From assembly GCA_951406725.2 (NCBI GenBank), contig OX597827.1:44392001-44456000 (forward strand): a stretch of 64,000 nt of DNA, written 5' to 3'. The notes beneath the pieces were generated by a model. That model searched no databases, had not been told where the DNA came from, and was given only the letters and a program-made list of their open reading frames with translations. Source of the DNA: Octopus vulgaris (Eukaryota). The translations under genes were made by a program, and so were the position numbers. Positions within the stretch are counted from its first letter, which is position 1. Every line of letters begins with the position of its first letter. Shown here piece after piece: positions 1-64,000 of this stretch.

Positions 1-117
1 ACAAATGAAAGAGAAAAATGACTTACGAAGCAGACACTAAACAGAGGTGCTGAAAACATGCTTAAATTACAGCAGGGTAATTCACTATGTGGAAATTAAA
101 ACCATATGTTTTTATAG

Positions 118-121
<4 letters not shown>

Positions 122-189
<68 letters not shown>
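122..189. repeat. (TA)n microsatellite
   Basis: Perfect TA run. Confidence 0.98.
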
Positions 190-194
<5 letters not shown>

Positions 195-938
195 GAAAAA
201 GGGTGGGGGGAAAATCACTTTTACTTGTAAGGGTGCAAGTTACCTTATTCAGTCTGGGTACCATTCCACCAAGGAAAAAAAAAATTACCTTTAAGTTTGC
301 GGAGTTGCTAAAAGGAGATATGAGGAAGCAACACAATGCAAATATCACATAGAAACATGAAGAAAAGAAAATGAAGAATGGAGAAGAGAATTATTTTTTT
401 AAAATTCTAAATAAAGATGGGGAAAATAATAAAAGATATACAGAAAATTTGATTTTATTAACTACTCAAAAGAGGAGAAAAATTATTATTCCTAACACTG
501 AGAAAAGATGAGGAAATTTGAAGGGAAAGATATTAAAACTGGACATCAACTCATATTTAACCTCAGGTCAGCCTTAACTGAGCAGGCATATGATCAAGTG
601 CATTCCGGCCATAACAATCCTGGCTTTCAATCAGATATGGTATATGTTGGGGTACATTATCCATTGTTTCTTCCCCAATGGCTTCGGCAGAAGAATAAAG
701 CAATATATATTCCTTGAAGACTGGTAGGCAAGAGAAAATTATCATCAAACCAGAGACATAGCTCCAGGGTTAAACCAGGTGATGAAGCAAGTCGGCCTCC
801 CAAAAGCAACGCCAGTCCTTTCCATCTGTTTTCATTGCAATTTCCAATAATCAAATTTCAACTCAAAATGTAAAGCCAATTGAAACGCTGCTAATCATTT
901 TGGTCTCATTGCAGAAAAGATTCTGCCAACTTACTACC

Positions 939-939
<1 letters not shown>

Positions 940-980
<41 letters not shown>

Positions 981-1340
981 GCTTCAAATTTTGGCACAAG
1001 GCCAACAATTTTGGGGGACAGGGTAAGTCAATTATATCAACCCCAGTGCTCAACTGGTACTTATTTTATTGACCTGAAAGGTTGAAAGGCAAAGACAACC
1101 TTGGTGGAATTTGAACTCAGGACAGATGAAATTCTTAGAAGTATTTCACCCAGCATAATAATAATGGCTTCAAATTTTGGCACAAGGCCAGCAATTTCGG
1201 GGGACCGGGTAAATCAATTATATCAAACCCAGTGCTCAACTGGTACTTATTTTATCGACCCCGAAAGGATGAAAGACAAAGTTGACCGCAGAATGTAAAG
1301 ATAGATGAAATGCTGTTAAACATTTTGCCTGGCATAATAT
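940..1340 (-). mobile_element. Two tandem copies of tRNA-derived SINE family 1 with (TAA)n tails
   Basis: The unit ggcttcaaattttggcacaaggcc...ggtacttattttat...aaaggcaaag occurs twice; same family as 18027-18252. Confidence 0.85.
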
Positions 1341-2988
1341 TAACAATAAATCCAGCTCAGCTCAAAGTGCTGTTTTCTGTCAAGCAGAAGATTTGGACTG
1401 CAATCTGGTAGTCAAGGCAAATATACAGCAGAAAATTTGCCAATTGATAACAATTTCCTATACAGGTACAGAGTGAAAAGTAAGTAACAGAGCAGATACA
1501 AACAACTGAAAGTGATAATTCCACAAATATGTTTCAACAATGTTGAAAGAAATGAGAAAGAGTGAGCTCTAGAGGGATTTGAATTAACTGGAAACAAGTA
1601 AATGAATCTAAACGTTAAGCAAAGCACTGGATGCTCTATTATTCCTGTCATGATATCTACCATATTGTCATCATCATCATCATCATTGTTATCGTCTGCA
1701 TGTACAGCTTTCCATGCTTGCATGGATGGGTCAGATGGAATTTGGTGAGGCAGATTTTCTCTGGTTTAATACCCTCTATGTTAAGTCTCACCTATTTCCA
1801 AGTAAGGTAATATTTCTCCATGACCAGACATGTTTTCACAGAAGATAGGAAACGAAGGACACCGCCTGCAGTACAGTGACACTCGTTTACAACTATCACA
1901 TGGAAAGCAACACAAGAAGATCGTCACACACACGACAAACTTCTTTCACTTTCTATCTATCAAATCCACTCGCAAGATTTTGGTCAACCCAGAACTAGAG
2001 CCAGAAAACACTTCACCGATGTGCCAGGCAGTGGGACAACCCAAAACACGTATGGTTGAGAAGCAGACTTCTTACCACACAGCCATACCCGTACCTAATG
2101 TTAATTGTAAACAGTTGCAGTCCTTCAGAAACATGAAAGGCTGCTTGCTGCTGCAAGGAAGATAACATTGCAAATGTCAAGTAAACAGGAGCGATTTACA
2201 AGAAATGAGAAACAAAACCAAGCCTCCATGTCGCCTAAGACAAGACACAGTTGATCAATTAAACCCCAAGTACAGATGAAACAGTATAATCGATCAAATC
2301 GACGGCTACTTTTTGATTAGAAAGAGAAGGGGGGTTGCTTTTGTATATGTGTTGAAATAGTAAAGCAAAATTTAGAAAAATATTAAAATCTGTTCAAAGT
2401 TTTTTTTTTTTTTTTTGCAAAGAATTTTCCAAAACAAAACCAAAAAAAGAAAAAAATTCAACAAAAAATTGGCAAAAACAAAATATTTCTTTGATATATT
2501 TTTAAGTTTCTGTTTTGGCTTCAACAACCAATTAAAATATCAATTAGTCAAAACACATTAACAGACAATAAACCAATACATATAAAAACTACTAATGGCA
2601 GTTGGAGTGGGAGCAGATAGAAGAAGAGTAAGTGGGGATGGGGACCCCACACTGGAATATCAATGGAGGCAAAATAGTGGAAGTATGAGTATGGGCAAAT
2701 AAGTGAATATAGTAGTAGTAGTAGCAGCAACAGCGATGTTAGTAGAGCTGGTAATAAATGTTGCAAGCAATGAATGTGGTGGTGGTGGTGGTGGTAGTAG
2801 GAGGAGGAGGTGCACATTGGAGTAATACATGTTAGTTTGGACATAAACTGGATTATGGTCTGTGACTTGTGTTGATGGTTAACGCTGAGAGAGAGAGAGA
2901 GAGAGAGAGAAATGAAAATGGGTGTTTTTGCTTTTTTCTTTGCAGAATCATGCATTGTATGGCAATGAATGAAAAAGGGATTAGCTGT

Positions 2989-3551
2989 TTAACCCTTTTG
3001 ATACCAACCCAGCTGAAACTGTCTCTGGCTCTATAGTACAAATGTCTTGTTTTCAACAGTTCTGAATTAAAATCTTCCGCCAAACCTGAGTTACAATTTG
3101 TTCCTAACACTAGCTTAATAATAACCAAGTTAATTTTCTAAATTCTTTGATCATCATCATCGTTTAATTTCTGCTTTCTATGCTGGCATGAGTTGGATGG
3201 TTTCACTCAGGTCTGGCAAGCCAGTGGGCAGCACCAGGCTCCAATCTCATCTGGCAATGATTCTACAGCTGGATGCCCTTCCTAACGCCAACCACTCCGA
3301 CAGTGTAGTGGGTGCTTTTTACATGCCACCAGCACAGGAGCCAGTCAGGGGACACTAGCATCAACCATGTTCAGATGGTGCTTTTTACATGCCACCTGTA
3401 TGGGAACCAGTCGGGGAGCACTGGTATTGACCACAATCGGATGGTGCTTTGTACATGCCACCAGCGTAGGGGCCCAGTGGGACATTATATTTAAAATTAA
3501 TTAAAAGAAACACATAACATCTCAACAGAAATATGGTAACAAGAGGGTTAA
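2989..3551. mobile_element. TTAA-flanked MITE (piggyBac-like ends) interrupted by a SINE-like repeat at ~3149-3484
   Basis: TTAACCCTTTTGATACC...GGTAACAAGAGGGTTAA; related copies at ~59955-60140 and ~60497-60751. Confidence 0.75.
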
Positions 3552-4635
3552 GTAACGTCACTGTAGGTGTGGTAAGAGATGAAGAAGGGGTTTGAGTTCA
3601 TGGGTGACAGTAAGAATGACAAGAGATGAAACTGATGGGAGAAAGAGGCTTATGCTTCAGAATGATAGTGTGTATGGCAAAAGATGAGGAAGAGATAGAG
3701 GCTTCAAGACAGAGTCATATAACAAATGAGATGGGTGTTTTAAGCAGGGTCATCATACATATGGTGAAAGATGAAGAAGCTAATGTTCTAGCAAGGATAT
3801 TTGATAGGAGGGAAAATGTTACTTTTTGGCCAATTCAGTAAACAGTAAACAAAAATTTTTTTAAATCTTCTTGTGCCAATGAGAATTCACAGCGGTAGTA
3901 ATGATGGAGAAGCAAATACTAACCAGCTGTAGATAACATGTCAAAGATTTTCTGGTGATTATTCCTTAACAGCTAAATTGAACAAGCATATACAGAAACA
4001 AAATAACGTTTGTACTCTTTATCTCAATTCTCCCTGCTCTTTCTTCACCATTTCTAGCTCCTCTATGCTCTAATCTCAGGTTCCACCAGGGCTACCTCAT
4101 TTCTTATAATATTTTTTTTTAAGTAGCAGTTATATACCACGGCCTTCAAACCAACTTCTCATACAAGAAAACGATATACTCTGTGCCAAATCAATAAGAA
4201 ATCTTTATTTTCAAAACCGTTATTCCAACATGAAAGCTTCAATGACTAAAGAGAGAAAGACACGGTACTTGCAAGTTATGATAGCACCCAAAATAAACAA
4301 AAAGTAATCAGCTTCTATGACATCATACATTCTTTGGTTAGGAACAGATAAATGATTAAATGCTTTTTTAAAAAAAAAAACATTGCCAGACACGTAAAAT
4401 AAATTTGTTATGCCAACTGTACAGAATGCATTCTTAGAGTAAGTGGGGGAGATGACAAGATACTAACTAAATACATATATGAATGAATAAAAAATTTAGC
4501 AATAAGGTCATTATCAAGCCTGCCACACCGAACAATGGTACTTGTCTCCATCTTGGATTGCTGATTGTTGATAATTTTTGAGAGATCTCTTACAGCATGA
4601 AACCAATGGTAGCCTTGTTAACCCACATATAAAGT

Positions 4636-4817
4636 ACACTCACACACACATACATATATATATGAATGTATGTGTTTGTATATATATGAGTGCATGTGTG
4701 TGTGTGTATATATATAATGTATGTATGTGTATATATTTATGTGTACATATATATGTATGTATATATATATGTGTGAATGTGTGCGCGTGTGTATACAGAT
4801 ATATGTATGTATATATA

Positions 4818-4878
<61 letters not shown>

Positions 4879-4892
4879 GTATGTGTGTGTGT
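4636..4892. repeat. Compound (TA)/(TG) microsatellite
   Basis: Direct inspection. Confidence 0.95.
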
Positions 4893-4897
4893 TGTAT

Positions 4898-5255
4898 AAG
4901 CACCATTCGAGCGTGATCATTACCAGTGTCACCTCACTGGCAATTGTGCTGGTGGCACATGAAAAGTAACATTTAAGCGAGGTCGTTGCCAGTGCTGCTG
5001 GACTGGCTCCTATGCAGGTGGCACATAAAAAACACCATCTGAGCGTGGTCATTGCCAGTACCACGTGACTGGCCTACGTGCTGATGGCATGTAAAAGCAC
5101 CCACTACAGTCTCAGAGTGGTTGGCATTAGGAAGGGCATCCAGCTGTAGAAACTCTGCCAGATCAGATTGGAGCCTGATGCAGTCCATCTGGCTAGCCAG
5201 TCCTCAGTCAAACCCATGCCAGCATGGAAAGCGGACGTTAAACGACGATGATGAT
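4898..5255 (+). mobile_element. SINE-like repeat family 3 (GTTGGCATTAGGAAGGGCATCCAGCTGTAGAAAC core, (GAT)n tail)
   Basis: Homologous copies at ~3149-3484(-), ~17385-17700(+), ~23455-23823(+) and ~55280-55510(-). Confidence 0.8.
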
Positions 5256-5755
5256 ATATAAAGCTGTATCTCATATTTTGGATATCTAAATGGTCAATTT
5301 TTTTTTTATATATAATGGTTGGCTGCAGAAACTAATGGTTAAATAGGTGGCCACTTTCGAAACCATGACTGCCATTCCTGAAAGAACTTCATATTAATTT
5401 CGGAGGCTAGAAACATGCAGACATAGCATTAACAGCTAATAAAAAACTTCACGTACATAGTATGAATGTTTGTTTTTATTACGATTGTAAGCAGATAGGT
5501 GTGATGTGAGGGATGCAATGATGATGGCATCAACCAGATTTAAAATCCATACAGTAAGTTTTTCTTACAGACTTTTTCTCACAGATTAAATATATCTGTT
5601 TTTCAAAATCCCATCTCAAACAAACAATCCTTTGTTAATATGTTGAGTTTTAAAATTTCTACAAGATGTCCAAAAATTATCTACATCTTGTATTTTGCTT
5701 TTGGCTTTTTTCAGAAACAAACAAGCACCAAGAAACCAAAAGTGTGTGTGTGTAT

Positions 5756-5792
<37 letters not shown>

Positions 5793-8606
5793 GTGATGGT
5801 GGTGGTTGTTGTTGGTAAATGGTACAACTTTGAAGTAAAAGATCTTATAACAGTAGAATACCAAGTTTAAAAGAATTCCTTAGAGAAAAGACTGAAGGCT
5901 GGGGCTTTTTGACCTAGTATTTTGTATTCTATTATTTATAGCTTTCTCTACTTCAAGTTCCACTGTTTAAAAACAATATATTAATATCTCTTCAAATTTC
6001 TAAATTTTCATAATGTAAACAATGCACACACACACACACTTCATTTTCACTTGAAAGAGGGGAACATCTTTCCCAAGATATTTGCCAGCAATTTTCTGCA
6101 TTAAACCCAAATTCAAAGCTCTGTAACCTAAAGATATACAAATGAAAATACACATACACACACAGAAACCTGTTAGTATCTGTAACAGACAGGAAATTTG
6201 GAAAAACTACTATTCTATAAAATGAACCTCTTTTGTACTTGATATACAAAAATTACATTTTGTCTTTCTTTTTTTCATTCTTTTTGTTTCGAATTTTTTT
6301 TCCTTCCCTTCCCAAGAATGTTTATTCCGACTGCTGCAAAAATGAATCTCAGTTACAAGACATATTATTATTACACTACTCTACCCACACAATTATAGTT
6401 TTTCAGTTTTGTTTTGCAAGAATGGCAAAAACAAGGTCACTTGGTATTTAAGTGAGAAACAAGAACGGTTTTATGTTCATAGCTTTATTGAAACACTATT
6501 TATACCTCAATTTCAATGAGGAGATCAGTTATTGCTCAACAGTTGAACAAAATGAAACCAACAAAAGAAAAAGTTAATAAACAGAGAAAAAACATAGGAT
6601 ATAACAGTGAACAAAATATTTTAAAAAAAATTTTTTTTTAAACTAGGAAATTTCATAGTTCTCTCAAAATCACTCAACTGAATAGTGGAGAAAAAAAAAA
6701 ACTTTTAAGAAAGAGATAAATAAATAAAGTAAAGTTGTAATCATCATAGGAATATAAGTGAAAATACCTTTTCAACATGAGACAAAAAAAAAAAAAAAAG
6801 CATTACTTAAATTAATTCTTTCATGACTAGAGAATGTAATTTAGGTTTGAAAACGACAGAAGTCTAAGAGTAGAGAGGAAATATAAAAAGAAAACAGTGA
6901 TAAAAATATTATTAAAATGAAATAAAATGAAATGAATATTTTAAAATGAAGTGCTAAAACAATAAAAAAAAAAAACTAAGAAAAAATACACCCCGGAAAA
7001 ACAAACATCTATGCATAGTAAATGATATATGTTGGGGCTGGAGCTTTAAACCTGAAAATGCAAATTGGGTATCAATCAGCATCTACTTCATACATGATGT
7101 GTGTAGATGCAGTAATACAATACAATTAGAAGGAATAAATTACTTAGAGAGCTTCTTTAAGACAAACTTTCCAACCAAAATGTTCCATCAACTCTATTTA
7201 TGACTACTTAATGACGATGACAAAGACAACAAAAACAACAACACCAACACCATCACCATCAGACTTCAATTTGCAAACTAATAATAATAATAATAATGAC
7301 TACTAAAAGTCTACAATTGCTAATATAAAAACAAAAACAGAGGATGGAAAAGAGGAAAGAAAGAAAAAGGAAAAATCCAACATGTTGAAAGTGATATATA
7401 GAAAAGATAAAGTAATAATAATAATATAAATAACAAAATTTTCTTAATTTTGTTTAAATACTGGAAGCAAGTGCTATGCATTCAATGTAATCTGATTGAG
7501 CAGAAAGTTAGGAAATTTAAATGAATAATCAGATTACTTGAATTCTCAATCATCTTAAATTTATTTTTGTTTACCTGAATTTCCATTTACTCCCCGCCGC
7601 CAAACGTAGTTAGATCAACCGCTTACAACTATAAACTATATCTACAGTAATTTGGATTGCTGTGATGATACTGCCACATTAACATGGAGCTAAATAAAGG
7701 AGAGGGGGGTAGTGAAGAATTTAGGATAGACCTCAAGGAAGGCAGTATTGTCTAAGTAGAGAACATTAGTGTTAACCTCAGGTGATGTTAGAGATACAGG
7801 TTTCGACTCAGGTAACAAGATATCAGAGCCTGCTTTTGTGATCCACAAGTACTTTGTCACTTTTAACAGTACAGTTTGTTTCCTCAAATTCCTATCAGTT
7901 CCAAGTTAAACAACCAAACAAAGCCCATCAAGAAGTGGTGGAACAGAGAGAAAATTCTTGTAAGACTAAGTTCTTTCAGGCTGGTATCAAGGGGCATACA
8001 CAGACAGAGTTCACTCCAACACACCAGTTAGTATTAAGCAATGTAAACCTCTGAAAAGTCCAACCAAAACCTCATGAAATATCACAGTGCCTCTATATAG
8101 TCTCTTTACATGGTTGAATAACAAACAGTAAAATATCTCATCTCCCTCAAATAACACTAAAGTCTTACACAGAAGACTGTAAGTGTACATATACTGCCCA
8201 AGAAAATACTAAATGGGGTTAAAACACCTGGTTATCCTTGGATACCATCTAATAACATCAATTCCTCTTGGCTACAGTTCCATTCACTTTGGAGAATGGA
8301 AAAGAAGCACCTTCTAGGTGTTATCAATAACATATACATACATATATATGTATATATATATATTGAATAATGTGATTGTACATATAATACCTGAGTAAAA
8401 AAACAAGATGATTAAAGCTAGAGAAGCTGTAGTCATAGCCGAGGCTAAAGGCGACAAAAACAAAATACAGGATGGCCAAGTCACAGATCTGTCCTGTACA
8501 ACTTCAGGGAAGTACTCAAGATTTTATGGACCCACTGAGACTGGACCATAATCAATGGTGTGTAAGTATGTATACATACATACATAAATATATATATATA
8601 TATACC

Positions 8607-8963
8607 AGGAGTGGCTGTGTGGTAAGTAGCTTGCTTACCAACCACATGGTTCTGGTTTCAGTCCCACTGTGTGGCTCCTTGGGCAAGTGTCTTCTACTAT
8701 AGCCTTGGGCCAACTAAAGCCTTGTGAGTAGATTTGGTAGATGGAAACTGAAAGAAGCCCATCATGTATGAGTGTGTGTGTGTGTGTGTGTGCATGTTTG
8801 TCCCCCCACCATCACTTGACAACCGATAACTTAGCAGTTCAGCAAAAGAGACTGATAGAATAAGTACTAGGCTCACAAAGAACAAGTCTTGGGGTCGATT
8901 TGTTTGACTAAATGCGGTGCTCCAGCATGGCCACAGTCAAATGACTGAAACAAATAAAAGAAT
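8607..8963 (+). mobile_element. tRNA-derived SINE family 2 (CORE-like CCTTGGGCAAGT segment, internal (TG)n)
   Basis: A-box-like TGGCTGTGTGGTAAG and B-box-like GTTTCAGTCCC; antisense copies at ~12086-12427, ~21540-21912, ~25229-25810 and ~54768-55178. Confidence 0.85.
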
Positions 8964-11070
8964 GTATATGTTCAACTTGGGCACTTGTAATACGGCATCT
9001 GTTAGAAATACATGGGCAGTAACATAGGAATGGGGGGGTGCTGCACAGGGTTTGGGGGGAGGGGCAGGAGAGAACCAATGAAAACAGGGAGAAACAAGAA
9101 GGTGGAAAGATAGGAAGTGCCAAGTGGAGGTAGAATACAACTACGACAACTATTGCAGCACGAGAAATACACATACACACACACGTATATGCATGTGTTT
9201 GATATTTATGTAAATAATAATAATAATCAATACACACATACAACAATAATAAAATCTGAAAGAAAATGTGATATCTCATCAACAAGAATTGAATAGCATT
9301 CAAATTGCCTGTCGGCAAGGCAAGTGATATAATTCAATTTACATTGTTGAGGTATTGTTACATTTTCTTTATTCTCCTTCATCTCATATATGTATATTGA
9401 TCCATACCATTTACATATTATTTACATAAATTATTCACTGAAACAATCAATTGTGAAATAAATGGAGACAAAACACTTAACACTGTTTTTGAACAGCATT
9501 AATAGAAACTATATTTGAGTCTGTTCTGCAGTTATTTTATACATGTAAAATTTGCTTTGATAAGTAGTGGCAAGCCATATTTGAGCACTTTTCTTCTGAA
9601 TCGAATCATTGAAATTTGTTTATTTTCGCATGTATTATCTATTTTAAAGCTATTCAGCTGATAAAAATTTGAAAGAAAAACAAAAAAAACTGCTTCAAAA
9701 TGTAAGTTCTCACAATCTTTTGGTGACAATTTTTGGGTAGCATCACATTTCATAGACAACAGGATGCTGTCTTGACTAAGTGGAATCTCTACACCTCAAG
9801 ACTTTTTGACTGCCCAATTAGTTGCTGGTATATTAATAACACCGCAAGTCACAATTGTGACGTACCCACTTACGTATCTCTAATGGTAAAATAGTGTACC
9901 CTGCTAAAATATCTATAATGGTATCATTGTAGACAAATGTACCCCCAGTCAAATCACAGCAATGAATGCAGACAAGTGTTCCCTGCTCAAATATTTGCAA
10001 TGGCACAGATGCTGCCTTCACATTTTAGATTGAGTATGAAAAAAAAAATATTAAAAAGACAGCCAAATCTTCCCCAAACAATAACTCGCCAATGTTCTGT
10101 CTCACATCCACCTTTCTCTCCTATTGTTACTAGAGCAGATGCTGTTTCATTAAATAAGCAAACTAAAGTACAACTCCTACTTCAGCACAATACATCTGCC
10201 TCTCTTTCTCTCATCCTCTCTACCACACCTTATTCCTTATACACACCTTCCAAACCTTCTTCAAATTGCAACTTTTTACAATACTCTTCCTATCCACATT
10301 TGTTTTTCCCTGGGAGCTGTATCTTTATAGAAAATCTTTAGATGATAGACTTAATTCATCACCCAGTTTAATAACCACACACACACTCCAACACCATGAT
10401 CTTGGGTGCCTTGATGCATCATTTCCTATTACAAAAAACTAATGTGTTGTTGAGGATGACAAAAATCCATCCTTTGCACCTCTACACTCTCAGAGACACT
10501 ACAAAAGGTTGTGTGAGGCCCTGTCTTTCACAAACCAAGCAATAAAATAGATTTATTTTTTTTTTTTTTTTTTTTTGAAGCTAAACATCACTAAACATCA
10601 AAAGCATGGTTGAGAGGGCCTGCAAGAGCTATAGATACAGGCCCTTTTTACTGGATTAAATAATAATAAAATAATTAATAATAAAATATGGGGTGGCAAG
10701 AGCAAGGAGCAGAACTGCTGTTGATGAAGTCCTTAACCAAATTATCTCCTATGTTTGCCATAAAAAAATTTAAAACAAAGCCAAGGACAGGTAGTCACCT
10801 GGGGGCCCGTGACAAGGACAAAAACATAACAGATAAAGGGATCAGACTGCAATAAGAAAGTGGGTTATGCCAGCATATGTGTCCATGCACATGAATACAC
10901 GCATGCAACTTAATTTCTGCATTGAAGAATACAAAAAAAAAAAAACTATATGAAGAAAAATCAAAACCAGTACAAGTAACTAATGTTTTGCTACACATCA
11001 ATGTGGAAACGCCTCAGCATTGCCGCCACCAGAGCCTCACCAGATACAACAACAAGAACAACGCAGGCTA

Positions 11071-11256
<186 letters not shown>

Positions 11257-11273
11257 TTAACACATTATGTACA

Positions 11274-11494
11274 TTAAGCCTTTAAGCATTTAAACCGGTC
11301 ATATCTGGCCAAAATATTCTACTATGTGCTAACTGGCCCGATCTGACCTCTCACAACAACTCTACAATATCATTCTAAAAATTAGCGGTTAGCCCGTCAA
11401 TATATCAGAGCCACAAGATAATGCATGATTAATTCAAAACAACATGAATAAATAAGCATTACTTTTGACACTGATCTGAATGCTAATGGGTTAA
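11274..11494. mobile_element. TTAA-flanked ~220-bp MITE
   Basis: Imperfect TIRs; homologous to 12886-13114 (opposite orientation), 39474-39685 and ~28917-29112. Confidence 0.8.
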
Positions 11495-12085
11495 TCTATA
11501 CACTTGTTTATTTACAAGTACGTGTGTATGTAAGCATGTATTTGCAAGTGTATGCTCATGTACATATATATAAGTGTGTGTGTCATTATTATTTTAAAAT
11601 CTACTTTTTTATCTCTTGCAAGACGCACACACTCACATGCTTACACACACAAAAGGCTGTGGAGCCTAATACAGTCTATTGTTTTTTTTTTATTTTTTAC
11701 TGCCTAACTTCCAGGAACCCAATGTATAACCGACTCCTAAATGTAAACAGTAATGTAATAAATTAGCATTCCCAATTTCTCAAATGCTAATTTGTTTTCT
11801 GCACCGAAAATAATCGAATCAAATGCAAGGACTTCTAACAAACAACTAATAGAAACAGGTCTGAATCTAAGAAGATTAGAGAAAACTTTGTATTTTTGAT
11901 ATAAGCCCTATTTAATCGATTAAATACAGTGATTCTAAGATTTTTTTTTACAGGGATAAACTTTCCAATCTTTCACAATAAACAATTTTAATATCATTTA
12001 ATGCTGTTGTTATGTTACATTCCTTTAAATTTCATATATAAACAATGCTTTGATCTTGAAAAGCAGAATCTATATATATATATAT

Positions 12086-12427
12086 ATTCTTTTATCTGCT
12101 TCAGTCATTTGACTGTGGCCATGCTGCAGCACCGCCTATTAGTTGAACAAATCGATCCCAGGACCTATTCTGTCTGTCTTTTTTTGCCAAACCGCTAAGT
12201 TATGGGGATGTAAACACACCAGTATCAGTTGTCAAGCGATGGTGGGGGACAAACACAGACACATATTATATGTGTGTGTATGTATTTCTTTCAGTTTCCG
12301 TCTACCAAATCCCCTCACAAGGCTTTGGTTGGCCTGAGGAGACACTGTCCCAAGGTGCCAAGCAGTGGGACTTAACCCAGAACCATGTGGTTGGTAAGCA
12401 AGCCACTTACCACAAAGCCACTCCTAT
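12086..12427 (-). mobile_element. SINE family 2 copy
   Basis: Reverse complement of 8607-8963. Confidence 0.85.
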
Positions 12428-12885
12428 GTTATTGATGCACTGGTTTTGCAGACAGAAGCTCTTTCTGCTACTATTCCTCACCTGCCACCCAAATTCTGCC
12501 ATTTCCTCCAAATAAAGGATCGCTTATTCTACATGCTTTTCAAGAAAGAAAACCAGTGAATGAATTTGTGAGAGAGGAAGTAACGAGGTCTTCATATGCA
12601 GCTCAGTGATTTTTTAGAAGTGCAAATAGAAGCATGCACACTGGTTTCTTTCTAGTTTCCATCTACCAAATCCATTTCACTTAGCTTATAGAAGATGATT
12701 GCTCAACTTGAAACCACATGGTTTGGGAGAGAACTTCTTGACCACACACCATAGTGCGTGTACACAAAGGAAGAGGCAGGAAGCATGTACAGTTTAATAA
12801 ATATGTATATGTGTGTGTGTGTGTAACAAAAATAAAAACATCTCATATATATAGACCTAACTCAAATTATGTACTGATATGGAAT

Positions 12886-13114
12886 TTAACCCTTTAGAGT
12901 TCAGATTACTCTGTTAAATGTAATACTTTTTTCACTCGAATTGTTTTGAATTACTCATACATTATCTTACAGCTTTGAAGTTTCAATGGTGTGATAGCTT
13001 ATTCTTAGAATGTCAATGTCGGTTAGGTGTGAGGGGCTGGATATGGCCAGTTTGAATGTAAAACATGTAGGATATTTGGGCCGGATATGGCCGGCTTAAA
13101 CACCAAAGGGTTAA
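12886..13114. mobile_element. TTAA-flanked ~230-bp MITE
   Basis: TTAACCCTTT...AAAGGGTTAA termini. Confidence 0.85.
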
Positions 13115-13272
13115 AGATATAACAGTACGAACATATGTAACAAAAAAACATAGAGTTAGGTAAGAGATATTTATTATTCATTCAGGAACAAGTTAATATT
13201 TGTTATTTACCATAACCGAAGACAAGCTTTGAAATCTTAAATATTTTAGACTACAACAAACTTTAAGAATCA

Positions 13273-13599
<327 letters not shown>

Positions 13600-13924
13600 T
13601 TAAAAGAAAAAAAAAATATACATGAACCGCAACTCTATAAGAAAACAGCATTTAGTCACAATTATCTCCCTTAGCCACTTTGTTAAAGCTAGAAACAGTT
13701 TTCCTGTTAGGATTAATATTCACTAAGCTGTTTCTCTTATGACAAGAGTGCGGAATAATGAACTGAATAAACTCAAGCGCAATTTTGTAGCAATACGAAA
13801 TTATTCATAACCAATTTCGAATTTCATAAATATTACTTTTTGATTATTTTAAAATCAAATAAGCATATGGGCCCAAATTTAATAAATAAAATTGTAATAG
13901 ACATGGCTTTCCCAAAACTATTAT

Positions 13925-14196
13925 CATACTCTGTTGAGTCTGGGGAGAGTCATTTTCTTTTTGTGCCTTATAATTTAACACACTCACTGGTAAAATTTCC
14001 ACTCATTTCTTATTTTTATTTTCCTAAAATTTCCGTTGCGTCTTGCAACCTTTTCAATAGTCCCTGACTATTGAAAAGGTTGCAAGACGCAACGAAAATT
14101 TTAGGAAAATAAAAATAAGTGGAAATTGTACCGGTGAGTGTGTTAAATTATAAGGCACAAAAAGAAAATGACTCTCCCCAGACACAACAGAATATG
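13925..14196. repeat. Long near-perfect inverted repeat (arms ~135 bp, 3-nt loop at 14063-14065)
   Basis: ...gttgcgtcttgcaaccttttcaatagtc CCT gactattgaaaaggttgcaagacgcaac...; only a few mismatches and one small indel. Confidence 0.97.
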
Positions 14197-14472
14197 CTTC
14201 AACACACGAACTCACATAAACAATCTTGCAAACCAAATCCCAAACCGAAATATTATCATACCGTTTTGTTATTAGGCCACATAACCTTTACCCTTCAATC
14301 AATGAGCACTACAACCACAGGTACATTTAGCACAGTTTTCGCTTGCAAGTAAGTATCCTGGCCAGATTCTCAGCAGGGGGTAACTTCACTTCATGACATG
14401 GTCATACCCTCTGCACATTCCTAGATATGTTAAAAATCTAAAACCACTGTACCTGCACCATCCTCTTCCCAC

Positions 14473-14570
14473 TTCTCTAACATCCAGGGACTCCAATCTA
14501 ACCTACACACTACACACCGTCACATGTTAACATGCAAAACATTCATCTCGCTCCTGTCCTATACACAAGC
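14473..14570 (+). mobile_element. Possible degenerate LINE apurinic-endonuclease N-terminal fragment
   Basis: Translates FSNIQGLQSNLHTTHRHMLTCKTFISLLSYTQ, resembling the NIRGL...L.ETQ APE motif. Confidence 0.4.
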
Positions 14571-15282
14571 TGCTCAGGCCTAGTCTTTCACTGCCATCCA
14601 GGCTTCACACTTTACTAAAATTTCATACTGAAAGATGACGTCTGCACAGTTGTGGCCAAAAGTTTGGAACATAGGAAATTACCACAGCTGACTTGGGAAT
14701 ATGTAGCAAATTTTCCATAACTGTTTGGGCCTTCATACCTTTGACTCAGTAAAACATCCAGAATGTACTAGCAGAAGATACTCATTTCAGCTGAACAGAA
14801 TAGAGCAACATCAAGTGTTTTTCTCAAGAAACACAATCTGACTGTCCAGTCTACAAATTGAACCTCAGACCTTATGGTCATAAATTGAATACCATAGCCA
14901 CAGCTGCCAGGTATAACACCAAGTGCATGACAGTAAAAGTAAAAGCCTGATGGTTCATGACAAGATTCAGTGTCCATTCTAAACCACTCTCTACCACAAA
15001 ATACACATTCTGGACTCTGACTGTGACAATCCATCCAGTGAAAGTTCACTCTATTGATTCTAATTTTGCTCTCAACCAAAGCACTGAATATGACTAACTC
15101 TTTCTTCAATTGCCATGCCTACAAGTGTCGGCAATCACAGACCACTATGCTAAAGTATGAAGATTCATGATTTTTCTATGGAAACCCAAGTCAAAAAAAT
15201 AATCACCCTTTGTTGTAGATCACATGGTCAAGGTGTTCAAAATTTTACTATACAATTACTACTACTATTGATCCTAGCTACT

Positions 15283-15570
15283 CATCATCATCATCCAGTA
15301 TTTTAAATCCAGGGTTTGTCCTCATTAATGGGGGTGGTCGGATTTATATCAATGCCATAGCAACGGCCCTCACACCATCTCACCCAGTTTTGGGTGTCCT
15401 CCCTTCTCAAACCAACCCTCCCAATCTTCTCCTCCACGTCTTCTCGCTTTTGCAGTCCATTTACCTCAAACTCAAGCACTCTCCTCAGAACATGCTCCTC
15501 ATCCTTCCTCAACACATGCCCATACCACTGGACTCCATTCGCCCTTGCTAGCCGTTCCAGGTACAATATT
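15283..15570 (-). mobile_element. RTE-clade LINE 3' fragment
   Basis: ORF with VQWYGHVLRKDEEHVLRRVLEFEVNG...W.RW, typical of the RTE ORF2 C-terminus, followed by a (GAT)n tail. Confidence 0.85.
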
Positions 15571-15712
15571 TTGTTGCACTGTTAGTCTGTCTGTTTGACA
15601 AGAGAAAGCTGCTATGAGGTTCTGCTAGCAAGAAATATTGGCTAAATATCACACATAGTATAGTTCAAGGTACCTTTTAAAAAGTGGGATGGTAATATTT
15701 AGAAAACCCTTA

Positions 15713-16111
<399 letters not shown>

Positions 16112-17701
16112 TTAATAACCACAACATTCACAGACCCTTTTAAACTGGTAACATTGGTGCATTTCATGCCCAGTTTCAACATATGCAGGTGACATGAGGG
16201 ATGTAACATGATCTCTAGCTAAGTCATTTGACTTAGGGAAAAGTATGCTAGCCTTCAACTAATCAAAATGAAATAGCAGTAACTTTCTTTCTTTTTAAGA
16301 TAATAGCATCCTCAACCACAAAGATAAATAGTTACCTGATGCCTCAGTTGGCTAAACTATCAGAAGTGATTTTTGTTAAGATTTGGTAATTAATAAATAA
16401 CACACAGAGGATCTAGCAATAAAGATAATTATTCCTACAATTAACCAGTTTGAGAAACTGAGTAACTAAGTAAAGAGACAATACAGGCTGGCATCTAATC
16501 AGTGAAGTTCTATTGTCATAACAATGCTTCTCATTGGCTCAGTTTACCCAACAATCTAAGTTGGTAAAAATTTTATAGTCATATCAATGCCATATGGAGA
16601 TATCAAAATTAAAAAGAAAACAAACTAAAGACAGTTGTTAAAATATTAGGGGAGTAACATAATAAAAAAATTTGTGAACTGATGATGAAAATAATTTTTT
16701 TAAAATTTCTATTTCACAAAAATAAAATTTAAATCATATTTAAAAATGAATAAAGAAAAAAAAAACAACCATTACAGCAAACTATTCTAAAAATGGATAT
16801 ATTTTAAGAGTGTGTCAAGAATATCTCCATTGTAACCACAGCAGTTTCATAAATATGGAAATGACGGGAAACAAATAGCTATAAACCAAACCATTGTGAA
16901 GTCTCCACTATGGTTTACAATGCAACACCCACTCACATCAGACAGCAAAACTTGCTAAGCATAAGCATTCATCTTCAGAAAAAGACAGAGGATCCTAGAC
17001 TATAAGGCATAATGACATTGACACAGATATACATAAATATGTATGTAGATGCCTGTAAACAGATGTACAAGAAACTGTACATGTAAACATACAGATTCAG
17101 ATGCTGGCAAAAAAACAAAAATACAAGGAAAATGATTTCCTTACATAAGAGTGGAATGGAAGGTATTGCTTTGTACTGACACTATAGTTACATGTTACAT
17201 GAAACTTAATATGTTGCCCAGTGCAAGATTTGCGCCCAGATTCATCAACATATATTAAAACTAAATCATTGCAATGATTTCCTTCAACAGGACACAAGTT
17301 TTGTGCATGTGTGTGTGTGTATATATAAACACACGCAAGATCCCCTCTTTCAATGCCCCCCACCCCTTTCAAAATTACTTGTTTTGCAAGTTACTTGGGG
17401 TGACCCAGCTGTTACTAGTGGTACGTAAAATGCATCCAGTCTACATTGTAAAGTGGTTGGCATTTGGAAGGGCATTCAGTTGTAAAAATCAAGCCAAAAT
17501 TGACCTTGCCTGTGCTAGTGCCACGTAAAAAGCACTGAATCCACTCTGCAGAGTTGTTGTTGTTGGTGTTAGGAAGGGCATCCAGCTGTAAAACTCTACC
17601 ATAACAGACACAGTAGCCTGGGGTAGTCTTCTACCTGGCCAGCTCTTATCAGCCGCCCTACCCATGCATGGAAGACGGATGTTAAACGATGATTATGATG
17701 A

Positions 17702-17918
17702 TACAGTAACCCCTCAACTATCATGGGTTTTATGTTTCAAAACCCCCTGTGATAGGGGAAGATCCACAAAGTAGAGACAACTGTGCTGTATTTTTTAAAA
17801 AATTATTTTCATAATTTGCATATATTTTATTATAAAAGCAAAACACCACGGAGGAATCGGTGTAAGCTTAAATAATAAACTGCGATAGGTGAACTACAAT
17901 ATGGCAAGGGATTATTTT
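17702..17918. mobile_element. Tigger/pogo-like MITE remnant
   Basis: TA-CAGTAACCCCTC left end and degenerate AAGGGATTATT right end; internal GCGATAGG-like repeats. Confidence 0.55.
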
Positions 17919-17944
17919 GTGTGTGTGTGTGTGTATACATATGA

Positions 17945-18520
17945 GGAGGCCCCCTTCGGTCATGAATGACCATGGGATTGCACCTAGAAAGTTACCCTCC
18001 AAGGCACAGTCTGGGCACGGTTATTTCTTTACTGCCCACAAGGGGCTAAACACAGAAGGGGACAAACAAGGACAGAAAAACGTATTAAGTCGATTATATC
18101 GACCCCAGTGCGTAATTGGTACTTAATTTATCAACCCTGAAAGGATGAAAGGCAAAGTCGACCTCGGCGGAATTTGAACTCAGAACGTAACGGCAGACAA
18201 AATACGGCTACGCATTTCGCCCGGCGTGCTAACGTTTCTGCCAGCTCGCCGCCTGGGCAAGGTTGTTTATGGAAGACCAGCAGTTGCCCATGCCTACCAG
18301 CCTCCCCTCTCCACACCACTGATATTATCCAAGGGAAAGGCAAAGGCCGATACAGCTTGACACCAGTGATGTCACAACTCATTTCATCAGCTGAGTTAAC
18401 CAGAGCAATGTGAAATAAAGTGTCTTGCTCAAGAACACAACACACAGCCCAGTCTGGAAATCACTCACAATCTCACGATTGCAAGCTCGACACTCTAACC
18501 ACTGACCCATGCGCCTCACG
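17945..18520 (-). mobile_element. tRNA-derived SINE family 4 (GTGTTCTTGAGCAAGACACTT segment), split by a younger SINE
   Basis: Head GTGGTTAGAGTGTCGAGCT on the minus strand; related copies at ~41070-41380(+) and ~48500-48745(-). Confidence 0.7.
18027..18252 (-). mobile_element. Full-length young SINE family 1 with 16-bp target-site duplication
   Basis: GCGGCGAGCTGGCAGAAACGTTAGC A-box head, GAGTTCAAATTCC B-box, GCCTTTCATCCTTTCAGGGTTGATAAA core; flanks ctgggcacggttattt / ctgggcaaggttgttt. Confidence 0.9.
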
Positions 18521-18522
18521 CA

Positions 18523-18582
<60 letters not shown>

Positions 18583-19779
18583 AGGAAAAGAGAGCGGAGT
18601 ACAGTTGAACTGACACTAATATATTACTGGTACAATTTTTATCAAACAAGGAGAGAAGCAAGATTAATCCTGGCAGGGTTTCATATTAAAACAAATTACA
18701 ACATTAAATACTGTAATGGGATTTAGCATGAAAGCCTACCATTTCTATTTACAATTCTACTTAAACAACTGAGCCAAACAAAGAACTTCTAGTCACTTCA
18801 ACTACCAGAAATAGCCATCAAATCTCCCTCAAATCACACTCTACTATCTCAAAGAAAAAGAAGGCCCATTGGATATACAAAAAGGCAAGATGGTAACGGA
18901 TACTGTGTCTGATCATGGATCTACTTGATTAGAGCTGACCTGAATCTACAATAATGACAGCAACAATTTCCTACATTGAAAACATTGGGACAACTTTATA
19001 AAGTAGGGACATAATTGAAGGAAACAACCCTCCCACCATTGTCACAGACACTCCCAACATCCATATTTCTCACAAAATGAAAGAGAGATGAAGCTAACAC
19101 CAATTATAGCTGATGGAGGCATAACAGAAATGGAGTCAACTAAAAACCTGGAAACAATTATTCTAAAACCTTACTGTAAAATATCAGTGGTGCTCCATCA
19201 ATGATAAATGCAGAGAAAAGTTGGAATTCAAAAAATATTTTGGACTGAACTTTAAAAAAGAAGATCGCATGAAGGAAGACAAGAGAATAAAAACAATGAT
19301 TACAAAATGGGAAGTTTTTAGTAATCTTAATACAACAGAAAGGAAAGAAGAAAAATCAACAACAAAGGCAAGCACTTGTTCTAAGTAACATAGACTCGAA
19401 TAGGAATTACAAATCTATCTTTGTCAGGTTAATTAACCAATGAGTCAGCACCACCTTGACTTCTTTCTCATAAACAGAAAGACAAAATGTACCAATGAGC
19501 TGTACAACCTTAGAACATGTCATTAAATTGTCATGCTCAACAGCAAGCCATTTAAATTAAATTTCTATTGTATATACCACCACCACCCACGTATCATGGA
19601 GACAGCTTTTATTCTCAGCAGCCTTTGACTGACATTTTGAGCCTCATACCTAGACACTTCTCCTACCTACATTATAAATACATAAAGAGAGAAGACTGCC
19701 CACCTGTAGTGAAGGCAACTACTTTATGTAACCGGGCACTTAAGAAACCCAGCTATATACATTAAAAGGTTTCTACTGC

Positions 19780-19935
19780 ACAGACAGAGACATTGTACCC
19801 CACAAGCTACAGCAAAAGGCAACTCATTTAAGAAAGCAGTAGAGGAATTTGTCTAAAACAAGTGGTGGCTATATGGATAAGAACACTGGAATTCTTATTT
19901 GATAAGGCACATTCGAATATAATTGGTTAACAAAA
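19780..19935 (+). mobile_element. Possible highly degenerate CR1-type reverse transcriptase fragment
   Basis: Pieces DIVPHKL and VVAIWIRTLEFLFD resemble FD.VPH..L...GI....WI..FL..R. Confidence 0.35.
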
Positions 19936-20024
19936 TCTTATAGAAGAGAGGTCTAGAGGAGAAAAACTAAGTTTGTGAATTTAATCCTGTCATAAATACA
20001 TAAAGTAGGTCATTCTTATAATTA

Positions 20025-20358
20025 TTACCTCTGCCTTAGCGAAGGTATTGTTTGTTTGGCCATGGACAACATATCTCAAGAACCACTTGATGGATTCAGA
20101 TGAAACTTTATTCAGATGACTGGCGCAAACTGATTAGATTCTGGGATCAATCTGGTACCAGACACAAAGATACTGGATTATTTTCCTGCTTTTTATTTAA
20201 TTTTTGAGAGTGCTCGGGTTCATTTTTAGTATTCTCGTTTGTGAGAGCAGTTGAGTTTATTTCAGATATTCCCATTTTAAAAATCATCTCTGGCTAATCA
20301 TTGAGAGGATGTTGGTGTTGCCTTGGTGGAGGTTTGCTCTCTCTGAGTGCCCTCGTTT
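20025..20358 (+). mobile_element. Non-autonomous Helentron-like (HINE/DINE-1-type) element
   Basis: 5' TT-ACCTCTGCC and inverted subterminal GGTGGAGGT, followed by a short hairpin-like GCTCTCTCTGAGTGC and a T run. Confidence 0.55.
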
Positions 20359-21122
20359 TTTCACTTGTTTCAGTCATTTGACTGGGGTCAAACTGGGAAA
20401 ACCCAGCAGTTATTTCAGCTTGATACTGATTATGTAAACCACCATTTATCAACTGGCTAAAATCAACCTTAACATAAAGGGCCACAACTTTGACAGTTTT
20501 CGTATACCAGTGCAGACACACACACATACACACACACATCATAGGCTTCTACACAACTTCCATCTCCCAAATTCCACTCACAAGGCATCAGTCAACACAT
20601 GGTGATAATAAAACACTTGCTCAAACTGCCATGGTGTGTGATCAAACCCAGAACCAGGTGGTTGCAAAGCAATTTCTTAACCATATGACTAGCTCTGCCT
20701 ATGTCATGACAATGAAAAGATATATTAAACATTTCAAAAATGTTTTTAACAAAACAGAAAAGCTGAGGAGGAGATTAGCAGCCCTCTCCCCCCAAAAAAA
20801 TTTATTTAATCATTGAGTAATGTGAGCTGACGATAATGAATTTTAGAATGATTACATAGATCCCTTGTGCACAAGCATTAGACTTCGGGGTAACTATGAA
20901 GAGATATTAAAACAAATAAGTCTTCCCAACACAGAACAAGTGGCATTTTACTTGCTTGATGCTGTAACTGGATGTGGAGGGCAGCTAAAGAAGTCAACAT
21001 GTTTTCCATGTATTGGCTATTTCACAATATCACTTGAGATTTTCAAAAATGGACACAAAAAAAAAAAAACGTAAAAAAAAAATGAAAAACCACAAAAATA
21101 GGGAAAATACAAAATAGAATCA

Positions 21123-21320
<198 letters not shown>

Positions 21321-23454
21321 TTAGTTTTAAAACAAATCAAGTAATAAAGGAATGCAGTTCTTAATGATTAATGGTTTGAAGAAGATGAGTTTTCATCAGA
21401 ACATACACTTAATACACAAAAATACAGTACAATACAATACAAAACAATTCAATGAAGGAACCTGCATAAATTACTCCGATTGGTAAGAAATAGTAGCCAA
21501 ATCGCTCTCATATCTTGAAAAAACTGGTGTTTCACTTATCTTTTTTCTGTCACTTGTTTTAGTCATTAGACTGTGGCCATGATGGGGCACTGCCTTGAAG
21601 AATTTATATTTGAATGAACCGATTTCAGTACTTGTTTTTTTAAAGTCAGGTACTTATTCTAACAGTTGCCTTTGCAGAACCACTGAAGTTACAGGAATGT
21701 AAACATACCAACACCCATTGCCAAGTGGTGGTGGGGACAAACACAGACACTATATATGACAGGCTTCTTCCAGTTTCCCTCTACCAAATACACTCACAAG
21801 ACTTTGGTTGACCCAAGGCTATAGAAGACACCTTGCCCAAGGGGCCATTTAGTGGGACTGAACCCAAAACCATACAGTTGAGAAGCAAGCATCTTACCAC
21901 ACATCCACACCTATTTACCTGCATATAAGTTATAACCCTATATTACTGTTAAAACTCGGTACAAAATTCTTTTCCTTTATAGTCTTAACCTTGCTTTGTG
22001 CATAAGTCACACCCCAGTTTCTCCCAGTTAAATTCAAGTACAAGAGAGTGTAACTTATACACAAGTAAACATGGTATATTAATAAAAAAAAAAAAAAAGA
22101 TATATTGCATATGTAACCCTATAACACATTGTGTTTCAAGGTGTGGTCATGGCCAGAGAGACTACAGTCGTGGTGGCTAATAGCATCTCAAGTTATACAA
22201 GCTGCCCAATGTAACATCTGCAATGCAAACTGAGCCCCCACCCCATAATGTATACTGACCAAAGCCACCCTCGTTTAGCTCTTTTGTTCTTATATAGCTT
22301 TGAAATCCTTGATCTTCTACTCTTTAGTACTAAGACAGAGGTGAAGCAACACCATTTTCATTCCAAGTTATTAGCACATAAATTAAGTTGCATATTTTGT
22401 GAGATTTTTTCCATTGTTACTTCCATTCAAAAGCATTCTTTCAAGGGTGGATGCATCCATAATCTATCCAAAACACCTGGTGTGTCTGGTGCGAGTGTAA
22501 CATCAAGTTAAAAACACTCACTGCAAATGCTCTTTGTTACGTAACCCAATACGGTGAAATAAAGCAGGCAGAGTTATTACTGCCTGACACTGAAGTTTTT
22601 ATTTTCTTCTTACATTTTAATTAAAAGCATTAAGCTTCAAACCAAACTACACACTTCTAGATACAAATATAAAAACAACTGTCCTGTTTTGATCAACTTC
22701 AAAAAAAATTCACAATGCTATTCCAGGCATGGATGTGTGATTATGAAGTTTGCTTCCCAAAATGATTTTGGGTTCAATACCACTGCATGGCACTGTGGGT
22801 AAATGTATTCTAGTTTATGCCATGGATTGACCAAAAACTTGTGATTTAATAGAATCTGGAAGAAGCCTCTGTGTGTGCATGTGTGTATGAATGGACACAC
22901 ATGACACCTTGTCTTGATATCACATGATCATTGTAAACAAGCATCACCATCGTATATACAGTGTTGTTTGTTTCCATTCTTCTGTAAAAACAAATCCGAA
23001 CATGGGGGGAGTATTAGCATGTTTGGAAACAGGTGATGGTTGGTGACAGGAAGAGCATTCAGCCATAGGCAATCTGGCTTACTTCCATGTGACCAATACA
23101 AGCATGGAAAAATGGACGTTAAAAAGAAAAGGGTAACTACAATGATGACTTCTGCCCCACTCTTTTAACTCCATCTCCCCCTGTGTTACAACAGGAAAGG
23201 CTAACTTAAACAACTGAAAACCCGAAAATAAATATCAGAGAATCTAAATTGTGAAACAATCACCCATATAGACTATATAACATTTTAAAAATAGGTGCTT
23301 TTTTCAACAACTTAAATATACTAGAATTAGTGGAGGTACCCAAGTGTAATATAAACATCACTGAAATTATTAAATGGGGTGGAAAAAAAAAAAGAAACAA
23401 AATAGATATACCAATAAATATAAAAATATATCATATATATATATATATATATAT

Positions 23455-23823
23455 ATCTCTGACTGCTTGCGAAGACCTGTTCAAGCAAGTGAAATCGAAT
23501 CAAATCCAATGACTGTTAGAGCACGATGACACGTGAAAAACAACATTTGAGCTAGGTTGTTACCAGTGCTGCTGGACTGGCTCCTGTGCAGGTGGCATGT
23601 AAAAAACACCATTTGAGCTTGGCCGTTGCCAGTACCGCCTGACTGGCCCTCATGCCAGTGGCACATAAAAGCACCCACTACACTCTCAGAGTGGTTGGCA
23701 TTAGGAAGGGCATCCAGCTTTAGAAACTCTGCCAGATAAGATTGGAACCTGGTGGGCCATCTGGTTTGCCACTCCTCAGTCAAATCGCCCAGCCCATGGA
23801 AAGCGGACATTAAATGATGATGA
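23455..23823 (+). mobile_element. SINE-like family 3 copy
   Basis: High similarity to 4898-5255. Confidence 0.8.
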
Positions 23824-24713
23824 TATATATATATATACATATGTATATCACCACCACACCTAATGACAGATACAATCAATGACAATGTGACCTACTTCAC
23901 CTAACAAATAGCTGCGATTGCACAAGAGCCAAGTATTATTTGTTTAAAATCTCAAACCAGACAGCACTGTTGCAGTTTATGGCAGTATAGGAAAATAGAT
24001 AGTGAAATAGCTATGGCAGCTGTGGTAGTGGTGGTGATGGTGGTAAAAACTGGCTGTGATGGAGGTGGTGACAGTAGCGGTAGTGGTGGTGGTGGCGATG
24101 GTGGTATTCTTTACAAATGTGTCCTTTTGCTTTGTTTCTCTCAAATTGAAGAAAAACAAAAGCCAGACATGCGTGGGAGCCAGTCTTCCAGAATAGGACA
24201 GTTTACAGGACAAGGGTTTTGAAAGATAATGCTTGGACCCCCCGTCCCACCCCCACCCTGTGCAAAAATGAATGAATAAATAACCAATCTGCTAATCCTC
24301 CTGTACCCTGCCATCAGATCAGGTGATGTAAAATTTTGCACCTATCACTTATAGCAAACAAAAGCAGTCAAAAGAAAGAGGGGAGACGGGGAAATGAGAA
24401 ACAGAGAAAAGGGGAGGAAGAAGAGAAAGGTGTTATGTAAGAAAATAGAAAATGAAAACGAGAGCAAATAAAAAAAGAAAGTCAAGGACCATCCTTGAGA
24501 TTGTACCATGCTGAAGAAGACACTAAGCCATTAACAGAGTCACACTCACACACACACACACACCAAAGTTTCCAATCCAGGGGGCAACAGGATAAGGCTT
24601 AAGTGAGTGTATGTGTAGATGTTCCTCCTGTGCAAATAACCTTTATAACACATACAGATTATCAAAGTCAGTGCAAAAACCAAGGTGACAGAAAGACCAG
24701 AGAAGTGTGTGTG

Positions 24714-24715
<2 letters not shown>

Positions 24716-24769
<54 letters not shown>
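24716..24769. repeat. (GA)n microsatellite
   Basis: Direct inspection. Confidence 0.97.
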
Positions 24770-24770
<1 letters not shown>

Positions 24771-25931
24771 ATGAGACAGTCAACCTTAATGACAAATATT
24801 CTGGAAAACTGGAACACAATAAAATACATGCTCAGTGAAGCTAGAGTGCTCTACTTTCAACCAGATACAGGAAGTAATGAATTCAATCAGGCGTGAACTT
24901 CTGCCAAAACTTGATATAGTTTCTATTGCATTGTACACATACACACAAGGAAGATTGTTAATGAATAGAGGTTTTTTTTTAAAATTCTTTTTCATTTTTG
25001 TTTTTCTTCAGTTTTTCCCCATTATACCTATCTCACCAACAGATAATAGCATAAACCAACAAAAGGAGTCACTAACTACACAGCTGCCAGACACAAATTT
25101 CCCACATGTAAGTGAGAAACTTGGGGCATGATAGAATGGTCTGGCCAGTTAATGCAAAAAGAAAAAATGGCTTTCTGGTACATATTGAGTACTTTTCCTG
25201 CAATTTGTACTACATCAAAACATTTCTTTTATTCCTTTACTTGTTTCAGTCATTTGACCATGGCCATGCTGGAACACCACCATGAAGGGCTTTTAGTTGA
25301 GCCAATTAATCCCCCCAGGCTATATTTTTTAGACCTAGTACTTATTCTGTTGGTCTTTTTTGCTGAACCACTAAGTTACAGGGACATAGGCACACCAGCA
25401 TTGGTTATTAAGCAATGGTGGTGGAAAGGGCCAAACAGATGCAAAGATACAAATATACATACAAATAAATATCACCTGCAGGTATGATGTGGGCGAACAG
25501 TAAAATTCTAAGACATCATCCACCTTCCTTGCATGAATCACAGTCATGGAATTTACTGTGGCAGATTTTCTACAGCCAGATGCTCTTCCTGTTGCCAGCC
25601 CGCACATGTTTCCAAGCAGAGACTCATTTCCTATCATATGATAGGAACAAAAGGAAATACATACACACAAAGGATGGGTTTCTTTTATGTTTTTGTGCAC
25701 CAAACTAACTCACAAGTCTTCAGCCAGTGTGGAGGCTTACAACAGAAGATAACTGCCCCCAAGATGCCATGCAGTGAGATTGAACCAGAAACCATGTGGT
25801 TAGAAAGCAAATTTGCAAACAGCCAAGTGTCATTAAAAGTGCAAGGCCTATTGGACTTTTAGGGCAGTCATGATAAGACTGACACTCCAAGTACTTATTT
25901 TACTAACTGCAGGCTGAGAAATCATGTAGAT

Positions 25932-26293
25932 CAGTGGTTCCCAAACGTTTTTGTGCTGCTGCCCCCTTGACACCCAGGCCACATTCCTACCGCCCCCACC
26001 CCAACTAACCGTCACAAACATAGACCTCTTCCTGAAGCAAATTCAAAGCAACTGTATTTCACAAATAAAACTTAACATAATGAACCCATTGTTTTTGTTG
26101 TTTTTACATGAATTGCAGCAAGATGTGGTAGGGGTAAAGCAGCATATGCTGTTGGGCATCACTACTGATATTGGGTATTGCATTCTACGCTTTGACATGA
26201 GCATAGAATGAGACTTGCCTCTTTGAGCTGGGAAATGAATGAAATTCCTGGTGTGTCTTGTTGTGGCTACCCACTCCTAAAAAAGTGGGGCCT

Positions 26294-26366
<73 letters not shown>

Positions 26367-26609
26367 AAAGGATGTGTCATAATACTATTTCACAGTCATA
26401 CCAACAATCCAACATACCTCCATCATCAGCTGCCCCACAGATATCATTATGGTTTTGACACCTGGGCAGTACCATTTAATCTGGCGGTATCAGTATATAA
26501 TATTTGAATCGCTACCCAATTATTGCCCTGCTTTTCTTCAATGCTCCCTTGGAATTTTCCACCACCCTCAGGGGCAGAGGCACAATACTGCCCACTTTGG
26601 GAACCACTG
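25932..26609. mobile_element. hAT (Charlie-like) non-autonomous element
   Basis: Perfect 14-bp TIR CAGTGGTTCCCAAA / TTTGGGAACCACTG; the left end recurs at ~55903-56070; the 8-bp TSD is not preserved. Confidence 0.8.
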
Positions 26610-27124
26610 ATTACACCACGTATATTATTTGTTATGGAATCTTTCTGAACAATATTGGGGTTCACTGAGGTTTGATTAATTTGGTGAAACTTCAGATCCA
26701 GAGGTCTGCCAGTCATTTTGGTTGACCTAACTAGTGCTTGGATTCAAGCTCATTTTCATTAAAACTGCATAAGATGGCTGATATTTGTGTGCATTAACCC
26801 CATCACACACACAGAGCATCCATCACCAAATGGACAATTTTATTGACTGCTTAAAATTCAAACACACAAACTGTACCTTAGCAGAAAGTGTTGGAGATTG
26901 ACTACAGTATATCTTTTATCTCTTACATGTTTCAGCTATTAGAGTGCAGCCATGCTGCAGTACCACCTTGAAGAACTTTTAGTTGAATGAATCAATCCCC
27001 CTCCACAAACTTTCTTTAAAGACTGGGACTTATTCTGTCAGGCTCTTTTGTCAACTGCTAGGTTATGGGGACATAAACACACCGACATCAGTTGTCAAGT
27101 AGTGATGGGTCAACTATATATATA

Positions 27125-27180
<56 letters not shown>

Positions 27181-28381
27181 TATATATCTTTCAGGGTGAA
27201 TACAATTAAATAACAGTCGAGCATTGGGGTATCGATGTAATCAACTGAGTCCCGGCCACTAAAATAATTGGCCTTGTGCCAAAATTTTAAAATAATTACT
27301 GTCATCATCATGATCATCATTATCATTGCAACTATTACTGTAGTATCATTTAAATTTTCTTTTTTCTTTATTTTCCTTTATTTTTTTTCAATGAACAGAC
27401 AGGTGAAGTGACACATAAACAGACATTATATACCAAAAACTGCTCAATTTGCAGAAGTATTAGAAAGTTGCCAAACAACACGGCTAACATAACATTGCTG
27501 ATACAGCCTGTGATTGTGATGATACTACCACTAATAATAATAATACTAATACTAATAATAATCACACACACACACACACCCTAGTCCAGTTTCCACCACA
27601 CCATAGGCAAGCAGAACAAATATTTGTACAATAGTCTCTGAGTGAGTCAGAAAGTTCCCACACAATGTTGTCCTAAAATTGTAAAGCCTCTCTCTTTCTC
27701 TCTCTCTCTCTCTGCCAGGCTGTTATTGACAAAACTGCAATACTGTTTTATGGTATCTACCACACGATTTGTAGTGGTGTGTGTGTGTGTGGTTGAATGA
27801 GAGAGTGAGTGAATGTGTGTAAGACACACACACGCAGATAAAGTGGGGAGGGGGGAAAAGAAGAAGATTTTTATGTGAACATACTTGTGTGCGAATGCTT
27901 TGTTTGAAAGGTTCAGCCTAAACAATAATATAATAGACATTTACTGTATTGCCGCTATGAACCATGCCTTTGCTTTGGGTGAGAAATATATGTAAAACAG
28001 ATAGCACAAACCCTCTCCATCCCCAGCTAGTAAACTTTACCCTTTCATCAATAAAAATAAGTACCAGTTAAGTATTGGGGGACAATTCGAACAAATTTTT
28101 TTTTTCCTCTTTCAACGGTTGTGACTTTGTACCTATATTGGGAAACAATTATTACTCGAACGCCAGGACCGATTTGGTTTAAATGACATTGCCTCTCGTT
28201 TCAAAAATGGCCTAACACATAAGCCAATATTAATACTAATTAATAATCCTTTGACCTGGTGAAGTAAGGCCAGAAAATTGGGGGGGTGATGGGGGGGGGG
28301 CTAGTTTATTATGTCGACCCCCCAAAAGAATCAATCCTGGCAGAATGTAAAGACAGACAAAATGCCACTAAACATTTGGTC

Positions 28382-28696
28382 CAACTCAAGACAACAACTT
28401 TACCTCAACCGGTCCATCTCTCTTTAATATTATACCAAAATACATTAAAATGGAAACAGATACCATAAAATTCAAAAGTTCTCTGGACAAATTTCTCCAA
28501 AAAATCCCAGACCAACCTCCTGCACCCGGATATGTTTCCAACAACAATAACTCTTTGCTAGAGTGGGCCATGGTGTCCCATATATGACTGAGGTGTAAAT
28601 CACAATCTGAAAGACTTCACCAGGTGGTGCTATTTAAGTTAGACATGACCTGAGCCTACACTGGCCGAAACCTATCAAAGTTAAGTCTAAGTTAAG
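28382..28696 (+). mobile_element. CR1-clade LINE 3' end inserted into a SINE family 1 copy
   Basis: Translates NNFTSTGPSLFNIIPKYIKMETDTIKFKSSLDKFLQKIPDQPPAPGY...*, the CR1-type ORF2 terminus; the SINE sequence resumes after the insert. Confidence 0.8.
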
Positions 28697-29175
28697 CATG
28701 ATAACAATTTTACCAGTTTGCCACCTTCTTAATAATAATGATTCTTTCTGTTATTGGCGATAAGCTTAAACTCTCTTTGTGAACAAGAGCAAGTAACCAA
28801 TCTCTGATGAGATATTAATAAACCCTATAAACTAGTCACAATGCTCTCTTTATCTGGTAAGAGAGAAAACCAGTTGTGATTTAACCAGTGTCTACTTTTC
28901 ACAATGAAATTTAGGTGGGCCGCATGTAGCCCCATGTATTCTACCTGTTTTATATTCAGATCTGACGTCTCACATCTACCCTTCAATAATATTCTAAAAA
29001 CAAACAATCACATCACTGAAATCTCGAATCTAGGAGACAATGAATAATTCAAAACAATGCAAATAAATAAGCATCACATTTGACAGAACAATCTGAATGC
29101 TAAAGGGTTAAATGTGTTTTTACTAAAAGTACAGAACTGTATTATTTTTCCTTCCATTATATGTACCATTATCTA

Positions 29176-29400
<225 letters not shown>

Positions 29401-29639
29401 CTAAGATGTATTTATAGATTAACAAACAATGGGAGGACAACAACAACAATTTCTTTTATTGATAACAACTGATAAGGAAATAATAATAGTGACGAGGCTG
29501 ACAATAATGAGGCCTCAAATCAACTGTGATGTGTTTTAACAAATTAGGAAAGAAGAAAAGATGAAGCCAATTCTCAGTAGGATTTGAACTGGTAAAAAAC
29601 CTGGTAAAAAAAAACATTAGAGTGTTTGAAAAAAAAAAT

Positions 29640-30690
29640 CTTGCAGAATTCTAGCTCTTTATGTTCAAATCCTGCTGAAGACAACTTTACCTTCCATTCT
29701 TTCAGAGCCAATGAAATAGGGTACCAGTCAAGTTGTGAGGTTGATGGTGTCGACTAAACCTCTCCCTCAAATTCCAGGTATTACACCCATGCTAAAAATT
29801 ATTCTTATTATCATCTGATGGGATATTAATAAACACTGGCGGTGAGCTGGCAGAAAAGTTAGCATGCCAGGCGAAATGCTTAGCGGTATTTCATCTACCC
29901 TTACATTCGGAGTTCAAATTCCACTGAGATTGACTTTGCCTTTCATCCTTTCAGGATCAATGAATTAAGTACCAGTTGCATACTGGGGTCAATCTAATCA
30001 ACTGGCCCCCTCCCCCAAAATTTCGGGCCTTGTGCCTAAAGTAGAAAAGAATTATTATTATTATTATTAAAGTAGTGAGCTGGCAGAGTTGTTAGCAGGA
30101 AAAGGAAAAATGCTTAGCGGCATTTTGTCCATCTTCGCTATCTGAGTTCAAATTCCACAGAGATTGACTTCGCCATTCATCCTCTCATGGTCAATAAAAT
30201 AAATACCAGTTGAGTACTGGAGTTGATGTACTGACTTTTCCCCTCGCCTAAAACTGGTGCCATTGAGCCAAAATCTGAAACCATTACTATTATTAATAAT
30301 AATAATAATAATAATATTAGCGCAGTGAGCTGGCACAATTGTTTGCACATTTGTTTTGGGTGGTGCTTTATATTTTGAGTTTAAATACCACTGAAGTTGA
30401 CTTTGTCTTTCATCCTTTCAAAGTTGACAAAATAAGACACCAGTCAAGTACTGGGGCCAATGTAATCAACTAATCCCCTGATCATCAAATTACTACCCTT
30501 GTGCCAAAATTTGAGGCAAATCACCATCATCGTTATTGTTGCTGTAATCTTTATTTTTAAGGCAGTGGGCTGACAGAATTGTTAGTATGCTGGGTAAAAA
30601 GCTTAGTGGCATTTCGTCCATCTTTACATTCTGATTTTAAATTCAGCCAGGATCAACTTTGCATTTCATCCTTTTGGGCTTGATGAAATT
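29640..30690 (+). mobile_element. Head-to-tail array of about 5 SINE family 1 copies
   Basis: Repeated GAGCTGGCAGA...GTTCAAATTCC...TTTCATCCTT...AAGTACCAG units separated by (TTA)/(TAA) runs. Confidence 0.85.
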
Positions 30691-31730
30691 TCCTTGACAA
30701 TGGATTGAACTTGGAACGTTTATTTTTACCAACAGGCAGTGCTATTCAGAAGAACAATATTATTTAATTACCTACACATTTGTCACCCATGCCAATAACC
30801 CCTCCCTGACACATAACTGAGACAAGTTTATAGCAATATCCGCTTTGCACAAAGCAAACATTGTTAGTGACATACATTTTTTTTTTCTTGTGATGTGAGG
30901 CCAGCCAGGAGAGTGAGGAACTGACAGGCTTATCTAGACATAGGGGTTTGGATCAATCTTAGTTTCTCCCCCCCACCACCACCTAACCACCGGCTGTTTA
31001 AGCACGATTGTATCTTAGATGCCTTTTCCAGCAAAACTCAACCACTTTATGTTGCACTGTTCAGCCACTTTGATTCATAAAGCTGGAGAGGTCATACACT
31101 AAGCGAATTTCAATTGTAAACTTGGGGATGAACAACAACTGGACATTATAAAATATAAAACCATTTTTTTTTTCCCCCTAAACTTTAAAAATCTCAAATG
31201 ACAAACTGTGTCTATGAAAGTTAGACTCTAAAGAAGTTACATATATAGAACTGTAATGTATTTAGTTAAAATACACAGAAATAAAACATTTCATATTTTA
31301 TCAATGATTATTATACCATACTTATTTATATAAACTTTTTAACACTTCTACGACCATATTTCTAATGAGATCACACTGCCCATGTGTTTCAATTAATTTT
31401 GAAAATAATCAAGAATTTAGAAGGATTTAATAAAATTACTTTTCACATAATTAAACCAGTGGGAAAACAACTGAATATAATAATGACATGTTTGCACATA
31501 AAAATTAGGACAGAAAGTTTTAATTTTAAACATGAAGAGGTTAATAAAATGGGTGGTTTTGCATCAAAGAACCAGAAGTGGTCTCTGGCGGGTAGTTATG
31601 AAAACAGATAAATAAGATTTCTCAGTTTTTCTTACTTTGTGATTACTGGTTTTATTTGGTTTATATTTTAATTTTCGATATTTCTTTCTACTAAGGTAGC
31701 ACGCTGGCAGAATCGTTAGTATACTAGACA

Positions 31731-32234
31731 AAATGCTTAGCAGTATTTCCTTTGTCTACACATCCTAAGTTCAAACTCTACCGAGGTTGACTTTGGCCGC
31801 TGTCCTTTCAGGGTCGATGTAATCAACTTAAACCCTCCTCAAAATTGCTGGCCTTGTACTAAAACTTGAACCTAATATTTCTTTCCACTGTCAGCAATTT
31901 CTTAGCTTAAAAGTACAGAGTGCTCAGCTGGAATTTGAGACATACAGGGTTTGATTCTCTGTAGAGGCATGCTGGCCAATCTAAATGCTTAGCAGTATTT
32001 CCTCTGTCTACACATTCTAAGTTCAAACTCTACCGAGGTTGACTTTGCCTTCTGTCCTTTCAGGGTCGATATAATCAACTTAAACCCTCCTCAAAATTGC
32101 TGGCCTTGTGCTAAAACTTGAATCTAATATTTCTTTCCACTGTCAGCAATCTCTTAGCTTAACAGTACAGAGCGCTCAGCTGGAATTTGAGACATACAGG
32201 GTTTGATTCTATGTAGTGGCATGCCGGCCAATCT
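31731..32234 (+). repeat. 252-bp direct tandem duplication (31731-31982 / 31983-32234)
   Basis: Two highly similar units, each a SINE body plus adjacent flank. Confidence 0.95.
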
Positions 32235-35200
32235 AAATAAAGTGGTGAGCTAGCAGAATTGTTAGCACGTCGGACAAAAATGCTTGGCAGCATTTCATCC
32301 ATTTTTCCATTTATGCCAAAATTCTGCTACGGTCAACTTATTAACCTTTCATCCTTTCAGGGGTTGATAAAAAAGTACCAGTAGAGGACAAGGTTCAATG
32401 TAATCAACTTATCTCCTCTCTCAAACTTGCTGGCCTTGTGCCAAAATTTGAAACCAATATTTTGTTCAACTATTTTATCCACATATCTTTTCTGTTTTTA
32501 GCAATTTTCTTCACTTATACTACATTTCCCACTGTGCTGTTGCATTCTCAGAATAATTACACAGATCATAGTGCAATCATTCAGAAAATTACTTTTAAAG
32601 CAAGAGGAACAATGAGACATTTTAATTATGATGAACGGGCACGAGGTTGAATATTCACTGGGTACTTGCTGTGACCATCTCAACCACAACAAACACCAGT
32701 TTCTGAATAGCCTTGAATTCAGAGCAACGGTAGAGTTGATAATATTGACTTCATTACTCAAATGGTACTTATTTTATCGATCCTGAAGGACTAAACTGCT
32801 ATTCAGAAGGTTTAGAGATACATCAATGTACAGCATAGTGGCCCATAGTTTCTAGACTGAAAGCCCTTCAGAATAAACAGTTCAGTCAATTTTTGTTGAA
32901 GTGTTAAATCTTTCCAAGAACAACAACACACTTGTCCACCACTAGAGTTCAATGGAATTCAATAATCCATAGATGGCCATGTATACTCTCTGTATATGCT
33001 AGACACCCAGATGTTATGTTTGTAATTGGCCAAAGTCCAAACATTTTGGAGATCATGTCCAGCAGCTGACAGAAATTTGTTTTATCAATCCAGGAACAGT
33101 GAAAGGCAAAGTCAAGCCTGATGAAATTTCGACCCCAAAGAGATTTTAACTGAAAGCCTCAGGTGATGTATTTGAATACAGCAAGATGTTTTCAGCAATG
33201 CTGTTACCTTTTTGTCCAATCTACCACCATATCTAACAATAATTATAATGTCAATAGCACACAAGTATGGTGTCTCATAAAAGAGTAATAGAAAGACAAA
33301 GCAAAAGATGAAGGAAACTAGAGAAAGAGAGAGAGAGAGGAAGGGGGTATAATATTTACTCATTTCCACTGAGAGAATTATGTAAATTAGGTGAGAAACA
33401 GTTGAGCTGTTTTTGTTTTGGATATCTTTATACTGTTTTGAAGTTGGTTAGATCAAAGATTATGATAGTAACACATTGTTTACACAAGAGAGAAGAAAAA
33501 TAAACAGTGTGTGTGTGTGTATTGGATAGGCAGTGTGGATCAGGGTAGGGTAAATACAGAACAAAATGGAAGAGATAGTGAGAAGAAGAGAGGCAAGATT
33601 GTAGTTAGAGAGAGAGAGAGAGAGAGATGGGGAATAGAAATATGCAAGAAAGTGAGAGACAAGAGTGATGAGGGTAAGGTAAATGCAACAAGAGAGTGTC
33701 CACAGACAAAGTGAGATGAATGCAAGAGGAGTGCATGTGGAGAGAGAACAGGAGGAGCAAAGAGAGGTAGGCCAAGAAGAATGTGCAGCGATGATAAAGA
33801 TAAAGCAGCAGCTGGCGTGTGAATAGTCATTGTGTCTGCATTGACGGAGTGCAACTTTCCAAAGAGACAACAGGGAGAGTCATGTGAACAGAAGTAGGTG
33901 GTATGCAGGAGTTCAGGTTATTTATTGCTGTCAGCTCTAATCTAGCAGCCCTATGATCAAAGGTGTCCCAGCTGTGATCTTTCTATTTTATGTTATTTTC
34001 TTTTTCAGACAGTATATCTAGGATTACATAATGAGATGTGTCCATTTCGTCAAAACAGGCGAAAAGGAGTGGTTGGGGATAAAATTTGACCATTATTTCT
34101 AATATGGTCAGACAACTACAAGGAAGCTCTCTTATCATTAGCTCTGAGACTCCAGCATTATTTGTATTTTAGTTTATCCATCAAATCTATGACAATAAAA
34201 TAAACTAAAAAAAAGCATTATAGCTATTTGTTGTTCAGTCAGTTTACCAAGAACTACATTAAGTAAACTTTCCTTCTTTTGTTAAAACATCAGAGCATGA
34301 TTTGAAAAGAGTTATGGCTGTGATTTCCAGCAGCTCAAAACAACCGTATGGAGGTACTCTTGCTGGTGCTGAGAAGCTCTAAATGCGAGATGATAAGATA
34401 ACAGCAAATCAATGACACAGTGCAAGTTCAATTCTCAGTGAAACCATCTGACTTTAACATCTAGTTTTCATAGCTGCGATTAAAGCCATAATACAAACAG
34501 CTAGGAGATAAACTAGTTCAACCATCATGTCTCACCTGTGACAACCAGACATGAGCAAGAGGGGCAGTACACTTTCACAAAGGTATATTAGTAAGCTAAA
34601 GACGCTAAGATGAGACACAATGGCCTACTTGCCACCATGTACAGATCACACAAAGGCAGGTTGCATAGACAGACTTACTTTCCTTATTTTAATGCATTAT
34701 ATCCAGCCAGCTGTTGGCTTCTGCCAGAACAATTGCTCGGTTTTGGATTATGTGTGTGTACAGTGGGGCTTCCTTATTTATCATTAAATACTGAATAGAA
34801 CAAAACCATTGGGAAACTCTTTTCATAACTATATAAACGCACATCTGTGTGGTGTGCAATGTCTATTGGTGTGGTGTGTGCATGCATGCACACAAACACA
34901 CACACTAACTTAAAACCAGCAGGATCAAGACATGCCTAATGCCCCATTTTCTTTTTGTTTTCATCTTCATAAATGGAGGCAGTGTTTTGTTACTGAAGTG
35001 TGTATATTAAACTGACATATGCACCAACAATAACAAAAAACTCATCTCTGTATCATATTTAATGTATATATATACTGCTGACAGACATGATGCTGTGATT
35101 TTGTGAGAGAGAAAATCTCTTCAGAGACATGCTGTGTTAAAAACACAATATATACCAGAGCTTAATGATCATCATCCCAGCAATGACCCATGAAAACCTC

Positions 35201-35589
35201 ATGTTTTGGCTTCTTTGAACCTTGTGAATGGCATGCATTTGGTAGTCTACAGGTCTACTTGAAATCTGTCCCCTCCAATGTATCAGAAACTGAAGAATAA
35301 AACACTCTTGGTTCACCTAAAACAAGCATTAGTAACTGGCTGCTGGTGTATTTGGTGACAGTCTTGGTGCCTACAGAGATGGTGTGTTTGGCTAATTCAT
35401 CAGAAAGGAGAAGACAGCCAGCTAACGATTCTGCCAGTGCATTGCCTTAAGGTATAATAGTAATAATAATCAACACATAACAAGCTGATACGATAAAATA
35501 ACATTAAGCTATTGAAATGTTGAAAATCTTTAACCCAACAAGAACAACTTTCATCTGTAGTAGAACTTTTTTTCTATTTTACTTTCTCG

Positions 35590-35627
<38 letters not shown>

Positions 35628-38600
35628 CTTTCTTTCATTTCTCTTATTTTTTAATGAGAAAGTAATTCTCTCCTCATGTTTACACATACAACCTCTTTTG
35701 TGCCTGAGCTAACAATGTCACATTCACCTTACCAATCAACTGTATATAGTCGTTTTACCACAAGTTATTCCCCCATCACCACCGCCACCATCACCACTCA
35801 ACCTGGCCTAACCCATATATCGATCCACTGTATCAGCACTCCTTCTCTCTTTCTCTCAATTGCTCACCCACAAGCTCCTTTCACCACATTGCAGGACAAT
35901 TTCTCCCTGCCCTTTTATTATGCTTAACTGTAGAATACACAACAGCTGTTACACAATGTGACATGATTCATAAGGTTAATTTATGTATTTTCAATTGGAA
36001 ATGAAGAGAGTAAAAAGAAAAAAAAAATAGAAAAAAAGTATTTTCCACTTCTTTTTTTTCCTTCAATATTAATACAAATGAGTTTGTATGCAAACTGAAG
36101 ATTTTGTTTAAGAAAGTAGCAGAAAGAAAATAACAAGAACATAAAAACAATGAAATAATACAAAATGAGATTTTAAATTTAATATCTTCCACTCATGGAG
36201 ACCTTATTACCAAGCACTCGTGCACTCTTTTCTTTAACCTGAAAGAAATACATGTGTTGACAAAAAAGACTCACCAAGGGGATAAGCAAACGTAGCAAAT
36301 ACCCAAACGAAATAATGCACAGGGAACTTAAAACAACAAAAACAAATAATTTTTGCTCATCATCGCCATAATTTTTAACGTCCAATTTTCCATGCTTCCA
36401 AGGGTCAGATGGAATTCAGTGGAGCAGGTTTTCTATAGAAGGATCCCTTTCCCATCACCAACATTCACTTGTTTCAAAACCAGTTGATATTTTCCTATCG
36501 CCAGACATATTTCCATAGATGACCAAAAGATGAACACTGCTTGCATGACAGTGACTCTTGTTTACAACTATTGTAGAATGTCAAAACAAGAAGAAACAAC
36601 CTCCTCACCACATACACACAACCCTCTCTACACATGGCAAGCTTCTTTCAGTTTCTTTCTTACAATTACATTTCGACAATGTACAGGTAGTATTATACTA
36701 AGGGTGTTTCACTAAAAACAGATGAAGCTTTGAGAATGACAAAAAGCCTTGCAACAACTTAAACAGTGTACCACTAGTTATATCTTTACGTGTTGCCAGT
36801 CCCCACTTGTTTCTAAAAAAAAGTAATATATTCCCATAGCTTGACATGATTCTCACATGTGATTGGAACAAACAACCTTACGTGCATGACAATAATGCTC
36901 ATTCACAACCATCACAAGATGTCCAGAAAAGGTACACACACGAGCTTCTTTCAATTTCCATTTATCAGATCCATCGGCAAGGTGCAGTGCAGCAGGACTG
37001 AACTCAAGACCACATGGTTGGAAAGCAAGCATCTCAACCACTTATACTATCTCTCTATCTCTCTGATACACACAGTAATATTTATCATACCAAAGTTCTT
37101 CATATCATCAAGTTATTTTTAGGGAAATACTTCCCCACCTCTTTGTCAGATGCACATATTAGCTGTAACTTGTATGTTTACTTTATAATAGTTGATACAC
37201 TCACATACACACACACATATATAGTGTAGGGCATTTTAAAAAACTAATTCAGAGCAAACACCAATAAAATAGTTGCAATAATTATGCCAGGGAATGCTCA
37301 TGACATAATAATAAAGCACAAACTAAGCTACAAGAAAGAAATATATGAAATAAAAATTCTGAAAATAGTAATACAATTGAAATTAAACACACACACATAC
37401 ACACACATCTTACAAGAAGGAGAAACCACTTATGGTTTGTTGATGATAAAGTTGAAAACAATATCATTTATAACCAAGAAGACTACCGATGATCAGCAAT
37501 GGTAAAAATCTAGTCAATAATAGAAAATGGGACATGATAGAGTGCTGCAAGAAAAGAGAATATCTTTCATTAGAGGCTAGTGGATGGCCTAGACCCATTT
37601 TGCAAATAGAGAGAGATACGTCTTTTCTTCAAGTCACATGAACAAACCACATTTGTGAAAGATAAAGTAGCTAAATCCACTTCAAATCATAACTCACTGT
37701 CTTATAAAAGGGAAGATCACATTAAATAATGTGATGCACTATGTCTGAACAAAAAAATGAGATGGTCATGGCTGGAATGCCTTTCATTAATGTCTGCTCG
37801 TGTCATGACAAGAATGCTTACTACATCAGGATTGGCATGAGGCTAACCAATAACTTTTGAACATATACAGAAGTGTGTCAGAGAATTAGTTTTCTTTAGA
37901 GATATTTTTATTCTTTATTTTAGGGAGAGCATACAACAACATAATTGAAGTGCTACACTACAAATTACATACCTAATCATCAAAAATTCAGAACCTACTA
38001 CCACAACCATTGGGTTAAACCTCCAAGCCAGGCACCTTACACTGCCTCAGTTTGCCTGGCCGTCAAACTGGTTCCATCCCAAAATCATTGTGAAGAGTTT
38101 ACACAAGACTTAGAGTGAATAGCACCTATTATTGCAGCCATAGGCAAAGCACATGATTCTGCTTCATAACCAGCTGACAAACAGGTCCTACCTAATCCTA
38201 CTTCACAGACAGATGCATGACTCATAAGTGAACCATATTACAGCAACCATTATGTTATGAAATTTATCAAGTTTCACAATTCTGACTAGGAAGAACACAA
38301 ACATGTCTTGATTAATGTTATTATTATTATTTTTTAAGTATAGCCATCCAAATCACATGCTATCTTGGAGACAGAAAGAAAAAAAGGGCATTTCCAAAGG
38401 AATTAACAAAGGCCTTCAAAACTTCAAACGAATTTCTGTTATACTGGAATGTAGTGGGTGTTAGGAAGGATTAATATTTTGTTAAAGTTGTTGTTGTTGT
38501 TATTATTAGCACAAAACATGCCACCAAAATCAACATGTCCACCTACACATACCACATTTAAAAAAAAAACAATATTCATAAATTCTCTGCAAACTCTTAC

Positions 38601-39473
38601 CATCTTGCTATCATTACAACTGATTTTACAAAGCAAATTTCAATTATGTCGACTTATCACTGTTATGATAGAGAAGCCCATTTATAGCAATTCGCTTTAT
38701 TAAAATTTCCTACATTATATTTAAAATGAAAAAAAAAAACAAAAACAAAAGATAAAATGAACTGAGCTGATTTAAAGACTTTGGTATGTGTTTCATCCAC
38801 AATAGAGCTGTTAGTGATATGAAGTACATCCAGCTGTAACAATAGTGAAAACTGAGACATGAAGGCAGGAAAGTAGATGCAACACACATCAAGGCTATAC
38901 ATCAAGGATAGTAACTTTGAATGAAAATTGAAATAGAGAGTAGAGCGAAACTCTTTAGTCATGCTGTATGAAACCTCTCAAAAGTTGATGGCACAACATA
39001 CTGTCCCACTGTATACTGTATAGTTGTTGGTGATAGGAAAAGCATCTAGTTACAGGAACCATGTCAAAAATGGAACTATGAAAGAGGGGGAGACTCTGCA
39101 AGCCTCATTGAAGGCAGCCTGTCTAGGAAGGCAGTAACTACAAACAACAACCAATTAATATAGAGGAGGTCACTTCAGTCCAGTTGCAGACAATCATTCT
39201 AGAGATGGTGGCACACAATACCATGCACCCAGTCCACATTGCAGGACATGCACAACAGATCTGGCTACTTGTTCTCTGTTGTTGTTCTGCATGCATAATT
39301 CTGTGTGCCAGGTAACGGTGACAAGAAGAAGAAAAATAAACCGTGGTGAATAGTAACAACTGCCAGCATCGAAAAATGGAGAATGATGCGTGCCAGTGTT
39401 CATGGGTGCATGCAGGTTTCAACTGCTTAACACTATGTGTATGCACAAATTTATATTCAAATGTTTGTTGTCT

Positions 39474-39685
39474 TTAACCCTTTAGCATTTAAACGGGTCA
39501 TATCCAGCCCCAAATAGTTTGTTTTATGTTTAAATCTGACCTCTCACACCTACCCTACATTCTAGAAACAAAGCCATCTCATAACTGAAATCTTGAAGGT
39601 ATGAGACAATGTATGATTAATTCAAAGCAGGACAAATCAATAAGCATTACATTTGACAGAGTGATTTGAATTGCTAAAGGGTTAA
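39474..39685. mobile_element. TTAA-flanked MITE
   Basis: TTAACCCTTTAGCA...TGCTAAAGGGTTAA perfect termini. Confidence 0.9.
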
Positions 39686-40489
39686 ACGTTGTGGAAATAC
39701 TATCAAACGAATTAATAATGGGAATGATCTGCACCACAAAAATTCGTCAACAAATATATTGCATTAAGTAACACATTTTCATCACTGAACCACAGCTAAA
39801 ATGTAATAAATAAAATAAGGAAAGAAAGAGAAAAAAACTGTTTCTTTTTGAAAGAAGTCAGTCAGTTAAAGAAAAATAAAGAAAAGAAGAAAAAAATTAC
39901 CAAAACAGAGGAAGATGGAAAAGAGAAATTACAACGGCAACATAAAACTGAGAAATGCAAGGGAAAAAAAAATTAAACAACAAAATGAAACGGTTAGCTT
40001 TGATGATTACTGAAGAGCTTATAACTGTTCCAACTTACAAAATAAATCTGAGCAACAAGCACCAATCAGCACAACAGTTTATTGTCCAAAGGTGGGACAA
40101 GAGGAGAGACAGAGAAAGAAAAATAAGGAGACAGAAATATATATATATATTTATATATAGGCACAAACAGAAATGGTTTACTGTTTTTTAGTTTCGGATT
40201 TTTTTTTTTATAAAAGAAGAAGAAAAAGAAAAGGAGAGAAAGAGAAGGGCATCAGAGATGTTAGAAAATGAGATGAGAGAAAGGAGAAAGGAATAAGGTA
40301 CTAATACATATATTGAAACAATAAGAAATTAAAATAGAGTGTAAGAAATATAGAAACAGAGGTTATTAAACAGAATATAAAAAGAGACAGGGTGGGGGCA
40401 AGAAAAAGATAGAATAAATAAAGAGCAGCACAATAGATAGAGCAAAGGCATTTTTTGATGTTAATAATGTAAACAAATGACGAACATAC

Positions 40490-40540
40490 CCATATTATAT
40501 GGCATTATGGACTTTCCGTTCAATGAGGCGTTCCAGTTAT
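40490..40540 (-). CDS. CtBP: Putative CtBP N-terminal microexon B, (x)NWNASLNGKSIMPYNM
   Basis: 51 nt, symmetric phase 1-1, open frame; ttgaactttttag|...ATGG|gtatgt; paralogous to 49488-49526; phase fits the exon starting at 29375. Confidence 0.75.
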
Positions 40541-42016
40541 CTAAAAAGTTCAAGCAAAAGCAAATATGTACCCATTTCTCTTAAACCAATAATCAAATAT
40601 ATTTTTAAAACAGTTTCATTGTTTTTTTTCTGTCAGTTTGTATTATTATCATTTATTTATTTATGCAATACTTTGTGAAGAAACCACACCGGAGACTGAC
40701 ATAACACAACCAGGAAAAGAGGGGGAAAAGCGAAAAAAAAAAAAAAAAAATTTACACCGGAAACAAGAGTGCAAACAAGTATGCATTCAAAGATAATTTC
40801 TTACAACGGTATTCCAGTTAGGTTTGTTGTTGTTGCTGTTCTCTTGTTGCTTGCAATTTACACAATAAATGTAAATATTTTATACAATAAATAAACTAAA
40901 TATTTAGTTTATTTACACAAATGAAATATGTCTATGACAAGGCCCAAGTTGTTACATCTAGCCATATACGAATGCAATAAAATTTGAACACACACAGACA
41001 CACACTGTAGGCCACATTGTTTTCTTTTAAATTATTGTAGATTCCTATGATAAATATCACATCAATGGATTAGTAAGTGTATTTGGCTTCTGATTGCAAG
41101 GTCATGAGTTCAATTCCTAGTAACGCATTGTATCCATGAGCAGAACACTTTTATTTTGTGTTGCTCCAGTCCACTAAGCCAGTAAAAGCAAGTAGTACCA
41201 GTATTTCCAAAAGGCCAAACTGTCACATTCTATGTCACACTGAATCTCTCTGAGAACTACTCTAAGGGTATGCGTGTCTGTGGAGGGCTTAGCCACTCGC
41301 ACGTTAATTTCATGAGCAGACTGTTCCATTGATCGGATCAACTGGAACCCTCATCGTTGAAACCAAACAAGTGCATCTGCACAGTTTCTGACAACCAAGT
41401 TTCACTGACACGGTTTTGACCAGCCTGAGGCTACGGAGAAAATGGTTAAAGTGTCACCATCCAGTGCAATGGAATCCAGAACAAAGTATTGCAAAGCACA
41501 TGACCATACTTATACTCAAAAACTAAGTGACACCATCGCTTCAGTCCAGCTATGAAGGCCAAAAAATAACAGAAACTTGCCACAAGGCAAGTGCATAGCA
41601 GGGGAGATCTTCAGAGGAAGAACTCCCATCTGACAAGTGTTTTGGCCCTTATAGCTGACACTCTATAAGAACAAGGCCCACCCAGGTCATGACTCCTAAG
41701 TGTCCTCCTGCTGCTTTCTAAAATCCTGTCTCCAGCAGGATTTGAACCTGGATCATTTTTTTGTTCTTAGCTCTATGTTTCAGCCCACTAGACCACTCTG
41801 ACTGACAAAGGAACCAGTATTCCCCTTCTTTCTATTCTTGTAAATAACCAATGGAAATTCATAACTAAGTCCGTTGGTCATTCCCCTTCATCTATATCCA
41901 CATTGAGGTCTTTTCAGCAACATCAGGCAGAGAAAAAGGTGAGGGCAAAACAGATCACCCACACACACCTGTATAGAACTTTGTGTTTAGAATATCCCAA
42001 TAAAAAAAAGGAAAAG

Positions 42017-42067
<51 letters not shown>

Positions 42068-42665
42068 ATATTTCAGACTGGATAGTATCAATAACTTTGA
42101 AATTGGTAAACAGAAATAAATTAAGGCACAGGTGTTATGATGTGTGTGTAGGAGAATTTTCATTAAAAATATTAGAGAATATGGATATTTTGCAATATAT
42201 TTTTTATTACTAAGAGGCACAGAAGGAGAGAGAGAGAGTATGAGATACATAATTGCACAAAGAATAGAGAGAGAGAGAGATAAGACAGAAATACAAAAAG
42301 ATAGAGATGTGAAGGTGCATGTGTGGGTATAAATGTAGAGAGAGAGGGTGGCGGGGGAGAGAAACAGATAACTGGGAGGTACTTTCAGACCCCAATATTA
42401 GAGAGAGGTGGGGGGAGTAAACATCGAAGAAGCCTTAAGGAAACAAGACCAGGTGTTTTGGGAAAAAAAATTTTAATTGTATAACCAGCCTTAAAAAACA
42501 GTGCAGCACATTGCTAAAATGCAGCAGAAGATGCACTAAACACTATCTGTTGCGATTAAAAGAACTATATTCCAATTAAGCTGTTTTTCAAGATTATATC
42601 TTCAGCTCAAAACTGCAAAACTCAATTATTTTATAAAAAGATTAAAATATAAAAAGAAGCAACTG

Positions 42666-42670
42666 TAGTA

Positions 42671-42726
<56 letters not shown>

Positions 42727-42727
42727 T
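42666..42727. repeat. (TAA)n microsatellite
   Basis: Direct inspection. Confidence 0.97.
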
Positions 42728-45700
42728 GTAAAAAATTCATTATTTCTTAATTAATTTCCAATGATCTGGTTATCAATATGAGTTTATTACAAAATAGAAC
42801 ACTCTGAGAGAACAGACAACAACTTTTTTTTTTTATCAAATATTTGAAGCTTTTGAAATTTAATTATCTATTAACTATCTTTGGCTTTCATTAAAAAATT
42901 AAATAAATAAATGAACAACAGTAATAATAACATAAAAAGGTAATAATATTTTTGGCTGTCTCTGTTCAAAACAGCAACAACACCTGGTACAGAAGATGGT
43001 AAAACTTTAATTGGAAATTAATAGAAATTAAAAAATTTAAGTATTCACTTGAGTGTGTTTGCGTGTACATAGATGTTTGTGTACAGACACACATGTATAT
43101 ATGTGTGAATGTATGTATGGCCTCAGCTGAAATTTTCATAACAGCCTGCAGAAAATTTCACAACTAGCAAAAATCTTAGTAGTTTATATATATATATATA
43201 ATGTAAATGAGATAATTTACGGACATAATTTCAATTTTGTTTTGAATGAAGATTATAACAGGAAGTAAAATTTATACTTGGAGATAATCTGGAGAAATAT
43301 TTCTGGAAATTCTTAAAATTTCAGAATTACTCAGAAATTACATAACAAAACAAGAAAATTAGAAAGAAATTGAATAAAATGTTATTAAGAGGCAAGGATA
43401 GGATACTATTTAATTTATTATTTCATTTCATTCCAAAACCAAAGTTAAGTTTCTACAAAGTTTAGTTCCTTAAGTGAATTTAATTGATGGGCTCACATAC
43501 ACCTACGAGGACTCGTACATGTTTAAGGGGATTGGCAATGGGACTGCATGGCATTCATCCATTTGCCATATTAAAGAATTGTAGAAATTGGATGGCCAAG
43601 ACCAGACGTAACCCTCTATTTTCCAGTACACATAGAACAATATCTGAAGTAGGCATAACAGAGAAGGAAATACATTCTGGAAATGAAATAAAATAATTTA
43701 TTTGATTTCACTAAGATTTGAACTCCTTATTTTGAAACTGTAAGTGGTCAGCTGTCTTGGTATTTATATAAACACCTTTCATGATGAGGAGGGTGATGAT
43801 GGTGCTCTTGAGAATTTCCTTTTTGACTGTTCAAAAGGGCCCTAATAACATTTTCATGGAAATGCTATTTATGTCTTTCCTCTCTAAAACATATGAGTAC
43901 CATATTTGAAGGCATATAAGATACACCTTTCCTCTCCTAAAACGTCTCAAAATATAAGCCGCGCCCCACCACAACTCAATATGCAAAGCTGGGTTTCCCA
44001 TAAGAGTTAATGCACAAAAGACATTCTTTTCTAGAATATGTGCTGGGGTGAGTCAAATATGCCTATGAATATTTTATACTGCCAAATACAGTTAAGTATA
44101 TGAGCACACATTAGCATACATACATTTGTGTTTACGGGTGCAGTTTTATGAAGGGAGATAGTGATATGAAACAGCGAGCTAACTCCTTTTCTCAGAGCAT
44201 AACTCTTTTAAGACTGAAACACAAATTTACCATGATCAATACTCTTGGCTGAACTTTTGACTTATACCACTCCCTGGAATTGCTGGCCTTGTGCCAAAAT
44301 GTGAAACCAATATTTATATCATTCGTTAGTATGTTAACAGATTTATTTATTATAAGTAAACTGAGCCAATTATAGAGGCTCTAGTTAGCTGCTTCATCTG
44401 TTACAGATAGCAACCAAATACTGCTATTGATCCAAAGCAACACACCACCAACATCATTATCAATGTGTTTGATCTCTATGCTGAGATGGGTTGAGCAGAT
44501 TTAATGTCAACTTTCTGTGGCTGTCTCTTATGATGCCTAGCAATACATGCATCCATCCTAAATGCCAGAATAGACATATGCAATATAAATATTCTAAGAA
44601 TTGGAATGGGAAATGCTATACAATAAAAAAAAATTGTAGTCAAAAACACTGTACAGGAACAGTTTAATCTACAGCAATGAAGAACTGTACCAAAATCCTT
44701 GCCACCACCTCCGTTATGGACCATCTATCATTAACTGAGAATTGGAATGAGGTAGGTAAAGAAATCTGCTCATGGAATTAGGAGAAAGGAAGGAGACTGA
44801 CAATCAGAAGGTTCCTTTTTCATGTTGCTGATGTTATTACAAGAATTTTCACACCAAAACTATTTACAAATTTCTGCTTGTATAAATATAAGCAAGCAGA
44901 CACTCAGTTATGTTATCTGATTGTACGTCCTCCTTTATCATCACCATCATCATTCCTGCATCTTGTTGCAGCTAATTGTTCTCTTGTCCAAAGACTTTCA
45001 TCATTCTATGGTGGCTGGGTAGTGTGGTATAGCAGTAAGTTCTTGGGGGAAAGAAAGAAAGAGACAGACAGAGAAAGGGACTGGTTCATGTAGTAGAGGA
45101 AAGAATCTAATTTCAAATGTCACAGCTTCCAAGTATATATAAAAATTGAAAGAAACTAAGAAAAATCAGTGAAGTGGCTAATGGTAGGAAGAAAAGGGAA
45201 GAAAATTGCCTGGGTGTGTTTCTGTGAAAGAGTGAGTGGGTGTATGGGAGAGCAGGTTTGTTAGTGTCTTGTCATCTGTCTGTATGCTCTACATGTGGAA
45301 GCTGAACCCCACTGTGTTTTCATGAGTGTTTGTATCTGCAAGAGCAGATCTTTTGGTATGAGTATGTGATGTTCAAGTGTGTATGAGAACCTGTGTTTGA
45401 GTGTTGGCTTTAAAATGTGATGGTGGGCGATGCATAGTAGTGAAACGCATGTGTAAGACATGATAAATTTAGATCAGTAAAAAGAACTTACAGTGATTCA
45501 CTAATACATTACATACAAAGTGGTTGAAAATAAAAGGGGAGAAAAAAAAAACGAGTGGTGAAGGTAAAAAGCAACTGAAAAGCAATTTTTGCAGCTTATT
45601 TTATATACAAAGGATTCAAAAGACGTCACTGATCACTTTTTTTCTTTCTTTTTTTTTTTTTTGGTTTCTAAAACTACTACAGAAATTGAGGTAGGAAAAA

Positions 45701-47730
45701 TTTTGCTTGCAATTGACAAAAATGACGACCACACAAATTGAAAATCATTTTTTTTTTTCTAACCACATCAAGCATTGTCACAAAAGATACAATATCAATT
45801 ACAAAAATTGCTAAAAACCAAAGGCTTGATGGCAGGGGATAGAAAAGATCAACCCCTCCTTATGAGAGGAGCAGTTGAATAAAGAGGGTGGTAAGTCAGG
45901 TTTGTAATTCAAAAGGAGTATCTTTAATATTAAAGTTTGCATTTCAAAACTGACAGTTCAGTTTTGTTTTTAAATTTCTTTAATTAATGTTTTAATTAAT
46001 TATGGAATTGTCCAAGTGGGTTGGTTTTTTTTAAACTTCAACACATTAAAAGAAGTAAAGAAATATTTCCCAATTAAATTTTCTCAACTAACTGACATAT
46101 TTATATCATGCATTTGATGAACCATAGTCTCACTGGTTAAAAACTTCCAACAGGATAATCACAGATTCACTGCATTTCCAGTGACAAGAGTGTGTCTTTG
46201 CAACGCGGGCAAAGTTAAACACCAAAAATGCACCATTGCATCAGTTTCCTCACTGGTAATGTGTACATGTTTTACCAATAAATATCAGTAAAAGAACACA
46301 CATATATACATACAAGAAGGAAGGTGACAGTGGCTTCGAAGTTTTTGCAAGCTAGCATTCGTTAGACAATCTAAAACTGTGAAGCCATGAAGTTAGCGAC
46401 TCTTCTTGTAAAAGTCTAAAAGTATACTCTACAAAAAAAAAAAAAAAAAAAGTACTGAATAATTTTTCAGCTTAATGTTAAATTTTTAGTATAACTTCAT
46501 ATCAAAACAAACAATATATATAAATGCGCATGAGCATGTATATATTATATATGGGGAGCTTCCTCATAGTTTGCGCCTGGTATTGAGCATTATTTTCTGT
46601 GCATTCACTTGCTTTTATATGAAAAACCTGAACAGTATTAGATGTAATAGTTATGTTACAGTATCCTTGTTATCAAAGTCTATATTTGTCAGTTCAAAAA
46701 TTACAGCAGATCTGTAAATGCTTTGGCAAAATTCAACAGAATGATGTTGATGTAAAATTTTAAAATTAACCTCCTCAACATTTTATTACACAAATAGAAT
46801 CAACGCTTTTCAACTTTGCCTAATTAGATGCGTCTCTCATTAGTTAATTAATTAATGCCATTTGCTTCCGGATAGTACCACATTCTCTCTAAGCTATATA
46901 CGAAGTGGCTGATTCAAGAGGGTAGTGATGCAAATGCAAATTAATGCTAATTAGTTGTACAGTGATCCTGCTGCTTACAGAGATAAGCTGTAGCTTTGAT
47001 GGCACTTGTGTTATAAAACAGAACTTGGTAGAGTGGATGAAACACGAGTTAAGATATCCTGGCCCATGATATCAATACCATATGGACTCAAGCCAACAAG
47101 GAATCCTCTACACAGTCACTCAACCAACATGAAATAAAAGCTAATTCTTCCTCAAATTACACCAGACTCTCTTATATAGGAATGACACAACGGATAACAT
47201 ATTCCAACGCCTGAAAATCAAAACAGGAGGATGGTGGCCACAGCTTGAAAAGCTTTGATGAAGGCCTTCTAGATTTGGTTTTTTTATAAAATTTTTTGCA
47301 GGGTCTGTAAAAAAGGGCAGTACACAAGGCCTTCATAGGCTCTCAGAGATTAGCACAAGCCCCCTCTCCACCACGTTCACCATATACAGTGACAGAATGG
47401 GTGATGAAATCAGGGAGAAAGGAGGCAAAAACTGCCTCAGTTGAGGTGGCATGAAACTAGTTCCAAGGCACAGAAACCATTACTATAGGCAGAAAAAAAA
47501 ATCAGAAAGATTGACAATACAGTGGGCTAAATGCTGGAACATGTCTGTGAGAGACTTTATACTAGTCCGTTGAGTAGACATTCTTTGGATGAAGTCTACA
47601 ATGTGCAGCAGCAGCAGCACTTTTACAAGCTTGAGGCCTAAACAATTATACAATGGACAAGGTCAAGTATGAGAGAGTTTAGTCTAGTGCAGTTATTACT
47701 GTTAGTGAGTCACTTCTCCCAATACAACCA

Positions 47731-47945
47731 ATGATTTTAATTTCAAAATTAATTATTGGAGGCAAGGGACCTAATGGTAGACCACAAGCAAAATGGTTAA
47801 ATTATATCCACAGACACAGTTGGTCACAATTAGGAATCCAGCAGCATGATGTAATGACAGTTGCTTTTGATAGAACCCCACTATGGAGGTGTCACTTGAG
47901 GATTCTATACCCACAACCCTCCCAGGAATAGCAGGCAGTGAAAAT
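47731..47945 (+). mobile_element. Degenerate RTE-like LINE 3' fragment
   Basis: IGGKGPNGRPQAKWLNYI...AFDR..WR resembles G.R.RGRP...W.D.I...A.DR..WR. Confidence 0.65.
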
Positions 47946-48014
47946 GGAACAACAGATTATTAACTGCTATTCATTATCATATATTTCTACTTAGTATTTT
48001 ATCATTCTTCCTGC

Positions 48015-48470
48015 TATTATTATCAAAGCAGAATTGTTAGTACATTGAGTAAAACGCTTAGTGATATTTCTTCTGATTCTCTAGATTCTGAGTTCAAATC
48101 TCACCAAGGTCAACTTTGCCTTTCATCCTTTCAGGTTCAATAAAACGAGTACTAGTCAAGAGCTGGGGGTCAATGTAATTGATTTGTCTCCTCCTCTCAA
48201 AATTACTGGCACTGCACCAAAATTACAAAGAATTATTATCAATATTTTATTATTAAGATGGCTAGCTGGCAGAATTGTTATTGTATTGGGCAATATATTT
48301 TGCAGTATTTCCTCCTGCTCTTTACATTCACTGTTCAAATCTTGCCATGGTTAACTTTGCCTTTCAACCTTGCAGGGTTGATGAAATAAAGACCAATGTA
48401 ATCGACCAGCTCCTACCCCTCAAAATTGCTGGTCTTGTGCAAAAATCTGAAATAATAATAATAATGATGA
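48015..48470 (+). mobile_element. Two tandem SINE family 1 copies
   Basis: Core CTTTGCCTTTCA occurs twice, with (TAA) tails. Confidence 0.8.
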
Positions 48471-49487
48471 TGATAATGGACTCTGCCACTGAAGATGACT
48501 TTTGCTGATCGACCTGCACAAAGGATTTGTTTATAGTGATCAAATGTAAGTGCTGTACATTACCTCACTCCTTCCATCAAATCAATGTTACCTGAACAGG
48601 TGCATGGTGTGTCAGGTGTCAGAGTGATTGCAGAGCATTGTGAAATGAAATGTCTTGCTCAAGAACATAATGCACCACCCAGTCTAGGAAATGAAACAAT
48701 GATCTTGCGATCATAAGCACAACACCTTAACCACAAGGCCATGCATCCTACTGGTTAGCATGTTATAATAATGATAATGGTGATGATAATTATTATTATT
48801 GTTATTATTACTATTATTACCAGTTTCACTGGACTGTAGCTGTGCTGAGGCACTACCTTTAGCAATACATTCGATTGCTTCAACCTCAAAATGAATCCAA
48901 ACTGTACCTGAACAGAGAATGTAAAAGTATGCATCCAAACAGCATGAAGTGTGTAGTGCAATGGCTCTACAAATTGTATTAGTCCTTTGGGGCTTTTGAT
49001 TAGATTCCTTTACATGAATATGTCAATGCAGTTAACATTTGTCTTCACATCTCTTAATTCTCACTAGGTCTTGTACAGTTAGCATCAAACATCAGAGCCA
49101 AAATGGTGTCTGAAACTGGTTCAAACAACCACAAAGGACTTCTCTCTCTCTCTCTCTCTCTTTTTTTTTTTTTAAATTTATATTTAAACTGTTTAACAAT
49201 CAAATTAAGAATAGTAATTTTTTATGTTTCAATTTAACAAGTATTTAAAGCTAAGCCTTCTAAATAAATAGAAAAAAAAGACAAAAATAAAGGGAGACAA
49301 ACTAAGAGGCTCTAATATCTAATATAAAAAGAAATACAGTGACTTACAAAGCCACAAATAATTTTATACAGGAAATAAAAATTCAAATAAATAAATAAAT
49401 AACACAGTACAGTTACAAATTAATATCAACACACGAAGAAAAGAGCACTGACAGACGATGGAGAATTATAGATAACAAACAACATAC

Positions 49488-49526
49488 CCATCACTGACTT
49501 CCCATTTATTGACGATGTCCAGTTTT
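49488..49526 (-). CDS. CtBP: Putative CtBP N-terminal microexon A, (x)NWTSSINGKSVM
   Basis: 39 nt, symmetric phase 1-1, open frame; tcctccttttcaaccttttag|...ATGG|gtatgt; 8 of 12 aligned residues identical to microexon B, with synonymous differences. Confidence 0.75.
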
Positions 49527-52500
49527 CTAAAAGGTTGAAAAGGAGGAAATGACAGTAACAGACTTGACAATATTTTTATAGTGATGATGATCTCAGACAG
49601 GGTTGTTATTTTTTTATAGTTTTTATTTTTATCCCTTTTTTTAAAAAAAAGTTAGTAAATGCTTTCCATCATCTTCCAACACCCCCCCCTTTTTAAAATT
49701 TTTTTTTACAGCAGCAGTCACAAAGAAATAGAAAATAACACCACATACATTTTTTTTTTTTTAAATATACAGTAAAATAAGACGCAAAGTAATGAAAATA
49801 GAGATCAGATTTATATAAGAAATTTTTAAACCTTCATCTATTGCGCTAAACCTACAACAGGGAACAATCTCCTATCCAGTAATTTGCAATTCTGCTCCAT
49901 CTCTTTAAAGAATGTTTACATGCATGTGTGTAAGAGACCAGAGAGATAGATAAAAAGACAGGTGTATGCGACTTTCACTTATTTACGATGGAATGTGTGC
50001 ATGTACACATGTGACAGGTATATTCCTACCTATACAGCTACCCACCAAAATAATTCTTGGTGTAAATCTCAGTTATATTTTTGTTGTGTCTTGGGAAGAG
50101 TCATTACGCCAATTTAATCTGCACATTAAAAAAACAGTTGATTAACCAATTTAAGAATAAAGAACTGAAACTGAACCTGTGCATGTGTTGTTATTATTAC
50201 TGACACAATGAATCCCCCAAGGCAATAAAATTTATTTCAACACATGAATTCACATCAAGAATCTTGCAAACCAAATACAACAATGAGGTCTGAGTTATGT
50301 TTTTTTTTTTTCTTTTCTTTTGCCTTTAAAACATAAGTTTGAACTATCAAAGAAACTCAAAACTGATAAGTTTTCTGAAAATCAATGCTTCTTTTTTTGT
50401 TTTCTTATATTTACAACAGTCTCCATCAAGAAATGACTTCAATGCAGATACTCCTCAATCTGCCAGCAATGGCAGCCAAAATCTCTCTCAAAACACACAC
50501 AAAGAAATGCGAGACAATGTAACTTCTAGATACACTGCTTGACAAAAACACGGGATCTTCAGAGGATTTAGTTGGAGCAAACCAATGACAACAAACAAGA
50601 ACATTTGCAAATATAACCAACCCATAAGACTTTCATTGTTCTCTGGTCATTGTTCAATGAAAAAACATCCTAAAAAACTATCGATTGACTATCTCTAAGG
50701 TGCTTCATATATATATATATATAAAAAAGAAAAAAAAACTATTGATTAATTGATTATCTGTAAGGTGCATCATAAAGAAAAATAGAATTTTTCACCCAGT
50801 ATTCTAGGTCTTTGTTTACTTAGTCAAAACATGATTGTTAATTTGACAAAACATGGCAGTATTGCCCACGTCAACCTGTAGCACTTGCTTCCATCAGGAG
50901 ACAAAAAAAATAAAAAATGGTGGGAAAACAATATCTAAAAATCAATGATTTTTCTATTCTCTACCCTCAAACTGAAATACATATTCAACCTTGACAAATA
51001 TACATTTGAACATTTTATATTTCAATAGATGTTCTGTTCATTTCCCAAGAGACAAATTCACTGAGTTATTTGTCAGTGTATCTCATAAGAAAGAGACAAA
51101 CAAGATGTGCACGTGTATGTGTGCATGTGCATCGTCTCTGTCACCATCCTTTTAATGTCCACTTATCATCCATCCTCACATGGGCCAAGATAAGATATTT
51201 TCAGGCAGATTTCCTACAGCCAGAAGCCCTTCCTGTCACTAACCATCACTTATTTCCAAGTAAGATATTTCCCTATGGCCAGATATATTTACATAAAAGA
51301 TTGGAAATGAAGGCCACTACTTACATGATAGTAACAATCATATAAAACTACCACCCAGTGTCAAGGCAAAGAGACAGTAACACACACACACACACACGAC
51401 ACATTTCTTTAAAGCCACACCTGCGCCTTACATAAAATACACATACACATACACAAGTAAAGCAAAATTAAATATTTCTTTCTCAATACTGAATGAAATA
51501 GAAAAACATTTGCACAACTTTACAAATATATCTATATAAGCTTGTCCGACAGACTTTAAAAAATTTGAAAACCACAATTGACACTCTCAAGAGATAAAGG
51601 AATTATTAATGACTGTCTCTATATTTTAGGTATGAAAGAAAGATTAGGAGGCCATCATACTTTTTCACAAAGGCTATAAGGTAACAAGTTGTCAAACAAG
51701 TGAAACTGAGAGCAACTGTGGGTTGAAACCATATCAAAAATTTACCTCATCATAAATGCAGCTCTTGTATTATAGCATTGATCAAATATGATATTGATTT
51801 CTTTTCATAAATTGAGAATTTTCTTTCAGAAAAGCCTTTTGTGCATGTATGCATGTGTGTGCTCACTGATCGTTACTTTATCAATTCCTCAAAGGTAAAA
51901 ATGATCTCAGAAAGATTTTGACGTAACAGCAAGTGAAACATCCCTACCACTCCTATCAGTTTAATATTACACTAACAGGCAGCAATTACACATGAATACA
52001 CATGTACAAACAAACAGGTCATGTTAACCATTTTGTTACGTTTCTAACACACTTACACACAGCCTGTGAGTTTTAATTTATTTGAAATGGAATATTTCGA
52101 GGATTTGTTAAAATAGCTGTCACGCTTGCTTCTATTTATTAATACACAAAGCTAGAGTTTAGAATACAGCTTATAAAAAAAATTCTTCCATGAAACTATA
52201 AAGAAACAGTTACTCACTAAAGTACTGAAGAGTCAAGTTATCATCTTCTGATAATGAGATTGTTAACAAGATTTTAATTTAAATATATAAATAGTTGACT
52301 GGCAAAATTTGTACAGCATCAGGCAGGCAAAATATCTCATGGTTACATTCTTTTTGTGTTCAGTTAAAATCCAACCCACCTCAGTGTTGCTTTTCATCCT
52401 TCTGATGTTGATAATATAAAAACCAGTTCACAAGAACTGGAGTTAAAACATAATTAACTACACCCTTGAAAGTGGTGCCCAATTATGGTTATGGTCCACT

Positions 52501-53252
52501 GGTTGGAAGCAGTAAAAGCCAGTAATGAATTCTGGAATTGCCACTGAGATGTGCTGATTCAAACAGAGCCCAACAAGGTGAACATAAAAAAAACTGTTTT
52601 TATTTCATTTATATCACCTACTCCATTGGGGAAATGTTTGACCAAGTCTCTGAAATACCACCAGATACAGGCCTATCTTGAATATGAATAAACCCTAAGT
52701 TGTAGCACAAATGAATTATAGTAAAAGAGAAAGAATATTGCAAACAGCTTCAAAAGAAATCCTTTACAATTCATCAAAGCCATGCTTCTCCACAAGTTGA
52801 AAGAGAAGAGAATAGTCGAAGAGAGCTGCAGAGTGTTTGATTTATTCCACAAAGAACGCCGCAAGTTTTCTCAAACAGATCTATTTAGAGACAGGGCCAG
52901 CCTTAAGCAATCTAAACTATTATCAAAAGCCTTCCAACAACAACCATCCTATCTAATTTGCAGACACAATATTTCTACAACTTCCAGAGTGTGATGAAGG
53001 AAATTTGGTTTCTATTTCTAAGAGAGTAAGTGACCATGTAGATGCTCCCTTGTTGTTTTGCATGTTAATTATTTGTACCTAAGGATATTGATTTTCTACT
53101 GAAATCATATGTATCAATTTATAATTCCATTCTTTCATGTCCGAGATTGAGATTACTTCAAATGCTGTTCACTGGTATCGTCTACGACAGCCATGGGTTG
53201 ACCAATGCCTTGTAACTCAAATTTGGTAAAGAGAAATGAGAAGAAACCTATC

Positions 53253-53286
<34 letters not shown>

Positions 53287-53291
53287 GAGAG

Positions 53292-53356
<65 letters not shown>
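53253..53356. repeat. (GA)n(GT)n compound microsatellite
   Basis: Direct inspection. Confidence 0.97.
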
Positions 53357-53360
<4 letters not shown>

Positions 53361-54767
53361 ATGGACGGGTGTGTGTTTCTGTCTTGATGCATGCAAACTG
53401 ATTGGGAACAAACCTTCTTGGGTAGTTCATTGTTCATTAAAATGCAGAATTATTACCCTGCATGGTAACAGACAAGGGTTAATTACAGGTAGGACATTTG
53501 GCCAAAGAAAATTCTGCCTCGATAAAATTATTTTAACTCTAACTTTCCCATGTATGAGAAAATGATTGCAGAAGCAATGAGGATGCAATGACGACGACGA
53601 TGATTCTTGTTTTTCGTTTTTTATGCCTCAACTGAGCTGAGCCAGTATTCCAGGCATGACCATCCCATCTTTTCCTCAGGTAAAATACACCTAAATATTA
53701 AATTATACAATGTCTTGCTTTCTTTTAGAAAACAGCAAGAGTGCAATTTCAAAGCTATTTTGCTGCTATTTCTAGTGATTCAGAAGATGCTCTATCATAC
53801 ATTAATTTCTACCATATGCACCAAGGTTATTGATTTTTATAGAAATCATTTCCTTTCTTTCCTACGTCATAGGAGACATTGAATATGACATTATGGAGGT
53901 GAGATACAAATTCAATTTAGAAATAGTACGTTTTAATAAATAGCCAATATGATTTTGGCATTTATTTAAAACACTGTTAAATTCAATTTAGATCTCACCA
54001 ACACACACACACATACAAATAGGTTGATAGTAACAAGTCCAGTTTTTATCTATTCAAAGAAGCAAATTAAAGAAATTAATAAATAAAAAGCAACTGTAAA
54101 GGTGCCTTGATCTGTGACTTGACCTTAACTGCCAAACCCCTTAAGCCTGTACAGTTAAGTAGTAGGCCAGTTAAAACTCTTATTGATTTGTGGATTCAGT
54201 GCCAGTGATGAGATACAAAGCATCTTCATTCCTTTGATAGACTGATTCCTTACTAACTCATCCAAGCACAATTCTTTTATCTTTAGTGGAACAGAGAGAG
54301 TGAGGAGAAAGAAAGAAAGGAATGAAGGGATAAACAGAAAGGGGAGAGCCCATAGGAGTGAGAGTGCACACACGTGTGTATGTGTGTGTGCATATACATG
54401 TGTGCACGTAAAATTAAATCCATACCATAAATCTCCCTAGTGTCCACTCTAACATACAGCTGAAACCATAGTAAAGAATTTAATTATAGAGTCTCTCTCC
54501 CTCTTTCTCTACATTGCTCATCACAACAAGCCAAGCTTCACATGGTTGCTCATTCTGCTAGACAGAGCAGTGAAATTTCCTCTCAAATCACACTATTCTT
54601 GAAAAAGAAAAACAAATGGATGATACAGTCATAAATCTATTTTACCCAAATGAAAGAAGCTGATCACAGCTGGAACATCTTTCGGTCACATATCCACTCA
54701 TTCAGGGCTGATCTACAGCTACAACATACTTCACCAAACATGAATGCAGTGAACACAACTGAGAGAT

Positions 54768-55006
54768 ATTCTTTTATTCTTATTTTAGTCATTTGACCGC
54801 AGTCATGCTGGAGCACTACCTCAGGGGTTTTAGTCGAACAAATCAACCCCAAGACATATTCTTTGTAAACCTAGTACTTATTCTATTGGTTTCTTTAGCC
54901 AAACTGGTATGGGGACATAAGCACACCAATTTCAGTTGTCAAACAACGGTGGGGGGGACAAACAGACACAAATACACAAATAAATAAATAAATATATTTT
55001 ATTATT

Positions 55007-55049
<43 letters not shown>

Positions 55050-55178
55050 CATATATCAGTCTACCAAATCCACTCACAAGGTTTTGGTCAGCCCAGGGCC
55101 ATAGTAGAAGACATTTATTTGCCTAAGATGCCATGCAGTGGGACTGAACCCAGAACCATGCAATTGAGAAGCAAGCTT
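54768..55178 (-). mobile_element. SINE family 2 copy
   Basis: Reverse complement of the 8607-8963 type. Confidence 0.8.
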
Positions 55179-56174
55179 AGATATTTTAAGATACTTTTAT
55201 TTTGGGATTGGCTATTGTTTCCTTTTCCTTTTATGCAAACTATTAAATTTAACCCAGAAAGCCTTGTATATCATTGTATATTCTCATCTAACATCTGTTT
55301 TCCATGCTGGCATGGGCTGGACTAGAAGATTCTTAAGGCCCAAAATTTTGTGGAATTTGGACAGATTGACAAGAAACTGACAAGCCAAAGAACTGCGCCA
55401 AGCTCTACTGCCAGCTTTGACATAGTTTCTACAGCTGGATGTCCTTCCTAACGACAACCACTTTACAGAGAGTACTAGATACTTTTTACATGGCACCAGC
55501 ACTGACAGACTCACTAAGTAATTTACAAGACAAAGACCAATCAACTAAAATGGAGAGGTGGCTTCATGTCTGATGATGAGAGATTAAACTATCACATCCA
55601 CACACACACACACACACGAAGTTGAAGTCTCACTACTCGATCCCACCACTACTCAATAACTGAACAGATCTCACTTGCATTGAGTACTTAAAATGATTAC
55701 ATATATACAGATATGCAAATATAACTTCTTACAATTCATTTCTCTGGAGCTTATTCTAATCATAAACATCAAATATGAATCTAATTTACTCAACTGGAGT
55801 GACATATTGGCTTGTAGTTAACTGATCATCAAAATTATCTGTGATCCTTGCATAATAAAGGATTAACTAATGCTGTTAGTAGGAAGCAACAATTGTTTAA
55901 AGCAATGTTTCCCAAACACTCTCAGGCAGCTGTCCCCTTGACACCCAGGCCACATTCCTACTGCCCTCACCCCAACTAACCATCGCAAACATAGACCTCT
56001 TTCTGAAGCAAATTGTATTTCATAAATTAAACTTAAACCTAATGAACCCAAGGTTTTTCTTCTAAATCTGGTTTGTGTTAGTAAAATGTCTTTTCTTCGA
56101 GGATGATATGAATTAACATTGCGTTTTTTTTTTAGCAAGATAAGGATGCTATTTCTTTGCTTCCAATTATATAA

Positions 56175-58660
56175 CAATAATAATCCTTTCTACTCTAGGC
56201 ACAAGGGCTGAAATTTTGAGGAAGGGGGCCAGCCGATTAGATCAACCTCAGTACGCATCTGGTACCTAATTTATCAACCCCGAAAGGATGAAAGGCAAAG
56301 TTGATCTCGGCGGAATTTGAACTCAGAACATAAAGACAGACGAAATACCACTAAGCATTTTGCCCAGTGTGCTAACGTTTCTGCCAGCTTGCCGCCTTTA
56401 TAAAAATAATAATAATAATAATAATAATACTTTCTACTGAAGGCACAAGGCCTGAAATTGGGGGGGGGGGGGACTAGTCAATTAAATCAACCCAGTATTT
56501 CACTACATCTTTGCCAAAGTAAAACGTCCAACTTGATGTTACATGAGGTCTCCAGGTTAGACAAATAAAGCAACAATGTAAATAATATAATAATAATAAT
56601 AATGGTGGTGGTAAATAACTGTATATCACGTCAACAATGACCTTGGAAATATGCCAAATCAGTTAGTCTCAGCTCTAAATTTAGTACCTACCAGAAGATG
56701 GTTTCCTAATAAAACAAATTCACCTAATACAACTACATATACACACACAAACACACATTATTTAAAGTTTAAAATGAAAAACATTCGATGACCAGTCTTC
56801 AAATACATGGGTTGACATGACTTTTGTACAGCTGCAACTTTTGTTATGTAATTCAGACTACAAAATGGCTTGCTGTCTACCATGTTAAGTTAATCAGATA
56901 CCTTCTTCTCTCAACCTGTCACACACCTGCCATCTCATTAACACAAATTGTTCAAGTAGAGCAACGTAATACTGTTTCGCCAATTGTAAGTATTATCTAT
57001 TCCTAGTAATGTTCAGTTTTTATGGATTCTGGAAAGATCAAAAACAAGGTGCCAACCACTATCTCTATTGTGAATGATCTAGACACATCCCTTAAAGGAT
57101 GAAAGGTAGAGTTAGCCTCTGCAAAATTTAGGGAGGGAGCAAGAGAGTTATTCAATTACTTTGACACCCCACCCAGTACTTGATCCCTCAGGGAAACATA
57201 AAACAAAGTTTGACCTCAGCAAGATTTGAACCTAGGATGTAAAATTTGGGAACACTACAAGACATTTTATCCAATTTTAGTGGGTATAAGGTGTTAGTTG
57301 ATTACATCACCCCCAGTAATCAACTGGTATTTGTTTTACTGGCCCTAGAAGCCATGAAAGGTAAAGTTAAACTTGAGAGAATTTGTACTCAGAACATAAA
57401 ACTGGAAGAAATGCTAAAAGGTATTTTGTCTGTCATGCTAACAATTCTGCCAGCTCACTGCTTTTGGATTTTAATTTAGGCATAAAAGGCCAGCAATTTG
57501 GTGAAGGGTAGTTTGATTGCACAGGCCCCAATGAGGTAAAAGGCATTATTGGCTTCAGTCAGATTTGATATCAGAACAGAAATTCAGAAGTAGCAAAAGG
57601 CAATCCCCCCCACCCCCTAATGCTATAACTATGCAGCTTTAATAATAAGAAAAGTGATTTCAAATTTTAGCAAAAAGCCAGCAATTTTAGGGGGCTGGTG
57701 TTAGTCAATTACACTGACCAGAGAGCTGAATTGGTACTTTATTTTAATGATCCCTGAAAAGATGAAAGGCAGAGTTAGCCTCAGCAAGATTTGAACTCAG
57801 AACACAAAGACCCAGGTCAAATACTGTAAAGCATGTTTCTACAGCACTAATGATTCTGTCAATAATAACAATCCATTTTACTATAGGCACAAGGACTGAA
57901 ATTTGGGGTAGGGGAATAGTCGATTACATCAACTCCAGTACTCAACTGGCACTTGATTTATTGACTCCAAAAGGATGAAAGGCAAAGTCAACCCTGGCGA
58001 AATTTGAACTCAGAATGTAAAGACAGATGAAATATTGATAAGCATTTCGCCCAGCATACTAACAATTCTGCCAGCTCACTGCCTTGATAATAATAACAAT
58101 AATGGTCTCAAATTTTGTGTGAGGGATTGAGTTGATTACATCGACCCAGAGCTTAGCTGGTACTTATTTTAGCGACTTCGAAAGGTAAAGTCGACCTCAG
58201 CAGAACTTGAACTCAAAGTTTAGCGGTGGACAAAATGCTGCAAAGCACTTCACCCGGCACATTAACGACTGCCAGTTTTGCCACCTTCGTAATAATAATA
58301 ATTTCTTTCATTATAAAAATAACTTCTGTCAGAGGTCACAAATCTGGGAGTGGGAGTGTAGTCAAGCAATTAAATTAAACTGACCTACATTTTTTTTTTA
58401 TTGTACTGATTTTACCAACTTGGGAGGAACGAGAGGCCAAAACTGACCAAGGTGGGACTTTTTAAACCCAGAACATAAAGGGGCATAACTAAATTAAATA
58501 TCACGGTACTGTGTCCCGGAATTCAACTGATTTCACCACTTACCAAGCCATTTTTCTGATAAAGATAAAAATAATTATTTCTAACATTGGCACGGGGCCC
58601 ACAAAAGTTTCAGGGAAAGTTATAGTCAATTAGAGCAACGCAAGCAGTACTTTATTTTAT
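56175..58660 (-). mobile_element. Cluster of 8 or more SINE family 1 copies and fragments, all antisense
   Basis: Recurrent AAAGGATGAAAGGCAAAGT...ATTTGAACTCAGAA units. Confidence 0.85.
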
Positions 58661-59614
58661 AATGATAATACTAATGGCGGTGGTGGTGGTGGTGGTGGGG
58701 ACGATAATAACTAGGAAAATGATAACAGTTTTATTGCAATATCTCCTTCATTATCTCAGTTCAGTTTTGAAGATAACAGATATGAGAATACAGCTAAAGA
58801 GGAGTGCTGTTGAACAAGTTCTTCTAACCAACAAAAAAATCTCTGGAAACTTCTCCCACCTACAACTACCTAATTCTCTCTCTCCAATATAAATATATCT
58901 CCCTCTACAAAAAGATGCTGCTTCAGGATTTTTTTAAAAATTCTTTATCAGCCCCTCCTCTTCACTAAAATTCTCATGTTTGGCATTAAATCAAACTATT
59001 TTCTTGCTAAGTATCTAAGTTGGTATTTATTCAAAGCACTAGGAATTCTTCTGGGAAAGGAGGGATGGTGGAGGGGAAGGGGCAGAAACACTCGTGGGAG
59101 AATTAAAAGACCAAGACAATATCTAACTATGCCTGAGTGCATATGCATATGAATATATTTGTGCGTGTGTATGTGTATGCACACGTGCATGTGTCTGTGT
59201 GTGTAGATCACACTCCATCCATCCAAATCTAGCATTGGCTGCTTTATACTTTTGCCCAGTTATTATGCTATAGTTCCAATGTTATTATGTAGACAGCAGC
59301 ACAATTCCAGACATTAATTATTACCTTGAATAGCTGCCACAGCTAATAGTGGTGATGACGGATGATAAAGAGAAGTGGGAGGAGGAGAAAGACATCGTTT
59401 CTGCTCAAAAACAATTGCCTAATATGAATTGCCTTATCATTCTTTCCATTCCATTCCTCTTCCTACTTCTTCCTCGCTCCACTATAATAATCGCAAAGAT
59501 TCTTTTTTTTCTTTTCTCCTTGTCAGTAAATCCACAATGCAACAATTTCATGAAGAAATCGGTATTTTAGAATTAATCAAAAATGTAGAAGAAGAAGAGT
59601 ATATATTCATTTAA

Positions 59615-59860
59615 CAAGGAATGTAGCTCGGAGATCAGGGCGTTTCTCCAGGTCAAGTCGCTACTTCTCAGCATCGAGAGGCCACAGCTCTGGTACAACA
59701 GCCATGTGATTAGAATGTTGCAAGAAAGAATCGCAAGATTGATTCTTCAAGCTGAGACAACCAACAGAACTCTTAAGAAAGAGCAGACCAAAAATGAGAT
59801 GCTTTGGTAATATCCATGGTCTTGGTTGGTCGTGCTAAGGAATCCAGCAGGCAAGCGTAA
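59615..59860 (+). mobile_element. Degenerate RTE-clade LINE 3' fragment
   Basis: Translates SSEIRAFLQVKSLLLSIERPQLWYNSHVIRMLQERIARLILQAE, similar to the RTE QLRW.GHV.RM..ER motif. Confidence 0.75.
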
Positions 59861-59954
59861 CAATGGTTGCTTCTGGTAAAATTATATGTAGAAGGTGGCT
59901 GAAGACTCTATCCCTCCTAGAAATAGTACATGTCAAAAAAGGATGGACACAACA

Positions 59955-60751
59955 CTTTTGTTACCATATTTCTGTGGAAATATATTTCAGTTAGTTTTGA
60001 AAATATGATTTCAATATAAAAAATCTGTCGTTATAAAATGGTATTTAGAACATAAATTAACATGAAATTTTAGTGGAACATGTAAATTTACATCACTTTA
60101 AAATAGGCAGTCTGCGACAGGTCAGTATAAAAAGGGTTAACGTACAAAACACTGACATTGCGCCATACACTCACTAGTTCTGTACTGACTTTACACAGTT
60201 CACTGAAATTTGGTGGCACTGATGACACAGGTGGTGATGACACTACTGCTGATTCAGCAAGCTTATGATCAGTGCTGTCCAGACTACTCCACACAAGAGA
60301 CATACACATATTGAGGGCTACATTATTCAATACATTTGTTTTTCCTTTTTTAAAATAAGAGTGTGATTTTGAAGCTCTGGCTTTTCTTGGAGGCTTTACC
60401 ATTCATGAATAGTATTTATACTATTTAGCTAAATGTTGGGGTGTGTGATTTGAGGGAGATCTATTCCAAGGTCAGGCAACTCCATTGGCAGACAATTAAC
60501 CCTTTTGATTCCAATCCATGCATGACTGCCTTTGGTCCTATGATACAAACATCTTGGCTTAAAATGATCTAAATTAAAACCTCCCATCAAAATTTCATGT
60601 TGATTTATGTTCCAAATATCAGATTAATTGATGGCAGTTTTTTTTTTTTTTTTTTTTTTTTTTTTGCAAAATTCTTTATAACTTTAAATATTTTATTGAA
60701 ACACAGAAACAGTAAAATGTCTGACAAAAATATGGTGAGAAAAAGATTAAG
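59955..60751. mobile_element. Two inverted copies of the TTAACCCTTTTG MITE family (~59955-60140 and ~60497-60751)
   Basis: CTTTTGTTACCATATTTCTG...AAAGGGTTAA, then TTAACCCTTTTGATTCC...AAATATGGTGA. Confidence 0.65.
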
Positions 60752-61658
60752 ATGACACCGAAGAGGGGGCGAGATGGGTATCAATCTTCTATGTGCAAGG
60801 TACCAGCTAGTCAATGGACATGATTAGGACAATGCATCCGCAAGAACAACAGAATCACTTGTCACATTTAAGAAACACTAACTGAATAAATTAATTAGCA
60901 ATTAATACTTATTTCTGACAATTCAAATGTATCCTTCCACCCCCATCCCCATCAAAAAAATAAAACAATGTTGGCAAATATTTTTAATTCATATCTTAAT
61001 TATTACATCAATGGATATGTGTTTTCATTCTCAGCAGTTTGTTATTTTCTTTCACTTCAATCAACAATTAATGATTAGAAACACAATAACCAAAAAACAT
61101 TGTGTGTCGCAGATATTAAACTATCTTTGCTGTTTTCTTAACCTCTCTCTCTAATCCTAAGAATTCTCTATGCAACAAGTCAGTGACAGTGGTGTTCTTA
61201 TTTTATACATTTACAAAACCAACAAACATACTATCTTTCTTGGTTGGTTGGTTGGTAGTTATTACATGTTAATTGGCCAATACATGATGATTCAAATACA
61301 AAGTCATTGACACTGATAAATTATTTTTAGTTCACAAAAAGTTGTTTGTTGTTTCACTTCCGTTAACTGCTGATGATGAGAAAGACAAGGACACGAAAAT
61401 CTGAAGTCCAGCTGCAATATTGACTGTTTTAGATACTTTTCTCAATATTTATTTCTAATTTTTTGACTATCTGCAAAAGGTTATTGCCTTCAACAAATAT
61501 TTGTAGTTATTATTATGCTTATAAGATCAACTAATATGTGTCCACCCACCTACCAACCAGCAATGTGGACCACCATTTTCTGAAAAGCTGACTGATATAC
61601 ACTACCTTTGCAGTTAAACTATACAGCAGCATAGACACATTCTCAAACTGTCTCTATA

Positions 61659-61704
<46 letters not shown>

Positions 61705-62881
61705 AAGAGACAATACTTTCCATGGATGTTTTGAGTGACAAGGCAATTTACTTCTAATTTCTCTCAATCTGCTCCTCTCAGCCACCTACAAACACTTTGA
61801 AACCTTTTCCCCTGCTATCTTTACTCTTGTAATGCAGAAAAAATTTATGCCAGGCTACTGCACATCCTCTCCATATTTCAGTCCTTTGGTAGGTAACTAA
61901 AGCCCTTCCCCCTTGTACACACAAAAGTGAATTTCACAAGACCCATCATAAGGCTACCTATCTTGGAGTGAAGTAATTCTGAATATTAGTTGATACACAG
62001 TAGAGAGAACACTTTAGATCTCACATCAGACAACCTATCTAGTACTAATGGCACTCTATAAAGTAGTTAAGAGTGGTGAGAAAAACCAGCCACACAAATG
62101 CTGGCAAAAACATATTAAACAGATATGTAAACTCCAGAAATCACGTAACAGTAAGAATTGCAGCAGAATAGAGTGGATTCCTTGCATTGTGAAAGCTTTC
62201 CTAGTGCTTATGGCAGTCAAAAGTGTCTGGCATACACAGACATGTACAGCTGCAATGTTGCCTGGTTTTTCATTATTGCTGTGAGTGCGAGATGACACAG
62301 ACCATGATGACCCAACCCAACCTATACCAACATGGGAAAATGGATATGAAACGAGGAGGAGGATTGACTACTTTATTGGCACAGACCCATGCAGAGTAAA
62401 CAAGAGTAAACTTATGCCAGCCCAAATACACACACACAGACTGTAAGACTTTAAAAAAATGAATGGTGCAGAATTCAGTGATGTTTTCTCCACCGATTCA
62501 TATATATCTTAAAGCACTTTTTATACAAGGAAGACAGTAAGCAGTCTTCTCTCCAACAATATAAAGATAACTGTGCACATCAAGAAAACAGTACATTACC
62601 TATGAATAACATGCAAATAGATTTGCTCATAGTTACCACAAATACCACGCTTTGTTCTCACTGAGCATCTCTCCTGGCAAACATACACCTTCAAGGTAAC
62701 CCAAACTGCTTTACGATGACTAATTTGGATCCAGAAAATAGTTAAAACCCCAACAAAAACTAACTCTCTACAAAACTCAGGCAAAATTAACAATGGAGTA
62801 TTACTCTCTTCTCTTGGATGGTGCTGCTGTTATCACAGCACAGACATCCTAGGCTGCATTTCACTGAATACCATGAGATTA

Positions 62882-63046
62882 CCATATTTTAACATGTATA
62901 AGGGACCCTTTTTTGTCAAAAATTAGGTTAAAAAAATATGGGAGTATCATATACATGGATAGTATTATGATCCCTAACAAAACCTTTTTTTCAAATTTTA
63001 AGCCCCCCCCCCCATTAGGGGGTTCCTTATACACGTTAAAATATGG
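62882..63046. mobile_element. TA-flanked Tc1/mariner-superfamily MITE
   Basis: TA-CCATATTTTAACATGTATAAGG...CCTTATACACGTTAAAATATGG-TA; ~22-bp TIR with one mismatch. Confidence 0.85.
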
Positions 63047-63788
63047 TACTCACCAATACTACTCTTCCAGCATTACATATTGCTAAGTTGAAAAATAATA
63101 CTCAAATATATGTATATGGTTTTAAGGCTGTTTTCCTGGGAAATTCAAACCCAGATTCAATAAAACTAAATGAGATACAAGCCTTTCTTTGCCCCCTACA
63201 GTGTAGGTTCCTTCCACATAGATCAGATGATGTTTCTTCACCTGAGCAGATTCTTCTCACATCCAGTTTCGCTCTCTATTTGTGCTCTGCCATTCATGCA
63301 CACTAACATTACACATCCAGTGAAGCATGCACACTCAGGTCAACATTGCTTTTACACCCTTCTGAGGCTGATAAAATATGTGCCAGACAAAGAATTATGA
63401 TGGAGGAGGGATTGGGAGGCAAGGGTGACGTCCAATTCCTAAAAGTTGGTGCCACAAAATGGTTGGAGTTCAACAATTGCAAGCAGAATAAAACAATGAA
63501 ATATAAAGTCCCCAAAAGGGATTTTGTCGACACTGGAAGTACTTGAGATTTTTCATATGTTGTGTGTGTGAGAGAGAGATAGGGAGAGAGAGAGAATGAA
63601 GGTGTGCATAATTAATACAAAACTTGCAAGAATTTTTTTAAATATTACTAAATCTAATTCTCATTTACTGGAGTTTGTTAAATTAATATTTACAAATTAA
63701 CAGCATTTAAAAAATAAAAAATTAAACAAATTATGATAGAATACACGGAATGGAATTGCAGTTTTAGGTTTTGCAATGTGTGTATGAG

Positions 63789-63833
<45 letters not shown>

Positions 63834-64000
63834 AGGATAAATGGAAAAAATTCCTCTACTAAATTAATTTATTGCTGGCATAGCAATATTGTGATATTTC
63901 TTTCACTTTTTATTTTTATTTTCTCACTTCTTTCTTAAAGGGAGAAAATTTACCTGAAGGCGGCTGGCCATGTTCATTGATAAATCACATCTTTTTAAGG

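Follow-up and report, generated by a model that had tools for sequence, protein, structure and literature searches.

Two short exons, A and B, are situated on the minus strand between the start exon and the core of the CtBP gene in Octopus vulgaris, and they raise the question of what a duplicated exon pair at this position adds to the protein. CtBP acts both as a nuclear co-repressor and as a cytoplasmic membrane factor, and vertebrates set the balance between these roles through N-terminal isoforms.

A duplicated exon pair upstream of the CtBP core

The following features, all on the minus strand, were located in the window, i.e., the whole 64,000-nucleotide stretch of DNA analyzed:

49527..49540, minus strand: acceptor of exon A, homologous to that of B (11/14 identical)
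49488..49526, minus strand: exon A, 39 nt, phase 1-1 cassette, codes (E)NWTSSINGKSVM; present in P0123/P0124 and P0122
40541..40554, minus strand: acceptor of exon B, with two TGC upstream at -22 and -16
40490..40540, minus strand: exon B, 51 nt, phase 1-1 cassette, codes (D)NWNASLNGKSIMPYNM; present in 8/10 coleoid records
40491..40493, minus strand: terminal in-frame ATG of exon B, candidate second start codon (putative use)
29218..29375, minus strand: first CtBP core exon, phase-1 acceptor, with a starting stretch that runs ...EIHEK
21144..21290, minus strand: core exon VLNEAV...AAGEL (tblastn, approximate borders)
15845..16057, minus strand: core exon GIAVCNVP...GIVGL (tblastn, approximate borders)
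13476..13575, minus strand: core exon GRVGTAV...IEKAL (tblastn, approximate borders)
11077..11205, minus strand: core exon GITRVY...KQMRP (tblastn, approximate borders)

The start exon, MDPGNKRARFDKP, sits upstream, 3.4 kb outside the window, and the remainder of the gene extends past its low end. The D-2-hydroxyacid dehydrogenase substrate-binding and NAD-binding domains (PF00389 and PF02826) scored above cut-off in P0123, P0122 and P0003, and all 15 PDB sequences retrieved at E<=1e-50 as the closest solved relatives are named CtBP. The Pfam domains begin at residue 69, which places the A and B peptides in the tail outside them. An AlphaFold model of the form containing both exons (mean pLDDT 52) is uninformative on this tail and on a possible Asn-Gly hairpin there, because residues 1-111 fall below 50 with a known folded domain among them.

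The coordinates and sequences of both exons given by the first-pass annotation proved exact on recheck, as did the identity of their peptides at 8 of 12 residues. A sequence check of the window revealed AG...GT borders and lengths divisible by 3, in agreement with the proposed phase 1-1 cassettes fitting the phase-1 core acceptor at 29375. The exons had also been called microexons, a label that suits their frame-preserving character and is valid only loosely, because both exceed the strict range of 3-27 nt (a definition drawn from abstracts). A looser limit of 51 nt is also in use, and only that one accommodates A and B.

When exon A with its flanks was compared with B, 35 of 50 positions matched, whereas no other site on the two strands scored above 28 (mean 13.5, sd 3.1). 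A degenerate A/B pattern occurred in the 2.8 Gb genome at exactly these two places (reversed control, 0), and no third copy was found by the genome-wide pattern, the window scan or among the pseudo-exon candidates. The likeness is limited to the exons and their splice sites (-14..-1, 11/14; +1..+7, 7/7), which bears out the proposed homology of acceptors and donors; outside them it equals background (8/26, 20/60, 10/33 and 24/60). Differences between A and B fall at codon positions 1, 2 and 3 in the ratio 3/1/7, with pS of 0.77 and pN of 0.19 (Fisher p = 0.008, from rounded counts).

Between octopus and cuttlefish, 11 of 13 residues of A and 16 of 17 of B are identical, and both peptides are under selection. 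Residues specific to each paralogue are retained between the two lineages, and the eight common to A and B are kept in both, except for the Met of A. We infer that the duplication is older than the octopus-cuttlefish split. Exon duplication followed by protein-level selection, as originally suggested, is thus borne out by the A/B homology, the synonymous excess and the cuttlefish conservation, and the duplicated architecture in coleoid CtBP is almost certainly real. The shared ATGG|gt boundary holds in octopus; its conservation does not extend to cuttlefish, where A ends in SLL, without the terminal Met.

Of the 227 proteins collected that have a CtBP anchor, 8 contain the peptide motif, W-x2-S-[IL]-N-G-K-S, and all eight belong to the coleoid cluster; the matches listed were the best 120 of 1,766. 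An N-terminal region search outside coleoid CtBP returned only the P0004 cluster among 2 candidates (217-693 aa) and nothing among shorter proteins. Scanning 1.84 billion representatives with HMMER yielded 3 matches, all repetitive unrelated proteins and none a relative of the motif, an Atlas feature search for relatives gave no usable match, and the A/B DNA pattern had 0 matches in metagenome contigs. No Nautilus-named record was present among the fetched CtBP proteins. Three known motif classes were considered and dropped: the peptide has the wrong W-to-hydrophobic spacing for a LIR, a PXDLS-like motif was set aside, and the tail lacks the second basic cluster of a bipartite NLS.

Use of the two exons in sequence records

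Ten coleoid CtBP records comprise three with A+B (P0123/P0124 from O. vulgaris and P0122 from cuttlefish), five with B only, two with neither and none with A only. P0123/P0124 may annotate the same DNA as the window and are therefore not independent support. Five records are Logan-sourced, one with A+B (P0122) and four with B only (P0004, P0121, P0126 and P0127); the latter span many genomic introns and therefore derive from spliced transcripts. Junction residues fit the phase prediction: E at start-exon/A, D at A/B and start-exon/B, and A at B/core and start-exon/core. The expectation of zero, one or two copies is accordingly matched by existing records for 0, 1 (B) and 2 (A+B), the zero-copy form resting solely on O. 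bimaculoides gene models, with no transcript-derived record.

A sizeable minority possibility is that B is effectively constitutive and A alone alternative, so that the switch lies between one and two copies and the zero-copy form is either uncommon or a product of faulty O. bimaculoides gene models. B is included in all five Logan-sourced records, and the contigs represented (21 with B only, 4 with A+B and 2 with neither, counts that are not expression levels) point the same way, whereas four O. bimaculoides RefSeq accessions run straight from the start exon into the core and show the expected junction residue. This reading concerns usage and fits either of the mechanisms weighed below, a second start or peptide dosage.

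The methionine before the core

All 32 named proteins examined from molluscs other than cephalopods, one for each species and selected among named records whose N-terminus is complete, have a Met no more than 5 residues before [IV]RGP. Coleoids have lost this Met, because their core exon begins with CT; among their proteins, a Met at this place occurs only in B-containing forms. Of 15 genomic contigs from animals, 13 have a core exon starting AG|TG and one (L036) a core exon starting CT. In other molluscs the pre-core Met is likely a split A|TG codon, which is seen in DNA only in the animal contigs, many probably of related hosts, and is deduced for molluscs from read-through proteins. In a spliced contig (L010) the pre-core Met is the first start after an in-frame stop, and the annotations of Biomphalaria (P0153) and Physella (P0180) include short forms that begin there. 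Conservation of the Met in other molluscs may be due in part to an invariant splice junction and not to selection on initiation.

The ATG of exon B lies in a strong context, AAT ATG G (-3 A, +4 G), the first ATG of the start exon in a weaker one (-3 C), and another in-frame Met further down the core exon in a weak one. The Met of B aligns with that of rat CtBP1-S/BARS (1hku_A).

As the best explanation, which we favor tentatively, we propose that the cassettes add zero, one (B) or two (A+B) copies of the peptide between the basic KRAR start exon and the core, and that B's Met is a likely second start, yielding a short CtBP without the basic motif and with a predicted shift towards the cytoplasm. 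In the ancestral mollusc, the core exon would have begun with TG, an upstream exon completing the split A|TG; the coleoid core exon would then have changed to CT, with the Met now supplied by B. Initiation at B could occur where ribosomes scan past the weaker first ATG or where the start exon is skipped. KRAR would act like the nuclear-retention sequence of CtBP2, and the repeated peptide, lying in a flexible tail, would serve as a linear motif that adjusts how the long form is retained in the nucleus or binds its partners. Actual use of the candidate start in vivo is a shade less probable than this overall scheme.

A solid precedent is CtBP2, in which residues 4-14 drive nuclear accumulation and their deletion causes only a partial shift to the cytoplasm (PMC1592084). 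PMC2995425 describes initiation of human CTBP2-L mRNA at two AUGs and production of CTBP1-S by inclusion of an extra exon. The earlier premise that vertebrate CtBP N-termini affect localization is solid for CtBP2 and weaker for CtBP1-L versus CtBP1-S, a consequence that PMC2995425 calls unclear. As in human CTBP2-L/CTBP2-S (PMC2995425, PMC1592084), a short basic first coding exon lies far upstream and a second in-frame AUG gives a motif-less form. The second AUG of CTBP2 (codon 26), however, is in the constitutive next exon, whereas the coleoid candidate is in a cassette exon, and splicing would therefore decide whether the AUG exists. As in CtBP1-S/BARS (exon 1-alpha; 1hku), an extra exon before the core brings a new, aligned Met; unlike in CtBP1, whose long form CtBP1-L lacks the basic motif, A and B do not interrupt the upstream reading frame and give the long form an additional conserved peptide.

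A broader proposal, which we regard as rather unlikely in full, is that coleoids moved an ancestral second start from a fixed junction to a duplicated cassette exon, so that splicing of B would gate a tail-less, cytoplasmic, BARS-like (possibly synaptic) CtBP and A would add a second motif copy retuning the nuclear form. If true, the relocated start would let a single gene do what vertebrates divide between isoforms of CTBP1 and CTBP2.

A start codon does not account for the strong conservation of the whole peptide or of A, which is Met-less in cuttlefish, and a separate peptide function is needed. The pair could, with a probability somewhat below that of the second-start scheme, act by peptide dosage only, i.e., as one or two copies of a linear motif or spacer, such as a site for partner binding or an additional G-K lysine available for acetylation beside the nuclear-retention motif, the Met being incidental. 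The synonymous excess and the eight shared residues kept across copies and lineages, A's Met excepted, agree with this; moreover, p300 acetylation of N-terminal lysines of CtBP2 controls nuclear retention (PMC1592084). Acetylation sites are enriched for Gly at -1 but depleted of Ser at +1 (PMC4364782), and the motif reads G-K-S. Searches found no relative of the peptide outside coleoid CtBP, and dosage leaves unexplained the Met kept both in the 32 other molluscs and at the end of B.

Relation to known exon systems

Membership of a neuron-specific, Srrm3/4 (eMIC)-type microexon programme is improbable. Like SRRM3/4 neural microexons, A and B are small insertions that preserve the frame and fall outside the domains; each is preceded by an AG-free zone of 34-35 nt, and the TGC pair of B recalls the UGC found in 74-79% of SRRM3/4 targets (10.1101/2024.09.17.613571). 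Unlike them, both exons lie outside the 3-27 nt range, and the TGC signal is non-discriminating, because A has none while a constitutive core exon has three together with a longer AG-free zone.

A mutually exclusive tandem pair, which the first-pass annotation had offered as an option, is highly improbable, and obligatory exclusion is already contradicted by the A+B records. A and B do resemble tandem duplicated exon substitution events (PMC9741552) in being homologous neighbors, old and selected, with the same phase. Their use, in contrast, is additive (none, B, A+B): 3 of the 10 records, spanning two lineages and including one Logan-sourced entry, carry both exons, A never occurs alone, and two exons 8,947 nt apart, each a multiple of 3, face neither steric nor frame-based exclusion. 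The pair thus shows duplicated exons used additively rather than exclusively.

Chance resemblance or decay of pseudo-exons is refuted: the 38 kb intron span holds 782 open YAG..GT candidates and the donors of A and B match U1 at just 6/9, yet both peptides recur with the predicted junction residues in protein records across lineages and carry a synonymous excess. Among 20,910 candidate pairs only one scored above A/B (10/12), and it was rejected as a rival duplicate, being a recent intronic DNA repeat whose identity extends far beyond any exon. Eight other candidates cleared a crude splice filter, and none occurs in any protein record.

The exons are already in public annotations. We found no description of them in the literature; the supplements of 10.64898/2026.09.05.749416, on tissue-specific exons of O. 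bimaculoides, may list them, and a bilaterian CtBP survey (10.1101/2022.06.23.497424), in its accessible part, treats N-terminal variation only for jawed vertebrates. What is new here is the terminal Met of B at the CtBP1-S start position, a putative replacement for the Met kept by the 32 other named molluscs examined. Reach is modest, as one gene with publicly annotated exons and a putative function is concerned; a long-conserved, coleoid-restricted pair nevertheless offers a direct test of splicing control over invertebrate CtBP localization.

Bivalve CtBP inserts are single-copy and, unlike A and B, lack W-x2-S-[IL]-NGKS; their likeness to the pair lies in position, small size and the Met. 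They are small, Met-bearing and placed at the junction of basic motif and core (Mytilus P0060 versus P0065; pectinid SMYQ, P0045), and the Mytilus insert has 13 residues, the same as A.

The exon pair of CtBP

The host gene is CtBP, as identified from Pfam domains and PDB relatives; five of its core exons lie within the window and the remainder past its low end. Two small exons precede the core exon whose acceptor is at 29375, and the positions, borders and phase claimed for them in the first-pass annotation are exact in the sequence.

49526-49488, minus strand: exon A, 39 nt, AG...GT, phase 1-1
40540-40490, minus strand: exon B, 51 nt, AG...GT, phase 1-1
G000:C14:44459441 (contig carrying the window), 3.4 kb past the window's high end: start exon U (MDPGNKRARFDKP), phase-1 end, CCAG|gtaaga
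Introns: U-A, 17,875 nt; A-B, 8,947 nt; B-core, 11,114 nt

For U, an in-frame stop lies upstream, and the 300 nt before its start contain no ATG. A and B are both longer than the 3-27 nt by which microexons are strictly defined. Their peptides share 8 of 12 residues. Over A and its flanks, 35 of 50 positions match B, against 28 for the next-best site in the window, and across the 2.8 Gb genome a degenerate A/B pattern hits A and B and nothing else. Differences fall mostly at third codon positions (3/1/7 for positions 1/2/3; pS 0.77, pN 0.19, p = 0.008 from rounded counts), and the likeness is confined to exon and splice sites, stopping at the latter; this points to an old duplication, kept by protein-level selection as had been proposed. 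Of 20,910 pairs of pseudo-exons just one matches better, and it is a recent intronic repeat. A direct intronic repeat in the window (about 32240-32100 and 31988-31848) spans 130 nt or more, its copies being 252 nt apart and >90% identical.

Conservation, distribution and isoforms

Octopus and cuttlefish agree at 11/13 residues of U, 11/13 of A, 16/17 of B and 344/347 of the core, each copy retaining its own residues in both animals. Both segments are kept in a second coleoid lineage, and this identity would place the duplication before the octopus-cuttlefish split, about 270 million years ago. Of 227 collected proteins that have the CtBP anchor, 8 contain the motif W-x2-S-[IL]-NGKS, all eight coleoid; protein and contig searches, whose sensitivity for short motifs is limited, returned no relatives of the coleoid N-terminus elsewhere. 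The junction at which A and B are inserted is a recurrent insertion point in mollusc and tubeworm CtBP records: Mytilus has an alternative 13-residue insert (P0060/P0130 vs P0065/P0129) and pectinids an SMYQ insert (P0045, P0133-P0137), both with a Met and neither of established homology to A/B. Two tubeworm records (P0097, P0192) have a THAP-type N-terminal extension joined there.

Isoforms in the two clusters with full-length coleoid CtBP (10 records)
A+B: 3 records; P0123, P0124 (Octopus vulgaris), P0122 (Acanthosepion pharaonis, also Logan)
B only: 5 records; P0121 (14 contigs), P0125, and Logan-only P0004, P0126, P0127
Neither: 2 records; P0003, P0128 (O. bimaculoides RefSeq)

All junction residues in these records agree with the phase prediction. 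The suggested use of zero, one or two copies is borne out by records of each kind, while mutually exclusive use is contradicted by the A+B forms (3/10, octopus and cuttlefish); an A-only form is absent from the 10. The zero-copy form is found in O. bimaculoides RefSeq records only and has no transcript-derived record. Since P0123 and P0124 match the window's exons, they may be annotations of this very DNA. For neural eMIC-type control of A/B, the evidence speaks for neither side (10.1101/2024.09.17.613571).

A and B are real, conserved cassette exons that are used additively and, within the reach of the searches, are restricted to coleoids. CtBP N-terminal isoform switching is already known, and the pair adds a variant of it. 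The exons are already present in public annotations (CAI9732931.1, CAI9732932.1, CAE1320748.1, CAE1320749.1); literature searches found no papers on them. A CtBP survey (10.1101/2022.06.23.497424), in its accessible portion, deals with variation of the C-terminus and the core and, for the N-terminus, with vertebrates. Its journal version (PMC9907507) has a supplement that names Octopus sinensis among its species; 'NGKS' is absent from the searchable text of that supplement, figure alignments lying outside it. CtBP is unmentioned in the accessible main text of 10.64898/2026.09.05.749416 and 10.1101/2021.02.24.432780; the supplement of the former may list A/B.

The methionine before the core

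A Met lies within the five residues before [IV]RGP in 32 of 32 named non-cephalopod mollusc CtBPs (one record per species, the choice being limited to named entries whose N-terminus is complete); among coleoid forms, only those that include B carry it. The position reads [SATP]-V in genomic read-through proteins and M in spliced forms. Of 15 genomic animal contigs, many probably related, 13 have a core exon that starts AG|TG (one of the others starts CT, one has no intron there), so a codon split as A|TG is the likely source of this Met. The octopus core exon starts CT, which removes it. It is the first start in spliced contig L010, and two snails' annotated short forms begin at it (P0153, P0180). 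The Met of other molluscs may in part be a by-product of a fixed splice junction.

B ends in AAT ATG G (-3 A, +4 G), compared with CAC ATG G at the first start. Its Met is retained in cuttlefish, where A's is missing, and aligns with that of rat CtBP1-S (12 octopus residues vs MSGVRPPIMNGP). The reading that we tentatively favour is that B would give back a candidate second start, reached by leaky scanning or by skipping of U, and yield CtBP without U's basic KRAR motif; the long form would carry the peptide once or twice, and these copies could tune nuclear retention or partner binding. A bolder and rather doubtful hypothesis makes B's splicing the gate to an ancestral start codon that has been relocated. 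As precedents, translation of human CTBP2-L mRNA starts at codon 1 and at codon 26, and CTBP1-S arises via an extra exon (PMC2995425); CtBP2 residues 4-14 promote nuclear accumulation, and their deletion relocates the protein only partly (PMC1592084). Against a second start at B, a start codon does not explain the conservation of the peptide and of exon A. Acetylation at the peptide's G-K-S has mixed support (PMC4364782). The AlphaFold model is too poor in quality for structural reading.

Exon A contains an out-of-frame ATG (window 49505-49503, minus strand; -3 T, +4 G) without counterpart in B; it could catch scanning ribosomes upon A inclusion, or may be chance.

Other variation along the gene

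At the U junction (G000:C14:44459402), the last Lys of U reads into K-P-E with A, K-P-D with B and K-P-A on skipping. What we take to be a SUMO-like K-x-E/D site, lacking a hydrophobic -1 residue, thus arises only upon A/B inclusion. Just past the window's low end (L008, about 9440-9390, minus strand), a 17-residue frame-preserving cassette, VKVNSQNPGEFGNGASK, lies inside the NAD-binding domain; its presence in P0124 and P0128 and absence from P0123 and P0003 indicate that it is alternative in two Octopus species. At the gene's downstream end (L008-L009), donor read-through gives a short C-terminus ending SSKQISFL, and a long-tail exon lies about 6 kb beyond, of which P0127 uses a second reading frame; these C-terminal alternatives resemble the short/long switch of Drosophila CtBP.
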